In this document: one piece after another, positions 1-64,000 of the stretch
How the letters are laid out: every line of letters starts with the position of its first letter
Numbering within the stretch: the stretch's first letter is position 1
Origin: Asterias rubens
Lineage: Eukaryota
Assembly (NCBI RefSeq): GCF_902459465.1
Contig: NC_047067.1
Location: forward strand, 5,456,001 to 5,520,000
Length of the DNA: 64,000 nucleotides
Direction of reading: 5' to 3'
Position numbers and translations under genes: made by a program
Notes under the pieces: model-generated
What the model was told of the DNA's origin: nothing
Database searches by the model: none
Seen by the model: the letters and a program-made list of their open reading frames with translations, nothing else

Positions 1-628
1 GCGGGAAAAAGGAGACACTTCTCGTCTATCTCGAAGACAGTATTGGCGCGGAATCAACCTTGTTGTGTTTAAATCTTGTCAAAATGGCGTCTGGGCGTAA
101 AGTTTGCCCGGTGCCCGATGAAGGTGTGCTGAGGGCGATAGAGGGCGTGCTTGGAAAGGACCACATGACGTGTGTACCAGCTTTGATTCATTTGCATAAT
201 CTGGAGCAGAGTTGCGATTGGCTGTCGGCTTGATGATGTAGGGGAAGTCTGACGGGTTTTGACATTGCAAGAGGTAGTTTTCCGGCAGTGTTGAAATTTA
301 TATAAAAGTACAATTTGTCAAAGTTTTTGAAACACATAATGCTTTCAGTTTATAGATGATGTCTTAATGATATGATGGGTTTGTTTTGTCAATGTTAACG
401 TAGTATTTGTCTCTTTGTTGCTTATAGTTTAAACTCACAATTGTCGTCACTTACTTTTTCTTTCCTTTTCAAGTTTAGCTAGGTTTTTATTCTTCAGATA
501 AATATATTTATATTAAATCAAATGTGAATTTTTATTTATTTTGTATGTATGTCATAATTATGTCATAGTAATTTATAATTAAAATGATTGAATTTAGTTA
601 AGAATGTAATGTGTTTTTCTTCTTGACC

Positions 629-1011
629 TTAAAGGCAGTGGACACTATTGGTAATAATACTCAAAATAATTATTAGCATAAAACCTTACTTGGTAACGAG
701 TAATGAGGAGAGGTTGGTAGTATAAAGCATTGTGAGAAACGGCTCCCTCTGAAGTGACGTAGTTTTCGAGAAAAGTAATTTTCCTCGCATTTGATTTCGA
801 GACCTCAGATTTAGAATTTGAGGTCTCGAAATCAAGCATCGGAAAGCGCACAACCTCGTGTGACAAGGGTGTTTTTTCTTTCATAGTTATCTCTCAGCTT
901 CGAAGACCAACTGAGCTCAACTTATTACAGGTTGGTTATTTTATGCATATGTTGAGATACAAGTGAGAAGACTGGTCTTTGACAATTACCAATAGTGTCT
1001 AGTGACTTTTA
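629..1011 (+). mobile_element. MITE family A (TTAA-flanked, Kolobok-type non-autonomous)
   Basis: TIR TTAAAGGCAGTGGACACTATTGGTAAT; internal hairpin GATTTCGAGACCTCA..TGAGGTCTCGAAATC; many copies in the window. Confidence 0.88.
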
Positions 1012-2531
1012 CAACTCCATGACAGTAACACTCAGATTGTGTATTCCTTGCATGGATTATTCTTCCTGCTTGAACATAGTTCGCTCCGGATTTTCGGCGA
1101 TATCTCGAGAACCCGACCACATTTTGGAATGAAATTTTCCCGTGTTAGTTTGATTGAGTATCTCTATATCTATATTGGACAGAAACAACCGAACGGTTCC
1201 AAAACCCAAAGGTATACTTTGCATTTAGGTTACTCCACAATTTAAAAAAGTAAGCTAATTGCGGACTTTGACTGCGAATAGAGATCTAATCCATGGACGC
1301 AGCGCGGCATTTCCCCACACGACAGACCATCACTCGGCTGAAGTGGTCGGCTCGTATTTCTCTGTGTATATGAAATGCAATCACACGAGCGTCAGTTCCA
1401 ATTTGTTATTAAAAATCGCCAATTTAATAATTTATTTGTTTTCAGCATTATAATGTCTTTGCTTCGTGGCATTTGGGTTTATTGGCATCTTTATCATGAC
1501 TAATCCCTCTGGGGGAGTTGATGTTATTGCATCCCCGAACTCAAGTACTTGGAGCGATGTTTCGGTATTTCAACTCTGCAATTTATTTCATGGGGAGTGT
1601 AAAGGTCGGAAGGTCCCAACAGTGTGGTTCAATGTTTTGTTGTGACCCATGAACATTACTAATTATTTCACTCTATACCCTGAGTTGTCTGCTTCTCCTG
1701 CAGAAATTTGAAAGCATTTCCCCTGCCATTTTGTTCACTTCATCTTGTGAAATTGTTAGGTTCCGTCAGCCTGTTTGGAGTCCCAGACCAAAATCACGCA
1801 CTATCAAATAACTGACGGCGGCTATATAGGCCAAAAGCTCAAGCCCCATTTCCTGGTTTCGAAAGGGGCCATAGAGTCTTAAACTTAAACTTATTATTAC
1901 AGCCAAATATGACATAAATACTGCGTTCTTTCAAACTTCACAACAATAGTTTAAATTTATAAAACTAAAATATTCGGTTGGTTGCAGAAACTCCCTTGTA
2001 GCGTTTTGTTCTTCAGGATGGTTATCGCAACGTGGAGGATGGGGGGGGGGGGGGGGGGCTTCACGCCATTTTTGTTCCTGTGGGAATCACCACACGTGTT
2101 TTGTTTACAGATAGATAATTAATCAGCTCAAACACACCACGCAAACAATGAGTGTGACAAGTACACGTTGGAATAAATAAATCGGTTCTAACTAATTAAC
2201 AGATCCCCACAATTGATTCTAAGTTAATAAATCGATCACAAATCGTGAGAACAAAAGAGGTCCACATATCGTAAAGACTTGAAACACTGGCCCAAGTGGC
2301 ATACACACGCTCAATTGCCAACACAAAGGTTTTGTTTTCTACGTTGAAGAATATGATTTTGTTGAAGTGTACATACAAAACAGAACTATAAGGATTGTTC
2401 ACAGAGTGAATGCAACTCAGATGTGTTCGTGTGTACGTGTTTGTGTTCGGTCGTTGTCATGTTGCCGGTATTCAATAATCGGCACATTTGAAACTAAGCT
2501 CTTTCTCAGCATATGTTCCTCGCTCTAGTAA

Positions 2532-2691
2532 GGTGGCCCTTAAGGGACACTGAACATATTCACGTCAATATTTGCGTTGGGTCACAAATCGCAAATACTG
2601 ACGTGAATACTTGCGATTTAGGGCAAAATCCATGAATATTGCCGTCAATATTCACGTAAATATATATGTTCAATGTCCCTTCAGGGCCACC
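2532..2691. mobile_element. Small fold-back MITE
   Basis: 28-bp TIR GGTGGCCCTTAAGGGACACTGAACATAT with 2 mismatches. Confidence 0.7.
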
Positions 2692-3307
2692 ATACTCTAT
2701 GGCCTCGGTGCATTCCAAGCAGAGCATGCAATGTTTCATCTTTAGCCTGACACACCAGCTAGGTTTTGCGCTGGTAACCTGCCCTGTCTTCTCGCGTGAC
2801 TTTTCCCCCATCCAATTCACAGCAATCTGCACCATTCACGTGGAGTGTTTTTCGTTTACGGAGTGACGCCGGGTGCAGACGACTTCATCAATTACACACG
2901 AGGCAAACAAGGCGGCAACAACGTCGCTCTGAAGTCGCTTGAAAATCACCAATATTAAATGGCATTGATTTACAGATTGGACAGCAAGCAAAGCTATGAT
3001 ATCCCGTGCATCGCTGATTGATCCGTACTTATATTGAACAAATTACTATCCAAACATGTAAACTGTTTGACATTGACGAGCCAAATCATGAACATTAGGC
3101 CTAGTTGTCTTGGCAGTCGTTGCGCGTGACAACATGTGCAAATTTGCGAAAATTCTTTGCGACAACATAACTTTAAGAAAAATTGGTCTGGGCGTTTTGA
3201 GCATAATAAACGAATTCAAACAGTGGTAAATACTTGGATTATTTTTACCACTGGGTGCAGTGTGATCTGTTTTGGGGAAATAAAGTGATGTCTGGCTCCC
3301 CAAAGGA

Positions 3308-4351
3308 ATGAATTCTACAAGTGAAACTCGACCTTCAAACACAGCAGTGGTTGTTTTACGGACGATATTCATCGCTGCTAATGGTTTAGCAATCGTCATC
3401 GCTAACACCCTGAATATAGTCGTGGCTGGACGGGCACGGATCGGCTCAGAGCCCGCACGAGTTTTCATCGTGTCCCTCGCCTTGGCTGATATCCTCGTGG
3501 GTGCGTTGGCGTTCACTAGCACCCTGCCGTCTGGTTTTGACGGATTTCCGTTTAGCGATGCCTTGTGCCGAATAACAGGGTCAGTTTTCGCAGTTGGGCT
3601 GCTGCTTAGCGTCTTCTTCTTGGTCAATATAAGTGTGGATCGCTTCGTTGCTATAACCATACCACTAAGGTACAAGGCTCTCATTACACGCAAACGAGCA
3701 ATCATAATAGTGTGTGTCGCATGGGTCGCCATTTCTGGTATTATCTTGGTAACTACTTTACTTACGGACGTTATGAAGTACAACCATGCTACATTCTTCT
3801 GTGAGCCTTCTTTTGAAGATCCAAGTTTTCCTCTGTCTTTGTTTATATTGATCATGTGGTGGTTAATGAATGGGAGTCTGATCATGATGATGATAAACGG
3901 GCATCTTTTCCGAGTGGCTCATCACCACTCCAAGATTATCGCGTCCCAGGGTCTTGCCACAGTGATGGAGCCCAACAAACGACAGAGACCACAACGGTGG
4001 AGTCGCGTTGCTCGGACGGACTTAAAAGCCTTAAAGATGTGCCTTGCTGTAACCCTCGCCTTCAACTGTGCATGGATCCCCACTGTGTGCCTGGACTTTT
4101 ACAAATTCATCAAGAAAGAGAATGCGGCTCCTGCGGTCGAGTTTGCCGTCACCTGGTTGTCGCTGTCCAATAGTTGGTGGAACTTTCTCATCTACAGTTG
4201 TTTGAACAAACAATTTCGGAAAGCCGCAAAGCAGATTGGCAAGCGCCTCTTGGCGAAGTGTAGACGGGATAAGACAAGCCGCCAAACGGTAGGGCAGACC
4301 TCCAAAGTGTCGATATCGAGCAAGTTGAAGATTGCTGGGAATGACAATTGA
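3308..4351 (+). CDS. Intronless class A (rhodopsin-like) GPCR, 347 aa, orphan or chemoreceptor-like
   Basis: Single ORF with 7 hydrophobic segments. N-terminal NST glycosylation site, TM2 SLALAD, TM3 Cys...SVDRFVAITIPLRY, ECL2 Cys, TM6 AWIP, TM7 SNSWWNFLIY, helix 8 NKQFRKA. Confidence 0.95.
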   Translation: MNSTSETRPSNTAVVVLRTIFIAANGLAIVIANTLNIVVAGRARIGSEPARVFIVSLALADILVGALAFTSTLPSGFDGFPFSDALCRITGSVFAVGLLLSVFFLVNISVDRFVAITIPLRYKALITRKRAIIIVCVAWVAISGIILVTTLLTDVMKYNHATFFCEPSFEDPSFPLSLFILIMWWLMNGSLIMMMINGHLFRVAHHHSKIIASQGLATVMEPNKRQRPQRWSRVARTDLKALKMCLAVTLAFNCAWIPTVCLDFYKFIKKENAAPAVEFAVTWLSLSNSWWNFLIYSCLNKQFRKAAKQIGKRLLAKCRRDKTSRQTVGQTSKVSISSKLKIAGNDN

Positions 4352-4864
4352 CTGCATAGAATCATCAGTTCACAATAGTGGATATTTTGCTCTTGTGTGA
4401 TCATATCCACTAGTCCATGTTTACAAAGTACACACTTTGGAATCGGTTATTGGTATACTAAATACGCCGTGGCCGTCTTTTGGAATTCTTATTTTTATGG
4501 GGTTTCTTGGCCGAGAGCGATGGGCTGGTGTTTTGGCGTTGTCAGAGAGTGTGTTCGGGTTCCGGCCATTGCACCTTTGCCCTTGTGCAAAACATTGTAT
4601 TATTGCCTAATAATGAACCCAAATTAACTTCATACTAATGGTGTTAAAATAACATAGATGTAATTTTGTTGACAGAAATTAGTGTTATTTCATCACGTGT
4701 CTTTAACGTTTGATTCTGTCTTCGGTATCTGTGACAAAACCCATGATGTCAATTTTAACACCCAAGTTTTTGCAGTACAAATCGTCCCAATCTATCACAA
4801 TATTCAAGACGAGAATAAAATTTCATCTAAGCAAGAAATCACCCAGACTTTTAATTATTATTCA

Positions 4865-5126
4865 TTAAAGGCAGTGGACACTATTGGTAATTACTCAAAA
4901 CAATTATTGGCATAAAACCTTTCTTGGTGACGAGTAATGGGGAGAGGTTGATGGTATAAAACATTGTGAGAAACGGCTCCCTCTGAAGTGACGTAGTTTT
5001 CAAAAAAAAGTAATTTTCCACGAATTTGATTTCGGGACACAGGTTTGTTATTTTATGCATATGTTGAGATATACCAACTGTGAAGGCTAGTCTTTGACAA
5101 TAACCAATAGTGTCCACTGGCTTTAA
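4865..5126 (+). mobile_element. MITE family A, internally deleted
   Basis: Both TIRs present, TTAA at each end. Confidence 0.88.
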
Positions 5127-5278
5127 TGATGTAACAAACATTTGAAGTACAATGTACATCAAAGTACATACATGCAGCAAGAATAAACTCTAATGGGAAA
5201 ACACATCATGAGAAACGTTACAGACAACGTTATCTTTTTCCAAAGTAAAATGCTTCACAAAATTTAAAATGCTTTATA

Positions 5279-5691
5279 TATGTTTTCTCGGTCAAATTAA
5301 GAAAATGAGCAGACAATTTCATTTTCATGCGTTCGAGTTAAAGCAGTTTTGCCTCTCCAGTTCTTACTGCGCTTCAAATTCAGAATTCGGCCATTCAATT
5401 TCATTTTGAGTCGAGTCAAATTCCTTTAACACTCTATTCAATTAAGCGTATCGTCATTCTTTTTCGTGACACACACGCCTCAAGAAGAGCGTCTGCGAGT
5501 TTGAATGCTGCTTTGATGAATTGTTGCATTGAATGATTATTTTGAACTTAAATCGAATGACGCAATCACATTTGATTAATCATAAAACGAAATCGAATGA
5601 CCCTTTTCACTAGCATTTGATTTCGCGCGAAATAGAATAGCTTGGTGCTTCAATTGGCTGCTGATTTGCCGAAATTGACCGAGAAAACCTA
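5279..5691. mobile_element. MITE family D copy 1
   Basis: TIR (TAG)GTTTTCTCGGTCAA...TTGACCGAGAAAACCTA; reverse complement of 6638-7007. Confidence 0.8.
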
Positions 5692-5981
5692 TGTTATCGA
5701 AAGCTGCTATACATCCCATTGGTCCTAAGAACGATAATCAAACGTATATCCTTTTAACAATTCTAAGAACAATTGACTGGAGTGGTTTAATCCCATTCTA
5801 ATCAACCTGTCTTTATTCAACCCCAAATTAATTAAAATTTTATTTTTTGTCAGTTTCCCTTTGTGGCTTGTTACGTGACAGTTTAATTAAAAACACAATC
5901 TCTCTACTTTTCTAAAGACCACCCCTTATCAAAAATTCAATTAAAAAAAAGTGTTTGCTTTTTCTGATAACAAAAGCGGCT

Positions 5982-6239
5982 TTAAAGGCAGTGGACACTA
6001 ATGGTAATTACTCAAAATAATTATTAGCACAAAACCTTTCTTGGTGACGAGTAGTGGGGAGAGGTTGATAACGCACGCAACTTCGTGTGACAAGGGTGTT
6101 TTTTTTCTTTCATTATTATCTCGCAACTTCGATGACCGATTGAGCTCAAAGTTTCACAGGTTAGTTAATTTACATGTTGAGATACACCAACTGTGAAGGC
6201 TAGTCTTTGACAATTACCAATAGTGTCCACTGCCTTTAA
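5982..6239 (+). mobile_element. MITE family A, internally deleted
   Basis: Near-perfect TIRs TTAAAGGCAGTGGACACTA...TAGTGTCCACTGCCTTTAA. Confidence 0.9.
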
Positions 6240-6637
6240 ACTAAAAACACAATCTCTCTACTCTTCTAGAGACCACCACGTATCAAAAATTAATAAAAAA
6301 AAGTTTTTTTTTTTTTTCTGATTACATAAGCGGCTTTACTATCAGTTCTTCGAATTGTAACCTGTCAATTCTGCAGTGAATGGAGTCATTTTAAACTACT
6401 CGAATCTGGACTTTGATCGTAAATTTCATCTAATGATTTGCATACACTCAAAAGCCCAGAGATTAATTTTCATTTTCTCTGTCAACATTTTTGTCAGGTT
6501 CCCTCCCGGCAATATGGAGTACGGTATATAATATCGAATGCTTACAAGAGCGTTTTACATTATTGCTTTTGTTCATCCTCCTATGAAATGATTCATACAA
6601 AATAATACAGATATTTATTTCCATCCTACTTTTAATA

Positions 6638-7007
6638 TAGGTTTTCTCGGCCAATTTCGAAAAATGAGCAGCCAATATAACCACCAGAATATTCTATTTC
6701 GCGCGAAATCGAATTCTACTCATTCGGTTTCGTTTTATGATTAATCAAATGTAATGTTGCGTCATTCGATTTAAGTTCAAAATAATCATTCAATGCAACA
6801 ATTCATCAGAGCAGCATTCAAACTCGCAGACGCTTCCTAAGGCGTGTGTGTCACGACAAAGAATGACGATACGCTTAATTGAACATGAACAGAGTGCTAC
6901 AGGAATTAGTAACAAGCAGTAACAACTGGAGAGGCAAAACAGCTTTAATTCGAACGCATGAAAATTAATTCGACTGCTCATTTGCCGAATTTGACCGAGA
7001 AAACCTA
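6638..7007. mobile_element. MITE family D copy 2 (inverted relative to copy 1)
   Basis: TAGGTTTTCTCGG...CCGAGAAAACCTA. Confidence 0.8.
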
Positions 7008-7409
7008 CAAACATACAGTGCAACCGTACAGCATAGTTCTATAATGTCCCTTGTGCGTGGAAAGTAGCTTTTTGAACATCTGTCTTCGTGGCTTTATCAT
7101 GATGGCAGCTAGATTGGCCCTTTTCGAAACTAAGGTTCTGTTTTAATATTCCTACTTTCATCCTCATGTCAAGAAACGGGTCTCGGGGTTAGTACATACT
7201 AACCTCTGAGACCTGGTTATTAAAATAAAAAAACGTTCAGGCCTTATACAAGTTATGTTTTTTTCTTGATGTGGAGTTAAACTACTCCGTTTATTCAACA
7301 ACAACATCAGCAACACCATATCATCAAATAAAAAAACATTTATAAGCGCTCCAATAAATACTGCTGTCATATAACAGATACAATGAGCTACGGGAGGTAT
7401 TAAAGGGTA

Positions 7410-7844
7410 GTAAAGGGTACATTATGTACTTTTTCCTAACAAAAACACAATGTCCACAGATTTACATTAAACTTACACAGTTTGAAGATTATGATAGGAG
7501 AAAGGTTCCCCGTTTGAAATTTTACTTACCGAGGTGCTGTAGTTTTTGAGAAATGAGTAAAAGTAATAATTTTCGTCTTAGTTTTAGCATTTAAACACGT
7601 ATTAACCAGTTATGCTATGGTTTTGGTATAATATCATAACTGGTAAAGGGGATTTTACATGCCAAAATCATTTTGGTCTCATGAGACGAAAATGATGTTG
7701 TGACTTGTTTTACTCATTTCTCAAAAACTACACGACCTTAGTAAGTAATATTTGAAGGGAAGCTTTCCACTATCATTCTCTTCAAACCCTGTAAGTTTAA
7801 TGTAAATCTGTGGACATTTCGCAAAAAGTACCCGAATCCTTTAA
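7410..7844. mobile_element. MITE family B (TTAA-flanked fold-back)
   Basis: TAAAGGGT...AAAGTACCCGAATCCTTTAA; self-complementary arms. Confidence 0.85.
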
Positions 7845-10800
7845 TACAAAAAAACCCCGACCAAACTGTCAATGTTTCTTCAACAGAGGGCGCGATTGGC
7901 AGCTTCCACAATATACTGATGTTTTTGTATAACAAGCTCGTTTGACTCGCCGGGAAAGACCGAGTTTTATTTACTCACGTGTGTTGAGTTCATATGCGAA
8001 AGTAGTAAATGTCCATCAGCATTACATGAAGATCCCTCAAAGGTGTGGGCAGAAGACGCGTACAAAACAGACGTCAGTAAAATCTTTCGGGAAAATTGAA
8101 AACATACGGAGGGATTTCCCGCGATAATTGATTTGACACCAGTATAAGGTGAGTGAGTTGTCTGCATAAATACAGGTAAACACAGGTAGGCCTATGGTAG
8201 GTGTTAACATGTCGGGAAGATGTCCGTGTGTTGTTGAGGTTGTCTACTAAAGGTATGTGTTGTTTCCATGTTGTGTAAGATGGTTAGAGAGGATGGGCTA
8301 ACCGTATAGAGGCTGTTAAGAGATAGGCATAAATTTTGTTGTGTTTTTACTTCAGGTATAGGAAATGTAGCATTGTGGATTAAATTATTGAAAAACAAAC
8401 CAACCCCAAAACAACTGATGGAGTGAGTTAACGTGAAAATGCAATTACTACGAAAGCTGGCGGTAAAAACCTGTGAGACCTACACTCTAAAAATTCCCGT
8501 GTCAGAATTGACTCGGATCCCGGGAGGTGAGGCCCTGTCTGACTCGTTTACGGGTCAGACTGACCTACTAACTGGCTAAAAAATTGGGCTTTTAGCACAG
8601 ATTCTGCGTAGGTTTGACACATTTGTGGGTGATTTCGACCCAGATTCCTGGTCACTGACCCCAAATGCGTCAGTCTTTCTGACCCGTTTATTTATGAGTG
8701 TATAAAGAATAATGAGAAAATAGGTAGAAGTTTCTGTATTAAGTCGACATTTGAAAAGAACGTCTTAAACGAAGAAAAGCCATTTTCACATCGCACATTT
8801 AACAAGGGCCCATTGCTCAAGCATGGTTGCGAAATTTGACCAAATGCATTTCGTATGAAAGGATGTTTATACTGTCCATAAAATGACAGCAAGTTTGAGA
8901 TTTCACTGGGGACCTTGAATATTTCAAACATTCTGTCTTTTCACACGAAGTGCAACTTGTAAAATTTCTCAACCATGCTAAAAATTAAACAAGGGACCCT
9001 TGCTAAATTGCTATCGTGTGAAAGGGCTTTAAACGTCTGCATTTTTAAAGATGTTTACCATATACGCCAGGTTGGGCTGCTGAGAGAAAAAGCTCTCAGG
9101 TGTACTGAGCTAAGAGAAATCTCTCGACTGTTTATACGCTAATGTAACTCTATTTGTTCTGAACGCAAATTAGATCAGTGGGCACCGTGGGTAGGTTCTA
9201 TACAACTCAAGGAGACACGTAGCGGTCAATGGGACTGCCTTATTGAATTAGTTCACATTGCTAAAGGGGGCCAGCGGGGTTTTGCAGACGGCGAGTGCAT
9301 TTTTGTGTTATGGGTGATGTGTGTAGAGATTAATCAATTAAGTGAATCTCTTTTTTGTAATCTTGTTTCGTGTGTACAGCTAAACTTGCAATGAGAGAAA
9401 ATATATATTGTTGGTAATGCCTAAATGTAAACGCATAAATTAGATAAGGTGTTAATTTTTTAAACAGTATTTCTTATAAGAAATATATATTATTTGAACA
9501 TCTTGCGAATAAAAAAACACTGTGTAAATATCCCAGTTTTGGGAAGAGTGTTAATGGCCCCGAGAAGAGCCGTGGTCTCGACGTTTCGATGAGTAAACTC
9601 TGCTGGTCTTCTGCTAATATCCATATCATGCAAAACCAATGCTTCAAACATCGCTTAGCAATTCGGTTGTACGTTTGAGATGAACAAGTTCAGTTGTGTT
9701 TAATGCAGTTGATGCAGGACCCACAATTCATTGCAATGTAAACAAACAAACAAACTTAAACCACTGTCTGGAATTAATGTTGTTCCTTAACGATCTACGC
9801 CATATATTTTCGATTTTGTTGGAGAAATCATTATTAATCCTCCGTGTCACATGACGTATTTGTCAGTGGTCGAGTAGGCCTGTGACTCGATGATGACATT
9901 AATTTGTAACTGTTAGGATGTCCTCTCGTTTGCTTCATGAATGTATCCATTCATAAGTAGACAACATGGCAGAAATACATATATTTTAAAGCACTATTTG
10001 CAAGTATAACAGGTTACCGAATGTGCGCAATTTCATAACGAAACAGGACAGTTTTGGTAGTTTGTCTCGCCCATTTTAAGGTATTTTAAACTGACAAAAT
10101 GACCGTTAAAAGCCAACTCAATTAATCAATATTCGGAAAGAGGTGGGGAAGCTACCCGTTTCTTGATCACAATGCTCTTGAGGTGACAACTTATTGATCC
10201 AATCGATCTGTGATGCTTGACCAACAAGTGGCTATCTTCGTCGATCGATTATTCAACCTCGACCTCTGCTCAAGCTTTTTTTCCCACTCTAAAATTTGGC
10301 CCGAATGAACACACTGCGAAAAACTTGGCGCCAGATCCTGCGGACTTGTCCATTTTAAACGCCACAAGAAATGTCGTTAACAATGACTGCATGAGCAACA
10401 ATCTACTGAAATTATGTAAGTATGTATATATTGTACATTTCCATATCTACCTAATTTTGGTGGGAGTGTTGGTCAAAGTCATCTAGCAGGAGTGACCTAT
10501 CGTGGAATTTCCAACAAGCCACCCATGTAGTAAAAAAAAAATCCAGCTCAACCAGTGTTAAATCGCACACAATCCTTGCTATGAGATGGTATTATAGCCT
10601 CTGTTTGTTGACAGCTTTAGTTCAAGACCTACTTTTCATCAGGGGAAGTAAAAATCATGAAAAGAAAGAAAGGAATTAAATCGTGCCCCGGAGCCTTTAC
10701 GTATACGTATTGCGCCATAAAGAAAAGAGATACCGTAAGTCCCGCTGTATTACGGTAGGCCTACTTCATAAAAACTGGGCTATTTGAGCCTTACTGGATT

Positions 10801-11241
10801 CACCAAACTTTAAGAGGCTTACAACTGATCCCCCTTCACCCCCTTTCTTGCTTTCGAGGGTAACAGAAGCGTAGCCCCAAGGGGATACAGGGGGACCTCT
10901 ATAATGGGCTTTATCCCAATTTTTTTAGTGGATGCTGCCATGTTTGATACTGTTGCGTGGGTCTTGACGGCGTGGTCTGCAGGTTGCAATGGCAACGAAG
11001 CAGAGTCGCCTATGGCGTATTACGCGAAGGCATTGATTTGTGGTTTGTTAAGACACCTTCAGATAATAATAATAATTCAATAACTGATGTTTATTCGACT
11101 TTTATGCCACTTTCCTGGGTTGGTAATTAGCTGTTTTTAAGTTGTGTAATCATAAGAACATGTCCTGCGGATGTGTTTGGTTTTTAGTATGAGCTTAACT
11201 TGTTCTTTGCGTGGATACCATCTCCTCACACCACTTTCTCC

Positions 11242-11424
11242 CAGGGCCCAATTTCATAAAGCTATAAAGCAATAAATACTGCTTGGCAATTTCTTTTCTT
11301 TAAAGAACAAAATTTAGCCGGGTACCAGCCACAACTATTTAAACTTAATGTAATTTGGGCTGGTAACCCTATTCTGCTATAAGCAATACTATGAGTCTAC
11401 ACGATTATATAAATTTGGGCCCTG
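11242..11424. mobile_element. MITE family G (CAGGGCCCAATTTCAT TIR)
   Basis: Related copies near 45735-45940, 60090-60285 and 52480-52645. Confidence 0.7.
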
Positions 11425-12529
11425 ATAGTTATGATATCAAAAATCGTAAATCTTTGTTGATGTTAGCATTTTCATTCCAACTTCAAATTCGAACAGTTGA
11501 AAGAAAAACAACAATCTGTGTGATAACAATTTTTACTTCTTAAGTGCTTGGGTGCCGGACACTCAGCTCCTTTTTGCAATGGTGAGCAGTGCTTCGCGAA
11601 AAAGAGCGGCAAAAGTGAAAAATGAAGCCTTAGAAACGTTATGGCTGGCAAAGCGTTATAGTTGAGCCGCCATCAACTCAAATTGTGGTGAATCAATGAC
11701 GCATCTGCACCCAAGAAAACATGATCAATGAAAAATGTTTTTCGATTCATGCTCTCGACTTATTCACTCCGTTCTTTAGAAGAACGGATTCCTTATATTT
11801 TCCTGGACAATTCTATCGTTGGTTATGGAATGTATGATCTTTCATTTCTAAAGACTCGATCCCACACGATCAAAACAATAATCATCCAGTGTGCAAACTA
11901 TACGGGCTCGGTGTTTTGTATTGCTTGGACCTTGGGAAGGATTTTGTTGGTGATAGGACGATCGGAGTCGTGTAGAATTACACTGTTGGGGTTTAAACCT
12001 TCTTAAAAAAAATTCCGCTTGCTCCAAGGAAGATTTGTGGCTTTATCCCCGTTACTTGTAGTACCCTGCTTTGGAATGGCCACTCAATTCCTGACTATAA
12101 CTGTTGAAGCCATAATAATCAAGGCGGATTGGGATGGGGTTATCGTACACCCATATAAGCCTTTACCATGCCCGAGTTCGTTTGTTTGTGGGGTGTTGGG
12201 GTTTTATTTGTTTGTTGGTTTCCATTCGTTTAACACAAAAAGTACAAGAATATTGATGACAAGTAAATAAATAAACGCTTAAAAGCTAACTTCGGTACAT
12301 GGGGTTGCAACCAGAGGAGTAAAAACAATGTGTTGGAGCACCCATACTGTTGTATAATATAATGTTGCACTTGTTTAACAAATTGACAATTTGGGATAGT
12401 GGACCAGTAAAACTCATAGACAGCTCGATGGAGAAACAAGGCGAGTTGTGATGACACCAATGAAACACCAATGAAACACCAATAAAGACAATGTCTTGAC
12501 GTTTTGGAATGAAAAGTATGCCAATTGAG

Positions 12530-12900
12530 TTAAAGCCATTGGACCCTTTCGGTAAACAGTTTTTTTTCCAAGGCCCACACTTCGTGTATCACAACTTATA
12601 TATAAAATAACAAACCTTTGAAAATTTAGGCTCAGTCGGTCATCGGAGTCGGGAGAAAATAACGGGAAACCCACCCTTGTATCCGCACGTTTCGCCGTGT
12701 CATGACAATGTGTTTAAAATAAATCCGTAATTCTCGATATCGAGAATTGATATTGTTTTACTGTTTTCTCAAAAAGTAAAGCATTGCATGGAATAATATT
12801 TCAAGAGAAGTCTTTCACCACTACCTTCTGTAAACCCTGTAAGTTATTTGTAAATCTGTGAACTTTTTTTTTCTGTACCGAAAGGGTCCAATGGCTTCAA
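12530..12900. mobile_element. MITE family C (TTAAAGCCATTGGACCCTTTCGGTA TIR)
   Basis: Matching right TIR TACCGAAAGGGTCCAATGGCTTCAA. Confidence 0.85.
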
Positions 12901-13254
12901 AGGGTCTATGTAACTTTTGTAGGACAAAAACACAATGTCCACAGATTCACACTAAACTTACACAGTTTGGAGATAATGATGGTAGAAAGCTTCCCTGGAA
13001 ATATTACGTGTTGAGGTGTTGTAGTTTTGGGGAAATGAGTAAAACAATGTCGTGACAAAAATTTTTGTCTCATGAGACGAAAATTATTTTAATAATTTAC
13101 AAACGTATTTTCATGACATTGTTTTACTCACTTCTCAAAAACTACAGCACCTAAAGTACTATTTGAAGGGAAGCTTTCCACTATCATTATCTTCAAACCC
13201 TGTAAGTTTAATGTAAATCTATGGACATTTTGAAAAGGTACCCAAATCCTTTAA
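12897..13254. mobile_element. MITE family B
   Basis: Abuts the family C copy; centre GTCTCATGAGAC. Confidence 0.87.
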
Positions 13255-14227
13255 GAAAGTATTAAATCCGCTAAGGATACACAGGATTTACTCCATTGAG
13301 AAGACACACTGCATAGCATTGGCCATGCCGTATGTGCTTCGTCTAACCATCTTAGTCTATGGTCTAACTGGTCTAATCAACCGTTTGCACACATTCTAAC
13401 AAGCCGCTCTGCAAATCGAAGAGATATTTCTTCCAGTTGATTGTACCTTTCGAGCATGAAACATCCGAAGTGGATTGATTGACTGATGTTGATCCCCTTA
13501 AGCCTGTGGATTAAGGAGCCTCTGTTTTCTATGGTCTATCGAAGTAGGGATTACTATTATTACGCAAAACGTACCCGAACAGATTCGTGGGCGGGAAGCA
13601 CATACTGCGTGGTAAAACGTTTGGGCCAATGTGGGGCCCTTCATATTATTATTAAAAACACTATATGAATGTTGACATCACTGCAATGACTGTTTTATAT
13701 ATACAGTCAACATATATGAACCATATAGAGCAAGTCCTTGCTCTATTGCGTGGTGAAACTTTAGGCCAATTGTCGGACCATGTCCATTTTGAACACACTA
13801 ATAAACGTTGATATCATAGTATTATGCAATGACTGGGGAACAGTATATGAGTTAAATTCATAAGAACATGTATAGACTTTTGATTTTGGCGCGAGTATTG
13901 ATGGAAGACTTGTTGAACCTGGAAAACGTTTGCGTCACTTCACGTTATTCCTTGATGTGATAGGAATCTTGCTCGCATTTCTGGGCTTGGAAATACATCA
14001 CGCAAGATTATCACCAAGTGACTAATTGGCATCCCGTAAATTAGTTGTACATTGCACATTCAATGTATGTCTAAGTGTAAAGTTCTTTAAAGTAGTAAGT
14101 GCCTTTGAACATTAGACCCTGGACTGGCGGCCATCTTGGATTTGACCTCTCACCGTCCTCAATGGTCAAATCTGAAATCCCTCCACATCTGAAAATAAAT
14201 GTGATTGTAGAAAACTAAGAGACATAA

Positions 14228-14397
14228 CTGATACTTCACGGAGGCAACAGAGGCGATTGCCTCCGTGCCCCCTTGTTCATTGCCTTGGTGCCCTTGAATT
14301 GCTCCAGTAGAAATTATCAATTTCATCTAAGCTGCCCTTTACCAAGGAGAAAATGCCTTGGTGCCCTTGCCCTTTAAAAACAAAGAATACATGCCTG
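14228..14397 (-). mobile_element. Family H copy
   Basis: Reverse complement of the family H core. Confidence 0.8.
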
Positions 14398-14740
14398 TAG
14401 AAATGTCATGCTTTTTTTTAAAGGGGAAATTTGTCATTGTGAAAAACTTATCCACTGTACCACATTAGCTGTGTCATGGTTGTGTCTAGTAACATTTCGC
14501 ACATTTTTTCAATTCTAATATTTCTACCATTCCTCATTGTACGGCATTAATACTTGGTTAAACCATGCAGCAGTAACACCATTACGGAGTCGAAGAGCCA
14601 CACACAATGGCGACTGCATGGCACAGGTGACTTACTGGTTTCCGAAGGGTCTCGTCGATTATTGTTGGTAGAGGTCCCTTTCTGCGTGGCCTATGACGGT
14701 CCTCCCACAAAAGAGACTGCGCTTAATCCTCTGTGATGGT

Positions 14741-15113
14741 TTTTTCACGTACTCAAATCTCACTTCACGTCGTGTGTTATAACATAGCGGTGCTGCTAGC
14801 TGTGGTGACAACGTAAACATCATCACTGTTCGAGCTAACATATAACCAACAGTTTGCTATGGGATTGAGAAGTTGAGTTTGTATGCCTGGCTCAGGAGAT
14901 GGAGTAACACAGCGAGTCAAGTTTCACGTACTCAAAATACACTCACTTCACGTTGTGTGTTAGAACATTGCTGCTGGTGACAACGTAACATCATCACTTT
15001 TCGAGCTAAATCATTATAGTTGTAACCAATAGTTTGCTGTGTGATTGAGCAGTTGAGAAGTTGAGTTTGTATGCCTGGCTCATGAGATAGAGTAACTCAC
15101 TGATTTAAGTTTC
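14741..15113. repeat. Diverged tandem duplication, about 185 bp x2
   Basis: CACGTACTCAAA..CACTTCACGT..GAGAAGTTGAGTTTGTATGCCTGGCTCA in both copies. Confidence 0.85.
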
Positions 15114-15725
15114 ATCAATTCAATTCACAGGAGGTCCGGAATTTCATTTTTGAAGTGAGACTGACTGGAAGAGGTTGTGTTAGGTTGTGGTGTTCGCGGT
15201 TTCCAGGTTGGTGTGCGTGATTGTATTATACAGAGTTACCTTACACGGAGACCATGCTGTTTTGATTGGTTGGTAAGTTGACAGCTTTTTGGTAACATTT
15301 TTAAGTGTCAAATATCAGTATGTGTACGTTGTCTGACCCAAACATAGAACCAACAATCTCAATCGGCCGTTAGAACACGAGAAAATAGTGAAAAACCCCA
15401 TCACTGTTTTAACTCTGTTTTCAAACGTCTGATTTTCGGACTCGGACTCTAATATTCGTTATGCAATAAAAATTGAAATATGAAAAATATGAAATGAAAT
15501 TTACTCAACACTCATTGAGTTTGAAGACCTGATGAACATATTACGGGGATAAAATGGCCACTGCTTTTTAAATTATAGCTGTTTGGTGTAGGCCTACCTT
15601 AATGTATTGAAAGAAGACAAGGTCCTCGTCTGTGATAAAATATAGGTCACCCCGACCCCACCCCAAACAAACAACAAACTAAGCTGGCGAGAAAAAAACG
15701 TCTTCATAAATGCGGCTCTCGCCCC

Positions 15726-16084
15726 TTAAAGGGTGTATGTATTTTTTGTAGGACAAAAAACACAATGTCCACAGATTTACACCAAACTTACACAGTTTGA
15801 AGATAATGATAGTAGAAAGCTTCCCTGAAAATATTACGTGCTGAGGTGCTGTAGTTTTTGGGAAATGGGTAATACAATGTCATGAAAATAGTTTTGGTCT
15901 CATGAGACCAAAATTATTTTAAGCATTTACAAACGTACTTTCATGACATTGTTTTACTCACTTCTCAAAAACTACAGCACCTCAGTAAGTAATATTTGAA
16001 GGAAAGCTTTCCACTATCATTATCTTCAAACCCTAAGTTATGTAAATGAATGGACATTTTGAAAAGGTACCCAAATCCTTTTTA
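15726..16084. mobile_element. MITE family B
   Basis: TTAAAGGGTGTATG...GGTACCCAAATCCTT; centre GGTCTCATGAGACC. Confidence 0.87.
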
Positions 16085-16826
16085 AAAAAAGGAAAGAAGA
16101 CATTTAATGTCTTTTTATAAAATATAAAGTTATTGTATGCATATTGTACTAATCACTATTCAATCAGGCAGGCATTACATCAGGCCATTAACTATTATTT
16201 TGCATTAACACCTTCGGTCCTTTTGGTTGGTAAGATGTTTGCAACAGCTAATTATATTTTCTTGATTCAAATGTACACACTATTCTCCTTTTATTGGGAA
16301 AAACTGCTCAATACGAATGAAAATCCGATAGTTCGGCCGCCTACTTTAACTGTAACAAAATAACAGCGCAAGCCATTTTGAATACAAAATTGGATATAAT
16401 CGCTTTTAACGTGCCAATTGAAGTAGACTTTGTGGCTTGATAAACACGATTGGCACGGCTTCACTAAGTGGAAAATAGTTTGGTCTGTTTGAACGGGCAT
16501 CTAAAGACATTTGTTCGGCATTTGTCGTTTTAATTAACACGTTTGAGTTTGTATGAAAGCACTTAACAAGCTTTTATACTTGTACATGTAGGTATGTTTG
16601 TAGTAAATGGAGGTACGTTTGCACAACTTGTTAGAAGAAACACTGGTTATGGGATGTTGTAATGTAATGTAAAAAGGGGGCCGACTGAGCATACAGTACA
16701 GTGCTTTTATTTTTAAGTATACACATCGGTGTATTAGGGTAAAAAACAATTACATTCTAGATCCCCGATGCAAAATCACTTACCGTCTACTAACACATCT
16801 GCTGATTCAAACTGCCTCTAGCCATT

Positions 16827-17030
16827 GGGCTAGCTCGGTGGTCCAGTGGTAGGACTATCATGCAAAGCAAAGGTCGTAGGTTCAAATTCCACGCGAGTGA
16901 TTTGCTCGTGGATTTGTTTTTCACATAACCCAGGGAAGTTTTAAGTGATTAGTTTACACATCGTCGGTGGTATAAAGGCTAAAAGACAAATTATATTCTG
17001 TATCCCCGATGTAAAACTGTTAAACTAAAC
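16827..17030 (+). mobile_element. tRNA-derived SINE
   Basis: A-box GGTCCAGTGG and B-box GGTTCAAATTCC with no closable cloverleaf; related reverse copies near 23975-24056, 46610-46725 and 46868-46945. Confidence 0.7.
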
Positions 17031-17206
17031 ATCTAAATGGCATCAAATTGCTTTTGTTTGGCAAAACTCGTTTTATTTATATGTTGGAGTTTGTATGAAG
17101 ACACATTACAGGCTTTTACTGTGTAGTAAATAGTGATGGTGAGGATGGGATGGTGCTTTGTGAATATGGCCCACTGTTGCACGGACCTTCCGAGAGGGTG
17201 TGTGTA

Positions 17207-17480
17207 CTGGGGTCGATTTCACAAAGATAATAGTCCACTAACGTAGTACCAGTCCTAGGACTCTTAAAGGACTGGCTAGTCCTATCTCGTCCTAACTCGA
17301 GATATTTATTTTTTATTTTTTATTATAAATCTTTAGACATACACAATAATTACAGGGGCTGTCAAGGTTAAAACAAAAGTATAAAAACTGTCATCAATAG
17401 ATGTGTAAAACCAGACCCCTGCCAACGATACAAAAAATATAATAATGACTAGTCTTAACTCTTTGTGAAATCCACTGGTG
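17207..17480. mobile_element. MITE (GGGGTCGATTTCACAAAG terminus)
   Basis: Right end CTTTGTGAAATCCAC; AT-rich interior. Confidence 0.6.
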
Positions 17481-17610
17481 GTTGTGTTACCTATCTACAT
17501 ATAATACCGATGCCATGATCCTAGTATGTAAATTGGTTCATATCTACGTGTTTTGCTCTGCCAAACAGGCAATAGCTTACTTTGTTTTCCACATCGACTG
17601 TTAAGATACA

Positions 17611-18000
17611 GTATGAAGTTTTACTTGGAGACCATGGGTCTATTCAGATGGTTTTGGTGTTTTTCGTTTTCACTCGGAAAACGGTATAGGCACACCGTAT
17701 TCGTGAGGACCAAGGACCGTGCTCTGCTTCTATCCTCGGCTACATGGCGGGAATTTAGACCCCCGTAAGGTCGTCAGAAATGCATTTGGCTATGGAGAAA
17801 AATATAAAATGAAGTTTTACTTGGAGAATATAAATCTATTTTAAATGTTTTTGATTGGTGGTCGTTTTCACTTGAAGACGGGACGGTATAATCTTGAGGA
17901 CCAAGGACTGCTCTGCTAATGGCCTCAGATATTGGGGCCTACTTGGCGGGAACTTACAGACCCCCGTTAATAAGGTCGTCAGAAATGCCTTCGGCCATGG
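17611..18000. repeat. Diverged tandem duplication, about 197 bp x2
   Basis: ATGAAGTTTTACTTGGAGA..GAGGACCAAGGAC..TAAGGTCGTCAGAAATGC in both copies. Confidence 0.85.
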
Positions 18001-18259
18001 GCCTATACTCTTGAGAGCCTGAACCCTTGTTGTCTCATCAGCTCAAAATGAACCTCCTTCACGGGGCTCTGGGGTTGAACCGTTGACTACACCGAAATGT
18101 CCCGGGGAGACCACCTGGGCATGTAGTGGTCTAATTGTTGTTTTTACCGTGAAGTTCACTTATTAGCTAACTCCAGACGTTCGCGTCCATTAGTGTTATA
18201 CTTCAACTGTTGTTACTCTAAACAAAATGTGGAAGAACCACTCTTCAAAACCAGTTAGG

Positions 18260-18500
18260 CTTATTATCTTCAAGAGCAGAACCACGACAAGAGCTCACTC
18301 TCTGAAACCCTTCAAGCAATCCCTGAAGAAGAATATTGTATGCAAAAAGAACTTCTTCACCCAAAGAGTGATTAACATCTGGAATTCCCTTCCCCAAGCA
18401 GCAGTCTAGATGCAAAAACTGTAGCAACATTTAAGAATATACTGGATTCTCAACTGGAAGGAGGACAGAATACGGGGTCACATGGGCTATAATAATAGTA
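18260..18500 (+). mobile_element. CR1-type LINE 3' remnant
   Basis: TRAHSLK..KNFFTQRVINIWNSLP-stop, a typical CR1 ORF2 C-terminus. Confidence 0.8.
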
Positions 18501-18730
18501 GTAAGTATAGTTCTCCACTATAAAGCATTAAATATTCTGTTGACGATTCTATTCAGCACAGAGGAGCAGTGCAGTGTTGTAACAAAGCAATTTCTTCTCA
18601 AGTCAAGTCACAACTAATTTTTGCCCAAGCCAAGTTAAGTCTCAAGTAATTTTTTCCTCGAGTCAAGCCGAGTCCAAGTCAGCGACTCTAGTCAACAACA
18701 CCACAGAGGAGCTTACTCTATGATTTCAAC

Positions 18731-19107
18731 CTATAGTTTGAACATGGTTTGAACAAGTATGACAATGGTTTAACTTCGATTTCTGTTCTGGTCATAGTCA
18801 AACCATTCGATAGTTTTTGTTGACACTCCTCTTCGATTTTGAAGGTAGATTATTGGGGGACTTTGGTTGGGTAAGATTTTCACCTAGGCCATGGATGCCA
18901 CTTAAAGAGTAGGTTCGTTTATCTATTACTGAGAGGGCACTGCTCTGTGATTTCAACATTATGGTTTGAACTTAATATGACAACAGTTAAACTTCTATTT
19001 CTATTCCGGTGATAATCAAACCATCCGATACTTTTTGTTGACACTCCTCCTCGATCTTGAAGGTAGATTGAGGGACATTGGTTGGGTAAGATTCTCACCG
19101 AGGCCAA
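18731..19107. repeat. Diverged direct duplication, about 220-bp period
   Basis: TTTTTGTTGACACTCCTC..TGAAGGTAGATT..TTGGTTGGGTAAGATT in both copies. Confidence 0.85.
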
Positions 19108-20067
19108 CCCTGTGGAACTCTGTTTTTCCTTCCCGTTTGTTGGAATTCCTGGATTCATCCACACCAGAGGCATTGCCTTGGAAAGTGTCAAGACGGGCTT
19201 AAAGGGGAGGTTTTACCCAAGAAGGTTCTGTTCATCCCGTATGTTAACTGTAAGACAACTTCACAAGGCTCGCACTTTAAAATCATCAACGAATAAATCA
19301 ACTGCAAGTTTGAATTGATTGAAGCTTTTGCTGTTTTTTTCTTCTTCAGACGTTGCTTTAACAAATTTAGAATTCGAATCTCATCTAACAGTAATACTTT
19401 AAGAGTAATTCCTTTAAATATTCCCAAAGAACTTTAAATATTGCACCCTCCCTTTAATCTGAATTGATTGACAGCTGCCAGGGACCTCGGTCTCATCCTA
19501 ATTAATAGCACATGCCAGGTGAGTCCGCATTGTACTCGTACAAAGAAAAACAAATTATTTTTGCGTTTGGCCATAAGTCATAATTACATGTTTATGTAAA
19601 CGGACAGAAGTAGACTCATTAATTTGTCAACTGCTATTTTCAAATGTTGTTTCCCTCTACTGTACGTCAAACAAATTGTTACCAAGTGGCAGGCGACACA
19701 ATTATGACAAAAACGAAACTTAACTCAAACACGCGCTTGCCGCTGTCGCTTCTTGTGCAGGAATGATTTGAGACAAGCGCTGCCAATGAAGGGCACATTG
19801 CTACATGGGAAGAGTAGAAGAGCATAAAATGCTGTCAGCTCCAGATGTAATCGTTTTCAACTCAACTAAATCAAAGATTTTTAATTGGCACTTAAGTACA
19901 CTGTAGTAGAGAGACAATGCAAACGAGATTTTAACCTAAGTTGAAATTTGATACTCAGCAGACCACTTCGGATAATAGATGTGAAGTGAACTGAGATTCA
20001 GTACAAATTTTATAAAAAGAATTGGAGTCAGAAAACTCTCAACGCGTGCGTTCTAAAGACGCACCCA

Positions 20068-20336
20068 CACTCTAAAAACTCCCGGTCAGAATTGACCCGG
20101 ATTTGGGTCCCGGGGGGGGGGGGGGGCTAGTCCCATTTCTGGGTTAGTTTGACCCGGAATCCATGTCAATGTGTCCCGGAATCCGAGTCGAAATCCCCGC
20201 TTATAACCAAATTTATGATCACAATATTCCGGGTCACATTGACAAAAACAGATTCCGGGTCAAACAGACCCAGAAATGGGTCTGGCCCCCTGGGACCCAA
20301 ATCCGGGTCGATTCTGACCCGGGAGTTTTTAGAGTG
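20068..20336. mobile_element. CACTA/EnSpm-type MITE
   Basis: CACTCTAAAAACTCCCGG...CCCGGGAGTTTTTAGAGTG with long TIRs and 2-bp flanks CA/CA; related 5' fragment near 8483-8690. Confidence 0.8.
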
Positions 20337-20550
20337 CAGCGTCACTTGTTGGTGCCCAAACTCAGGCTGGACTGTTACTCCTTAATACTCTCCTTCAAAA
20401 CAAATTCCCTCCATTATTTGATCGATAACTTCCACAATGGACACTAAGAATGATCCCCGATCAATGAAAGTCCTAAATAAAAACCTTGTGGACTCGGATA
20501 ATGGTTGATGATACAACAACATAGAGCACATCTGATCTTGCTCTATGATA

Positions 20551-20730
20551 CAACCGATCGAGGTTGCACTTAGATTTCACCTGCTCTTGAATAGCGTTGT
20601 CACAATTACAACCGATCGAGGTAGTTTATTTCTCAACTGTTACCTGCTCAGGGGATATCGTTGTCACAATATCTTAAAATTGATCGAGGTAGTTTATTTC
20701 ACGCAACTGTAATGGCTCCGGGGATAGCCT
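20551..20730. repeat. Degenerate tandem repeat, about 60-65 bp x3
   Basis: GATCGAGGT..GCTC..TTGTCACA recurring. Confidence 0.75.
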
Positions 20731-21917
20731 TGTCACATTTTACCAAGTGAGGCCCTCATACAGTGAGACCCCCAGTGCAGCACCCCTTAGAACCCAGTGC
20801 AACCCCTGAGTGTTATGGGCACCCATAACTACCTCATGATGTCATCAGTGCCAAACAGTGACATCAATAACTTGGTTGACCTTATCAGGTTGAGGCCAAT
20901 TATCATGTGTCTGACCAGAGGACGTCATTAGTGAGACCTTACACTGACACATCGCGGCAGGTGGAGATTTAATTGTAGAGAGGTTTAGGAGTCTCCTGGA
21001 CATTTTTGTTTTCTTCACAAGATTTTCTGCATCACAAGAAGACAGCAGGGACAGATGTGCAACAACTGAGCTGATAAAGTGCAGGCATCTCTGTGTTTCG
21101 TTTTTAAAAGGGCAAGTGCACCAAGGCATTTTCTCCTTGGTAGGGCACCCTATGGTGGAGCATTTCAAGGGCACCAATTATCAAGGGGACATAGAGACCT
21201 TCTTTGCCACCGTGAAGAATCAGGCCAGAAAGTATACGGCTAAGATGCAAGTCTGATTTCGTATAAGATCCCTTGTTCTATTTTTAGCTTTGTAGCTGAG
21301 CCTAGTATGACATTTTCATCATATATTTTGACAACATGCTACAAGGTAGGTGTTGACATTAAGACAAGGTAACGTCAAAAGCACTGCAAGGTTTTTTTTC
21401 CGGCTGCAAAAACCACGAAGGGACTACACCAACAATGCGAGGCATCGTAGTGTCGTCAGGAGTAGATACATGGATACTATTTGGAATAGTGAACATTTTT
21501 GACGTATTAGATGTTCGGTTTGCTACCCACGTACCCCAGTGTTGTAATTGACAATCATTGTATGCAGCGCCCCCTATGGTAGCATCACATTACCATTCAG
21601 CACTGATTAACTGCCCATAGGACACCAACTCGCCACGCGTGGTCCTTTACCAAGCAGTTAGACGTTCAGGTATGACATCACTTTAGGAAACTTGAGATTG
21701 TCACAGTAGGATAAAAGTCTCGCAGTGAAAAGATCAATGACCTCATTCAAACTTTTGGCGCTTTGATCTACGCTCAGAGCACGTTTACGAAGCTGCCATT
21801 TGCAGGGTCTGCTCTTATGGCTTTCTCAGTGACTAGCCACTAGTCGTTTCACTGGTCCGTCAGCTTTTGCACTTGTCCATAACTAATATTAAATAGTCAT
21901 GCTTTTTAACACTGGAG

Positions 21918-21979
21918 TAGCCAACCGGACCACTTGTATAGCCAACCGGACCACTTGAAGTAGCCAACCGGACCACTTG
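21918..21979. repeat. 19-bp unit x3 with 2-3 bp linkers
   Basis: TAGCCAACCGGACCACTTG x3. Confidence 0.9.
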
Positions 21980-22384
21980 GGTAGAATTCTGACTCGTCCT
22001 CAGGTATTCGAACAGGCATTTGGCAGAACGCTAACTTCAAAGTATAGAATAATTCTAAGGCCTAGTTCGTAGTTCACTGCTTCGTACGTACTAAATTCCT
22101 GTTCTTGTCCACTGATGTGATCATTCACACAATTTTGCTAGAAGCAACTTTACTTTTACAGAAAAGTCTTTACAAACATTCAACACCAGTAAGACTCTAA
22201 ATTCCTTGAGTTTCACATCAAATCAAAAACATGTGTTGACATCAAACATAATGCACGCAGGCTATATACATAACTCAGCCAAGGGGTTTGACATTTCCGC
22301 TGCACAATGTTGTTTTCTACAAATTATATTTCCTGTTTATGGGGGGAAATCAATTGCTAGGTGAGCGTGCATGGTGTAGTACCG

Positions 22385-23040
22385 TTAAAGATACTGGACA
22401 CTATTGGTAATTAGTCAAAGTAACTTTAAAGGCAGTGGACACTATTGGTAATTACTCAAAATAATTATTAGCATAACACCTTACTTGGTTATGAGTAATG
22501 GGGAGAGTATAAAACATTGTGAGAAACGGCTCCCTCAGAAGTCATGTAGTTTTCGAGAAAGAAGTAATTTTCCACGAGTTTGATTTCGAGACCTCAGATT
22601 TAAAATTTGAGGTCTCGAAATCAATCATCTGAAACCACACAACTTCGTGTGACAAGGGTTATTTTTCTTTCATTATTATCTCGCAAGTTCGATGACCGAT
22701 TGAGCTCAATTTTTTTACAGGTTAGTTATGTTATGCATATGTTGAGATGCACCAACTGTGAAGACTAGTCTTTGACAATTACCAATAGTGTCCATTGTCT
22801 TTAAGCAAAAAAAGAGGTTGTTTCCCCTCACATTTTAAAAAGACGTTAGGCCTCCTGAAGCCCCTTTTAGGCATCTGAAAGCTCACATATTTGTGCAACA
22901 ATGGTGTTTTTTTTCTTATATTATTCTCTTACAATTGCGACGATTACCAAATTGATTCCAAATGTGTTATTTTATGCATTCATTACACTAAGTGAAAATA
23001 CTTATTTTTGACATTTACCAAACGGGTTCAGTGCCTTTAA
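22385..23040 (+). mobile_element. Family A copy (22426-22804) nested in an older related copy
   Basis: Two successive left TIRs at 22385 and 22426; right TIRs end at 22804 and 23040. Confidence 0.8.
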
Positions 23041-24973
23041 GACACAATGGGTTAAACGAACCAGAGTGACTTTCCTTGTTGGGAAGTATTGATTCATTAT
23101 TCGATCAAATCATACAAGAACCGCGGGGTATGTACAAGTTATTATAAGCCATCACAGCAGTCCGACTTATGGATTTAACCACATGTAGTTATGCGTGTAA
23201 ATTGACACGATTGCATATCAGTGTTCGATCTGTACGATCTTGATGAACCAAAATAAGTCTCAAAACGCATTAATATAGGATAACTTGTCAAAGATATTTG
23301 TGAATGGACACGATTGCAATCAGAAAATCTACTCTTGGTGGACCCTGCAGTCACCGTTCTCCCACTGTGACCCCTATAAAACTAATTCGTTGGTAGCACT
23401 AACAATTAATAGTATAAGTCTCGAATAAGAACTTGTCAATGGTGTTTGTGTACAAATGCAATTGTGTGATGTTCTATGATCTATGCCTGAACATTATCAA
23501 TGACCAACGAGCCGTAATGGATGAAACATTCTGCAGGACAATGTTGCTGTGTGGATCTCAGTCGACCTCATGGCCGAAGACAAAAGCCTTCACAACTCAT
23601 GCTTTGAATTGTTCCAATCGCAGGAGCCCCCCCCCCCCGACTATGACGTCACTCATTCTAAATACACCTCCACGTGAGCAGGGGTCACGACCAAGAATAC
23701 GCATCTGTGAGAGTTGATCTGAGCATGGCCTGAGATTTTCTTCCTCGATGGTCTGAGCCTGTTTATGTGTGTTGTGTATAGTCATTTAGCCCTCGAGAAG
23801 GACTCTGCTAGGGTCGAAACGTGAGGACATTAACTATTATGTGTGCGTTTAATAGGTAATTTTGGTTGGTAAGTTTGTTAACAGCTAATTCAATTTTCTA
23901 AAGTGTAATGTCGTATGTTAAATTTGCATCGTACAGAATATACATTTCTGGTTGTACCCATATATTATATACACCGATGTGTATAGCACAGTACACTCAG
24001 TACTTTCCCGAGTTCTGTAAAAAAAAAGTCACAGGCATATCGGGTGGGATTCGAACATTGGTACGATACTGCTCTAAAATAGAACGTGTAACAAGAAAAG
24101 GACTTGTAAACCAGTCTAATCCCTTCATACCATTACGCAGTTGTAATGTATTAGCTATTGATCTTCTGCCAAGAGCGCACATGACAGAGAGAAGTCGCCG
24201 ACGTCACTCACCGGGTCCCAGCTCATTTTCACATCGATTTCAAACCGGGCATCTGACATCTCTTAATACATCTCGCGCAACACCGGACTGCTCTATGGTT
24301 GATGGTACTTGTTTTATGGTAAATGCAACCGAGCTTGGCTCTCATCTATAAACTCTAACTGCACACTATTAGAAAACAACACTGTTTCACCACCGCCTGG
24401 GAATTTTAAACAATGTTTTCGATGGCTACAGATTGATGAGGAGATCCAGAGCGTGAACAGCAGCCATTGTGCACCCCGGCCAACGAGTCCCTGAAAACGG
24501 TTCATAACATGGTGACGATGATCAGTCAATGAGAAACAAGGTGAGTTTGTGCTTATTTCTTTCTCTCACCATACAAATAATAAATAACATTGATATAATG
24601 TAATTGATATCACACATAACATTGATATATTGGTATAATATTGGTATAAAGTTTATATCTATAAACATTATTGCAGAACATACGTTATTGCAGCACTATA
24701 TTGTTTTTTCCAAATTATTATTTGTGACCCGGCGATTTTGTTGTGTTTAGCCATCGTGTAAAAATTAGATTACGAGCAAGCGTCTAATGATATGGTTTAA
24801 ATTCTCCGGCGAAATTTACTAGATATTGTGGTCGGTCGAATAATATTTATAATCAATGGAGATACATCTATAGACTTGAATGATGCCTTATCCCTAAAAA
24901 TAAATCTAGGTTCCATCTTTGCAGAAGTGAGGGAATATTGAAATATAGAAACTACATTACTTTCACCTTATTG

Positions 24974-25360
24974 TTAAAGACAGTGTACACTATTGGTATT
25001 TGTCAAAAACCAGTCTTCTCTCTTGGTGTATCTCAACATATGCATAAAATAACAAACCTGTGAAAATTTGAGCTCGATCGATCGTCAGAGTTGCAAGATA
25101 ACTATGAAAGAAAAAACCACCCTTGTCACACGAAGTTGTGTGCGTTTAGATGGTTGGTTTCGAGACTTCAAGTTCTAAACTTGAGGTCTCGAAATCAAAT
25201 TCGTGGAAAATTACTCCCATCTCCAAAACTAGGTCACTTCAGAGGCAGCTGTTTCTCACAATGTTTTATACCATCAACCTCTCCCCATTACTCGTTACAA
25301 AGTAAGGTTTTATGCCAATAATTATTTTGAGTAATTACCAATAGTGTCCACTGCCTTTAA
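24974..25360 (-). mobile_element. MITE family A
   Basis: Reverse-orientation full copy with TTAA ends. Confidence 0.9.
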
Positions 25361-26404
25361 TTGCAATGGTGTGTTGCAATCAAAGGGACTTGGGTTGTTG
25401 AAAGCCTTACCGTAATACTACGTTACGAACTAGATATATGCCCTGTCTTGTAACTCTTTTGGACTCGCTACTTTTGGCAGGTGGTCACTGTGTCCAGTTT
25501 AGCCATTCAAGCCTCAGAGTATTAACATTTTTGCCACCTTTATGTTTTGTTGCAATCGAAGAGAGTCGGGTTGAAAGCAGAAAGGTATGGGTTGACTCTT
25601 CAATGCACATCACTTGACCAGTCACTTTAGGCAGGTGGCCACTGTGTTGAGTTTAGCCATTCATGAATTACGGCCATGGCCACACAGTACTGTCAGTCTC
25701 TCATCATTGAATTGAATTTAATCAAACCTTGGTTGGCGACCATCATTGACCTTTTCCTTCCCTGCGATGTCTATCGTTTTTTAAATGTATTTATTCCGGA
25801 CGTGACTTTGAAAGACTGCGCCTGCGCACACCACTGGTCAATACTCACAGACACAGCGAACGAAAAAAATCCCATGGATCAATTAAGAAAAGGTTTAACA
25901 TTAGCGTAAAAGAGAAGCCCAGTACAGTGAAGAAAAATGTACTCATAGACAAATATCCTCTGACAATAATACTAATGTCACCTGCGAACTGCCGCCAATC
26001 GATGTAATAATATTGAGTTTTCCTTTTCATTATTGCTCGATGCTCGATCCGTGCGGCTTCCCGTCTCCGCTGTGAAAGTAAAGGAACTTGGGGAATATTT
26101 TGCAAACTAGGACTCTTTTTTTCTTCATATTTTTCTACTGCTGCACTTTAGAATTGCCATCCTGAAAAAAAAAAATCATGATTTTTTTTTAGGATTCCCT
26201 CTTTTGAATTGATCAAGAAACACAAAAATCCCCATTGTAAAGAACTATACGACAGTGGCCGGCAATTTCATAGTGCAGGGAAACAAATTGCCTCCGGGCG
26301 AGGGGATAACACCAGTTTTAGGTTTAGGAGCCGCCGTGCCCTGGTGTCAAGTTTAGGATCAAGTGTGGATGGGATAGCAATCGCTAAATACACCGTAAAA
26401 GTCA

Positions 26405-26550
26405 CTTGACACTATTGATAATTACTCAAAATAGTTGTTAGCATAAAAACTTGCTTTGGTAAACGAGCAATGGAGAGAGCTGTTGGCGGTATAAAACATT
26501 GTGAGAAACGGCTTCCTCTGAAGTAACGTAGTTTTTGGGAAAGAGGTAGT
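26405..26550 (+). mobile_element. Family A 5' fragment
   Basis: GACACTATTGATAATTACTCAAAA...GAAACGGCTTCCTCTGAAGT. Confidence 0.7.
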
Positions 26551-27236
26551 ATCAGGCACTGAAAATATAAGTCAGATTGTTAATTTGAGGTTTGTTTGTG
26601 GGAAAGAACAGAAATAGAACAAAACACATACCAGCCCCAATACGGCTGCATAACAATGAACAGACATCCAGTCTGCCCAGTCAATTTACGCCCATTGCTT
26701 CTTAAATTGTTTACAGACAACTTCTGCGAAAAATTACAACGCATAACAACACCATGAGTAAAACCACAGAATTTAATTTAATCCACTCAATTGTGGGTTC
26801 TTACAACTGTTTCAAGTCAATATACAACAAATGTCAAGTCTTTTTAAAAACCAATTCAAGCTAACAAAGGTTGACAACAGAAGTCAACGGCATGGACTCA
26901 CAATCCAGCACCAAGAAAAATACATTGTATCTTAAGGGTACTAGATGTAGAGTTTTTGTCCCTGTTGTTCATCAAATGGTGGAGAACAAATCAAATTACA
27001 GGACAATTTCAGTAAGTTAAAAAATGTCATCCAGTGTTACCGATTGCCCTTAGACATGAGTGGAAGGTGACCTGAAATTATCTGTTTTGAATTCCCCTTG
27101 TGGGCAAAGCCAAATTGGCGAATTAGTGGGTTGTTTCTTGCAGGTGCAAGGTCGCGATGTGTGGGGAGTGTCGGGTTCCGGGCAAATGACTATTTCTTTT
27201 TTTATTCGTGAGACACCTGGGGTATTTATAGGACCC

Positions 27237-27732
27237 TTAAAGGCACTGGACACTATTGATGTTTACTCAAAACAATTACTAGCATACAAATTTCCTTGGT
27301 AGCGAGCAATGGAGAGCTGTTGATAGTATAGAACATTGTGAGAAGCGGCTCCCTCTGTAGTTTTTGAGAAAGAGGTAAATTCTCATTCAAATAATGAAAC
27401 CTTTTATTATGCATCTAAAGGCACAGAAAGTATAACAAGGGTGACCAATTGCCTGGACACGTTTAGTAACTGTCAAAGATCAGCACTTGGTGTATCCTAA
27501 CTGTGAATATTTGGGCTCAATTGGTTATCGAAGTTGCGAGGCCTGCGGTCTTTTAATTGTAATTGAGTGAGAAATTACTTCTTTCTAAAAAAAAATACGT
27601 TACTTCAGAGGGAGCCTTTTCTCACAATGTTTGTATCTATCAAGAGTTTTCCACTGCTCGTAACCCGAGGTAAGTTTTTATGCAAACAATTATTTTTTAG
27701 TAATTACCAATAAACGTGCTCAGTACCTTTAA
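27237..27732. mobile_element. Family A-related composite or degenerate copy
   Basis: Left TIR at 27237; forward half followed by a reverse half; ends CCTTTAA. Confidence 0.7.
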
Positions 27733-28168
27733 GCGAACTGATTGATAGCATTTCCTTGGCGGTACATAATATCATAAACAAAACCAAAATATCGTTGATT
27801 TATAATGTGGTTGTAATATAATAACATAAATAATTTTTGAAGATTCGAAAACCTCATGTTACGAAGAACCAGTGTTGCCGCAATTCTTCACAGTTTGGAT
27901 TGTTTCTCAAATCAAAGACACATGTCTCGCCATGGGTAGAAGAAATAACTTCTTTCAAAATACAAAACGTCAGTCTGCCGTCACGACGTGGTCCTTGCAC
28001 CGAATTAAATCATATAAATACTTGATGTGTGTATTTATAGCTGCAATGCTCCATGGTTCCAGCAATCGACTGGAATAGTTTAGGCTTGAGGCTTGTATAT
28101 GCATTGACGAGGAATTCCCTTCATACTTTGAAGCAAAGTGACATTTAAAACAATATTATGGTTTGCTC

Positions 28169-28602
28169 TTAAAGGGGAGGTTTACGTTTGATAATCACTC
28201 CTAAAATTAATGCAAATAAAAACTTACTTAGTTAGAAGTTTACAGTGTCTTTCGATAGTATGAAGCAATTTTAGAATCATTTAAAGTAACGTTGTTGTGG
28301 AAAAAATCTTTTATCCCCCGAAATTTAAAAAGTTTTTATCCCCCGAAATTTAAATTTTAGAAACCGTCGGAAGCGTTTCTCAGCTTGTGTATGGATTATT
28401 CTTCCTGCATGCGTGGACACAACCGCTCCAGATTTTCGAATAATCAGTTTTGGAACTTTTGAATACCTCACTAAAACCACTTTCCTTTGAAGAGAATCGT
28501 TTCTCAAAATGGGTTTATACATTATCAATAGCTGCAGTGCTTTTTACCAGGTCAGATTTCATGGTAAAATATTTGGAGTAATTGCCAAAGGTGTACCTTT
28601 AA
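28169..28602 (+). mobile_element. TTAA-flanked MITE (TTAAAGGGGAGGTTT), diverged family
   Basis: Related degenerate copies near 1040-1245, 58748-59130 and 63220-63460. Confidence 0.65.
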
Positions 28603-31600
28603 TGACGCTGCCACAGCGTTGAAACATGAATATCTTCACTTTGTTGGTGACAAGAACTCTTGTCATCCAAACCAGATGTCTCTGCTCCCTTGGGTCATAA
28701 AAAAAAACGTTCACGAGCGCAATATTTGATGTCAAGAACTGACAGATTTATGCACTAAGCCTTAAACATTACAACCGTGTTTCCGGCACTGAACCAAGAC
28801 CTATCGGTGTATGTTTTGAACTCTAACTCAAATGTCACCGATGTGTAATGACATTGTTGATGCGATACTAGAACACGATCTTGTTTTAATAGTGGAACTG
28901 GAAGACCACCATTTTGTTTTCTTTCTGATCAAGCAAGATAGCAAAACTGAGGCTTGGAGGAAAATAGTCTGGTACTTTTTTTCTGAAATGAGAATAGTTA
29001 TCATTGTGGAGTTAGGATATCTGACATTAAGACGGCAGAGCGATGACACAGACCCAATTTTCACTGAGCTGATTACGCCCAACAAATAGCTGAGAATAAC
29101 AACAATTCTGCTTACCAGATCAGGACCAGCTAAAATATCATATCACATTGTGCCATTTGTGATGGGTATCATGCTTATATGCTTTTAAGCAGAGGAATTT
29201 AAAAGCAAAATCATAAGCAGCTCTGTGAAATGCAGCCATGGTCTATTTCAAAATGCAAATGTTTGAACGTAATGAATCGCTCATATTAAAGAACAGTCAA
29301 TCTTTTGATGATAAATTAAGAAAAGCAGCATCAAATCAAATCCACAATATTCCCAAAGCTAAATTAGAACCATCTCTTTACACGTCCGTTGAAAAAGAGC
29401 AATATAATAGGCATAGAATTCAAGTTGAGTTTCACGGCGTATTTGTAAGCCTCGAAAATCCCCCCAAAATGGAGACCCGTGAAACTCTGACCTCATCCCC
29501 CACCAGAACTAATCCTCGCACAGCCACATGCAAGAATTATTATTATTGATTTATGGCATAATATCTAGGGGCCAATAAAATGTGCATGTTCATTATGATA
29601 ATGAATTTCTTAGAATGTGTTCCACCGTATGGTTGTACCAATTGGGGGGTAAATTACGCTGGCGTATACTGTGTGTTACAACGTCTGGCGAGCGTCAATA
29701 TTCCAACGTCGGTTTTTCGGTAAAACCGCTCTCAGAATAATCGACAATATTAAACTTTTATACATAGACTTTTATCAAGGTGATTTGTGAATCAACGTTT
29801 ATTTCCCCTTCAATTCAACCAAATTGAGTAAGGTAAAAATAGTCTGGCCCCTTGTTGGCATAATTAATATCAGTACTCGGTTATTGCTGTGGCAAATATT
29901 AGGGATATCTTTACCATATTGTTATCTAACTTTGTTTGTTCTAATGTTTGTAAGGTGCCAACGTTCATTTACTTCCGTCTGGAACCGTTTCATCGCGCCG
30001 TTTAAGAACAGAAGGTATACCTATTAGCACAACTTAAAGAAGGTTACCAGCAAAAGTACAATTTCACAAATGCTGCTGGTTTTCGCTCGGCAGAAAAAAA
30101 AGCCTCCTGCACACATTCATAACAGAGATTTTCGAAATTATAACCACAGCTGGATGGACGTAATTGAACGAGAAACGAAAAGGTTCCTTATTATTTGAAT
30201 TTCAAAGCTGTATAACTTTTACTATAAAGTTTTGCTGAGTTACCATTAAGGGCTAATAGACGTCTCCGGGTGCAGAAATAATGACCACAGTTGCTGAATG
30301 CCAGGATATTGTGATTGTAACAAGCCGCACAAAGGCCCAGGTTGTTGGATTTATTTTCTGCCTGGGAGAAAGCCGAAGGCTGACATGACTTTTGACAGTG
30401 GAATAAAAGGGGAACCACAAACTGTCAGTTTATTAACAACTGAATTGGCTATTCATGTTGGTGGTTGCGGTCGGGTCCCCCGCCTTCACGTGCCTTTTTG
30501 AGGTACGTGATTATTGATTCAAACCGAGGAACCGGATTGGCGACTTTACGAAACAAGGTAAACAAAATGGCCGCCGCTGTTTTACAATGAACCTGCGCCG
30601 TAGATACCAAAAAAGTACACGTCATAGCCGTGAACCCAATGGAGACCGCGTGCCCTTTAAATACACACTGACGCCACGAGTCATATCATAAGTAGCACGT
30701 GCATGAGGCCGCGTTGAATCGTGTAAACTCCAACTACTTCAAATGAAATCTTGGCAAAAAGGGGGAATCAATTTTGCATTTTTCGAATTTACCCACAGGT
30801 CTACGTACACAAATCAGACATAATACAGCGTGATTGCAACCACTGGCTAAATTATATTTTGCTTCGGTCATTGCATGGGGTGAAACTAATGAGCTCACGG
30901 AAAAAGACGTGGAACAGGGAAATAGGAATGAGGCCACGTATGCTATGAGAGAATTGGTTTTATTTTGAATGCTTAACCTATAAAGTGGTTCCCTCCAACC
31001 ATCACAGCAAGCTATCTCGTTAATGGTGCATGAAGTCCGACCATGGAGGTAGATATACCCGACCGTCCTTCGCTCCGTACCTCCCCGGGTCGGGTTGCCC
31101 TCGCCGAGCAACGGAAGGCCGACTTATCGATGTTGGGTTATATGAGCTAATTACATCGCTGAGTTATGGACCAGAATATACGTGTGCCGCAGCCCGTGCT
31201 CCAGTTCGCATTTGCAAATGAGCGGGAGGGCTGTTAATATAAGCCCCCGGTTTTTGACGCTGAAGAGTTCATGGGCAAAGCGCCAAAACTCTCCTCAAGA
31301 GTGTCATGAACGCTAATTCACCAGGGAATGTGTTAAAGGGAGATCACGCTGCATGTTATGGAATTACTAAAACAACTAAAAACAACAAAATACCTTTCCA
31401 TTGAGTATCACCGATTTTAGGTAAATTTGAAGGACTGATACTTTACGGAGGTGAAGGTGATTGCCTTGATATAGCGCGTGCGCACTAGCGTTTTGGTTGG
31501 CAAAATGAGGGAACATCTCGCTGTTTTGTACACGGCTAATGGGTGAGTGACGCAGACGCGATTGCGCGTCTGCTTAGTGCACAACTCTATGGCGTTAGCC

Positions 31601-31822
31601 AACCAACAGGGTCTGTACGCATGCGTGAATGTAATTAGCATATTTCATGGGAAGGGTCCATTGAATTGCCCCAGTAGAAATTACCAGTCTCCCCCATAAT
31701 AGAATGCCCTAGAAAATGCCTTGGTGTCGTTGCCCTTTCAAAACCGAAGCACACAGGCCCGAATTCGACAATAGAATTTAGTGTAGGCTATATTATTATA
31801 GTAATTACAGTTCTTTTATGTA

Positions 31823-32014
31823 CACTGTAAAAACAAATCCGTAAAATGTACGGTGCTTTACCTGGCAGCTAGGGTGCCAGGTAAAGTGCAGTAAATTTCA
31901 CAGTGGAAGTTTTGCAAACTACCCCTTCAAGGCACATTAATTACAAAACTTCCACTGTGAATTTTACTGCACTTTACCTGGCACCGTAAATTTTACGGAT
32001 TTGTGTCTACAGTG
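31823..32014. mobile_element. CACTG-terminal fold-back MITE (EnSpm-like)
   Basis: CACTGTAAAAACAAATCCGTAAAA...TTTTACGGATTTGTGTCTACAGTG. Confidence 0.75.
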
Positions 32015-33302
32015 GGAGCCTTGTATCATGTTTCAGTCACCCCTTAAATCGAACCTAATCAAATGTTTATTTGCTAGCATGTAGCAAGAATAATCGCTTT
32101 TTAAGATAGTGGCCAAAATGTAACATTGTAAAACGCTGGCATGTCTCTACTCCACGTTTTTCAGCGTCAGAAATTGTACTCGTTTTGATCCAGGACACAA
32201 AGAACTAACTCAATTTATTATGTACCCATTCAAACCGACGACAAAAATCAACACACAACACAAACCTCTAAACCGAGATTAAATTCAGAGTAAGAAAGAT
32301 CGAGAGAAAATAAAACCCAAGTACAATTTCCACCGCACCGCCGCGTTCACTCAAACATTTGAATGGCAAACCCAAGTGTCAAAATCATGGTATCGTTCAC
32401 AAAGTCAGTTCATGGCACTGTGCACTATTTATACGGTCGAACGCCCAGAGGCGCCTAAACTAATCGGCTTGATATTTATCACAATATTTTCAGGCAATGT
32501 AATCGATGCTGACTTGTGCGTTATGCACAGTTTATTATAGCATCCAGTTCAGCCATGCCTATATGAAACTAAATACACGAGTAGGAAGTGCATGATGATA
32601 TTATTATTCGCCGGTGGTTTTTTAATTTTAGGCTGGATTTGTAAAATTTGCGATTTGAGGTTCCGTTTCTTTTAGGTCTATGTGCCTAATGTGCACGGTA
32701 TGGATTTAAAAAAGGACCCGATTAAGTAAGATTTTGAGCTTTGCATTGTGTAGGATGTAACGATCTGTTTTCCGGAAAAAACAACCACTGCATAAAATGA
32801 AGCAAAGGGCAGTCGAGACTCTGTTTATGGTATCTCAAGTCGGGTTTCTCAGAGCCAAAACTTCTTCCCACCCATTAATAAGAAAGTGTAGAATTTGGCG
32901 GCAATGCCAGCTGAAAATGCTTTATTTATTTTAAATATATGTTTAAGACGGAATATAACTCTGATCGAATAGCCAGTCGAATTATTTACAAGAAATCTCA
33001 TATTTATTTGCCCTTAGTCACTTATGATTGTTTGTTTGTTTATTTATTTTGTCTTAAATGAAATCAAAAATCCTTCTCACGATGTAGCCGTATTCGTGTT
33101 TTAGCGGGACACCTGACCCAAAATGTAATTGTTTTATTTGCAATCTAAGTCAGAGCTAGGGTTTAATTGGGGCTACATTAAGGGTTTGTCAACATCATAA
33201 CAGTGGTAGTGTTAAATGAAGGTCACGTTCAAAAGTTAATATCTGTTATCTCGTTTGCACTCACATAACGCAGGTCAAATATTGTTGTATCCGTCCAGTG
33301 TG

Positions 33303-33676
33303 TTAAAGGCAGTGGACACTATTGGTAATTAGGCCTACTCAAAATAATTATTAGCATAAAACCTTACTTGGTAATGAGTAACGGGGAGAGGTTGATAGTA
33401 TAAAACGTTGTGAGAAACGGCTCTCTCTGAATTAATGTAGTTTTCGAGAAAGAATTAATTTCCAAAGAATTTCATTTCGAGACCTCAGAATTAGATTTTG
33501 AGGTCTCGAAATCAAGCATCTGAAAGCACACAACTTCGTGTGACAAGGGTGTTTTTTCTTTCATTGTTATCTCGCAACTTCGACGACCAATTGAGCTCAA
33601 ATTTTCGCAGGGTTGTTATTTTATGCATATGTCGAGATACACCAAGTGAGAAGACTGGTGGGTCCAGTGTCTTTAA
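33303..33676 (+). mobile_element. MITE family A
   Basis: Left TIR and full internal sequence; right end CCAGTGTCTTTAA. Confidence 0.88.
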
Positions 33677-35237
33677 GTTATGTTTGGCTTAGTGATATAT
33701 CTTTTTACATACTGTGAGACTCCTTTGTGGTAATTTGCCATCTTTTAGTATGCTTATTAATTTTTTTTTATTATATATATATTTTTTTAGAATGGTTCAT
33801 CTCGTACTAAGCTGCACTGCACTTGTCAATTAAAATAAACAGCACAAAAAACGGCACGGTACATTATACAACAATCCATCAGTGTTTGAAAAGATGGATG
33901 ACAATTGAAGATCACAGTCCACTGATATATTATATTCAACGAATCAATCCAATTATAATTTATGTGAGTTCAAAACATAACATTTGTTTATTCAGATAAT
34001 GGTACCATTAGTTAAGGATGCATGTACCCCGCCAGACAAATTAAGTTACAACTAAACAACAATAGTCACAAATGCAATTACAGAATGTTCTACCTTAAGG
34101 CAGTGCAAGTAAAATGCGCCATAATTAACGTTGCTTTAAAAAAGCTACACACGGCATGCCTCTATTCTACCCCAACGTTTACAAAGGACCCTGTCTACAC
34201 CGTCGACTCCGATTGTATTAATTTATTTTAGTAATTACATATCTCGATGTGACGGCAAATTTATGGCTGTTCATCTATTTTGAGAGGTAAATTTATAGCA
34301 TGAATACGAGAAGTAGAGGTATGGACCTTAACTGTAAAGTCGCAGTAAATAGCGCCAGAGAGTGAAGTACCTAAAGGCAATGCTGTACGATCAATTCCAT
34401 GTCCTTAATTACTAAGTCAATACCCGTTAGAAAACTAGCAAGAGACGACAGCGTGCTTGATATTCGGCGGCTATTTTACCTGTTTGGCTTTGTTGTGTCA
34501 TCCATGGTTTGTTTTAGTTTGTAAATGAAATGGATGACTTTTACATTGTTGGTTTTGCTGGTTGCTTATTGTTTGCTTTGAGAATGTTGATTATTTGCTT
34601 TGAGGGTGTTAAAGTTATACATTTTAGTAAATGTAGTGTGTAGTTTAAAAATCTGTGGCAGCAGCACTAAATGCAAGGCAGATATCACAGTGATATAACG
34701 TCAACCGAAACCATAAGCTGATGACAAAAATAAAACATCTGAACAAAATAATATTGTTGGTAGATGAACTAATCAATTATGAAAGTTGTTTTACAGAATC
34801 AAGAAGAGTGTATCCCTTTGAGCTATCCACAGTAGCACATTGACATATTAAGTAGTTGGTGAGAAGTGTCCGTTCACTTCATAAACATTCAACAAATTCG
34901 TGGAAATTGACTGAAAGCTGCTATAATTTAAAGCAGCAGATTTTTCCTATATTCATTTCAGTATCGACCGCTCACGGCATTGAACTTTCAATTTCAGAGA
35001 AGTCGTGTGTGAAACAGCCGTAGGGTAGACACAGAGACTCGTTAAGTGAAAAAAAAAGGAGAGAGAGAGACACCGTTAGGTTTGATGGAAGTGTGGGGGG
35101 GGGATCTAGCGGGCATGACGGTCGTGGTCATACGGGGGTGAAATCCATATCGAACGGCCTGGTTCCGGTTGCCACTTGGTGCATCCGGTCCGAAAGGCTA
35201 CGTTGACACTGATCACTTGTAATGTAGAAAAATGCAT

Positions 35238-35612
35238 GCGCGCAGTTTGCGCCATCTTGAAATGGATTGTCAAATTCAAATTGAGAGGAAATCGGCGAGG
35301 AGGATGGCAAAATGCATTTCGTCTAAAAAGAAAATGGCGTTTGACACAATCACTTTAATTGTGGAAATTGCCGTACGCAGCTTGCGCAATCTTGGAGTGA
35401 ATTTTAATTCAAACTGTAAAGAACTCGGCGAGGATGGGAACATTTCGTCAAAAAACAAAATGGTGTTTTACACCGATAAATTGTAATGTGGAAATTCATG
35501 CGTAGTTTGCGCAATCTTAGAATGGATGGTCAGTTCAAATTGAGAAGAAATCGGCGAGGAGGATTGCAAAGGCATTGCGTCCAGAAAAACAAAATGGCGT
35601 TTAGTGACGTCA
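35238..35612. repeat. Triplicated module of about 130 bp upstream of the ColQ-like gene
   Basis: Three copies of GCAGTTTGCGC(C/A)ATCTT..TCAAA..TCGGCGAGGA..AAAATGG(C/T)GTTT. Confidence 0.85.
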
Positions 35613-36154
35613 TTGAAATGCACATAGTCTTAAGTTGCTGATAACGTGCACATTATTTTTTTTTACAATATCCAATTTGACAGGGGATGCAAACAATTAT
35701 GTTGAGTAGCCTGCAACAACAGAAAATGTAATATACACAACACAGGTTCGTGTCGGGTCTCGTCCGGTAATTTATGATTCCGTCCGGGCACAGGAGCCGT
35801 TGAAGAGCCCGTCGTGGGGAAAGTTTCTTTCGTCAACCGCAGTGCACTCCCGCCGTCGCTCGCAACCCGAGCTGATTTCGGAGAATGAGTGGCCGGGATG
35901 GCTTACAAGATCACATAACACATTTGGCTAATTAGAACCGAGGTTTTCTTTGAAAGAATATATCATCTTTTTTTTCCTGTGCAGTGTGATTACTCAACAT
36001 TATCATTTTCCCGGGGACTGGCTGGATGGAGGCTTTTAAGGGTCGTGCGTTCAGGCACCACCGGAACTGAACGTCTCATATACTAGGCCTATATTATTTT
36101 GAAAAGAAGATTAACTTGTTTTGTTTCAATCATAAAAGTTGCTGAAATTTACTC

Positions 36155-36510
36155 TTCAAGGCACTGGACACTATTGTAACTCAAACTAATTGTTAGCATA
36201 AAAAAATACCTGGTAACAAGCTATGTAGAGAGCTGTTGATAATATAAAACAATGTGAGAAACTGCTCCCTCTGAACGTAGTTTTTGATAAAGAGGTTATT
36301 TCACACTCAAATACCACAGACCGGAAGCTCGTTTTAGGCATCTGAAAGCACACAAATTTGTGAGACAAGGGTGTTTATTCTTTCATTATTCTCTTGCAAC
36401 TTCGATGACCGATAATGAGTAAAAATTTTCACAGATTTGTTATTTTATGCATACATGTATTTTGGGATACACCAAGTGAGAATAGGCCTACTGTTTTTTG
36501 ACAATTGCCG
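36155..36510 (+). mobile_element. Family A-related degenerate copy
   Basis: GGCACTGGACACTATTG start and shared internal motifs. Confidence 0.7.
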
Positions 36511-37010
36511 AAGCTGTCGTGCTCGTATACGTAATATTGATCTTAATCTGTATTTTCTTGACAATCGGACTTAATCTCTGACACATTCTGAGTTGTTTCC
36601 TGACAGGCATGGTTCTAATGGACTGCTTCAATCATTCCAAAGAATAGAAGTTGACTAATGCTCATCCAAGTTAGAATTTTTTTTTTTTAAGATGAGCATT
36701 ACTTCAGTTACAGAAACTGAGCGTATTGCCGCCAAAGTTTTTGACTTGTCGTTTTTGTTCATGTGGCGGCAATACACTTCCGTACAAAAGCACGCACCCA
36801 TGTGATCATTGTTTAACCTCTATCACAACGACGTGATCTAGACTGGGACTAAAGACATGCAGAAAACTATCAAACGTATACTTTTTTCTAACACAAATCT
36901 CGTCACTCTTTTACCAGTGGAATCAGGTTTTCAAGCAGTTGTTTTACTTCTTTTCTTCTTTCAGTTGCCGTACCCAACATTGAAATGTAAAATCTGACGG
37001 TGCTTCCAAA

Positions 37011-37101
37011 ATGCATGGAGGACACACGTGCCTCATTGGAGTGTTGATTTTAACCACTTGCCTGCGCTGGTCGCACGGCCAAGCAACCCAACCGTCCAAA
37101 G
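37011..37101 (+). CDS. COLQ: ColQ-like coding exon 1 (signal peptide)
   Basis: [30 protein letters not shown]. Acceptor TTCTTTCAG ends at 36964; donor G|GTACGT; phase 1. Confidence 0.8.
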
Positions 37102-40100
37102 GTACGTTTGTAGGAGTATTCTTCAAAATATAATTAGCTGGCAAATAGTATTGGCCATTTTTTTATTTATTTTTTTATAGATATGGTGGACACCATGGGA
37201 CAATTTCATAGAGCTGCTTATGCACAAAAAATGTTTAAGCACGGAAATAGCTCGCTTATTTTACACATGTTACTGATGGCCAAATATTCATGCCATATAC
37301 ATTGCTTGTGACTGGTATTTAGCTGTTGTTTACTTAGCCTAACAATTGAGTGGAGTCTTGGCCGGCAATCTGATTTTACTAAGCAAGGATTTTTCTCGCC
37401 AAAGCAAATTTTGTATGAAATTGGGCCCATATGAGTACGCTGTTTGGTTTGGGTGTATACAGACGGAAATACCCAATAGTATTGTGTCCATCATATCTCA
37501 AAATGGCGAACGTAATTAATTTGTTTCTTTCTTCAGTAGAAACAGCTGCTGTTGTTATCAATAGTCAGTGGTAAAAACCCAGGAATGCCACAGGTGCACC
37601 AACTAAACCATCGCCCATAGCAAACAGGGAATCAGTTTGGTTTAGTGGTGTCTTGCCTCACTTCAACTTCTGGGGCCCCGGTTCAAGTGCTACCGAGGGC
37701 GCTATGTGGATTGGGTTTTCAGTCCACCTATAGCTTGAGTAGGCCTTTATTAGTCATGTAGGGGAAACAAAGTAGAAATCACTCTCGTTTTCAGTGTTGG
37801 TTCTACATTTATAATTAAACAAATCTATTGCACAACAAGTTTACCTTGCACAATCATCTTGTGCTCTTCTCAACTATTTGTGCTGCTTGATTGAAAATTT
37901 TGTTTATATATTTAGTTGAAACTGCATCCTTTACTCCAACCTGCCTTCCTTAGTTATTTATTGATTGATAGCTAATTTAAAATGTTTTTATTCAGTCTTA
38001 AAAAATCAACTTATTTTGTTTACTTTTAAAAACCTTTTATTTCTTATGCACTTTGCCTGTGACTTCACTTCTGCACCATGATAGCTATATACAACAGAAT
38101 AAGGGTTTCACCATACCATTGAGGAGTGGAGAATCGCCCCAGTCATTGCTTGTCATAATTCCCACAGTTTTATCCAATCAGTGGATTATCCACGGACTTA
38201 ATCCAATAATCCTCTCTGAGATAATCTTGGTGTTTTTTTCTTCCCGTCAGATTATTGCGAATATGAAGGCCAAATTATACCGAATAGAGAGAAGATAGTG
38301 CTGGAGAAAGACCCTTGTGTGAGATGCCGATGTAGGGTAAGACCTTATATAATTTAAAGAGGTGTAAACTTACACTTCCTTGTGCTGTAGCGCCTAGGAT
38401 ACTTACAGGATACTCTTTCACTTTGTTTTCGAAAATCTCAGCATAAGTCTGAGATATTCTGGATAAAACCATGACCAGCACACACATGCACACCCATCCA
38501 TTGACCACTTAACCCCCTACTCCCCTGGTGGTTATATATTTTTCTTATAAAAATAGAGTTTAAAAAAAAATGTTATTATAGCGCTTAACATGGGTCAGCT
38601 TGATATGTTTTATCTCCCAGCCTAACGAGAACATATCTAAGCTGATACCTAGCAAAATTTGTGCCTTTCTTAATACCTTAAAAGAATCAGTGTTGAAAAC
38701 TTGTGGCTGTACACAGAATTAGGGTCTGTCGCATGCATTATAATATGTATTGCGCATTATTTTATCAAAATAAACCACAAGGGAAACTGACTGGGTAAAT
38801 TTTGAAATGTTTTTTGGGGTTGAACAAAGAATTGACTAGAGTGGGATTCGAACCAACGCCCTCTGGTACGTTAATCCGGAGGTCGTTGGTTCGAATTCCA
38901 CTCTAGTCAATTCTTTGTTCAACCCCAAAAAGCGCGATATTTTAATCGATTAGAAGCACTTTGTAACACAAAACGCATGACTAAAAATCTGCAATCTTTC
39001 CTACCACAAAAACAGATTAAACTGTTATGTTTTGTAGCTGTTTATTTATTGTGGCTGAATGTTTAATTGTTTATTTCTACAGGATGGGGAGCTGAAATGT
39101 CGAACCATGACTTGTCCACAACAACAATGCAAGGAACTTATCCACAAACCGGGCACATGCTGCCCTAAATGCATATGTAAGTATTACATACCCATGGGAT
39201 TTAGCTGTACAATTTTTGCAAAGTCACATATAAACATGATCTCAACACTTGATCTTCCAAAACTTTTGTTTCCAAATATTTACACAAATAGATTCCTGTA
39301 TGAGTTGAGGCAATTGTAGAAGCAAGTATTTCAATTATTTGTGTCCTCATTGCCTAAGAACAGGTACCAAAGAAAACAGTTAAAAGTAAACCATTTTCAG
39401 ATTTATCATGTTTTAAATATAGGATAGTTTACAATAAAACAATGTATAAAACTTGTTTAAGAGTTTTTAAACACACTATCTCCTCCATTCATTCCAGCAT
39501 CACGCACAAACAGACATAAAGCCAGCAATAAATTCAAAGATGTCGCAATGACGATGGGCCTTGATATCGTTACTGATGGCTTGACGGTCGTCACAGTTCG
39601 ACTCCCACCACCCCCCATGATACCCCCTCCTCCCCCATCCATGCTCGCAGCAATGATTGCAAATAATACCGACTTATTGCCGATGTTTACCACAACGACG
39701 ACGACGACGACTACGGTGGATTTACCTACTGAAGAACCAGCCACGATTATATCGCCAAGAACCACCAGGATGACCCGGGCACCACCGACGCCCCCACCCA
39801 CACCACCACCACCATCACCGGTCACAAGAACAACAAAGGTTAGTATTGTTCTGACTGAGTTACTGTGCTTGTTTGTATGTTTGTCTTTTTGTCGAGTCAA
39901 GATCATCTCAACAAACAAACAGTAACTCAGTCAGTCACTAGAAATTTGATTTTTACTGATTGGAGTGTGGGCTTGAGACCCGATTGTGACACTTTTATCC
40001 TTGAGCAAGACACTTTACTATAAAAAACATGCTACCGATTGGTGTATAGGGCCTACCTTATCTCTTTTTCTACCTCCATGCTCAGATGGAACCCTCATCT

Positions 40101-43100
40101 TCCAATGAGGGTAGCTGGTTCCGAAGCAGGAAATCTAAAGTCATTGTCACATAAGGCAATTTATTAGCAACCAGTTCCAGGCAACATCTAAGAAGAAAAG
40201 TTTGGCATATAAATTTTCACCTATTTTTCTTGTGGATCAGAGGACAATGTTCGAAAAATGACTTGTGTCCTTTCTAAGGGGTCCAGTAGCATGCACTTCA
40301 GTTGGTTGCCTTCAAGATGCATGTAAAAGTTACCTTGTGTGACAAGGCCCTTATGGTTTTAAGTATCTTTGTCAAATAAACTATATAGGTTAGGATAACC
40401 CTTTACTTTGATTGAAGGCCTCATTGCCCAATGAGGGTAGCTGTTTCCCAACCAGGAATCCTGATTTGTCATAATGTTGGTGTGTTTGAAATCTTCATAA
40501 AAAAATTAAGATAAATAATTTATTTTGCATGTTTCATGTCAACTTGTTTATTTGCTTTGCTTTGCCAATGTATCAAAACCCCAATCTGTGCTTTTGTTTT
40601 TGATTCTGTTTGCATGCTGTCTTATTTTAAAGATTAAACCTACCCCAAAGCCCAGACCCACCAGGCGACCCCAAAAACCCACAGAACCGTGCATGAAAGG
40701 TGAACCAGGAACAAGTGGGGTCAAAGGTGAAACGGGTGCCCCTGGATCCCCAGGCATGCAGGTACATTTTTCTCTAAGGCTGTCATGTAAATTTATTTGC
40801 TCTTCTCGTGCATCTTCCTCCTCCTCATCATAATCTACATCAAGTCTCTCTCCATTCCTTGCTTGTTATACTTCTTCATGTTTCCCTCCCTCTTTTGATT
40901 GTCCTTCATGGTCAAACCCATCTCCGTTCTTTTTGGCCACACTCAGTGTCTTAATTTTGTACGCAATATGCAAACCCCATGTCCTCTTCACTTTCCTTAT
41001 TATAAAGATGTGAATTTTTTTTCAAATCCTGAATTGATAACTTTTAACATTGAGATTTTACCCTTTTTTTAAGACACTGCAAGTTTTAATGGGTTAAGTA
41101 TGGGTTAAGATTTCTTTTATTTGTGAAATTTTTTAAAAGCACACTTTTTTTCCAGACACAAGGCAAGAGGTCCACTTACCTAATAGCTCAGAAATACTCA
41201 AATTATATGTACAATCACAAAAGAAATTCCCTTGATTTTTTTTTTAAATCCCACTATCACTAGCTAAAGCCACTTACCAGATGAGATGAGGGCTACATGC
41301 CAATATAAAAAAGAGAGAAGATGCCTGTAGATATTAAACTTTAATAGATTGTAAGATGCTTGGAAAACAGGTATGGAGGTCCAAAGTGAGGCAGTAAAAG
41401 GTGAAGAGCCAGTAGATTACCTCACAATACTGACATTTAGAAAAGATACCAAAAAGGGACAAGAAGAGGCAAAATTATAGAGGATTTGAAGAATAACTTG
41501 AACTGATAAAAAGCAAATTCAAACAAACTTTGCTAACCCGTAGAATGTTCTTACTTGTTGGGGATACAAACAACTATCCCCACCACCAATGAATATTTGG
41601 TTTACAAGTATAGAAATTACACTAATATGTAGAAACAATTATTCTGTCAGAGTATTTTCCTAAACTTAATAGTGGAGGAAGCCAGTCAGTAACTGAACGA
41701 TATACGTAATACATGCTTCTCCTTTTTGTTTGACTCACTAAAAACCAGCACTTCAAAACAGAATTTATAAAAACACATCTTATTCAAAACATAACCCAAG
41801 AAGAAGACAAAAAAATGAAATAAATAATTGAATTAATAAAGAGTAAAAAAAACAATTTAAAAAAGTTAAACAACAAGTAAATTAAACATTAATTACAAAA
41901 TAAAAATGAACAGTAAAAATATTACAATACATACAAAGTAACAAAAAACATTAACAAATAACCAAATAAAATGACAGGTTAAATTTTATTTACCGAACAG
42001 CTCAGAAAAGTTCCAATATGTACAATTATTTTAAAATAAACCACTGATTTGTATTTTAATTCCTACTCTCGCAAGCTTAAGCCACTTGCCAGCCATGCCA
42101 ACACTATTTGTAAAACCCTTAACGTGGCCACCACCCGAATCAGAAATTATAATAAGCACCACATATAAAAATTATCCTTGGAAATATTTTGGAGGCTTAT
42201 GTATTTTGAAATTCAATTAGCGCTGGAGTGCAGTCGCAATCTGTTCAGCTGAAACACGCAGGTTATCCACGGATACAGATGGATGCCGATCAAACTTCTG
42301 ACATTTGACCCTCGCTAGATTGAATTAATAAAAATTGTCTACAGTCAATCCCCTCCCCTCTTGGCATGTTGATAACACAATTATTATTATACGACCTACG
42401 ACTATGATGGGGAACGAATGAAATTAGTGCCTGAATAATTTTGGAAAATTAATCTTTGGTTCAGTTCTTGAAGACAACTGGGATTAAGTCACTGCAAAAA
42501 GAATCAATGAAACTATTAAAAAACAGCAAAAAAAAGAGCAAAATTTCTCTGCATTTAAATTCAATACAAGTCTGTATAGTGATTGTCCCCCCCCCCGACT
42601 TTACAATGTATTTACAAGATTTGCTTTGATTTTAAAGAGTTGCCTCTTTAACTGTTCCTAACTCTTTGTTCCTTACCCTTCCTATATTATCATTGCTATC
42701 ATATTTAACAAATTATTATTTTGATTGCATTAAATCTCAAACTAAATTGTTTGCTTTTTCATGATCCCCTGTCCCTGAATACAGCCCATTCAAACAGCAT
42801 AAAATACAATCCCACACAACTAATATTTTTTGGGCTTAAGGAAACAAAATGTAGGTAAGCCCAATATAATTATGCTTACCAGAAGAAAGTTATTAGCTAA
42901 AGAACCATGTCACACATGTCATCAGTGACTGATACCCTGCTCATTTTAGCTTAGCAGAAATTTGTAAGCAATAATTTGTACTGAAGTTGCTCTGTGAAAT
43001 TGTGGATGTATGTTTGGAGCTCTATCAAAAAAAAACAAAAAAAACACCTGCTGCAAGGTTTTAATGAATTTTTAATAATGTTGTATAATAGGATGGCTGG

Positions 43101-46100
43101 TTGTGTTTTAATTTTAGGGTCCGAATGGTACCCCGGGACCTACAGGGCCAACAGGATTGAAAGGAGACACAGGGGAACCAGGACCCCAGGTAAATCAAGT
43201 TTGTGTCAAGTACATAGATACTAAGTGACATATATTCTCATAAATTTACAATCTTTTCAAAAGATTTTCCAAAGTCTTACGTCAGACTTTGTCTTAATTA
43301 AGACAGACTTTGTGAGTCTTAAGTCAGACTCTATGAGTTAACTGTTAACTTAAAGGCACTGAACACGTTTGGTAATTGTCAAAGACCAGTGTTCTCACTT
43401 GGTGTATCCCATCATAAGCCTAAAATAACCAGCCTGTGAAAATTTGGGCTCAAACGGTCATCGAAGTTGCGAGAAAATGATGAAAGAAAAAACACCCTTG
43501 TTGGACGAATTTGTGTGCTTTCAGATAGGAATAAAAGACTTCTAGCTTGAAGTCTTTTATTATTTTAGTGAGAAATAACCAAACGTGTACCTTCCCTTTA
43601 ATACTTTAATTGGTTAATCAAAGTCACTTGAAAACTGTATAAAAGTGTTGATTTAATTTAAGTTGCTGCTTTAAGAGTCTAGGCCTACATAAATATTACA
43701 GTAAAAAAATGGGTTCATTTTTACCTTCCCGGCTAAAAACTGGAGTAACCTTTCTGAAAGGGGACAATGTGTCAGAGGGCCAGACGAGTCCATGACTCAA
43801 CAGACAACATCATCAGCATCATATAGCATCCCTTGACAACTCAGTCTCATCTCTAGTCTCAAGAGACAATTAAAAACCTGTACAAGATCATCTCTTTCCT
43901 TAATGCCAGACAGAGGGGAACTGGTTGAACTTAGTTGAAAACAACTGGGATATAGAGAGATGAGTAGTGGTGATGAAATAATGTAGCTGGAAGTTCACTA
44001 AGTGTCAGATTTGTAGAGCGATGACCACACTGTTCGACTCCGAAATTAATTTCCCGGTATACATCTAGAAAGCTTTTCCTAAGAGCTTTATTTTGACAAG
44101 TATAAAAGGTTTTTTTTGCACTAACTTAGCATGACCTTCATATTCTAAATCAGCAGAGCATTCATATACTTCATTTTGTCTTTATATTGTTTCAAGTCTT
44201 AGTATTAATTGACCTAGGGATCATACTATATCTTTATCATGCATTTTCACTGTATCATGCATTTGCGCATTATCATGGAGGTTTGCAAGCAATTAGTATA
44301 AGTTTTGAAGGGTATTAACTCCACTACAGGAGCGTTATAACTCCTCAGAATGTCACATCTATTTGTAACTTATTATTTATTCATTAACAATTATAGGACT
44401 GATACTTTGTTCTTGTAAGGACTAAGCAGTTTTTCATAATTAAAGGGCGTTTGTACTTTTTGTAGGAAAAAAAAAAACACAATGTCCACAGATCTACACT
44501 AAACTTACACAGTTTAAAGACAATGATAGTAGAAAGCTTCCCTGAAAATATTACGTGCTGAGGTGCTGTAGTTTTGGGGAAATGAGTAAAACAATGTCAT
44601 GAAAATAATTTTGGTCTCATGAGACCAAAATTATTTTAAGCATTTACAAACGTATTTTAATGACATTGTTTTACTCATTTCTCAAAAACTGCAGCACCTC
44701 AGTAAGTAATATTTGAAGGGAAGCTTTCCACTATCATTATCTGCAAACCCTGTAGGTTTAATGTAAATCTATCAACATTTTGAAAAAATCCTTTAAGGGC
44801 ACCTTAATGAAGGAAATGCAAATTAATTTTGTAACATTTAAAGGAACACGTTGTCTATAAAAAGCGTTTGAAACCGTTTGTTATGAAATGTATATGGTTA
44901 GAAAGATGTTTTAAGAGTAGAATATAATGATCCACACAAGTATTACTCAAAGTTGCACGGTTTTCTTTTTACGTCGCGAACTATCACGGTCGGCCATTTA
45001 TGGGAGTCAAAATTTTGACTCCCTAAATGGCCGACCGTGTTATTGGACGAGGTAATAAGAAAACCACACAATTTCGAGGCATGTTTGTGTGGATCATTGT
45101 ATTCTACTTTTACATCATCTTTCTAACCATATGCATTTTATAACAAAAACGGTCACAAAACGCATTTCAAAGACCAACTCGACCGATCCAAGGCAACGTG
45201 TTTCTTTAAAGGGCACAAAGGCAATGACCAGGGCCATGAAAGCAACTACCATCATTGTCTTCTAGAAGTATCAGGCCTGTATGTTGTTTGTAGGTTGATT
45301 CTAAACCTTGTTTGTTTTTCTTGTTTTTATCATCATCAGGGTCCAAAAGGTGACACAGGACCTAAGGGTGAACGGGGTCTTCCGGGCCCAAGAGGGCCAA
45401 CTGGACCAAAAGTGAGTCTTTCAAATATGAGTTCTCTCCCATCCATATCCCAAAAAGGATAGGTGGGGGCGAAAGAAACAACAAATCCAAAACAACAGCA
45501 CACAACACCTAGCATCCCCAAGTGTAGAACTTCAAAAAATGAAAAGGAATGTCAGCCTTAGTGTTATGGATAGCCATATGATATTAGCCTAGATACAAAT
45601 TTCTACTTCTAGGTGAGGGGAAGCAATCATGGAGCATGTTTTCTTAGTACCTGTATTTAAATCAGAATAAACATCCAGTTCCACACAAGTGTTATTTACT
45701 GTCCTGAAATACAAAGTTAGTGATGAGATAGACACCTGGGCTCAATTTCATAGAGCTACTAAACCAGACAATTTTGCCTGAAACATTTTCTGCTTAGCAA
45801 AAATAAACAGGATATCATTTACAGATTATTCTTAATTCATGTGACATGGTAGTTTTGTCGGTAACCTTATTGTGGTAGGTATAATTTTGTTGTACTTAGC
45901 TGCATTTTGGGCTATAGGTAGCTCTATGAAATTAGGCCCTGGTAGTTATTGTTATTTTAACTTACAGGTGAGCCTTTGGGAAAGACTTTGCTTGGGTCTA
46001 AATGTTACGTCACTTTATGCATTTTGCTGTAGGTAGTTTTAGCATAGAAAAAGGACTGTGGTCCTTTCTCTGTGGTTTTAGTAAAAGTGAGCAGTTTGCA

Positions 46101-49100
46101 ACAGCTAATTTTCCCTTCATTTTTCAATATTTATCTTTTGTTATAATTTACTATCTGTAGGGATCGTTTGGTATGCCTGGACCCAGAGGACATTCTGGAA
46201 AGAAAGGCCCTAAAGGAAATACTGGAAGGAAAGGAAGAAAGGTAAAATATATTTTACAGTTTTTGTTTTTAAAACCTGAAAAAACCCCACATGCAGTTCT
46301 AAAATCAACCAACATTTGTTACAGTTAGGAAAAGAACATAACAATGTTAATCCACTCTTGAGATGGAAGTATAGACCCCTTGTACACGAGCCCCAAACCA
46401 CGCCCTCACTGAGGTCAATGAAGAATTTTCATTGGCCGAGAGTAGTGCGCAGCGCATACATGCCTGCAAGTTTCCATTGTTTGAACTCAGCGATGGTGAC
46501 CGATGCAAGACTTCTTTTTATATTTTCTTTAACTCTGATATTCTTTCACCTGCTACTCACCAAGATTATGCTACCAGTTAGAATTTTCAGAACCGAGTAA
46601 AAACATTATATTTATACAGAGCTTAAAAGCACTGTATTCTCTGTACCTTCCCGAGTCCTCTGAGACAGATCCACCGGCAAATCTCCTCGGGTGGGATTCA
46701 AACCCGGGACCTTTGCACAGCGAGTTAAAATACTTATCAAGGATTAATTTTGTTACATTTTTTATATTTTTATTTAACTCTGATGTTTTTTCACTTGCTA
46801 TATTCACTTTTAAGATGATGCTGCAATTTGTTTATCCCTTGAACAAAGTCAATAATTTTTGTATTAAGCACAGTACTTTCCCCAAGTTCTCTGAAAGAAA
46901 TCCACAGGCAGTCCTATCAGGTGGGACCTTTGCATAGCAACTCAAAAATACAAAATTTTGTTCCCATTTTGATTCAGGGTGATCCAGGGGAGAGAGGTCC
47001 AGTGGGTCCAGAGGGAATCCAAGGACTTCCCGGCCACGTTGGCTTGCCCGGGCCAATGGGACCACCAGGAAACAGTAAGCAGTTAGTTACTCAATTAAAG
47101 ATGCTATGTCAGATTTTTGGCCGATTTGACCCAACAATTTTGATTTAAAATTCAATAGGTATTTTAATGGGGGTCGAGAAAGTTACAAGCTTTCATTTGA
47201 GCCATTGCTCGAAAAAGTCCGCCAATTATTAGTAGCAGTGAAATAAAGTGCTCAAAATTAGTTTTTGTCGGGATCCCGACAATATATCACGTGACCAATT
47301 CTTATGTGTTTTATAAGAAACGTTTTAAATTTTTGTCATGGTTCCTGACCATTAAAAGTAAAAGTTAAACTGTTTTTCGTTAGAGCGCGTGATAATCTTT
47401 GAAATACAATTCACTCAAAAATATATATTTTTTAATGTTTGGGGCCAAAAATCTGACATATCATCTTTAATAAGAGCAGTGTCCTCTTTACATGAACTGG
47501 ATACCTTTGGTAATTGTCCAAGAACAGTATTCTCACATGGTGTAGGCCTATCCCAACATAGCCTATGCATAAAAATAACAAAATCTGTGAAAATTTTGCT
47601 CAATTGGTCATTGAAGTTGCAAGGGAATAATGAAAGAAAAATCACCCTTGTTGCACAAATTTTGTGCTTCAGGTCCAAAAAAAGGTTTAGGCCTTCCTTC
47701 TTTCTCAGATTCAGATACTTTAAAATATTTGAATCTAAGAAAGACTGTTTTATACTACCAACAGCTCTCCGTTGCTTGTTAATACAAATTAAGTCTTAAT
47801 GCTAACAATTATTTTGAGTAATTACCAATAGTGTCTGGTGCCTTTTTAACAAATACTTGATTTCCATTTAAATTGAATCTTATTGCTTTTACAAACTTTC
47901 TTGATGATTATTCAGATGCTGGAGGAGTTGAAGGGCCAAGGGGACCTGTTGGGCCGCCGGGTCTACCTGGGTTGCAGGGTCCTTCTGGTAAACTAGGTCC
48001 ACAAGGGGTCAAAGGTGAAAAGGGAGACCCTGGTAACAAGGTCATGGAAGGGGTAAGTCATATTTAGACAGAAAGATCAGTTGTGTATATTTGGTACATT
48101 TTGCATTTTTTGTATATTCTGCATAGTTTTCCTTGTTTTGCATATTCTGTATATTATATCTTGAGTATTTTGTATACTATTTTGCATACTTTTGGGAATT
48201 CATTTTGCACATTTTGTATATTTTGCATTTTATGTACTAATTTTGAAAATTGTGCATAATGTGTATTTTCAAATATTGCATATTTTGTATTTTTGTATAC
48301 TATGAATAGTTTTGCATTTGTATTGTGTATATGTTTTGTATTTCTTGCATTTTTGTTCATTAGGGCCTACTAAAGAAAAACTTTATTTACAAAATAATTT
48401 ATTGAATCTAAGCAAAAACTTAACGAATCTATGCGAGTTGCAAGACACTTAGAAAGTTTGTTTATTAACCGTTCATTAATTCCAGTAAAAGATGTTTGAC
48501 CCTCTTTCCCTTTTTCCCTCCATCCCCCCAGCAAATAGTCATTGTGCCCAATGAGATCGCTATGCAGACAATCCGTGCAGAAGCAGCCATCGTCTATCGG
48601 ACAGATGTGAAAAAACTCTATTTCAGAGACACGGACGAGTGGAATTGTTTAATGGTCGAGGATAGCACAAAGGTCGTCACAGGTCCCCCTGGACCCCCAG
48701 GACCTCCTGGAGAAATGGGACCCACTGGTCCACAGGGACCAAAAGGGGAGACGGGGGACATGACGGAGCCGGATGATAAGGATGACAATAGTGTAAGGGT
48801 TAGGTTTCTTTGTATTGATATACTTTATACACGGTGTCATGGCCGATTGATTTAGCGCATCAAATTCAAGTTCTGGTGCAGGCCTGTATGCTTCGTTTTT
48901 GAAAGGGCAAGGGCACCAAGGCATTTTCTCCTTGGTAAAGGGCCCCTATGAGGACATTGAATATTTCTACTGGAGCATTTTAAGGGCACCAAGGCACTGA
49001 CCAGTGGGCAAGGAGGCAATCACCTCCAATGCCTTCGTAAAGTGTCAAGCCTGCTGGTGGTTTAGTCATCGGGGTAAGGGTTCTAATCCCTGAAAAAAGC

Positions 49101-51568
49101 AGGTCAGGTTTGTTCTCAACATTTAAAACAAACCCTCTGCTCGTCTTCTTCTCCTAAAGATGAGCAGAGTACTGTTTGAAATGTTAAGATCAAACCAGCT
49201 CTTTTCAGAGCCAACACTTCCTCAAAGTTGATTCAATACATGGTTGTACCCGCAAGTTTACTGTTATTTCTAGTTTATTCTTAATATGCACATCATGCAA
49301 AGCAACTTATTTTCTTGTGGCACAGTGATTTTAGTCATTCGCCCCCTATGGCATTGACTTCATAAGAACATGCTGCATTCCACACAGCGAGTTTTAAACT
49401 AACCATCAGACTCATGCATTTCTACTCGTTTTGATTTTTCAGATTTGTGGAAATGCTATCTTAGAGGGGAAGGAAGAATGTGATGATGGAAACTTTATAC
49501 ACACAGACAGTTGCATCAGTAAGTGACTTTTCCCTTCTGCTGCTTTTTATTCAACAGTATCTTCTGGTATACAGTTTTTCTTTGTCGTTTCCTTCCTTCA
49601 TTATACAGGTCAAGTCACTTCACCATGAGCATCCTCAGTTGGATATCTGCACATTATAGTGTGTCCTCATTATTATTTTTGTTTATGGTTCATATTTTAT
49701 TGTGAACTTTGTAAATGCTTTATTGTACCTGTACATTGTCATTGCGACAGACGTCTTCGAACTACTACATTGTAGTTAACATCTATTATACATTGTAGTT
49801 GCATTGCTTTTTACTGTATTAAGCCCGGTTCATACTTCCTGCGAATGCGAATGCGAAGCGAATGTTGACGTCACAACAATCGCAAGGAATATTCGCAGCA
49901 GTTCAGCTCCGTTCACCTCACTTGCGAATATCGCTGCGAAAGGATAGTTGTGACGTCAAATTCACGTCAAATTCGCTTCGCATTCGCATTCGCAGGAAGT
50001 ATGAACCGGGCTTTAGGGTGTTCTTTCACCTTTTTTGTCAATAAGGCTTTGATTTCTATTTTGCTTCTTTTTACTGGTGTACTTTTTCTTAAACTTTTGC
50101 TGTGTTTTTTTCTTATGACATTTTTACTGTTATGCGCCCTCGAACAGGCTGGTCCTGGAGAGAGCGCAGTATAAAGTCAATAAATGAGTATTATCATGGT
50201 AATTATATTCTTTTTAGACTGTATGAGATCATTCTGTGGAGACACCTACAGACAACAAGGAGTAGAAGAGTGCGATACGCTTGACTTCAACGGAAAAACA
50301 TGCGATTCCTATTTTACAGAGTGAGTATCAATACCTCAAAACAAAAACCCATCCCATGCTAAAATCTGTTGGAATACTTACATACATTTAAGTTGATAGT
50401 TACTGCCTCCAAACTATTCACTTAAATTATAAAGAACAGAAATAATAGTTTATGTGGTTTTGTTTTATCTTATGGCATGATACACATTATTTTTGTTGTT
50501 GTATTAAACTTGTGCCAGAGGCTTTGATTGTGATCATGCCATCTTCCTTGTGTGATTGAATGATGTATACATTTTGTCTGCCAAGGTCCTTTGTCGAACC
50601 ACAGCTTTGGCACTTGCTTAGACTCTGGCTTAAGCTCTGATCTTGGCTTAGGTTCTGTCAATTATTTTGTTAAATGTATGCTTTATGTCCAGGGCTTCAA
50701 ACAGACAGACAGAGCCTAAACCAAACCCCAAGCTGAAGCTGTGATTTTAAGAAAAGAGCAAAATTTTGTTTCCCTTCCTCGCTCAGATGAATTTACAGGT
50801 TTTGTGTATAGAGCTAGGCCTTTTTATTTTCTATTTTGTGAGTGTTTGTTCATATTTAACACATTTGTTTTGCAATAGCCTACAGTATTTCTTTCTGTAT
50901 CGACTACATTTTTCTTTCTTGTCTCTACTGTCTAACTTTAACTTCTCTTTTTTTTCATCTCAAAGCGCATAGAGATTTTTCTATGATTGTGATATGCGCT
51001 ATACAAGAATGGTTCATTATTATTATTATATTGTACCTCCCTTGGTTCTGTTTGTGGATGTTCATTGTTCGTTATTACAAATTGACGTTTATATAAACCT
51101 GCAGGGTTGCTGAACAACTATTTATAATTTTAAGTTTTGAAGTTTGTTAATTTATATTTGTTTACTTTAATTTGTATTTTTCAGACTATTTTGAAGTATG
51201 AAACTATTCTATCAGGGCTGATAGGCTTAATTATTTGTATTGCTGACTTTTGGATGCTTTTTATCATTAAATAATATTATTAATATTTTAACGTTCTACT
51301 TGTAATGATGAAAATGATGCTCGGCAGGGATAAGCTGGAATTAGTGAAAACAAACCTTTCTTTCATACATTTTGACATTTGTGATCAAGAATAAGAAAAG
51401 AATAAGATAGTTAACCTTTAACTCTCAAGATTATCTCTTGACAGATACGAGACAATGGGCGTCTTGAGGTGTACAGACCGCTGCAGGATTGATACTGGTA
51501 ACTGTAAAGTAGTCCGACGGAGAAGGCGACAGCTATCACCCTATCAAATCCCTCCGCCAGAAAAGTAA
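37011..51568 (+). CDS. COLQ: ColQ-like secreted collagen (AChE collagenic tail family), 14 coding exons, 587 aa
   Basis: Hand-spliced with GT-AG introns and consistent phases: 37011-37101, 38251-38336, 39083-39176, 39498-39838, 40633-40761, 43118-43189, 45340-45411, 46161-46241, 46978-47074, 47916-48052, 48532-48792, 49443-49518, 50218-50320, 51445-51568 (1764 nt). Domain order: signal peptide, vWC, PRAD-like, Thr/Pro stalk, PCMKG, about 56 Gly-X-Y triplets with one interruption, [23 protein letters not shown], 9 more triplets, [33 protein letters not shown]...[15 protein letters not shown]. This matches the human ColQ C-terminus as I recall it (CGDG..ECDDGN..DDCIRCHRAYCGDG..GVEDCDGSDF..TCETY..GDLQCTQYCYIDSTPC). 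Confidence 0.88.
38251..38336 (+). CDS. COLQ: ColQ-like exon 2 (vWC N-half)
   Basis: [29 protein letters not shown]; CCGTCAG| and |GTAAGA. Confidence 0.88.
38811..38931. repeat. Inverted repeat of two SINE-like B-box segments
   Basis: 48-bp arms (38811-38858 and 38884-38931) with one mismatch. Confidence 0.9.
39083..39176 (+). CDS. COLQ: ColQ-like exon 3 (vWC C-half)
   Basis: [31 protein letters not shown]; |GTAAGT. Confidence 0.9.
39498..39838 (+). CDS. COLQ: ColQ-like exon 4 (PRAD-like motif and Thr/Pro stalk)
   Basis: Open frame SRTNRHK...[13 protein letters not shown]...T9...[19 protein letters not shown]; TTCCAG| and |GTTAGT. Confidence 0.85.
40633..40761 (+). CDS. COLQ: ColQ-like exon 5 (start of collagen domain)
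   Basis: [43 protein letters not shown]; |GTACAT. Confidence 0.9.
43118..43189 (+). CDS. COLQ: ColQ-like exon 6 (8 Gly-X-Y)
   Basis: 72 bp, [24 protein letters not shown], phase 0/0. Confidence 0.92.
43350..43601 (-). mobile_element. Family A subfamily (TTAAAGGGAAGGTACACGTTTGG terminus)
   Basis: TTAA ends; same subfamily as 57008-57425. Confidence 0.8.
44440..44796. mobile_element. MITE family B
   Basis: TTAAAGGG...CCTTTAA with a loopless central palindrome. Confidence 0.87.
44838..45209. mobile_element. TTAA-flanked MITE (TTAAAGGAACACGTTG TIR)
   Basis: Right end CAACGTGTTTCTTTAA; internal inverted repeats. Confidence 0.8.
45340..45411 (+). CDS. COLQ: ColQ-like exon 7 (8 Gly-X-Y)
   Basis: 72 bp, [24 protein letters not shown]; |GTGAGT. 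Confidence 0.92.
46161..46241 (+). CDS. COLQ: ColQ-like exon 8 (9 Gly-X-Y, basic cluster)
   Basis: 81 bp, [27 protein letters not shown]. Confidence 0.92.
46978..47074 (+). CDS. COLQ: ColQ-like exon 9 (collagen)
   Basis: [32 protein letters not shown]; |GTAAGC; phase 1. Confidence 0.92.
47480..47849 (-). mobile_element. Family A-related degenerate copy
   Basis: Ends GAGTAATTACCAATAGTGTCTGGTGCCTTTTTAA. Confidence 0.7.
47916..48052 (+). CDS. COLQ: ColQ-like exon 10 (collagen end)
   Basis: (N)[45 protein letters not shown]; |GTAAGT. Confidence 0.9.
48080..48355. repeat. Low-complexity TTTTGCAT/TTTGTAT repeat tract
   Basis: Short T-rich motif repeated many times in a ColQ-like intron. Confidence 0.75.
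48532..48792 (+). CDS. COLQ: ColQ-like exon 11 (trimerisation-type segment plus extra 9 Gly-X-Y)
   Basis: [40 protein letters not shown]...[27 protein letters not shown]...NS. Donor |GTAAGG; an alternative phase-0 donor lies 6 nt downstream. Confidence 0.87.
48879..49053 (+). mobile_element. Family H, about 175-bp element with CAGGCCTG-like ends
   Basis: Core AAGGGCAAGGGCACCAAGGCATTTTCTCCTTGGTAAAGGG; also at 14228-14397(-), 21082-21227, 52735-52913, 63643-63815(-) and partials near 31655-31760 and 45210-45280. Confidence 0.8.
49443..49518 (+). CDS. COLQ: ColQ-like exon 12 (Cys-rich repeat 1)
   Basis: [25 protein letters not shown]; |GTAAGT. Confidence 0.92.
49822..50012. mobile_element. PIF/Harbinger-type MITE
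   Basis: 42-bp perfect TIR AGCCCGGTTCATACTTCCTGCGAATGCGAATGCGAAGCGAAT; TTA target duplication on both sides. Confidence 0.88.
50218..50320 (+). CDS. COLQ: ColQ-like exon 13 (Cys-rich repeat 2)
   Basis: [34 protein letters not shown]; |GTGAGT. Confidence 0.92.
51445..51568 (+). CDS. COLQ: ColQ-like terminal exon 14
   Basis: [41 protein letters not shown]; candidate AATAAA at 52381. Confidence 0.9.
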
Positions 51569-52734
51569 ACCCCTCACAGCGATCATGGGGACAGCGACCA
51601 TCAGAGGGTTGCAGGAATGGCTTAAGTTTTGATGACAAGTCGTTAGTCTGCCAGTGCTGCCTATCACAAGCGCCATGCAGTCCAAAACACACATCCTGCC
51701 GTTCATGCAACAGTCACAGTGTGATTATACAGTCATTCATGCAATGGTTGTAGGTAGCGCAGGCCAAGTGATTTACACACATTATTATTGGGATCGAGGA
51801 TGGGTGTACCGTCCCCACAGTAGGAATGGTACATAGAAGCGACGGGCAGCGAGTAAGACCGCACAACAGTTACCGCCTTGGTTTCAAGACTAGAATGTTC
51901 GCCAAGTTTTGTCAACTCTACTTCTGAAATTGGGAGATAGAACATCCCGACTTGATTGGGATTGGGAGTGTGGAGAGCTGAACCTATGACGACTGTGAAT
52001 GAGGTTTTAATGACGATTCTACTCAAATTTTGAGATCTGGATTGAAATCGTGTGTCAGCCTTTGAGCTCAGTCGGGGGAGTTGAGAGAACCTGAAGTCTT
52101 CTGGCGAGAGGAGATAAATATACCCTGATTGGGACTCCACTGTCCCGAAGGAGGGATATACGCATCTTTAGCCATTCACCTGAGCTGAAGAGGATACTTA
52201 AGTGCACCGATTAGGAGATATTTTAAAGATGAGGATTAGGCTATGATGGCTCTATTACACTCAAAGGGTCATTGTCTTTCCGACAAACGACCCATTTAGC
52301 TTGATCGCCTCACATTTAAAGAGTAACACGATCTCTCTTAATATTTTAATCAAAGATTTCTGGATGTATCTTTTTTCCTGAATAAATTCATTATCTTCAC
52401 ATATGTACCTCATTTAATATTCAACCTTAAAGAGAAATCTATAGCTGCTATAAAAAATATATGGATAATTTCACTCCAATTTCATTCTAGCTAGAATTTT
52501 GGCTTGGGCGCGTGGGTACTCCATGTTACTAGGCATTCTTCGCTTTACACAACTTTCACAGAAATTTGGCGGTTACCTGCAAGCGGAGAACAGTGATTGT
52601 AAGCGCAGAATTTGGGGATAAGCAGATCCATAAAATTGGGCCCTGATCACCTGAAGAATTTGAATTGTTCACTCACTCAATTACTGGCAACATCAGAAAT
52701 TAAGGCCTGCTTTAAACCACTGCATATAAGGTTT

Positions 52735-52913
52735 CAGGCACACTGTACGCTTCGTTTTGGAAAGGGCAAGGGCACTAAGGCATTTTCTTCTTGGTAAAGG
52801 GCACCCTATGAGGAAATTGTAAAGTTCTACTGGAGCATTTCAAGGGCACCAAGGCAGTGACCAGGGGGCATGGAGGCAATTGTCTTTGTTGCCTCAGCGA
52901 AGTATCAGGCCTG
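52735..52913 (+). mobile_element. Family H copy
   Basis: Same core; ends AAGTATCAGGCCTG. Confidence 0.8.
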
Positions 52914-55900
52914 AGCCTACATAAGTAAAATACTTCTATTTGGACAATGAATGTTTTATTTATGTTATTTAATTGTTTACTCCTATTTAACAGTATTAAT
53001 TTGTTGTGTGGGACTCGTTAGAGATCTTGTGACAATCCACAATATTCAACTATGTATAGTTAGAATATCTTATAAAAAGTGATATATGTATTTGTGTTAC
53101 AGATGGTGCTTTTTTAAATTAATAACTGAACAAAGGAAAACTGTAAATACAATATTTGGATTGTATTTGTATATTAAAAGTTATTACAAGGAATTTTTGA
53201 ATCGGGTACAGGTAAAGTCTTATTCACAGTCAAAATGTCTAAAACAAAGGAGTATTCCTCAATTCAACATATATTAAAGGAAAAATAGAAATAGATGACA
53301 ACTGGGTATTATTTCATTTCATACCACAACATTTGGCTTTTTCATTTAGCTATTAAAAAAAAATTAAAAATTGTTATCTGTGTATATACCTCAGTTATAA
53401 CATTATATACTTGATCTTTCAAACATTGAATACTGGTATTTGCAAGTGTTTTTCTTTTAACTGTATCAAGCGCTCGATTGTTTACAAGTCTTTGAATTTT
53501 AGTCTAATGTGCAAAAACCAAGAGCGATTTCTAGTGCACCATGGTTTAATAAAGGTTGACCATTTTTACTCGAACCCAGGCTGGTCGACCATTGGTTGAC
53601 TACTGTGGTCGACCATTTGGAACCATGTTCCATGCTAACATGTGTAAAGTGCAGAAGGGAACCAGAAAAGTTGGACGGCGACTGAAGTGTTGGTTGATTA
53701 GACTTCCAAACAGGTTGCTCGAGTGAGGGCATCACTGCGCATGTGTGTAGCCGGTCAATCACATGTTTCTAAATGGTTGACTAAATGTTCGCAGTCGAAC
53801 TTGCTCCAAGTGGTTTGTCAACCAACCATGCAAGAAATTTATTAAAACTCCTGCCTGTGTGTCGCATAGTGTATTTACGTAAAACGATGGCATGGTTTGA
53901 AAAAGACAACATTATAATTGCTCGTTAAGATGACCGGTGTTACACTTGAAGCTTTGTACACTGTAAAAACGATGAGAATTTTTTTTTCCAGACAGTAGCT
54001 CAAGTAATGTTAACGTTAAAAAAACATTCCGATATAGTTATCAAAATATGAATATGAATTCTACATTGAATTGTGTTTGAAGTACTGACTATTCTAAATT
54101 AACAGTTTTTCCCACTACTTAGATCATGCTTACTTTAGAATTTGTTTTTTCAACATCAACTTCTAGATATTTGGCCATTTAATTTCTGACTTTCTCTGCA
54201 ATCAATAGAATTATTTGTACATTTACAGTTTAATGGTAATTTTCTTGATCACAATGCTATGACATTTTACGTACCTATATTTGTACATTTATATACAAAG
54301 TAAGCTTGTACAGTGTGAATGTGATAAATATATTAACAATAATAACAATATTGAACAGTGAATATTATAAAAATGTTACCACTCTGAAGGCAAACAGAAA
54401 AGTTTCAGCCGATACTTGAATTTTTTGGAAAGACTCTTTTAAGTTCACAGTCCCATTGGACTTTTTCTTTCAGTGACTGGTTTTGGTGTAGTTCCACCTG
54501 GACTTATATTCTGCGAAGTTTGCATAGCATTTTACAGCATGGTCCCAGTAGGTTACTACGGCTGTGCGGAAGTGTTCTGCGACCTCTTTTGGTCCGTTAG
54601 TTTTACATCACGGTCGCGGTAAGTTGACAGGGAGGGTATTTTTACCATGCGTCCCCATTTGATTTAATGTGGTCATTCTACAGAAAATGTTGGGAATAAA
54701 AGTTGTAGTACTTTGATTGGTGAACAACCATACAAAAATCTGAATGAATGTGTATTGTACAATAGTTTGCTCATTCGAGGTTGCTACACAAAAGCTTGTT
54801 CTTGACTATTTGACACAGGAAGTCTCATTTAAAAGATAACTTGTGGCATAGGAAGTAATTGCACCAGACATTATTCAAAACTTACTCACAAATAGCTTAA
54901 AATAAAATGTGCTTGTTAAAAAAAACCAATAACAATTTGGCAATAACATTGATGTAATTGTACTTATGACAAATTGATGTTGTGAAAACCACTTTTTAAA
55001 GTATTTGATATATTCACATTGTATATATATATACATGTAATATTACCAATGTGAAATCAGTAATCAGCAGACTGTCATATTTCAAGTTTTGTAATGCAAC
55101 TTTCCCTTTTGCGTAAAGGACGAAACCTTGACAAAAAACAAACCACTGCTTTTGCAACAGAGAAGTAGCAGTGGCTTTAAACTGATTCACTCATTTGAAT
55201 CACAGAAGTCGGTCATCGTAATCACAATGTTCAGTGAAAATTTTCACATTTTAGTTAAAAGATTTGAAACAAGGGTCATGCATGTAAAAGAAAGTTCAAC
55301 AAAATTTAACATAATCTTTCACACAGTGTGTGAAAATTTTCATTATTAATTTCACACAACAAAACTGTGTGAAAGTTTTTTTCACAGCTTCACAGAGTAG
55401 TGTATCGGACGCTTTGTTCAAAGTAATCAAAATGGGATGAAATCATTTGAAACTTTAAGGCCAGTGTTTTTTGTGATTTGGGGAAGCTGTGATACTGGTA
55501 AAAGGTAATTTGGTAAAAAAAAAAAAAAAAGATTAGGAAAGGAAAGAATTATCGGATAGATAGATGAAAAAACCCACGATAAATATATGTTACAATAATT
55601 GTGCTAAATATTAACAACAAAAGTTTTCAGTCAAATGAACAGATCTCGACAACTTGCTGCTTGTGTTGTTGTTTTTTAAGGATTTGTAAAGAAATAATAT
55701 TTATTTACTGTTGTCAATAAAGTCATTTGAATGTATAGTATTTAATACTAAATGTTTTATAATCTGATATCATTGATATTAATATCATTTGATATTTATG
55801 AAAAAATAAATATCTTACTGGAAAACAAATTGAAGAAGTTTCGGAAGAATTCTTTTGAGGTTTCTCTGTTTTCACTGTGCCTTTTTCAATTAGCCCTTCC

Positions 55901-55999
55901 CATGAAATATGCTAGTTTCATTAACGCATGCATTCATGTAGCATACTTACAGGCACTATTGGTGTGCAAAATGCCATAGAGTTGTGCACAAGGGAGATG

Positions 56000-56304
56000 C
56001 ACAAACATGCGTCATGCTTCTCCCCAATGAAACCAAGTCTCGACAATCCTGGGGTGACAGGTCTTTTTCTTCTGCTGTGCCACGCATCTGGAAATCTCTA
56101 CCACCTAATCTTCGATCTTGTCTTTGTACCACAAATTTCAAATCTCTTCTCAAAACTTATCTTATGCCACAGGTTTTCAAGGACTAATTTTGTTGTGTCT
56201 ATTTCCTTTGGTTTTGTTTTTGTTTTTTACCATGCCTTGAACACCCAGCAGGGTGAAAATGTGCGGTTTACAAGTCTTTATTATTATTATTATTATTATT
56301 ATTA
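56000..56304 (+). mobile_element. L2-type LINE 3' remnant with (TAT)n tail
   Basis: WGDRSFSSAVPRIWKSLPPNLR..FKSLLKTYL followed by a TTA/TAT microsatellite tail. Confidence 0.85.
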
Positions 56305-56815
56305 TGCCTTTACTGACTGCACCTCTGGCGCATCATTCGCAAATGTACACCAACCTTAATTTCAACCGAAAACTGAGCAACAATTCATGCATGAATCCTT
56401 TTTCCAGTAGCTTCTCACCAACTAAGTTTTTATGGCCATACATTTTTGGAGTGTTTACCAATCTATGACGCTACCAATCTATGAGCATAACAACAGTAAA
56501 ATTGAAAATAAAATTATTCAGAAACATACACATAGCTAATTTGCCAGAATTGCTATTGTTTTTTGAGAAATGAGTAAAACAATTAGTTTAGAAGTCGTGA
56601 CTCTGAAAATAGAGTTTTATACCATTTTGTGAGACCTTTGTTGATGACCTATTGAGCTGATGTTTGTTATGCAATCTACATGTTGATGGTTCACAGAAGG
56701 GGCCGATACTGTGGATTTTGACAGTTACCATTGTTGGTCATGTGCTTTAGAAAAAAACCTAAACTTGATCATGAAGTAAGACATCTGTTCATCAAACCTA
56801 TTCTTCACGATACTT

Positions 56816-56968
56816 TTAGGATACTGCATCCAAAAGTAATTTCTTGACGACCAACGCTGCCTGATCGGTAGATGTTTGACCTTCATCACATCGTATGTCA
56901 AAGGTCAGAAGGTCATTCACCAGGTCAAGGGCGACTTCTATTAAGAACAGTTGCTTTGTGTGATCCTC
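56816..56968 (-). CDS. AP4B1: AP4B1 terminal exon
   Basis: EDHTKQLFLIEVALDLVNDLLTFDIRCDEGQTSTDQAALVVKKLLLDAVS*. Confidence 0.88.
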   Translation of the reverse strand, partial: EDHTKQLFLIEVALDLVNDLLTFDIRCDEGQTSTDQAALVVKKLLLDAVS

Positions 56969-59900
56969 CTATAATGAAAACAAAATGTTGTAATAATGAT
57001 CTCAGCATTAAAGGGAAGGTACACGTTTGGTAATTACTCAAAACAAATATTAACTTAAAAACTGACTTTGTAACTAGCATTGGAGAGCTGTTGATAGTAT
57101 AAAACATTGTGGGACACGGCTCCCTCTGAAACTTGTTAAGGTACGAGTAATATTCATTGTGTTTTCTGTAAATTGTGACTCACTCTGAAGTTTTTGAGAA
57201 AGAGGTAATTTCTCACTAAAATAATTAAAGACTTCTTGCTAGAAGTCTATCTAAAAGCACATAAATTCGTCCAACAAGGGTGTTTTTTCTTTCATAATTT
57301 TCTCGCAACTTCCACGACCGATTTAGCCCAAATTTTCACAGGCTTGTTATTTTATGCTTATGATGGGATACACAAAGTGTGAACACTGGTCTTTGACGAT
57401 TACCAAACGTGTACAGTGCCTTTAAGTAAGTGCCCTAATCATAGGCATGCTTTAGGGCACACATTCCATTTTGTGCATCCGTGTGGAGGCATCTTTTATT
57501 CTTTTATGTTGTTTCTGTAGTTAAGAACCTCGCATAGACTTTGTACACAAAATTCTGTGTGGAAACCCAAGTCTTTATGGCAAGACCTTTGTTTTCCCTT
57601 TTCTGTTTTGTTCTTGGTCTACATAGGGTAGTGATTATGAAATCACTGAAACAGTTGTACAAAGAAGTGGCACTGGAGGACACTACTTTCAGAAACAAGA
57701 AGCGGAAACAGTATAAAAAGGCTGGAGTAATTACTCAAAATATATATTAGCATAAAATCTTACTTGGTAACGAGCAACGGAGAAAGAACTTAAACTTCTC
57801 ACTTAAATATTTGAAACTGAGAAAGACTTCAGGCCTTTCTCAGGCATCTGAAAGCACACAAATTTGTGCAACAAGGGTGTTTTTTCTTTCATTACTTTCT
57901 TGCAACTTAAATGACCAATTGAGTCAAAATGTTCACAGAATTTTTCATTTTATGATAACCCAAGTGAGAATATTGGTCTTTGACAATTACCAAACATGTC
58001 CAGCGCCTTAAAATGATTCTAAAATCCGAATTTACACAATGTATGTCAATAGAGTACTGTTGTCAATTTTGGCTGGAGCTTGTGCCTGCCTTTTATCCTT
58101 ACTAAATCAAGTGCAGGCTTTCTGCTTGTTCTCATCCTTATACTGTGGCTTTGCGAGATGAAGAACAAAGATCTACTCTAGTAGCTTTTTCCCTCGTACT
58201 GCATCTCTTTGGAACTCCTTGCCTGGTGCATGTTTCCCTTCACCCTATGATCTGCCATCTTTTAAGAGGAATGTCAATTCCTACCTTCAGCTCCACTGAG
58301 TTTCTGCATTTCTATGTTCTCTTCCTTGTAACCCTTTACCTAGTGTGGCTTTTAGCCTTGTTTTAAGCAAACTTGCATAGTGAAAAATAATAACTCAAAG
58401 GATCTGCTGTGACTCTTTACCTTTGCATAAAGAAAAGCTCTCCATGGAGCAGAATCCTCCGGTGTGGTTGCCATGGTTTTACATCCTAGTTCTTCCAGTT
58501 GTCTCTGGATGTCTTTGGGCTGTAGAGACTTCATTATTTTGAGCTCTTGCAATTCACTGAAAAGGAATTGAATTGATTTTTTTTTTTTTTTTTTTTGTGG
58601 ATCAGAAAGTTAAAACTAAAAGGTTTCTTTTATGAGCTTGCTCCCTTCAGTAGTCATGGTGAGAAAACTTCAAGGGCAACGAAACGATCAGATTTGAGAA
58701 CACAATCTTACAAGTTTTCCTTAAAAAAAAAGGTTTTATGAAAACCCTAAAAGGAAGGTTTACGTTTGGTAGCCACTCCTCAAATTAATGCAAATAAAAA
58801 CCTGCTTGGCTTGAAGTACAGCAGCTTCCAATAATATGAAGCATTTGAGAATCATTTCACTTTGAAGTAACAAGGTTATGAAAAAAAGATATCACTTTTT
58901 ATCCCTAAAAATTTGAATATTAGAAAATTACTGTCAGAAACATCGTCTCAGATTGTGTATTCCAATTACAAATTATTCTTCCTGCATGGACAAAACCGCT
59001 CGGGTTTTTTGGCGTGGGTTCTGAAAAGAACCGGTGGTTAACGACCCTAAACAAGTTAGTTTTGTTGTATATATTTACATTTAATATCAACAATTGCACA
59101 GCTTCAAACACCAAAGGTTTACGATCCCTTTGTTACGTACCAGCTCTTCCACGTGGTCCATTTCCCTTCAAACTCCTCCGGTGCTAAACTGACATTGGTG
59201 AGGAATTTGGCCTCAGTGGTGACCCGAGTGACTGTCTCTGTAGCGACCCCATCAGAACGGACTGCTGACATGACCTCTGGCTCAACACCACCTAAACTGA
59301 CCAGTGTAGACATGACCTCTGGCTCAACACCACCTAAACTGACCAGTGTAGACATGACCTCTGGCTCAACACCACCTAAACTGACCAGTGTAGACGCCAC
59401 GGGAATGGCCTCTGCTTCATTCTCCAACATGACTTCCGGTGTGACCTCAGAGTTGAACTCAGATGTGACCCCGTCTAAGTCCAGCAGCTGGCCGGTGGCT
59501 GTGATGTCAAGTTCTAGCTCACCATCGTTTGGTTTAAGCTCAACAAATGATAGAGGACTGTGGCCTTCATTTTCCTCTCCATAATTAGATTTTTGGATTT
59601 CTCTCCATCTATCTGGTCCTGAAAACAAACAGAAAGAAGAATAATGCAATAACTTAAGTTTTAAAGTCCTGTTTGAAGTAAATGCAGATGATCGTAACGA
59701 TTACACTTATGATTTTGTCTAGGTAATGTACAACTCTTTTTTAACGTAGCTCCACCAATACCAAAAGACTGAATGTTGAGGTGCTTTTGGCATCACTGAG
59801 TGACGGATATGAGAGCTATATAAAAGAAGCCACTATTTATACTGGTAGTGCCAGAGCCTGTCTTCTTGATAATCTAGATATGGGAGAAGTCTGAGTAACC

Positions 59901-62900
59901 AGTGTATGCCGAATACCAGTCTTTTGCCCACGTGAAACCAATACTTACCAAACAGTAAAGCTATGGAGTTGAAATGGTGAACATCCGCTGATGTGTCACT
60001 GGGACACGGTACTGGTAGGCGAGACGGAGGTGCGCTTATGATATCCTTTGCCTGCCAAAGTACAAGATGCCTCAATAAGTACAACGAGCTGGGCTCAATT
60101 TCATAAAGCTTTTAAGCAGAAAAACACTGCATGACAAATATCTTTGCCAAGCGAAAATTGAGTCAGGCACCAGCCACAACAATGCAAACTTAATGTGTTT
60201 TGGGCTGATAACCTTTTTTTGCTAAGCAATACTTTTCTGTGCTTAGCAAGTTTTTGTGCGCATCAGGCTTTACAATTTTGGGTCCTGTTAATTCCAAATT
60301 AAGCATGGCTTTTTATTTATTAATTTTTTTATTTTTGTTAAAGTTTTTTGGATCCTGGTGTTGGGCACGTTGGGTTGGAGTCTTTGGTCAGAAAGAATCC
60401 CGTGAGTGAATTTTATTTAACAGTATCCATCACAAATTAGTTTAAAATATTTTATTCTGAATTCTACAAATGAATCAAATTGCTTCAGTTAACTTGAATT
60501 GGAATTGATTGTTCAAAACATCAGAGATCAATTGTCAAATGAAGTGTTACCTTTTGGACGTCTTTGCTTAGGAGTCTATAGTACATCTTTGCCTTTTCCT
60601 GGAGATCAGCATTACTCTCACATTCTTTGACAATAGACAGTTATCAAGAAGGAAAGTTGAATAAAAGTCAGAAGTACAAGTTGTATTTACATTTTGCTTT
60701 TAAATGATGATCAAAACATTTGTGACAACAACCAGGAGACTTTAATTATTTTGGGAATTTGGTGATCTTTTACTGTGGCTTATGGCTACAGCAGCCATGT
60801 TGAAGTGATCTAGCCAAAGACCAACATTCTTTGGTCATTATTATTGGAATGCTAGATTTAAGGGTGGCTGTGTCTGATGGCTACATCAGCCACATTGAAG
60901 TGATCTTGCCACCAAACTTTTGGCAATATTGGACCTTGGGTATCTTTAACTGTGGCTAGCAGTGGCTATGGCTACATCAGCCATACTGAAGTGATCAGGC
61001 TTTGACCATATTGGATCTTGAGTGTCTTTTTCTGTGGCTGTGGCTGAGGGCTACAGCAGTCATATTGAAGTCATCTAGCCAACATGCTTTGACCATATTG
61101 GATCTTGAGTGTCTTCTACTGTGGCTGTGGCTGAGGGCTACAGCAGCCATATTGAAGTGATCGAGCTAACATGCTTTGGCCATATTGGATCTAATTATGT
61201 GTCTTTTACTCTGGCTATGGCTGATGGTTATAACAGCCATGTTGAAAGAATCTAGCCAAAGACCACCAGGCTTTGGCTAAATTGGATCTTGTGTATATTT
61301 TACTGTGGCTGGGTCTTTAAGTGATTATGTGATATGGATATCTACTGTGGCCGGCTGTGGATGATGGCTACATCAGCCATGTTGAAGGGATCCAGCTGTA
61401 GCCACAGCTCTTACTGCAGACATATCTTTAGTACCTATAGCATACTCCAGAATCTTGCCTAGCATGTCTTGGCACTCGGCAGGCCTGATAAAGAACAGTT
61501 TGATAGTAGCTGTCAGCAAACTCAACTTGACCATCGTGTTACGCTCCTCCTCCAATGTGTCAATCATGCTTTCAAGAATGTATGGAGCATCAGGAAGATC
61601 CTGAAACAAATCATTGTGAATTAAATTACTCTCAGTCTTGTGGCGAGTGTTGGCCCAGCAGTTAAAGAGCATTGGACTCGAGCTCTTGTGTTTGTGATAA
61701 GCCGAGTGTTGGTTTGGTTCCTGGTCAAGACACTTGTATCCTTGTATACTTTGAATGGGACATTTAACGGTACTCCAAAAGGCTTATTCATACACAATAT
61801 CAACCTCTACCCTTCACAGGTACCCATTTACACCTCGGGTGAAACGGAGTCGTGATGACTTAACCATCAGAACATTTAAGTAAAGAAATACATTCTATGT
61901 GGGATTTGAGGCATTGCATGGTGAGGTGTCAATATATATTTGGTTTACAGTATTCACCATGTGTGTATATATTTGCCAGGTAGATCATGTTCTTTTAAGA
62001 ACTTGTCTTGCTTTATATTCTACTACCACGGAGTAAATTGTCGGAATACGAGAGACTTCTCAGCTCTGAAAAGAACTGTCCTGCTTTTTAACTACTACCT
62101 GGGCAGAAGGTGGAAAATTGCTACTTTATCTTTAGTAGATCGAGCGGACTTCTCGTTATAAACTTCACTGTCGTGGAGTGAGTTCTTAATTGGTCTCAAT
62201 GTTTCGACTAGCTTGCTCCAGTCATCCTCATGAGACTGTCACGAGACATTCTGAAAATACATTCAGGAAATTACCTGGCCATACTGAGCAATGAGCCCAA
62301 CCAGAGCAGCTTTACCACACGGCTCCTGGATGAGCTGCTCACATGACGGAAGTCTCTCAACCACTGCCGGGATGAAGTCTTTAAGATGCTCATAACGAAG
62401 GATGTCTGATGACGAGAAGAAAAAGCAAAAGGTGAGTCATCTTCAACACTGTTAAATTGGCATTTACATTATAGCATTATGGCGTGCTGTGGCTGAGCCG
62501 TTAAGAGCATGCAGTGGACTTAAGCTCTGGTGTTTCTGATCAGTAGAGTGTGGGTTTGAATGGTTCGTAGGTCCCATGTACTGTGATCAGTGGTGCTCAT
62601 AAAAGAACCCAGAACACTTATCATGGAAGAGCAGGAGCTAACACTATGTGTTTCTAGTTCACATAGCAAGCACTTTCTTTTACAGATCTCCTCAGGCTTG
62701 CCAGCTACAATGACTAACAAGAGGCATCTTTGGTTTCATTACCAGAAAAATATGATAATAATAATCATTATTTGCGTGTTCTACGGGAAACCCTGCAGTT
62801 AGGAAAATATCTTTTAAGAAAGTTGTTTCTTACCCTGGAAGACAACCAAGACTTGAGACGAGACAGAGTCGATCTGTAGTGAGAGTAAGGTGAGGAGAGC

Positions 62901-63593
62901 CTCCACACAGGGTCCTGAGTAAGCTATAGATGTGTTGGCGAGTTTCCCCAAGGCAGCCACAGCGAGATGGGATAGACGAATAGAGATATCTATTGCATAG
63001 ACACTAGAGAATGGGAGTAACTAGTTAGAGTAAGCATGTATACGAGTCACTGGCTGTGGCTAGAGGCACAGCTGCAATGATCTTATCAACCGTAGCCCAA
63101 TTTAATCCATTTACATAAAATCATAGCCACATTAGAGACATAATTTTAAAGCTCCATTTTGTCACATTCCCAGTATCCTATAACACGAATCAATGCTAGT
63201 ATCCAATAGGGGCCCAGACTAGTTTACTTTCTAGCCTGGGAAATGTTTCTGCATGAAACGTTCTTTCAAATTGTGCATTCCAATTACGTTTTTTTTTCCT
63301 GTGTGGACATAACTGCTCCAGATTTGTCGACAAGATCTCAAAAACACTACCACCTTTTGAAATAAAAGTTCAGTTTTATTGTATACATTATTTACATTTA
63401 TATTGGAGTAAAACAATCAAATGGTTCTAAAAACCAAAGGTATACTAAAGGTATTCTGTGCCTTCAAGGGTGGACTTTTTGAGTTCCGATCGCTCACCTT
63501 AGCTCTTCAACGATGTCCTTGAGCGAATCCTCAGAACACAGCGAGGACAACAGCTCAATCTTCTTGTACTTGACATAACCTGGATCATTGTAT
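56816..63593 (-). CDS. AP4B1: AP-4 complex subunit beta-1, 3' nine exons (5' part outside the window)
   Basis: Minus-strand exons 63498-63593, 62834-63003, 62275-62405, 61435-61600, 60551-60624, 59949-60051, 59141-59618, 58421-58556, 56816-56968, all GT-AG and phase-consistent. The peptides [55 protein letters not shown] and PWRAFLYAK..LFLIE match beta-4 adaptin as recalled ([45 protein letters not shown]..LFLTE). Confidence 0.93.
57008..57425 (+). mobile_element. Family A subfamily MITE
   Basis: TTAAAGGGAAGGTACACGTTTGGTAAT...TTACCAAACGTGTACAGTGCCTTTAA. Confidence 0.85.
57720..58010 (+). mobile_element. Family A-related fragment
   Basis: GTAATTACTCAAAA...GGTCTTTGACAATTACCAAAC. Confidence 0.65.
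58100..58345 (+). mobile_element. CR1/L2-clade LINE 3' remnant in an AP4B1 intron
   Basis: HPYTV../YSSSFFPRTASLWNSLPGACFPSPYDLPSFKRNVN, frameshifted. Confidence 0.75.
58421..58556 (-). CDS. AP4B1: AP4B1 ear exon
   Basis: ELQELKIMKSLQPKDIQRQLEELGCKTMATTPEDSAPWRAFLYAK. Confidence 0.9.
59141..59618 (-). CDS. AP4B1: AP4B1 hinge exon (expanded) and start of ear
   Basis: GPDRWREIQK...GQLLDLDG...(STLVSLGGVEPEVM)x3...FLTNVSLAPEEFEGKWTTWKS. Confidence 0.87.
59267..59392. repeat. Perfect 42-bp tandem repeat x3 in the AP4B1 coding sequence
   Basis: GACATGACCTCTGGCTCAACACCACCTAAACTGACCAGTGTA x3. Confidence 0.97.
59949..60051 (-). CDS. AP4B1: AP4B1 exon
   Basis: [34 protein letters not shown]; |GTAAGT. 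Confidence 0.88.
60551..60624 (-). CDS. AP4B1: AP4B1 exon (trunk end)
   Basis: ECESNADLQEKAKMYYRLLSKDVQK; not in the ORF track, found by phase and homology. Confidence 0.88.
60770..61396. repeat. Degenerate minisatellite (about 75-90 bp unit, about 8 copies) in an AP4B1 intron
   Basis: Recurring CTGTGGCT..GGCTACA(G/T)CAGCCAT.TTGAAGTGATC..CATATTGGATCTT. Confidence 0.85.
61435..61600 (-). CDS. AP4B1: AP4B1 exon (trunk)
   Basis: [55 protein letters not shown]. Confidence 0.93.
62275..62405 (-). CDS. AP4B1: AP4B1 exon (trunk)
   Basis: DILRYEHLKDFIPAVVERLPSCEQLIQEPCGKAALVGLIAQYGQ. Confidence 0.9.
62481..62645 (+). mobile_element. Second tRNA-derived SINE family
   Basis: GTGGCTGAGCCGTTAAGAGC head; related copies near 61640-61750, 39955-40020 and 49055-49200. 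Confidence 0.55.
62834..63003 (-). CDS. AP4B1: AP4B1 exon (trunk)
   Basis: VYAIDISIRLSHLAVAALGKLA...CVEALLTLLSLQIDSVSSQVLVVFQ. Confidence 0.9.
63498..63593 (-). CDS. AP4B1: AP4B1 exon (trunk)
   Basis: YNDPGYVKYKKIELLSSLCSEDSLKDIVEEL; phase 2/2. Confidence 0.9.
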
Positions 63594-63642
63594 CTGGAAG
63601 ACAATCAAAGGTCATTGTACAATTATAGCTGCGTTACTACTA

Positions 63643-63815
63643 TAGGCCTGATACTTAACGGAGGCAACGAAGGCGATTGCCTCCAACCCCCCCGGGTCAT
63701 TGTCTTGGTGCCCTTGAAATGCTCTGCAGTAGAAATTTACAATTTCCTCATAGGTTGCCCTTTACCAGGGAGAAAATGCCTTGGTGCCCTTGCACTTTTA
63801 AGAACGAAGCACACA
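63643..63815 (-). mobile_element. Family H copy in an AP4B1 intron
   Basis: TAGGCCTGATACTT...GGAGAAAATGCCTTGGTGCCCTTGC. Confidence 0.8.
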
Positions 63816-64000
63816 TATTGCTAATATCCTTTGCCCCCCCCCCCACCCCTATACCAAAGGAAATGGAAAGGTATGATCAGTACAGTGCTTCTCATAACAA
63901 TGGCTTCTATTTTAGCTCTGGCTTATGCTTCCTAACTTATTTTGATCAAAGTGTGCACTTTTGGTACGGGGCTTCAAACAGGCAGACAGAGCCCAAGCTT

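What the first reader, a model, noticed from the sequence alone, without database searches (positions are those of the whole stretch)
37011..51568. A complete ColQ-type (acetylcholinesterase anchor) collagen gene in an invertebrate, with a non-vertebrate architecture
Seen: a 14-exon secreted collagen with, in ColQ order, a polyproline motif, the EPCMKG junction (SPCMQG in human ColQ as recalled), a triple helix with a basic cluster, the IVIVPNE..LYFRD..W segment and the full ColQ-type Cys-rich C-terminus. Established: vertebrate ColQ anchors AChE/BChE tetramers to synaptic basal lamina through PRAD, binds heparan sulfate/perlecan through the helix, and binds MuSK through the C-terminal domain. 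Collagen-tailed asymmetric AChE is generally regarded as a chordate feature. Inference: this animal may have a ColQ-based system for anchoring cholinesterase in extracellular matrix, for example at neuromuscular or neurally controlled connective-tissue sites. That would push the system back beyond chordates.
Basis: partly seen in the sequence, partly recalled or inferred. Interest (0 to 1): 0.82.

Follow-up and report, generated by a model that had tools for sequence, protein, structure and literature searches.

The report
Sea-star version of the ColQ collagen
This sea star (Asterias rubens) has an intact gene for the collagen that in vertebrates ties the nerve-signal-ending enzyme acetylcholinesterase to the matrix; the enzyme-docking proline motif is kept, but public databases already name the gene and its job in sea stars is untested.

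Summary
Window 37011-51568 (+) holds a 14-coding-exon gene. Its exons reproduce exactly two RefSeq proteins of Asterias rubens, "acetylcholinesterase collagenic tail peptide-like" isoforms X1 and X2. The C-terminal domain aligns along its whole length with vertebrate ColQ: all 10 cysteines are invariant, and the four best Swiss-Prot fold matches are ColQ. Single-copy relatives occur in all five echinoderm classes, two acorn worms, amphioxus and vertebrates, and their tree follows the species tree. So this is a ColQ orthologue.

The layout differs from vertebrates: an N-terminal VWC domain, no Cys-Cys pair before the proline motif, a second 9-triplet mini-helix, and a polybasic tail. The EPCMKG exon is skipped in both RefSeq isoforms.

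- The block LPPPP[M/I][I/T]PPPPPS is the only conserved island between VWC and helix in 12 ambulacrarians, and it resembles the chordate PRAD.
- The IVIVPNE..LYFRD..W module folds like the collagen XV/XVIII trimerisation domain. A sponge collagen carries the same C-terminal domain followed by endostatin.

Binding to a cholinesterase could not be tested here. No paper in the library describes ColQ in echinoderms. Moderately interesting; not a new gene discovery.

The parts
37011..37101 (+). Exon 1: start codon and signal peptide ([23 protein letters not shown]|QATQPSK); ends in phase 1
   Evidence: identical to the N-terminus of RefSeq P0001
38251..38336 (+). Exon 2: first half of the VWC domain ([15 protein letters not shown])
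   Evidence: Pfam VWC on residues 33-89, 32 bits, cut-off 27.6; conserved in 12 ambulacrarians
39083..39176 (+). Exon 3: second half of the VWC domain ([30 protein letters not shown])
   Evidence: VWC, E 2e-4 on the exon alone
39498..39838 (+). Exon 4: linker, PRAD-like motif, N-glycosylation sequon (NNT), then a Thr/Pro-rich mucin-like spacer with a second proline run ([11 protein letters not shown])
39602..39637 (+). PRAD-like motif [12 protein letters not shown]. It is the only conserved island between the VWC domain and the helix.
   Evidence: [RT]L[PL]PPP[MI][IT]PPPPPS is invariant or nearly so in 12 echinoderm and hemichordate proteins; same position and pattern as the chordate PRAD.
40633..40761 (+). 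Exon 5: probable cassette exon (129 nt, phase 0/0) encoding a basic Pro-rich stretch, the EPCMKG junction cysteine and the first 7 Gly-X-Y triplets
   Evidence: Good AG/GT sites and an open frame. Skipped in RefSeq X1 and X2. The homologous exon is included in Patiria miniata isoform X2. The junction resembles vertebrate ColQ.
43118..43189 (+). Exon 6: collagen helix, 24 residues
45340..45411 (+). Exon 7: collagen helix, 24 residues
46161..46241 (+). Exon 8: collagen helix with the basic cluster [15 protein letters not shown], a candidate heparan-sulfate binding site (BBXB type)
   Evidence: Comparable clusters are seen in the relatives' helices (sequences).
46978..47074 (+). Exon 9: collagen helix; ends in phase 1 at the single helix interruption (GPPGN|NAGGVEG)
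   Evidence: S. purpuratus shows the same 36+13-triplet split.
47916..48052 (+). Exon 10: last 13 triplets of the main helix plus VMEG
   Evidence: Donor at 48052 fixed by identity to P0001. VMEG/LMEG is conserved in Acanthaster and Patiria.
48532..48792 (+). Exon 11: proximal C-terminal (trimerisation) module [22 protein letters not shown], then a 9-triplet mini-collagen and an acidic linker
   Evidence: 33% identity to the shark ColQ module, E 7e-10. AF2 pLDDT 92-95. Best PDB matches are the collagen XV/XVIII trimerisation domains.
49443..49518 (+). Exon 12: first Cys-rich DUF4215 repeat ([23 protein letters not shown])
   Evidence: Pfam DUF4215, 27.7 bits, cut-off 27; invariant Cys columns in A1
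50218..50320 (+). Exon 13: second Cys-rich repeat ([33 protein letters not shown])
   Evidence: invariant C114, C119, C131, C141
51430..51568 (+). Exon 14: final Cys loop ([14 protein letters not shown]), polybasic tail RRRRR and stop codon. Acceptor 51430 gives isoform X1; acceptor 51445 gives X2, which lacks LSLDR.

Best explanation
This is the sea-star orthologue of ColQ, the collagen tail subunit of asymmetric acetylcholinesterase.

Shown here:
- It is a secreted protein with, in order: signal peptide; VWC domain; a proline-rich docking motif ([13 protein letters not shown]); a Thr/Pro-rich spacer; a collagen helix of 150-170 residues with a basic cluster; a small beta-alpha-beta module with the fold of the collagen XV/XVIII trimerisation domain; a 9-triplet mini-helix; and a 10-cysteine distal domain.
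- The last two non-collagen modules are homologous residue by residue to the proximal and distal C-terminal domains of vertebrate ColQ.

Inferred:
- Three chains are brought together by the proximal C-terminal module, which nucleates the helices on both sides of it.
- Each chain's proline motif forms a polyproline-II rod. Four tryptophan-rich (WAT) C-terminal helices of a cholinesterase-type esterase wrap around it in the secretory pathway, giving up to three enzyme tetramers per trimer.
- The basic cluster, and perhaps the polybasic tail, bind heparan sulfate. The Cys-rich distal domain binds a matrix or cell-surface partner. Together these would fix the enzyme in the extracellular matrix.
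- Without the vertebrate Cys-Cys pair, the enzyme would be held non-covalently.

My confidence is about 0.9 that it is a ColQ orthologue and about 0.45 that it tethers a cholinesterase-type enzyme.
For: - Identity and gene model: window exons equal RefSeq P0001 and P0272 of Asterias rubens.
- C-terminal homology: 30-37% identity over about 90% of the 192-residue region to amphioxus and vertebrate ColQ, E 1e-15 to 1e-19 in 5.8 billion sequences. There are 23 invariant columns, including all 10 Cys and W37.
- Fold: the four best Swiss-Prot AlphaFold matches are ColQ of rat, Torpedo, human and mouse.
- Orthology: one protein cluster per species in the searches. The tree recovers asteroids (100/98), vertebrates (100/98) and amphioxus with vertebrates (81/68).
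- Docking motif: it is the only conserved block in an otherwise free-running region across 12 ambulacrarians. It sits at the same place as the chordate PRAD and has the same P4-5/two hydrophobic/P3-5 pattern.
- Trimerisation module: pLDDT 92-95. Top PDB matches are 3n3f, 3hsh and 3hon, with TM by target 0.58-0.66, rmsd 1.6-2.2 A and Z 5.2-5.9 over 50 of 53-56 residues. In human ColQ the matching stretch is called the C-terminal trimerisation domain (PMC10671321).
- Basic cluster in the helix.
- From memory, not tested here: polyproline peptides of loose sequence are enough to organise WAT tetramers. Examples are the PRAD/WAT crystal structure, synthetic polyproline, and lamellipodin peptides in plasma butyrylcholinesterase.
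Against: - No cholinesterase or WAT tail was examined. The tools gave no way to fetch one from this genome.
- The Cys-Cys pair that links vertebrate ColQ covalently to two catalytic subunits is absent in all non-vertebrate relatives.
- The exon with the junction cysteine is skipped in both RefSeq isoforms.
- From memory: classical sedimentation surveys found no collagen-tailed cholinesterase in invertebrates, and Ciona showed only globular forms in vivo.
- The VWC domain, the mini-helix and the polybasic tail have no counterpart in vertebrate ColQ and could point to a different or additional role.
- The distal-domain model is poor (pLDDT 44-80).
Confidence: 0.6

Rival explanations
1. It is a ColQ-family matrix collagen whose sea-star role has nothing to do with cholinesterase. 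The VWC domain would bind BMP/TGF-beta-type ligands, as in procollagen N-propeptides. The collagen would be a basement-membrane or connective-tissue scaffold, and the proline block would be a rigid spacer or a docking site for another extracellular partner. On this view, recruitment of cholinesterase is a later chordate or vertebrate innovation that came with the Cys-Cys pair.
For: - The VWC domain is conserved in all ambulacrarian relatives and absent in chordates.
- The Cys-Cys pair is found only in vertebrates.
- No collagen-tailed enzyme has been reported from invertebrates (from memory).
- A sponge collagen carries the same C-terminal domain with no proline motif. So the C-terminal domain is older than any PRAD.
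Against: - The near-invariance of 13-14 residues over the whole of Ambulacraria, together with the matching motif at the same place in amphioxus and vertebrates, is hard to explain by a spacer role.
- No other extracellular partner of such a motif is known to me.
Confidence: 0.3
2. It works like ColQ, but its cargo is not the synaptic acetylcholinesterase. It would tether tetramers of WAT-tailed carboxylesterase-like enzymes of other specificity in the matrix.
For: Two unchecked first-reader notes of this scan on the same genome (s1-150621, s1-178761) report tandem secreted esterases that keep a WAT exon but lack the choline-binding tryptophan.
Against: Those notes were not verified by anyone, and I could not read the sequences. 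Nothing here speaks to substrate specificity.
Confidence: 0.1

Closest known systems
Vertebrate ColQ (collagen tail subunit of asymmetric acetylcholinesterase; Torpedo, rat, human)
   Same: - Order of parts: signal peptide, proline-rich docking motif, cysteine at the helix start, a helix of about 50-60 triplets with basic clusters, proximal trimerisation module, and a distal domain with the same 10 cysteines.
- The best sequence and fold matches are ColQ.
   Different: - An N-terminal VWC domain.
- No Cys-Cys pair before the proline motif.
- A long Thr/Pro spacer.
- The junction cysteine lies in an exon that the RefSeq isoforms skip.
- A 9-triplet mini-helix between the two C-terminal modules.
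- A polybasic RRRRR tail after the last cysteine.
- Cholinesterase binding is untested.
Multiplexin collagens XV/XVIII (trimerisation domain, PDB 3n3f, 3hsh, 3hon)
   Same: - The IVIVPNE..LYFRD..W module has the same small fold and the same position directly after a collagen helix.
- A sponge (Oscarella pearsei) collagen joins a ColQ-type C-terminal domain to an endostatin domain.
   Different: - The sea-star protein has no endostatin domain. The N-terminal thrombospondin-like domain that I recall for multiplexins was not looked for specifically; the Pfam scan reported only Collagen, VWC and DUF4215.
- Sequence identity to the solved domains is only 12-20%, and no sequence-level match was found in the PDB search.
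PRiMA (proline-rich membrane anchor of brain acetylcholinesterase)
   Same: A short polyproline docking motif presented in the secretory pathway (from memory).
   Different: PRiMA is a small transmembrane protein without collagen. Nothing else is shared. Not compared by sequence here.
Fibrillar procollagen N-propeptides with a VWC domain (for example type IIA procollagen)
   Same: A 10-Cys VWC domain ahead of a collagen helix.
   Different: No fibrillar C-propeptide, a helix of about 50 triplets instead of about 340, and a ColQ-type C-terminus.

Membership tests
ColQ | Distal C-terminal domain with 10 conserved cysteines (two CGxGxxExxEECDDGN-type repeats plus a terminal C..C......C loop) | tested here: met
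   Alignment A1: all 10 Cys and the E/D/G/N columns are invariant in 23 sequences from sea star to birds. Pfam DUF4215: 27.7 bits on exon 12 alone (cut-off 27) and 24.2 bits on whole P0001, the same marginal level as amphioxus and shark ColQ.
ColQ | Proximal C-terminal (trimerisation) module directly after the helix | tested here: met
   33% identity and E 7e-10 to the shark module. R23, D25, L29, Y30 and W37 are conserved. Confident fold. The region is called the trimerisation domain in human ColQ (PMC10671321).
ColQ | Proline-rich attachment domain (PRAD) N-terminal to the helix | tested here: met
   [13 protein letters not shown] lies 66 residues (X1) or 88 residues (with exon 5) before the helix. 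It has the same pattern and position as FPPPPIPPPPPPT (amphioxus) and PPPPP[LMI][FHL]PPP (vertebrates). It is an island of conservation. Only sequence pattern and position were tested, not binding.
ColQ | Cys-Cys pair just before the PRAD, for disulfide links to catalytic subunits | tested here: not met
   Absent in all echinoderm, hemichordate, amphioxus and unknown (Logan) relatives; present in all vertebrates examined. It is therefore a vertebrate feature, not a family-wide one.
ColQ | Short collagen helix (about 50-60 triplets) with heparan-sulfate-type basic clusters and a cysteine at its N-terminal junction | tested here: met
   49 triplets, or 56 with exon 5 (shark 57+5, Ptychodera 56). 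Cluster [16 protein letters not shown]. The junction Cys is present only with exon 5.
ColQ | Orthology: groups with ColQ, one copy per genome, tree follows the species tree | tested here: met
   (126 columns, sponge as outgroup). All named non-echinoderm collagen hits covering about 90% of the region are ColQ or ColQ-like, apart from one sponge collagen; the short-coverage hits are bacterial DUF4215 repeat proteins or plain collagens. The deep branches are weakly supported.
ColQ | Assembles with tetramers of cholinesterase T (WAT-tailed) subunits into collagenase-sensitive asymmetric forms | not testable with these tools
   No esterase of this genome could be fetched. Only unchecked scan notes exist.
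Multiplexin (collagen XV/XVIII) | C-terminal endostatin domain (and, from memory, an N-terminal thrombospondin-like domain) | tested here: not met
   Pfam finds only Collagen, VWC and DUF4215 in P0001. Endostatin is found in the sponge protein P0161 only.
Fibrillar procollagen | Fibrillar C-propeptide and an uninterrupted helix of about 1000 residues | tested here: not met
   Helix of 149-170 residues; no such domain in Pfam.

The most novel reading that the evidence does not exclude
Collagen-tailed esterase anchoring arose at the base of deuterostomes, not in vertebrates. On this reading, echinoderms and hemichordates use this VWC-bearing ColQ to hold non-covalently bound tetramers of WAT-tailed cholinesterase-type enzymes in the extracellular matrix. 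Candidate sites are the basal lamina between nerve and muscle and the nerve-controlled mutable connective tissue. ColQ itself would descend from a multiplexin-like basement-membrane collagen of the kind still seen in a sponge.
Probability: 0.4. Interest if true: 0.8.

Novelty: new variant of a known kind. Interest (0 to 1): 0.55.

Why it matters
Collagen-tailed acetylcholinesterase is usually taught as a vertebrate speciality of fast neuromuscular synapses (from my memory of the field). A ColQ orthologue with a strongly conserved docking motif in sea stars, sea urchins, sea cucumbers, brittle stars, feather stars and acorn worms makes the origin of that system directly testable. Three tests would settle it: scan the sea-star esterases for WAT tails, co-express them with this collagen, and run gradients on tissue extracts.

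The work also gives two structural leads of wider use:
- The ColQ trimerisation module shares the multiplexin fold.
- A sponge collagen links the ColQ-type C-terminus to endostatin. This suggests where ColQ came from.

What tempers it: the gene is already named in RefSeq, so the advance is in interpretation, and the key functional step remains open.

Tried and rejected
- Exhaustive phmmer with exon 11. True relatives were found (P0001, P0016, P0024 and fragments), but the list was swamped by ordinary collagens through the mini-helix.
- Word-indexed searches with the sponge and hemichordate C-terminal regions. Both were swamped by bacterial (mostly Myxococcota) DUF4215 repeat proteins. No protostome or cnidarian ColQ-like protein appeared. 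That is not proof of absence, because the search needs shared 5-residue words.
- Microsynteny. A fish protein fuses HACL1 to ColQ (P0227), so the two genes are neighbours there. tblastn of it against the window hit only the ColQ exons, so there is no HACL1 within 64 kb.
- PDB sequence search with the C-terminal profile. The only hit was a weak match of the Cys-rich repeat start to the first residues of the ADAM17 disintegrin region (E 0.037). There was no sequence-level hit to multiplexin domains.
- BLASTP of the sea-star trimerisation module against the sponge segment found nothing. A profile of 22 deuterostome modules did find it (94.6%, E 7e-8).
- Literature: ten full-text searches found no paper on ColQ outside vertebrates. 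Three key papers recalled from memory (Johnson & Moore 2012; Frederick et al. 2008; Pezzementi & Chatonnet 2010) are not held.
- Rejected: pseudogene or chance ORFs (intact, conserved, matches RefSeq); fibrillar procollagen; true multiplexin.
- My first model with the exon-10 acceptor at 47934 and donor at 48040 was wrong. RefSeq and the orthologues fix it at 47916-48052.
Full report
**What is there.** The + strand between 37011 and 51568 carries a run of short open stretches with Gly-X-Y periodicity, flanked by Cys-rich stretches. Every junction has a canonical AG acceptor and GT donor with compatible phases, which gives 14 coding exons.

A library-wide phmmer search with exon 11 returned a 549-aa protein, P0001, as the top hit. 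A word-indexed search names it [quoted passage not shown]. So the window comes from a sea star. Earlier notes of this scan on the same genome also call the animal a sea star.

Concatenating the window's exons reproduces P0001 and isoform X2 (P0272) letter for letter. That check corrected my model in three places:
- Exon 10 is 47916-48052.
- The last exon has two acceptors 15 nt apart, 51430 for X1 and 51445 for X2.
- Exon 5 (40633-40761, with the EPCMKG junction and seven Gly-X-Y triplets) is skipped in both RefSeq isoforms.

Exon 5 is nevertheless open, in phase 0/0 and well spliced. Its counterpart is included in Patiria miniata isoform X2. It adds the junction cysteine that vertebrate ColQ has at the same spot (sCmqG, tCmpG). 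With exon 5 the helix has 56 triplets, the same as in the acorn worm Ptychodera and close to the 57+5 of a shark. I read it as a cassette exon whose use needs RNA-seq.

**Is it ColQ?** Four lines of evidence say yes.
- The last 192 residues match amphioxus and vertebrate ColQ at 30-37% identity over about 90% of their length, with E 1e-15 to 1e-19 against 5.8 billion sequences. All named collagen hits outside echinoderms that cover about 90% of the region are ColQ or ColQ-like, apart from one sponge protein.
- A 23-sequence alignment has 23 invariant columns, including all ten cysteines of the distal domain and the tryptophan of the proximal module.
- An AlphaFold2 model of this region finds ColQ of rat, Torpedo, human and mouse as its four best Swiss-Prot matches. 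Nothing else is significant.
- The searches returned one protein cluster per species in sea stars, a brittle star, sea urchins, sea cucumbers, feather stars, two acorn worms, amphioxus and vertebrates. The maximum-likelihood tree of 126 columns follows the species tree where it is resolved: asteroids 100/98, vertebrates 100/98, amphioxus with vertebrates 81/68.

Of the family features I could test, only the Cys-Cys pair before the proline motif is missing. It is missing in every non-vertebrate relative, so it defines vertebrate ColQ and not the family.

**How the architecture differs.** All ambulacrarian members begin with a complete 10-cysteine VWC domain (Pfam 32 bits, cut-off 27.6). Chordate ColQ lacks it. 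After the proline motif comes a Thr/Pro-rich stretch. Echinoderms have a 9-triplet mini-helix between the two C-terminal modules, where the acorn worm has a Cys-containing linker and chordates have a short linker. The echinoderm proteins end in a polybasic run (RRRRR or RRRKR) that chordates lack.

**The docking motif.** Between the VWC domain and the helix the twelve ambulacrarian sequences are essentially unalignable, except for one block: [R/T]-L-[P/L]-PPP-[M/I]-[I/T]-PPPPP-S. It is invariant or nearly so. [15 protein letters not shown] is identical in Asterias and both acorn worms. Feather stars carry two copies. The block sits where the PRAD sits in chordates and has the same design: four or five prolines, two hydrophobic residues, three to five prolines.
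- Amphioxus: FPPPPIPPPPPPT.
- Two unidentified transcript-derived proteins: RFPPPPLFPPPPPS.
- Vertebrates: CC-LLxPPPPP[L/M/I][F/H/L]PPP.

Such conservation argues for a specific binding partner. From memory, the vertebrate PRAD is a polyproline-II rod around which four WAT helices of cholinesterase T subunits coil, and quite different polyproline peptides can do the same. So the sea-star block should be competent if a WAT-tailed partner exists.

I could not test that. No esterase of this genome was reachable. Two unchecked notes of this scan report WAT-tailed secreted esterases elsewhere in the same genome. These are leads, not evidence.

**The trimerisation module and a possible origin.** The first 40 residues of the C-terminal region ([19 protein letters not shown]) are modelled with pLDDT 92-95 as a strand-helix-three-strand unit. 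In the PDB its best matches, by two aligners, are the trimerisation domains of collagens XV and XVIII: TM by target 0.58-0.66, rmsd 1.6-2.2 A, Z 5.2-5.9 over 50 of 53-56 residues. The scores are modest, as they must be for so small a domain. But the matches cover the whole domain and stand at the top of both lists.

This agrees with the literature's name for the matching stretch of human ColQ, the C-terminal trimerisation domain (PMC10671321). It also explains why helices can lie on both sides of it in echinoderms.

A collagen of the sponge Oscarella pearsei (P0161) carries, after its helix, a ColQ-type proximal module (profile comparison 94.6%, E 7e-8). Next comes the ColQ-type 10-Cys domain, and then an endostatin domain (Pfam E 1.6e-25). 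The sponge protein has no proline motif. This suggests that the ColQ C-terminus is an old metazoan module shared with multiplexin-like collagens, and that the proline motif was added in deuterostomes. No protostome or cnidarian relative turned up, but those searches are word-limited.

**Verdict.**
- The reading [quoted passage not shown] is supported.
- The reading "a ColQ-based cholinesterase anchor outside chordates" is plausible and now better motivated, but untested. I put it near 0.45.
- The gene is not a discovery as such, because RefSeq already names it and its relatives. I found no paper on ColQ in echinoderms in ten full-text searches.

New here are the constraint on the docking motif across Ambulacraria, the conserved VWC/mini-helix layout, the multiplexin-type fold of the trimerisation module, and the sponge link.

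Noticed in passing
P0161 (Oscarella pearsei, EukProt EP00118), residues 374-702: A sponge collagen carries a ColQ-type proximal and 10-Cys distal C-terminal domain followed by an endostatin domain. It may link ColQ to the multiplexin collagens XV/XVIII.
   Followed up: partly
P0157 (Anneissia) residues 118 and 175; P0016 (Antedon) residues 80 and 123: Feather-star ColQ-like proteins carry two copies of the LPPPPxIPPPPPS motif, about 45-55 residues apart. Each chain could therefore dock two partners.
   Followed up: no
L001 (Logan ERR13301064, 1232-nt intronless contig) = P0236; also P0241: Two short (345-360 aa) ColQ-like proteins of unknown species have RFPPPPLFPPPPPS, a helix of only about 20 triplets and the full ColQ C-terminus. 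They sit on a long branch in the tree and may come from a tunicate; the source was not identified.
   Followed up: partly
window 39638-39670 and the matching positions in relatives: An N-glycosylation sequon (NNT, NET, NES, NHT) recurs 7-11 residues after the proline motif in asteroids, the ophiuroid, sea urchins and both acorn worms.
   Followed up: no
window 51509-51532 ([10 protein letters not shown]): A polybasic run after the last cysteine is conserved in most echinoderms (RRRKR, RRKRR) and absent in chordates. It could be a furin-type cleavage site or a further glycosaminoglycan-binding tail.
   Followed up: no
window 49443-49518 (first Cys-rich repeat): A profile of the ColQ C-terminus weakly matches the first residues after the catalytic domain of ADAM17 (CGNSRVDEGEECD; E 0.037). 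The same repeat type (DUF4215) is very abundant in Myxococcota surface proteins.
   Followed up: partly
window 3308-4351 (+): An intronless 347-aa rhodopsin-family GPCR (Pfam 7tm_1, E 5.5e-39) lies upstream of the collagen gene.
   Followed up: partly
window 38802-38928, both strands (intron 2 of the collagen gene): Two overlapping ORFs on opposite strands encode nearly the same peptide ([16 protein letters not shown].. and [16 protein letters not shown]..). This implies an inverted repeat, probably a small hairpin-type transposon.
   Followed up: no
Pfam found nothing on this piece.
   Followed up: no

Follow-up and report, generated by a model that had tools for sequence, protein, structure and literature searches.

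The 64-kb window analysed here (64,000 nucleotides of Asterias rubens contig NC_047067.1; all coordinates are those of the window) contains a gene named in RefSeq 'acetylcholinesterase collagenic tail peptide-like'. The encoded protein begins with a signal peptide and a VWC domain; a 115-aa linker that includes a proline-rich motif leads to a collagen domain, and a C-terminal domain ends the chain. The features of the gene are listed below with the evidence for each in parentheses; protein-level analyses were based on RefSeq isoform P0001 and on single exons.

37011..37101, + strand: exon 1, which holds the start codon and encodes the signal peptide (37101 spliced to 38251 in an RNA contig, GT..AG)
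38251..38336, + strand: exon 2, first half of the VWC domain (RNA joints; pLDDT 91-95)
39083..39176, + strand: exon 3, second half of the VWC domain, ending GTCCPKC (RNA joints; Pfam VWC, E 2e-4, for the exon alone)
39498..39838, + strand: exon 4, the linker exon, with the PRAD-type motif, a poly-Thr run and a second Pro run (RNA joints)
39599..39640, + strand: conserved 14-residue core, the PRAD-type motif, which contains 39602-39637 (orthologue conservation, AF2)
39689..39715, + strand: poly-Thr run (T9), mucin-like and of variable length (translation)
39779..39820, + strand: second Pro run, 14 residues (translation)
40633..40761, + strand: exon 5, Lys/Pro/Thr-rich, with a single Cys and the start of the Gly-X-Y repeats (X2 RNA contig, to about 40761)
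43118..48052, + strand: collagen exons 6-10 (Gly-X-Y runs, GT-AG, consistent phases, agreement with P0001)
43118-43189, 45340-45411, 46161-46241, 46978-47074, and 47916-48040 or 48052, + strand: the same collagen exons singly
48532..48792, + strand: exon 11, a non-collagenous block (QIVIVPNE...LYFRDTDEW) and then a second, short stretch of collagen (alignment to ColQ)
49443-49518, 50218-50320, 51445-51568, + strand: exons 12-14, Cys-rich distal C-terminal domain and stop codon (Pfam DUF4215)

The original prediction placed a PRAD-like motif at 39602-39637 (+), and the transcript evidence bears it out. The motif is translated in frame within a transcribed internal exon (39498-39838, +), for which RNA contigs join 39176 to 39498 and 39838 to 40633, both with GT..AG borders; RNA contigs also place the VWC exons on the 5' side, the motif exon, and Gly-X-Y exons on the 3' side in the same spliced mRNA. 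A model with the motif exon as first coding exon (ATG at 39548 or 39554) is ruled out by the RNA acceptor at 39498 and the three exons upstream. Exon 5 is skipped in isoform P0001; its donor, read from the sequence, is at 40762 in phase 0, and no micro-exon was found between 40762 and 43118. Two positions compete for the start of exon 14, 51445 in this model and 51430 in RefSeq. In the AF2 model the signal-peptide region contains a helix at residues 5-21.

As judged from sequence, this Asterias rubens gene is orthologous to ColQ, and its product carries an additional VWC domain at the N-terminus. The 195-aa C-terminal region matches vertebrate ColQ in a protein search with E values of 1e-18 to 1e-13 at about 89% coverage, and amphioxus ColQ was also found; identity to platypus ColQ is 33% (E 2e-29), with the Cys pattern preserved up to the C-terminus. 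Further family traits are present: the protein is secreted, has a central Gly-X-Y collagen domain (Pfam Collagen, E 1.7e-28), and has a ColQ-type C-terminal domain, composed of the LYF[KR]D..W block and a distal Cys-rich part. The exon 11 block aligns with the proximal C-terminal region of ColQ (VIFVVNNQEE...LYFKDS.GW); this non-collagenous block served as the query that retrieved the orthologues, and one gene per species was recovered. A basic-residue cluster lies within collagen exons 6-10, with comparable clusters in orthologues, and may correspond to the heparan-sulfate binding sites of vertebrate ColQ. A search for protostome orthologues with the starfish and Ptychodera C-terminal regions, its sensitivity limited by a word-based prefilter, returned nothing beyond collagens of deuterostomes and bacterial proteins with DUF4215 repeats.

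The VWC domain spans 57 residues (residues 33-89 of P0001; Pfam PF00093, score 32 bits, cut-off 27.6). It lies N-terminal to the motif in all ambulacrarian orthologues and is missing from amphioxus and vertebrates, so that vertebrate ColQ has no counterpart of it. The N-terminal region of ColQ is essentially the PRAD, whereas the starfish protein begins with the VWC domain; what precedes the motif is the mature N-terminus in vertebrate ColQ and the VWC domain plus a disordered segment of about 35 residues in the starfish. The predicted placement of the motif upstream of the collagen domain is correct, and in vertebrate ColQ the motif likewise follows the N-terminal part and precedes the collagen domain; however, the starfish motif is not near the protein N-terminus as it is in vertebrates, since it follows the VWC domain.

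The pattern of at least four prolines, one or two other residues, and at least four further prolines (P4+ x1-2 P4+) occurs once in the six-frame translation of the window, flanked by VTVR before and SML after. Orthologues were compared from 13 ambulacrarian species, covering all five echinoderm classes and the hemichordates (three asteroids, one ophiuroid, three echinoids, two holothurians, two crinoids, and two hemichordates). In this set the block [R/T]L[P/L]PPP[M/I/V][I/T]PPPPPS has a pairwise identity of 0.889, compared with 0.160 for the rest of the linker; the linkers are 101-149 aa long and, outside the motif, align poorly and with many gaps. A variable motif between conserved flanks had been named beforehand as an outcome that would count against the prediction, and the opposite was observed. 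Ten of the 12 invariant linker columns in the 13 species fall within the 14-residue motif. Amphioxus has a close variant, FPPPPIPPPPPPTS, at the equivalent position, and in both crinoids the whole canonical motif is duplicated, giving two full copies. In comparison with transcripts of a related species, seven of eight substitutions in exon 4 are synonymous, and both nucleotide differences within the motif are silent; the poly-Thr run has one additional ACG in those transcripts. In the AF2 model the motif forms a local pLDDT bump (66-78) with neither helix nor strand, and neighbouring segments are below 50; such an isolated non-helical segment amid a linker of very low confidence is the picture expected, at the level of a predicted model, for a docking peptide.

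These data bear on whether the motif is simply part of an ordinary low-complexity linker, with no specific function and a chance likeness to a PRAD. The exon around the motif is indeed Pro/Thr-rich and disordered, and it lacks both a family assignment and a database match: Pfam assigned no family to the linker exon alone, and among proteins of 62-198 aa in a set of 5.8 billion, 4965 share words with the linker exon and none matches it at E <= 1. That explanation is nevertheless very improbable, given ten invariant columns in 14 residues from crinoids to acorn worms between flanks at 16% identity, the exact duplication of the whole motif in crinoids, and the silence of both nucleotide differences in the motif.

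The motif resembles the PRAD of vertebrate ColQ, for instance human residues 72-86 (LLTPPPPPLFPPPFF) or the form found in many teleosts (PPPPPLFPPPPSLW). Like a PRAD, it is an extracellular proline-rich core of about 15 residues that is compatible with a polyproline-II helix and is itself under evolutionary constraint. In both, some nine prolines are interrupted by a hydrophobic pair, with hydrophobic residues on either side of the whole; the pair is aliphatic, M/I/V-I/T, in the ambulacrarian motif and L/M-F in vertebrate ColQ. The 4-2-5 proline layout of the starfish also occurs in two of 86 vertebrate PRADs, and a 4-1-6 layout in one. The carriers are orthologous, and the starfish motif is very probably homologous with the vertebrate PRAD, as a cysteine-free form of it. 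Similarity between proline-rich segments is not statistically scorable, which leaves some room for convergence; the case for homology is built on carrier orthology, position, and pattern.

The PRADs of ColQ and PRiMA are defined in part by two adjacent Cys, whose disulfides tie them to the tail Cys of two catalytic subunits. As predicted, the starfish motif has no such pair: the linker is free of Cys N-terminal to the motif, from the VWC domain onward, and the nearest CC is that of the VWC 'CCPKC', about 40 residues upstream. With no CC directly upstream, no disulfide to enzyme tails is possible there. A CC within 8 residues upstream of the PRAD is found in 85 of 86 vertebrate ColQ sequences versus none of 18 invertebrate sequences. 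Because the pair is missing throughout the invertebrate orthologues, a non-covalent, ancestral-type PRAD, which the original prediction had put forward as possible, is a fair reading, in line with the ColQ orthology, position, and conservation described above; the part of it that concerns cholinesterase tails is something that we infer.

The prediction took as established that the PRAD polyproline-II helix threads four WAT helices of AChE_T, that the Cys pair adds disulfides, and that polyproline alone can drive tetramer assembly, and this background is stated in the literature (bioRxiv 10.1101/431288). The human butyrylcholinesterase (BChE) tetramer contains a proline-rich peptide without a covalent link, and its WAT helices bind the PRAD via stacking and hydrogen bonds; vertebrate WAT tetramers can be organised by any polyproline of such length (bioRxiv 10.1101/431288). 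If WAT-tailed enzymes pass through the secretory pathway together with the starfish motif, they would therefore be expected to bind it. In human plasma BChE the polyproline peptides are derived from lamellipodin; they are cysteine-free and are held non-covalently by four WAT helices around a polyproline-II helix, which is the mode proposed for the starfish. They differ in being free fragments of an intracellular protein taken up by the enzyme, not a dedicated conserved site on a matrix collagen. PRiMA, the membrane anchor of brain AChE, is similar in that an extracellular proline-rich rod organises T-type cholinesterase tetramers, and differs in being a small, non-collagen transmembrane protein with conserved Cys beside its PRAD. 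A PRiMA-like small carrier of the starfish motif was not found among the 62-198 aa candidates, a weak test, nor were exon-level fragments.

By analogy with these systems, the motif is a putative non-covalent dock that plausibly binds WAT-type esterase tails in the starfish. The explanation that we favour overall, with moderate confidence, is a ColQ orthologue whose cysteine-free PRAD docks WAT-type tails non-covalently. The constrained 14-residue segment would form a polyproline-II rod. In the secretory pathway this rod would be wrapped, as in vertebrates, by four WAT-type tails, the tryptophan-rich helices at the C-termini of cholinesterase-like enzymes. Each collagen strand would then bear a tetramer, and anchoring of the complex in the extracellular matrix would fall to the C-terminal domain and the basic clusters of the collagen. 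Since there is no Cys pair before the motif, the complex would be held non-covalently, like plasma BChE tetramers on free polyproline peptides. A WAT-like heptad-Trp peptide was sought in the 64-kb window, and the only two matches are both due to chance and lie outside gene models.

Alternatively, the conserved motif could, as a polyproline-II helix, dock some partner that is not a cholinesterase tail, the cholinesterase link having arisen only in the vertebrate line together with the added Cys pair. The peptide-substrate-binding domain of collagen prolyl 4-hydroxylase binds poly-L-proline, and it, or another secreted or ER protein, is a possible partner of this kind. Conservation reveals constraint and does not name the partner, and the Cys pair that ties the vertebrate PRAD to the WAT Cys is missing in 18 of 18 invertebrate sequences. 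In addition, a full-text literature search covering invertebrate ColQ, PRAD, and the tails and molecular forms of echinoderm cholinesterases returned no report of a collagen-tailed cholinesterase in echinoderms. Such a history would, however, require a switch of partner despite a motif position and pattern kept in an orthologous protein, and the sole known N-terminal function of ColQ is the binding of cholinesterase tails. We consider a different partner rather unlikely.

The second Pro run reported in the original prediction is present at 39779-39820, and the suggestion attached to it was that each chain has two docking sites, the conserved motif and this run. In the run's favour, its core is identical in three asteroids (Asterias, Acanthaster, and Patiria), several Pro columns in the region are near-invariant, and pLDDT rises slightly there in the AF2 model (71-75); BChE tetramers can also be organised by proline runs that lack hydrophobic residues (bioRxiv 10.1101/431288), and the two canonical copies in crinoids indicate that two sites per chain can exist. 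Beyond the three starfish the run is merely Pro-rich, and variable in sequence and length, in urchins and holothurians, and it is missing in the brittle star (Amphiura), in the hemichordates Ptychodera and Glandiceps, and in amphioxus. Neither the hydrophobic pair at the centre of the conserved motif nor that motif's L...S frame is present in the run, which is broken by Thr and Ser, lies next to the poly-Thr run, and resembles an O-glycosylated mucin-type spacer. With the run conserved so loosely, there is little to support a second docking site in Asterias, which in our estimate is quite improbable.

To our knowledge, collagen-tailed acetylcholinesterase is usually regarded as vertebrate-specific and tied to the neuromuscular junction, and nothing on invertebrate ColQ was found in the literature searched. 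The sequence comparisons described here suggest that the enzyme anchor predates vertebrates. Carrier and motif can be dated to the deuterostome ancestor, being present in echinoderms and hemichordates with a close variant in amphioxus, and the vertebrate site can be separated into two parts, a proline rod that is old and a disulfide lock (CC) seen in vertebrates only. In echinoderms, extracellular matrix lies between motor nerves and muscles, so a matrix-anchored esterase would be physiologically sensible.

Natural cysteine-free PRADs are also candidate organisers of recombinant cholinesterase tetramers, and tetramer organisation bears on the circulating half-life of bioscavenger BChE (bioRxiv 10.1101/431288). 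A broader proposal, which we regard as unlikely and offer tentatively, is that the cysteine-free PRAD of the VWC-bearing ColQ of echinoderms and hemichordates serves in the matrix as a general scaffold for a whole family of secreted esterases with WAT tails, acetylcholinesterase being only one of them. If so, mixed non-covalent tetramers would form on the collagen stalk, arranged in crinoids as two tiers on each strand, and the PRAD-WAT association would have begun in the deuterostome ancestor as a general tether of enzymes to the matrix; the narrowing to synaptic AChE and the disulfide locking would have come later, in vertebrates. When and why the PRAD-WAT hetero-oligomer originated is now directly testable.

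The Asterias rubens gene is a transcribed orthologue of ColQ (collagen Q) with a cysteine-free, strongly constrained polyproline motif at the position of PRAD, the proline-rich attachment domain. The encoded protein is laid out as follows.

Signal peptide: first in the protein
VWC domain: after the signal peptide (Pfam PF00093, score 32 bits, cut-off 27.6); holds the sole starfish CC, about 40 residues upstream of the motif
Linker, 115 residues: after the VWC domain; holds the motif (39602-39637, + strand, 12 residues by translation), the T9 run and a second proline run (39779-39820, 14 residues)
Collagen domain: after the linker; includes a basic cluster
C-terminal part: non-collagenous block, short second collagen stretch (48682-48762), then a Cys-rich end that carries a repeat of the DUF4215 type

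NCBI gives the RefSeq isoform P0001 the name 'acetylcholinesterase collagenic tail peptide-like isoform X1 [Asterias rubens]', and by sequence comparison the ColQ name is warranted for its C-terminal half. The last 195 residues match ColQ of amphioxus and about a hundred vertebrates (E 1e-18 to 1e-13, approximately 89% of the region covered); the remaining matches are only bacterial DUF4215 repeat proteins, covering a quarter to half of the region. Against platypus ColQ (33% identity, E 2e-29) every Cys is aligned through to the last residues, in an alignment that starts at the proximal block (IVIVPNE...LYFRDTDEW in starfish, IFVVNNQ...LYFKDSVGW in platypus). The searches found one gene per species, and the starfish gene is treated here as the ColQ orthologue. 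The short second collagen stretch is a feature of ambulacrarian ColQ orthologues, whereas vertebrate ColQ has an unrelated spacer in its place.

Contigs from four RNA-type runs, aligned over 36800-42799, support the splice joints 37101>38251, 38336>39083, 39176>39498, and 39838>40633, all GT..AG; the remaining exons are inferred from Gly-X-Y frames, GT-AG sites, and phases. Because the contigs join 39176>39498 and 39838>40633, the motif exon (39498-39838) is internal to the spliced transcript and the motif does not lie at the protein start. Translation of the reverse strand at 39602-39637 gives no meaningful product, and in a six-frame translation of the 64-kb window the pattern P(>=4)-x(1-2)-P(>=4) occurs only at the motif. 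One of the four runs shows no differences from the window; the other three are from a related organism, a few per cent divergent, and seven of their eight substitutions in the motif exon are synonymous. These include the two at the motif, which fall at third codon positions: 39601 in the Arg codon immediately preceding it and 39613 in a Pro codon within it. The T9 tract (39689-39715) has one ACG more in the related species' transcripts and there is a 3-nt deletion at 39763-39766; both keep the frame and alter the length of the mucin-like part of the linker, whereas the motif is fixed.

The gene model is consistent with P0001 except for exon 5 (40633-40761), which is present in one RNA contig and absent from P0001 and from the Acanthaster model. 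Exon 5 is Lys/Pro/Thr-rich and contains the first Gly-X-Y repeats and the sole Cys ahead of the collagen domain; an equivalent Cys-containing segment is kept in Patiria, urchins, and sea cucumbers. This may be alternative splicing, determining whether disulfides can link the strands where the helix begins at its N-terminal end.

In intron 1, the RNA contigs at 37200-37400 sum to a depth of 5x10^4 to 1x10^5 in all four runs; this stretch consists of many short loose-ended contigs and looks like a transcribed high-copy repeat. A near-perfect 121-nt hairpin in intron 2 (38811-38931; 56-nt arms, 95% complementary, 9-nt loop) has a contig depth of about 10^4 and only sub-threshold Rfam matches, to MITE-derived plant miRNA families. 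Probably it belongs to a MITE-type or foldback repeat of which many copies are transcribed. An ARAGORN scan of 36500-39500 detected no tRNA. Between exons 4 and 5, the intron carries a 40-nt direct repeat (40093-40132 and 40419-40458, 85% identity, 326 bp apart).

Orthologues were collected by a search with the non-collagenous exon, two homologue searches, and a cluster look-up. They come from starfish (Acanthaster, Patiria), a brittle star (Amphiura), sea urchins (Diadema, Strongylocentrotus, Lytechinus), sea cucumbers (Holothuria, Apostichopus), feather stars (Antedon, Anneissia), and acorn worms (Ptychodera, Glandiceps). Each has a VWC domain and a linker 101-149 residues long, and shares the block [R/T]-L-[P/L]PPP-[M/I/V]-[I/T]-PPPPP-S; both acorn worms have a 17-residue string nearly that of starfish. 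An unconserved motif between conserved flanks would have told against the original prediction, but the reverse is seen: in a MAFFT alignment of 13 linkers, mean pairwise identity is 0.889 over the 14 motif columns and 0.160 over the linker remainder. Ten of the 12 invariant columns among 204 fall in the motif, and a second alignment gives the same pattern. This conservation contradicts the reading of the motif as a low-complexity stretch without meaning, which is scarcely credible.

Both crinoids have two complete motif copies (LPPPPVIPPPPPS and LPPPPITPPPPPS in Antedon), a doubling that by its sequence is a duplicated unit, more than proline richness. The copies lie approximately 45-65 residues apart (residues 80-140 of the Antedon orthologue P0011 and 115-190 of the Anneissia orthologue P0145). 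In amphioxus, ColQ is without the VWC domain and reads GPFPPPPIPPPPPPTS in the equivalent place, or FPPLPIPPPPPPTS in one allele.

The suggestion of two docking sites per chain fares less well. The second proline run is present at 39779-39820, but it is fixed within starfish only; in urchins and sea cucumbers the region is simply rich in Pro, and the brittle star, acorn worms, and amphioxus do not have it. The run also adjoins a poly-Thr tract, resembling a mucin-type spacer. A second docking site here is improbable.

The polyproline-II rod in the crystal structure of PRAD with the tryptophan-rich tail helix of cholinesterases (WAT) is human ColQ residues 72-86, LLTPPPPPLFPPPFF (bioRxiv 10.1101/431288). 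A motif is recognisable in 86 of the fetched vertebrate sequences, of which 54 have the most frequent layout, five Pro, two hydrophobic residues, and four Pro (typically CCLLSPPPPPLFPPPPSLW); two share the starfish 4-2-5 layout and one the amphioxus 4-1-6 layout. The clear difference is in the Cys pair: a CC lies within eight residues upstream of the motif in 85 of the 86 vertebrate sequences and in none of 18 invertebrate sequences. The lone starfish Cys encoded by exon 5 corresponds in position to the vertebrate pre-collagen Cys, not to the PRAD pair. The motif is very probably homologous with vertebrate PRAD.

AlphaFold2, given residues 1-210 and the alignment of 13 sequences, predicts a confident VWC domain (pLDDT 91-95) and very low-confidence linker on both sides of the motif (pLDDT <50 at 101-122 and 149-169). 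The motif itself, a local bump (66-78), has neither helix nor strand; a short helix comes after it (139-145). The model gives no sign of the motif packing against the VWC domain. The prediction, which carries little weight, is consistent with a docking peptide that lies exposed within a disordered tether.

Automatic annotation has already noted that the gene resembles ColQ. A literature search, with much of the cholinesterase literature outside its reach, returned no description of how deeply the attachment motif is conserved, the consistent lack of the Cys pair in non-vertebrate ColQ, the VWC domain ahead of the motif, or the doubled crinoid motif.

Four WAT helices wrap PRAD non-covalently and antiparallel; two tail Cys of AChE bond with two Cys adjoining PRAD, and BChE tetramers bind cysteine-free polyproline peptides without a covalent link (bioRxiv 10.1101/431288). 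PRAD is the only part of ColQ needed for AChE association, and mice with the PRAD exon deleted lose the collagen-tailed enzyme. The rod might serve a different partner, with cholinesterase binding a later addition; this is unlikely, as it requires a partner switch at an orthologous site, and WAT-tailed enzymes sharing the secretory pathway would be expected to bind the rod anyway. By analogy with the vertebrate complex, WAT docking by the starfish motif is reasonably probable. The motif would dock tetramers of enzymes bearing WAT-type tails, non-covalently and one per strand, onto the collagen stalk. Because WAT and PRAD are antiparallel, the catalytic domains would lie on the collagen side, and the VWC domain, approximately 35 disordered residues off on the opposite side of the motif, should not obstruct them; the C-terminal domain and basic clusters of the stalk would anchor the complex in the matrix.

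What the first reader, a model, noticed from the sequence alone, without database searches (positions are those of the whole stretch)
59473..59487. Canonical clathrin box (LLDLD) in the hinge of AP-4 beta, a nominally clathrin-independent adaptor
Seen: GQ-LLDLD-G in an acidic, expanded hinge of roughly 130 aa between trunk and ear. Established: the clathrin-box consensus is L-phi-x-phi-[D/E] (LLNLD in beta1/beta2, LLDLD in beta3A). AP-4 is considered a non-clathrin coat, and mammalian beta4 has a short hinge with no such box. Inference: AP-4 may recruit clathrin in this lineage, either as a retained ancestral trait or a re-acquisition.
Basis: partly seen in the sequence, partly recalled or inferred. 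Interest (0 to 1): 0.7.

Follow-up and report, generated by a model that had tools for sequence, protein, structure and literature searches.

The report
Conserved clathrin-box motif in AP-4 beta
A sea-star gene for the beta subunit of the supposedly clathrin-free AP-4 vesicle adaptor carries an expressed, evolutionarily conserved clathrin-binding-type motif (LLDLD) in its flexible hinge, and related motifs sit at the same place in most non-vertebrate eukaryotes but not in vertebrates, which makes a direct AP-4–clathrin link testable.

Summary
Bases 59473-59487 (minus strand) read CTG CTG GAC TTA GAC, giving GQ-LLDLD-G. They lie in a 477-nt exon of the Asterias rubens AP4B1 gene that spliced RNA contigs include.

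AlphaFold2 puts the motif in a disordered, acidic hinge (pLDDT under 50) between the trunk and a platform-only ear.

The motif is not a chance 5-mer:
- It is identical in Asterias amurensis, Acanthaster and an unnamed asteroid, and reads LLDLN in Patiria.
- Other groups carry aligned variants: LVDID (brittle star), LVDLD (crinoid, Diadema), and LLNLD or LLSID (hemichordates).
- Box-like motifs also occur in Hydra, octocoral, sponge, green-alga and dinoflagellate hinges.
- The ELM clathrin-box pattern occurs in 24 of 62 non-vertebrate beta4 hinges (4.0 expected from shuffles) and in 1 of 75 vertebrate hinges.
- The first leucine is the only hinge position conserved at 90% or more across 36 eukaryotes.

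The motif is therefore an ancestral hinge feature that degenerated in chordates, not a sea-star novelty. Clathrin binding is inferred, not shown. Plant clathrin-coated-vesicle and Trypanosoma cruzi clathrin data make it plausible. I found no earlier description of this motif in the papers searched.

The parts
59473..59487 (-). LLDLD motif (CTG CTG GAC TTA GAC), residues 615-619 of the A. rubens AP4B1 protein P0157
   Evidence: Searches give the sequence. Searches show conservation. One search shows a disordered context (pLDDT under 50, with a 3-residue helical turn at 617-619). One search shows only synonymous differences against another asteroid.
59141..59618 (-). Hinge exon. It encodes the end of the trunk (GPDRW..), the whole acidic hinge and the first ear residues (EAKFLTNVSLAPEEFEGKWTTWKS). 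It is flanked by an AG acceptor and a GT donor.
   Evidence: table 8 (RNA contigs 59141-59296 and 59366-59617), (splice sites; tblastn of P0157).
59267..59395 (-). Perfect 42-nt tandem repeat, 3.1 copies, encoding STLVSLGGVEPEVM three times within the hinge
   Evidence: 100% matches. Copy number is 3 here, 2 in RefSeq A. rubens P0157, and 1 in A. amurensis P0178, in P0001 and in the organism-B transcript, which is 84 nt shorter.
63500..63595 (-). AP4B1 trunk exon (about residues 324-355). Residues 1-323 lie beyond the window end.
   Evidence: 100% identity. Boundaries are approximate.
62835..63005 (-). AP4B1 trunk exon (residues 356-412)
   Evidence: 100% identity. Boundaries are approximate.
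62275..62406 (-). AP4B1 trunk exon (residues 413-456)
61435..61600 (-). AP4B1 trunk exon (residues 456-511), used as the query for the representative search
60551..60624 (-). AP4B1 trunk exon (residues 512-536)
   Evidence: One search gives the only biologically sensible pair of exons summing to the 177 nt that the RNA contigs require..
59949..60051 (-). AP4B1 exon holding the last trunk helices (..ADVHHFNSIALLFG)
58421..58556 (-). Ear (platform subdomain) exon
   Evidence: Pfam B2-adapt-app_C, E about 1e-3; PDB 2mj7 human AP4B1 ear, E 0.76, weak; confident fold.
56816..56968 (-). Last coding exon of the ear, with the stop codon. The 3' UTR continues below.

Best explanation
Shown: LLDLD is the sea-star form of an ancient, selectively maintained short linear motif in the disordered hinge of AP-4 beta. 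In Ambulacraria it reads roughly [E/T]-G-x-L-[LVI]-D-[LI]-D. In other eukaryotes it reads [D/N]-L-L-[G/D/S]-hydrophobic-[D]. It is expressed, it is conserved amid otherwise unalignable hinge sequence, it fits the clathrin-box consensus L-hydrophobic-x-hydrophobic-[D/E], and it occupies the same architectural position as LLNLD in beta1/beta2 and LLDLD in beta3A.

[quoted passage not shown] This lets AP-4 engage clathrin directly in sea stars and in most non-chordate eukaryotes. Chordates let the motif decay (GHLISEE, DLLVEP, none in amphioxus), which gives the mammalian 'non-clathrin' AP-4.
For: - Sequence and expression.
- Disordered, accessible context: (pLDDT under 50 for 584-691, with confident trunk and ear).
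- Conservation: identical GQLLDLDGVT in A. amurensis, Acanthaster and an unnamed asteroid (P0001/L001) while the flanks diverge. Between the window and L001 the codons of T-G-Q-LLDLD differ only synonymously, while adjacent codons change residues.
- MAFFT puts the Ambulacrarian variants in one block (A2). In a 36-taxon eukaryote alignment the first Leu (L615) is the only hinge position at 90% or more (A4).
- Enrichment: the a-priori ELM regex occurs in 24 of 62 non-vertebrate hinges against 4.0 expected from shuffles (P about 5e-14), and in 1 of 75 vertebrate hinges against 2.4 expected. An ELM box or a DLL-type motif occurs in 51 of 64 non-vertebrate against 1 of 79 vertebrate hinges.
- Taxa with a strict box or a DLL-type motif ([DN]-L-L-[GD]) include Hydra, Prasinoderma, Alexandrium, Chrysoparadoxa and Fabomonas. 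Land plants keep DDLLGLG.
- Literature: all AP-4 subunits are abundant in Arabidopsis clathrin-coated vesicles, and the authors ask whether binding is direct (bioRxiv 10.1101/2021.09.16.460678). T. cruzi clathrin pulls down AP-4 and tepsin (PMC4977521). P. falciparum tepsin proximity labelling finds clathrin and AP-4 epsilon (PMC12323583).
Against: - No binding data exist for any echinoderm.
- Mammalian AP-4 does not bind clathrin and is absent from clathrin-coated vesicles (PMC6627992, PMC12923877).
- In Arabidopsis, yeast two-hybrid found no AP4B-CHC2 N-terminal-domain interaction, and AP4M-GFP pulled down much less clathrin than AP-1. AP1B was also negative in that two-hybrid assay, so the assay is insensitive for beta subunits (PMC7997971).
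- The final acidic residue is not kept in Patiria (N), two urchins (S), Apostichopus (T), Anneissia (A) or land plants (G). The strictly conserved core is therefore only L-hydrophobic-x-hydrophobic, which also fits other motif classes such as SUMO-interaction motifs.
- A clathrin box can bind in vitro and still be dispensable in vivo, as for AP-3 beta3A LLDLD (PMC2199225).
- The enrichment test treats related sequences as independent. Several dinoflagellates and two Asterias species inflate the count, although the positives span many phyla.
Confidence: 0.55

Rival explanations
1. The motif is a real, conserved short linear motif, but its partner is not clathrin. Three possibilities: it docks back onto the AP-4 core or ear as an autoregulatory latch, as the beta2 hinge box does in closed AP-2; it recruits an unidentified AP-4 scaffold or accessory protein; or it acts as a SUMO-interaction-type hydrophobic-acidic strand.
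For: - Conservation is as strong as for the main explanation, but the conserved core is L-hydrophobic-x-hydrophobic with a variable last residue. This also fits the hydrophobic-hydrophobic-x-hydrophobic pattern of SUMO-interaction motifs as I know it.
- No outer scaffold for AP-4 coats, which are described as non-clathrin, is named in the papers read (PMC12923877).
- Arabidopsis AP4B was negative against the clathrin N-terminal domain in yeast two-hybrid (PMC7997971).
Against: - The position, the disordered acidic context and the exact strings (LLDLD, LLNLD, LLDMD, LLGLD, tandem DLLGxxDLLG) are those of known clathrin ligands in the paralogous beta1/2/3 hinges and in AP180-type proteins.
- AP-4 associates with clathrin in plants and T. 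cruzi (10.1101/2021.09.16.460678, PMC4977521).
- The papers read name no beta4-hinge partner.
Confidence: 0.3
2. The motif can bind clathrin but is functionally marginal. It would be a weakly selected relic, like the beta3A LLDLD, and sea-star AP-4 carriers would be essentially clathrin-free as in mammals.
For: - AP-3 works with its LLDLD mutated (PMC2199225).
- The last acidic residue drifts in several echinoderms.
- Chordates lost the motif yet retain AP-4.
Against: The core has been kept across groups as distant as asteroids, crinoids, hemichordates, cnidarians, sponges, green algae and dinoflagellates, while every other hinge position turned over. Synonymous-only change in the motif codons argues for continuing purifying selection.
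Confidence: 0.12
3. LLDLD is a chance 5-mer in a leucine- and acid-rich disordered linker and has no function.
For: Loose clathrin-box patterns arise by chance: shuffles of these hinges give about 0.06 hits per hinge (4.0 in 62).
Against: - The motif is identical in four asteroids of two orders.
- Aligned variants occur across Ambulacraria.
- It shows a six-fold excess over shuffles.
- It holds the only hinge column conserved at 90% or more.
Confidence: 0.03

Closest known systems
Clathrin box of AP-1/AP-2 beta1/beta2 hinges (LLNLD)
   Same: It has the same consensus and the same place: the disordered hinge of a beta-adaptin between trunk and ear. The hemichordate Glandiceps beta4 even reads LLNLD.
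   Different: The host complex is AP-4, which the papers read describe as lacking any clathrin-binding motif (PMC6627992, PMC12923877). The beta4 ear has only the platform subdomain. Binding is untested.
AP-3 beta3A hinge LLDLD
   Same: It is the identical pentapeptide in a beta-adaptin hinge of a complex whose clathrin dependence is debated.
   Different: The beta3A box binds clathrin in vitro but is dispensable for function (PMC2199225). No equivalent experiment exists for beta4.
Plant AP-4 in clathrin-coated vesicles (Arabidopsis AP4B, 'beta-adaptin-like protein A')
   Same: It is the orthologous subunit. Its hinge carries a conserved LL-centred motif that aligns to the same hinge column, DDLLGLG, plus an upstream NDxDLLLS. 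AP-4 is biochemically enriched in plant clathrin-coated vesicles (10.1101/2021.09.16.460678).
   Different: The plant motif usually lacks the terminal acid: only 21 of 115 plant-lineage (mostly land-plant) hinges have a strict ELM box. Yeast two-hybrid with the clathrin N-terminal domain was negative (PMC7997971).
DLL-type clathrin-binding repeats of AP180/CALM and epsin-type proteins
   Same: Many protist and plant beta4 hinges carry one to three DLLG/DLLD units, for example DLLGMDDLLG in dinoflagellates.
   Different: The sea-star hinge has a single canonical box rather than multiple DLL units. That DLL repeats bind clathrin comes from my own knowledge of the literature and was not checked here.

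Membership tests
AP-4 complex beta subunit (AP4B1 orthologue) | Beta-adaptin trunk whose best matches are AP4B1, not beta1/2/3 | tested here: met
   The window exons are 100% identical to RefSeq AP-4 complex subunit beta-1-like [Asterias rubens]. The trunk exon retrieves AP4B1 proteins of many phyla.
AP-4 complex beta subunit (AP4B1 orthologue) | Ear made of the platform subdomain only (no beta-sandwich), about 120 aa after the hinge | tested here: met
   In the AlphaFold2 model the confident ear is residues 695-811 only. Pfam B2-adapt-app_C matches the ear exon. There is a weak match to the human AP4B1 ear 2mj7. PMC3191125 states that beta4 has only the platform subdomain.
Clathrin box (ELM LIG_Clathr_ClatBox_1) | Sequence pattern L[IVLMF].[IVLMF][DE] | tested here: met
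   LLDLD at 59473-59487 on the minus strand. The regex was taken from my knowledge of ELM.
Clathrin box (ELM LIG_Clathr_ClatBox_1) | Lies in an intrinsically disordered, accessible region of a cytosolic trafficking protein | tested here: met
   pLDDT is 27-31 across residues 590-690, with no packed structure. The hinge has 25 acidic and 7 basic residues.
Clathrin box (ELM LIG_Clathr_ClatBox_1) | Conserved among orthologues beyond the background of the surrounding linker | tested here: met
Clathrin box (ELM LIG_Clathr_ClatBox_1) | Binds the clathrin heavy-chain N-terminal domain in a motif-dependent way | not testable with these tools
Clathrin adaptor complex (component of clathrin-coated vesicles) | Complex co-enriches with clathrin-coated vesicles or co-localises with clathrin | not testable with these tools
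   No echinoderm data were found. The answer is positive in Arabidopsis (10.1101/2021.09.16.460678) and negative in mammals (PMC6627992).

The most novel reading that the evidence does not exclude
AP-4 was ancestrally a clathrin adaptor. On this reading, a beta4-hinge clathrin box or DLL motif dates back to the last eukaryotic common ancestor and still mediates direct AP-4-clathrin binding in echinoderms, hemichordates, cnidarians, sponges, plants and many protists. The textbook 'non-clathrin' AP-4 coat would then be a derived chordate condition caused by decay of this motif.
Probability: 0.35. Interest if true: 0.85.

Novelty: new variant of a known kind. Interest (0 to 1): 0.65.

Why it matters
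Reviews and a 2026 AP-4 structure paper describe AP-4 as a coat that cannot bind clathrin. That view rests on mammalian work (PMC6627992, PMC12923877). Proteomics in plants and trypanosomes contradicts it, and the plant authors explicitly ask whether the AP-4-clathrin link is direct (10.1101/2021.09.16.460678).

A positionally conserved clathrin-box-type motif in the beta4 hinge of most non-chordate eukaryotes, absent from vertebrates, offers a concrete molecular candidate for that link. It also offers an evolutionary explanation for the discrepancy. It turns the question into a simple experiment: hinge pull-downs and motif mutants in sea star, sea urchin, Hydra or Arabidopsis.

It bears as well on what scaffolds AP-4 carriers in humans, where AP-4 loss causes hereditary spastic paraplegia (PMC9635299).

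Tried and rejected
- **Pfam scans of single exons.** These gave only a weak B2-adapt-app_C hit on the ear exon and nothing for the trunk exons. Identity was settled through orthologue searches instead.
- **The search for homologous proteins with the hinge exon alone.** It returned a single 130-aa fragment because of the length filter. The fragment was still useful as a fourth asteroid.
- **Hirst et al. 1999 (PMC25515).** The paper is not held, and one literature query was malformed.
- **Prior reports.** Six literature searches found no paper describing a clathrin box or conserved motif in any beta4 hinge. This covers only the library searched and does not show that none exists.
- **Alternative motif classes rejected:**
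  - The [DE]xxxL[LI] dileucine signal needs an acid at -4, present only in Acanthaster and Patiria.
  - DxxLL fails because sea stars have T at -3.
  - An LC3-interacting region needs an aromatic residue, and there is none.
  - The gamma-ear motif hydrophobic-G-[PDE]-hydrophobic fits only a few protists.
  - The tepsin-type LFxG[ML]x[LV] motif has its G in the wrong register.
- **Not excluded.** A SUMO-interaction-type reading cannot be ruled out from sequence alone.
- **The repeat unit STLVSLGGVEPEVM.** It contains LVSLG, a degenerate box-like string, but this is not conserved in the other asteroid (STEINLGG). I do not count it as a second motif.
- **Complex structure prediction with clathrin.** This was not possible because the tool takes single chains only.
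Full report
**What is there**

The minus strand of 56.8-63.6 kb carries the C-terminal 60% of an AP-4 beta (AP4B1) gene. Six-frame reading shows trunk-like, hinge-like and ear-like ORF pieces.

Contigs from four public runs under three coded organism labels lie on the window with the introns removed. They define the exons 62274-62406, 61435-61599, 59141-59617, 58420-58556 and ..56967 (table 8). Because the contigs are spliced, they come from RNA. Splice-site inspection shifts some ends by one base. A search for AG..GT exons that fill the 177 nt missing from the contigs gives one sensible pair, 60551-60624 and 59949-60051.

I tested that. tblastn of the RefSeq protein 'AP-4 complex subunit beta-1-like isoform X3 [Asterias rubens]' (P0157, found) matches the exons outside the hinge repeat, away from splice junctions, at 100% identity, for residues 324-811. 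Residues 1-323 lie beyond the window end.

**The observation**

Bases 59473-59487 read, on the minus strand, CTG CTG GAC TTA GAC = LLDLD, within ..TATGQ-LLDLD-GVTSE...

An AlphaFold2 model of P0157, built on a 36-sequence alignment, has a confident helical trunk and a confident ear at residues 695-811. The ear is small (one sheet plus helices, about 115 residues), as expected for a platform-only beta4 ear. The region between them is a 108-residue stretch (584-691) with pLDDT below 50. LLDLD (615-619) lies inside it, with only a three-residue helical turn predicted at 617-619.

The hinge has 25 acidic and 7 basic residues.

The hinge also contains a perfect 42-nt repeat of 3.1 copies at 59267-59395, encoding STLVSLGGVEPEVM. 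The window has three units and RefSeq P0157 has two. A. amurensis, the organism-B transcript (84 nt shorter) and an unnamed asteroid fragment each have one. Part of the 'expanded hinge' is therefore a very recent, probably polymorphic duplication unrelated to the motif.

**Is the motif more than chance?**

I collected orthologues in three steps:
- a full HMMER scan with the trunk exon 61436-61600;
- word-indexed searches with the crinoid protein P0006 and the alga protein P0139;
- the hinge exon itself, which found a genomic ORF from another asteroid (P0001, locus L001, Logan SRR26532981).

Hinge strings:

| Group | Species | Hinge string |
|---|---|---|
| Asteroids | A. rubens, A. amurensis, P0001, Acanthaster | GQLLDLDGVT |
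| Asteroid | Patiria | SQLLDLNEV |
| Brittle star | Amphiura | GQLVDIDES |
| Urchin | Diadema | GTLVDLDTE, plus LLGVD |
| Urchins | Strongylocentrotus, Lytechinus | GMLVDLSL[D/E]D |
| Sea cucumber | Apostichopus | GQLIDITAV |
| Crinoids | Antedon; Anneissia | GTLVDLDIF; GTLVDIASD |
| Hemichordates | Glandiceps; Saccoglossus; Ptychodera | GHLLNLDEE; ANLLSIDDG; GNLVSIGDD |

Around the motif the hinges are otherwise unalignable. For example, Acanthaster has EADDYSESEASIAAPKPTEESTASVPE where Asterias has EENEGHSPLSFVELKPNDGELELDITA.

MAFFT nevertheless places all these strings in one block. The first Leu is the only hinge position conserved at 90% or more (A2). The same residue, L615, is the only hinge column at 90% or more in a 36-taxon alignment spanning animals, a choanoflagellate, amoebozoan, ancyromonad, stramenopile, dinoflagellate, green algae and land plants (A4).

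At the DNA level, the window and L001 differ in the T-G-Q-L-L-D-L-D codons only synonymously (ACC/ACA, GGC/GGT, TTA/TTG). The codons just upstream change amino acids.

**Beyond Ambulacraria**

Box-like motifs occur in these beta4 hinges:

| Taxon | Hinge motif |
|---|---|
| Hydra | DLLGVDD |
| Octocorals | LVEID, LLPVD |
| Sponge Oscarella | DLVSLDE |
| Green alga Prasinoderma | NLLDLDAD |
| Dinoflagellate Alexandrium, and related unnamed sequences | DLLCMDDFLG; DLLGMDDLLG |
| Several unnamed protists | LLGID+LLSLD, LLGMD, LLDMD, LLGLD |

Most remaining non-vertebrate hinges carry one to three [D/N]LL[G/D] units. Examples are Chrysoparadoxa (DLLGLMDD), Fabomonas (DLLDMG), Porites (NLLGED) and Corticium (DLLGFG). 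Plant-lineage AP4B proteins (almost all land plants, annotated 'beta-adaptin-like protein A') keep NDxDLLLS and DDLLGLG. Of 115 such hinges, 102 have [DN]LL[GD] but only 21 have a strict box.

Vertebrate hinges align GHLISEE, DLLVEP or nothing at this place, and amphioxus has nothing.

**Statistics**

I set hinge limits by two conserved anchors in a MAFFT alignment. The a-priori ELM pattern L[IVLMF].[IVLMF][DE] then occurs as follows:

| Set | Hinges with the pattern | Expected from shuffles | Tail probability |
|---|---|---|---|
| Non-vertebrate | 24 of 62 | 4.0 | about 5e-14 |
| Vertebrate | 1 of 75 | 2.4 | not enriched |

The shuffles preserve composition. An ELM box or a DLL-type unit occurs in 51 of 64 non-vertebrate and 1 of 79 vertebrate hinges.

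One caveat applies. The sequences are not phylogenetically independent: several are dinoflagellates and two are Asterias. The P value is therefore only indicative. The positives do span many phyla, and the positional alignment is independent evidence.

**What it most likely does**

Shown:
- The motif is expressed, disordered and under purifying selection.
- It matches the clathrin-box consensus.
- It sits where beta1/beta2 (LLNLD) and beta3A (LLDLD) carry theirs.

Inferred: the motif binds the clathrin heavy-chain terminal domain.

Support from papers:
- All four AP-4 subunits are about as abundant as AP-1 and AP-2 in Arabidopsis clathrin-coated vesicles. The authors ask whether binding is direct (10.1101/2021.09.16.460678).
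- T. cruzi clathrin light-chain and EpsinR pull-downs recover AP-4 and tepsin (PMC4977521).
- P. falciparum tepsin proximity labelling finds clathrin and AP-4 epsilon. That paper also cites an immuno-EM report of AP-4 with clathrin in MDCK cells (PMC12323583).

Against:
- Mammalian AP-4 is described as unable to bind clathrin (PMC6627992; PMC12923877).
- Arabidopsis AP4B was negative against the clathrin N-terminal domain in yeast two-hybrid. AP1B was negative too, so the assay is uninformative for beta subunits (PMC7997971).
- The AP-3 LLDLD is dispensable in vivo (PMC2199225).
- The last acidic residue drifts in several lineages.
- The papers read assign no partner to the beta4 hinge. A non-clathrin ligand or an autoregulatory role therefore remains a serious rival.

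**Comparison and novelty**

The gene is annotated and ordinary. A clathrin box in a beta-adaptin hinge is a known kind of feature. What appears new is twofold. AP-4 beta, the paradigm 'non-clathrin' adaptor subunit, carries such a motif. The motif is also ancestral and widespread, and was lost in chordates. Six literature searches found no description of this; that covers only the library searched. A precedent for lineage-specific loss of clathrin-binding regions in a beta subunit exists in higher-fungal AP-2 (PMC5338921).

I classify the finding as a new variant of a known kind.

**Verdict**

- Clathrin recruitment is plausible but untested, at about 0.55.
- Interest is 0.65.

Noticed in passing
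window 59267-59395 (minus-strand coding): A perfect 42-nt tandem repeat adds in-frame copies of STLVSLGGVEPEVM to the hinge. There are three units in this window, two in RefSeq A. rubens isoform X3 (P0157), and one in A. amurensis, in a related species' transcript and in another asteroid. It looks like a very recent, probably polymorphic coding minisatellite. RNA contigs break inside it.
   Followed up: partly
window 60919-61259 (intron of AP4B1): An 87-nt tandem repeat of 3-4 copies, 79-86% matches, lies inside the intron between exons 61435-61600 and 60551-60624. It reads as spurious repeated ORFs (..HFNMAAVA(L/I)SHS..).
   Followed up: partly
window 56900-58100, 60100-60300, 61700-62300, 62500-62700: Intronic stretches attract summed contig word depths of 1e4-1e6 and hundreds of partial contigs at 85-95% identity in all four runs. 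They are evidently high-copy interspersed repeats that are transcribed or present in many loci.
   Followed up: no
Vertebrate AP4B1 hinges (e.g. P0165, P0166) aligned in A2: Rodent GHLISEE and coelacanth DLLVEP align exactly under the invertebrate GxLLDLD block. They look like decayed remnants of the motif rather than unrelated sequence.
   Followed up: partly
Plant-lineage AP4B hinges (P0293-P0411, almost all land plants): Two separately conserved hinge motifs, NDxDLLLS (proximal) and [I/F/L]DDLLGLG (distal), are kept from Selaginella and Sphagnum to angiosperms. The distal DDLLG core is already present in the streptophyte alga Chlorokybus. They are candidate direct clathrin-binding sites for the AP-4 found in plant clathrin-coated vesicles.
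   Followed up: partly
I did not examine it here.
   Followed up: no
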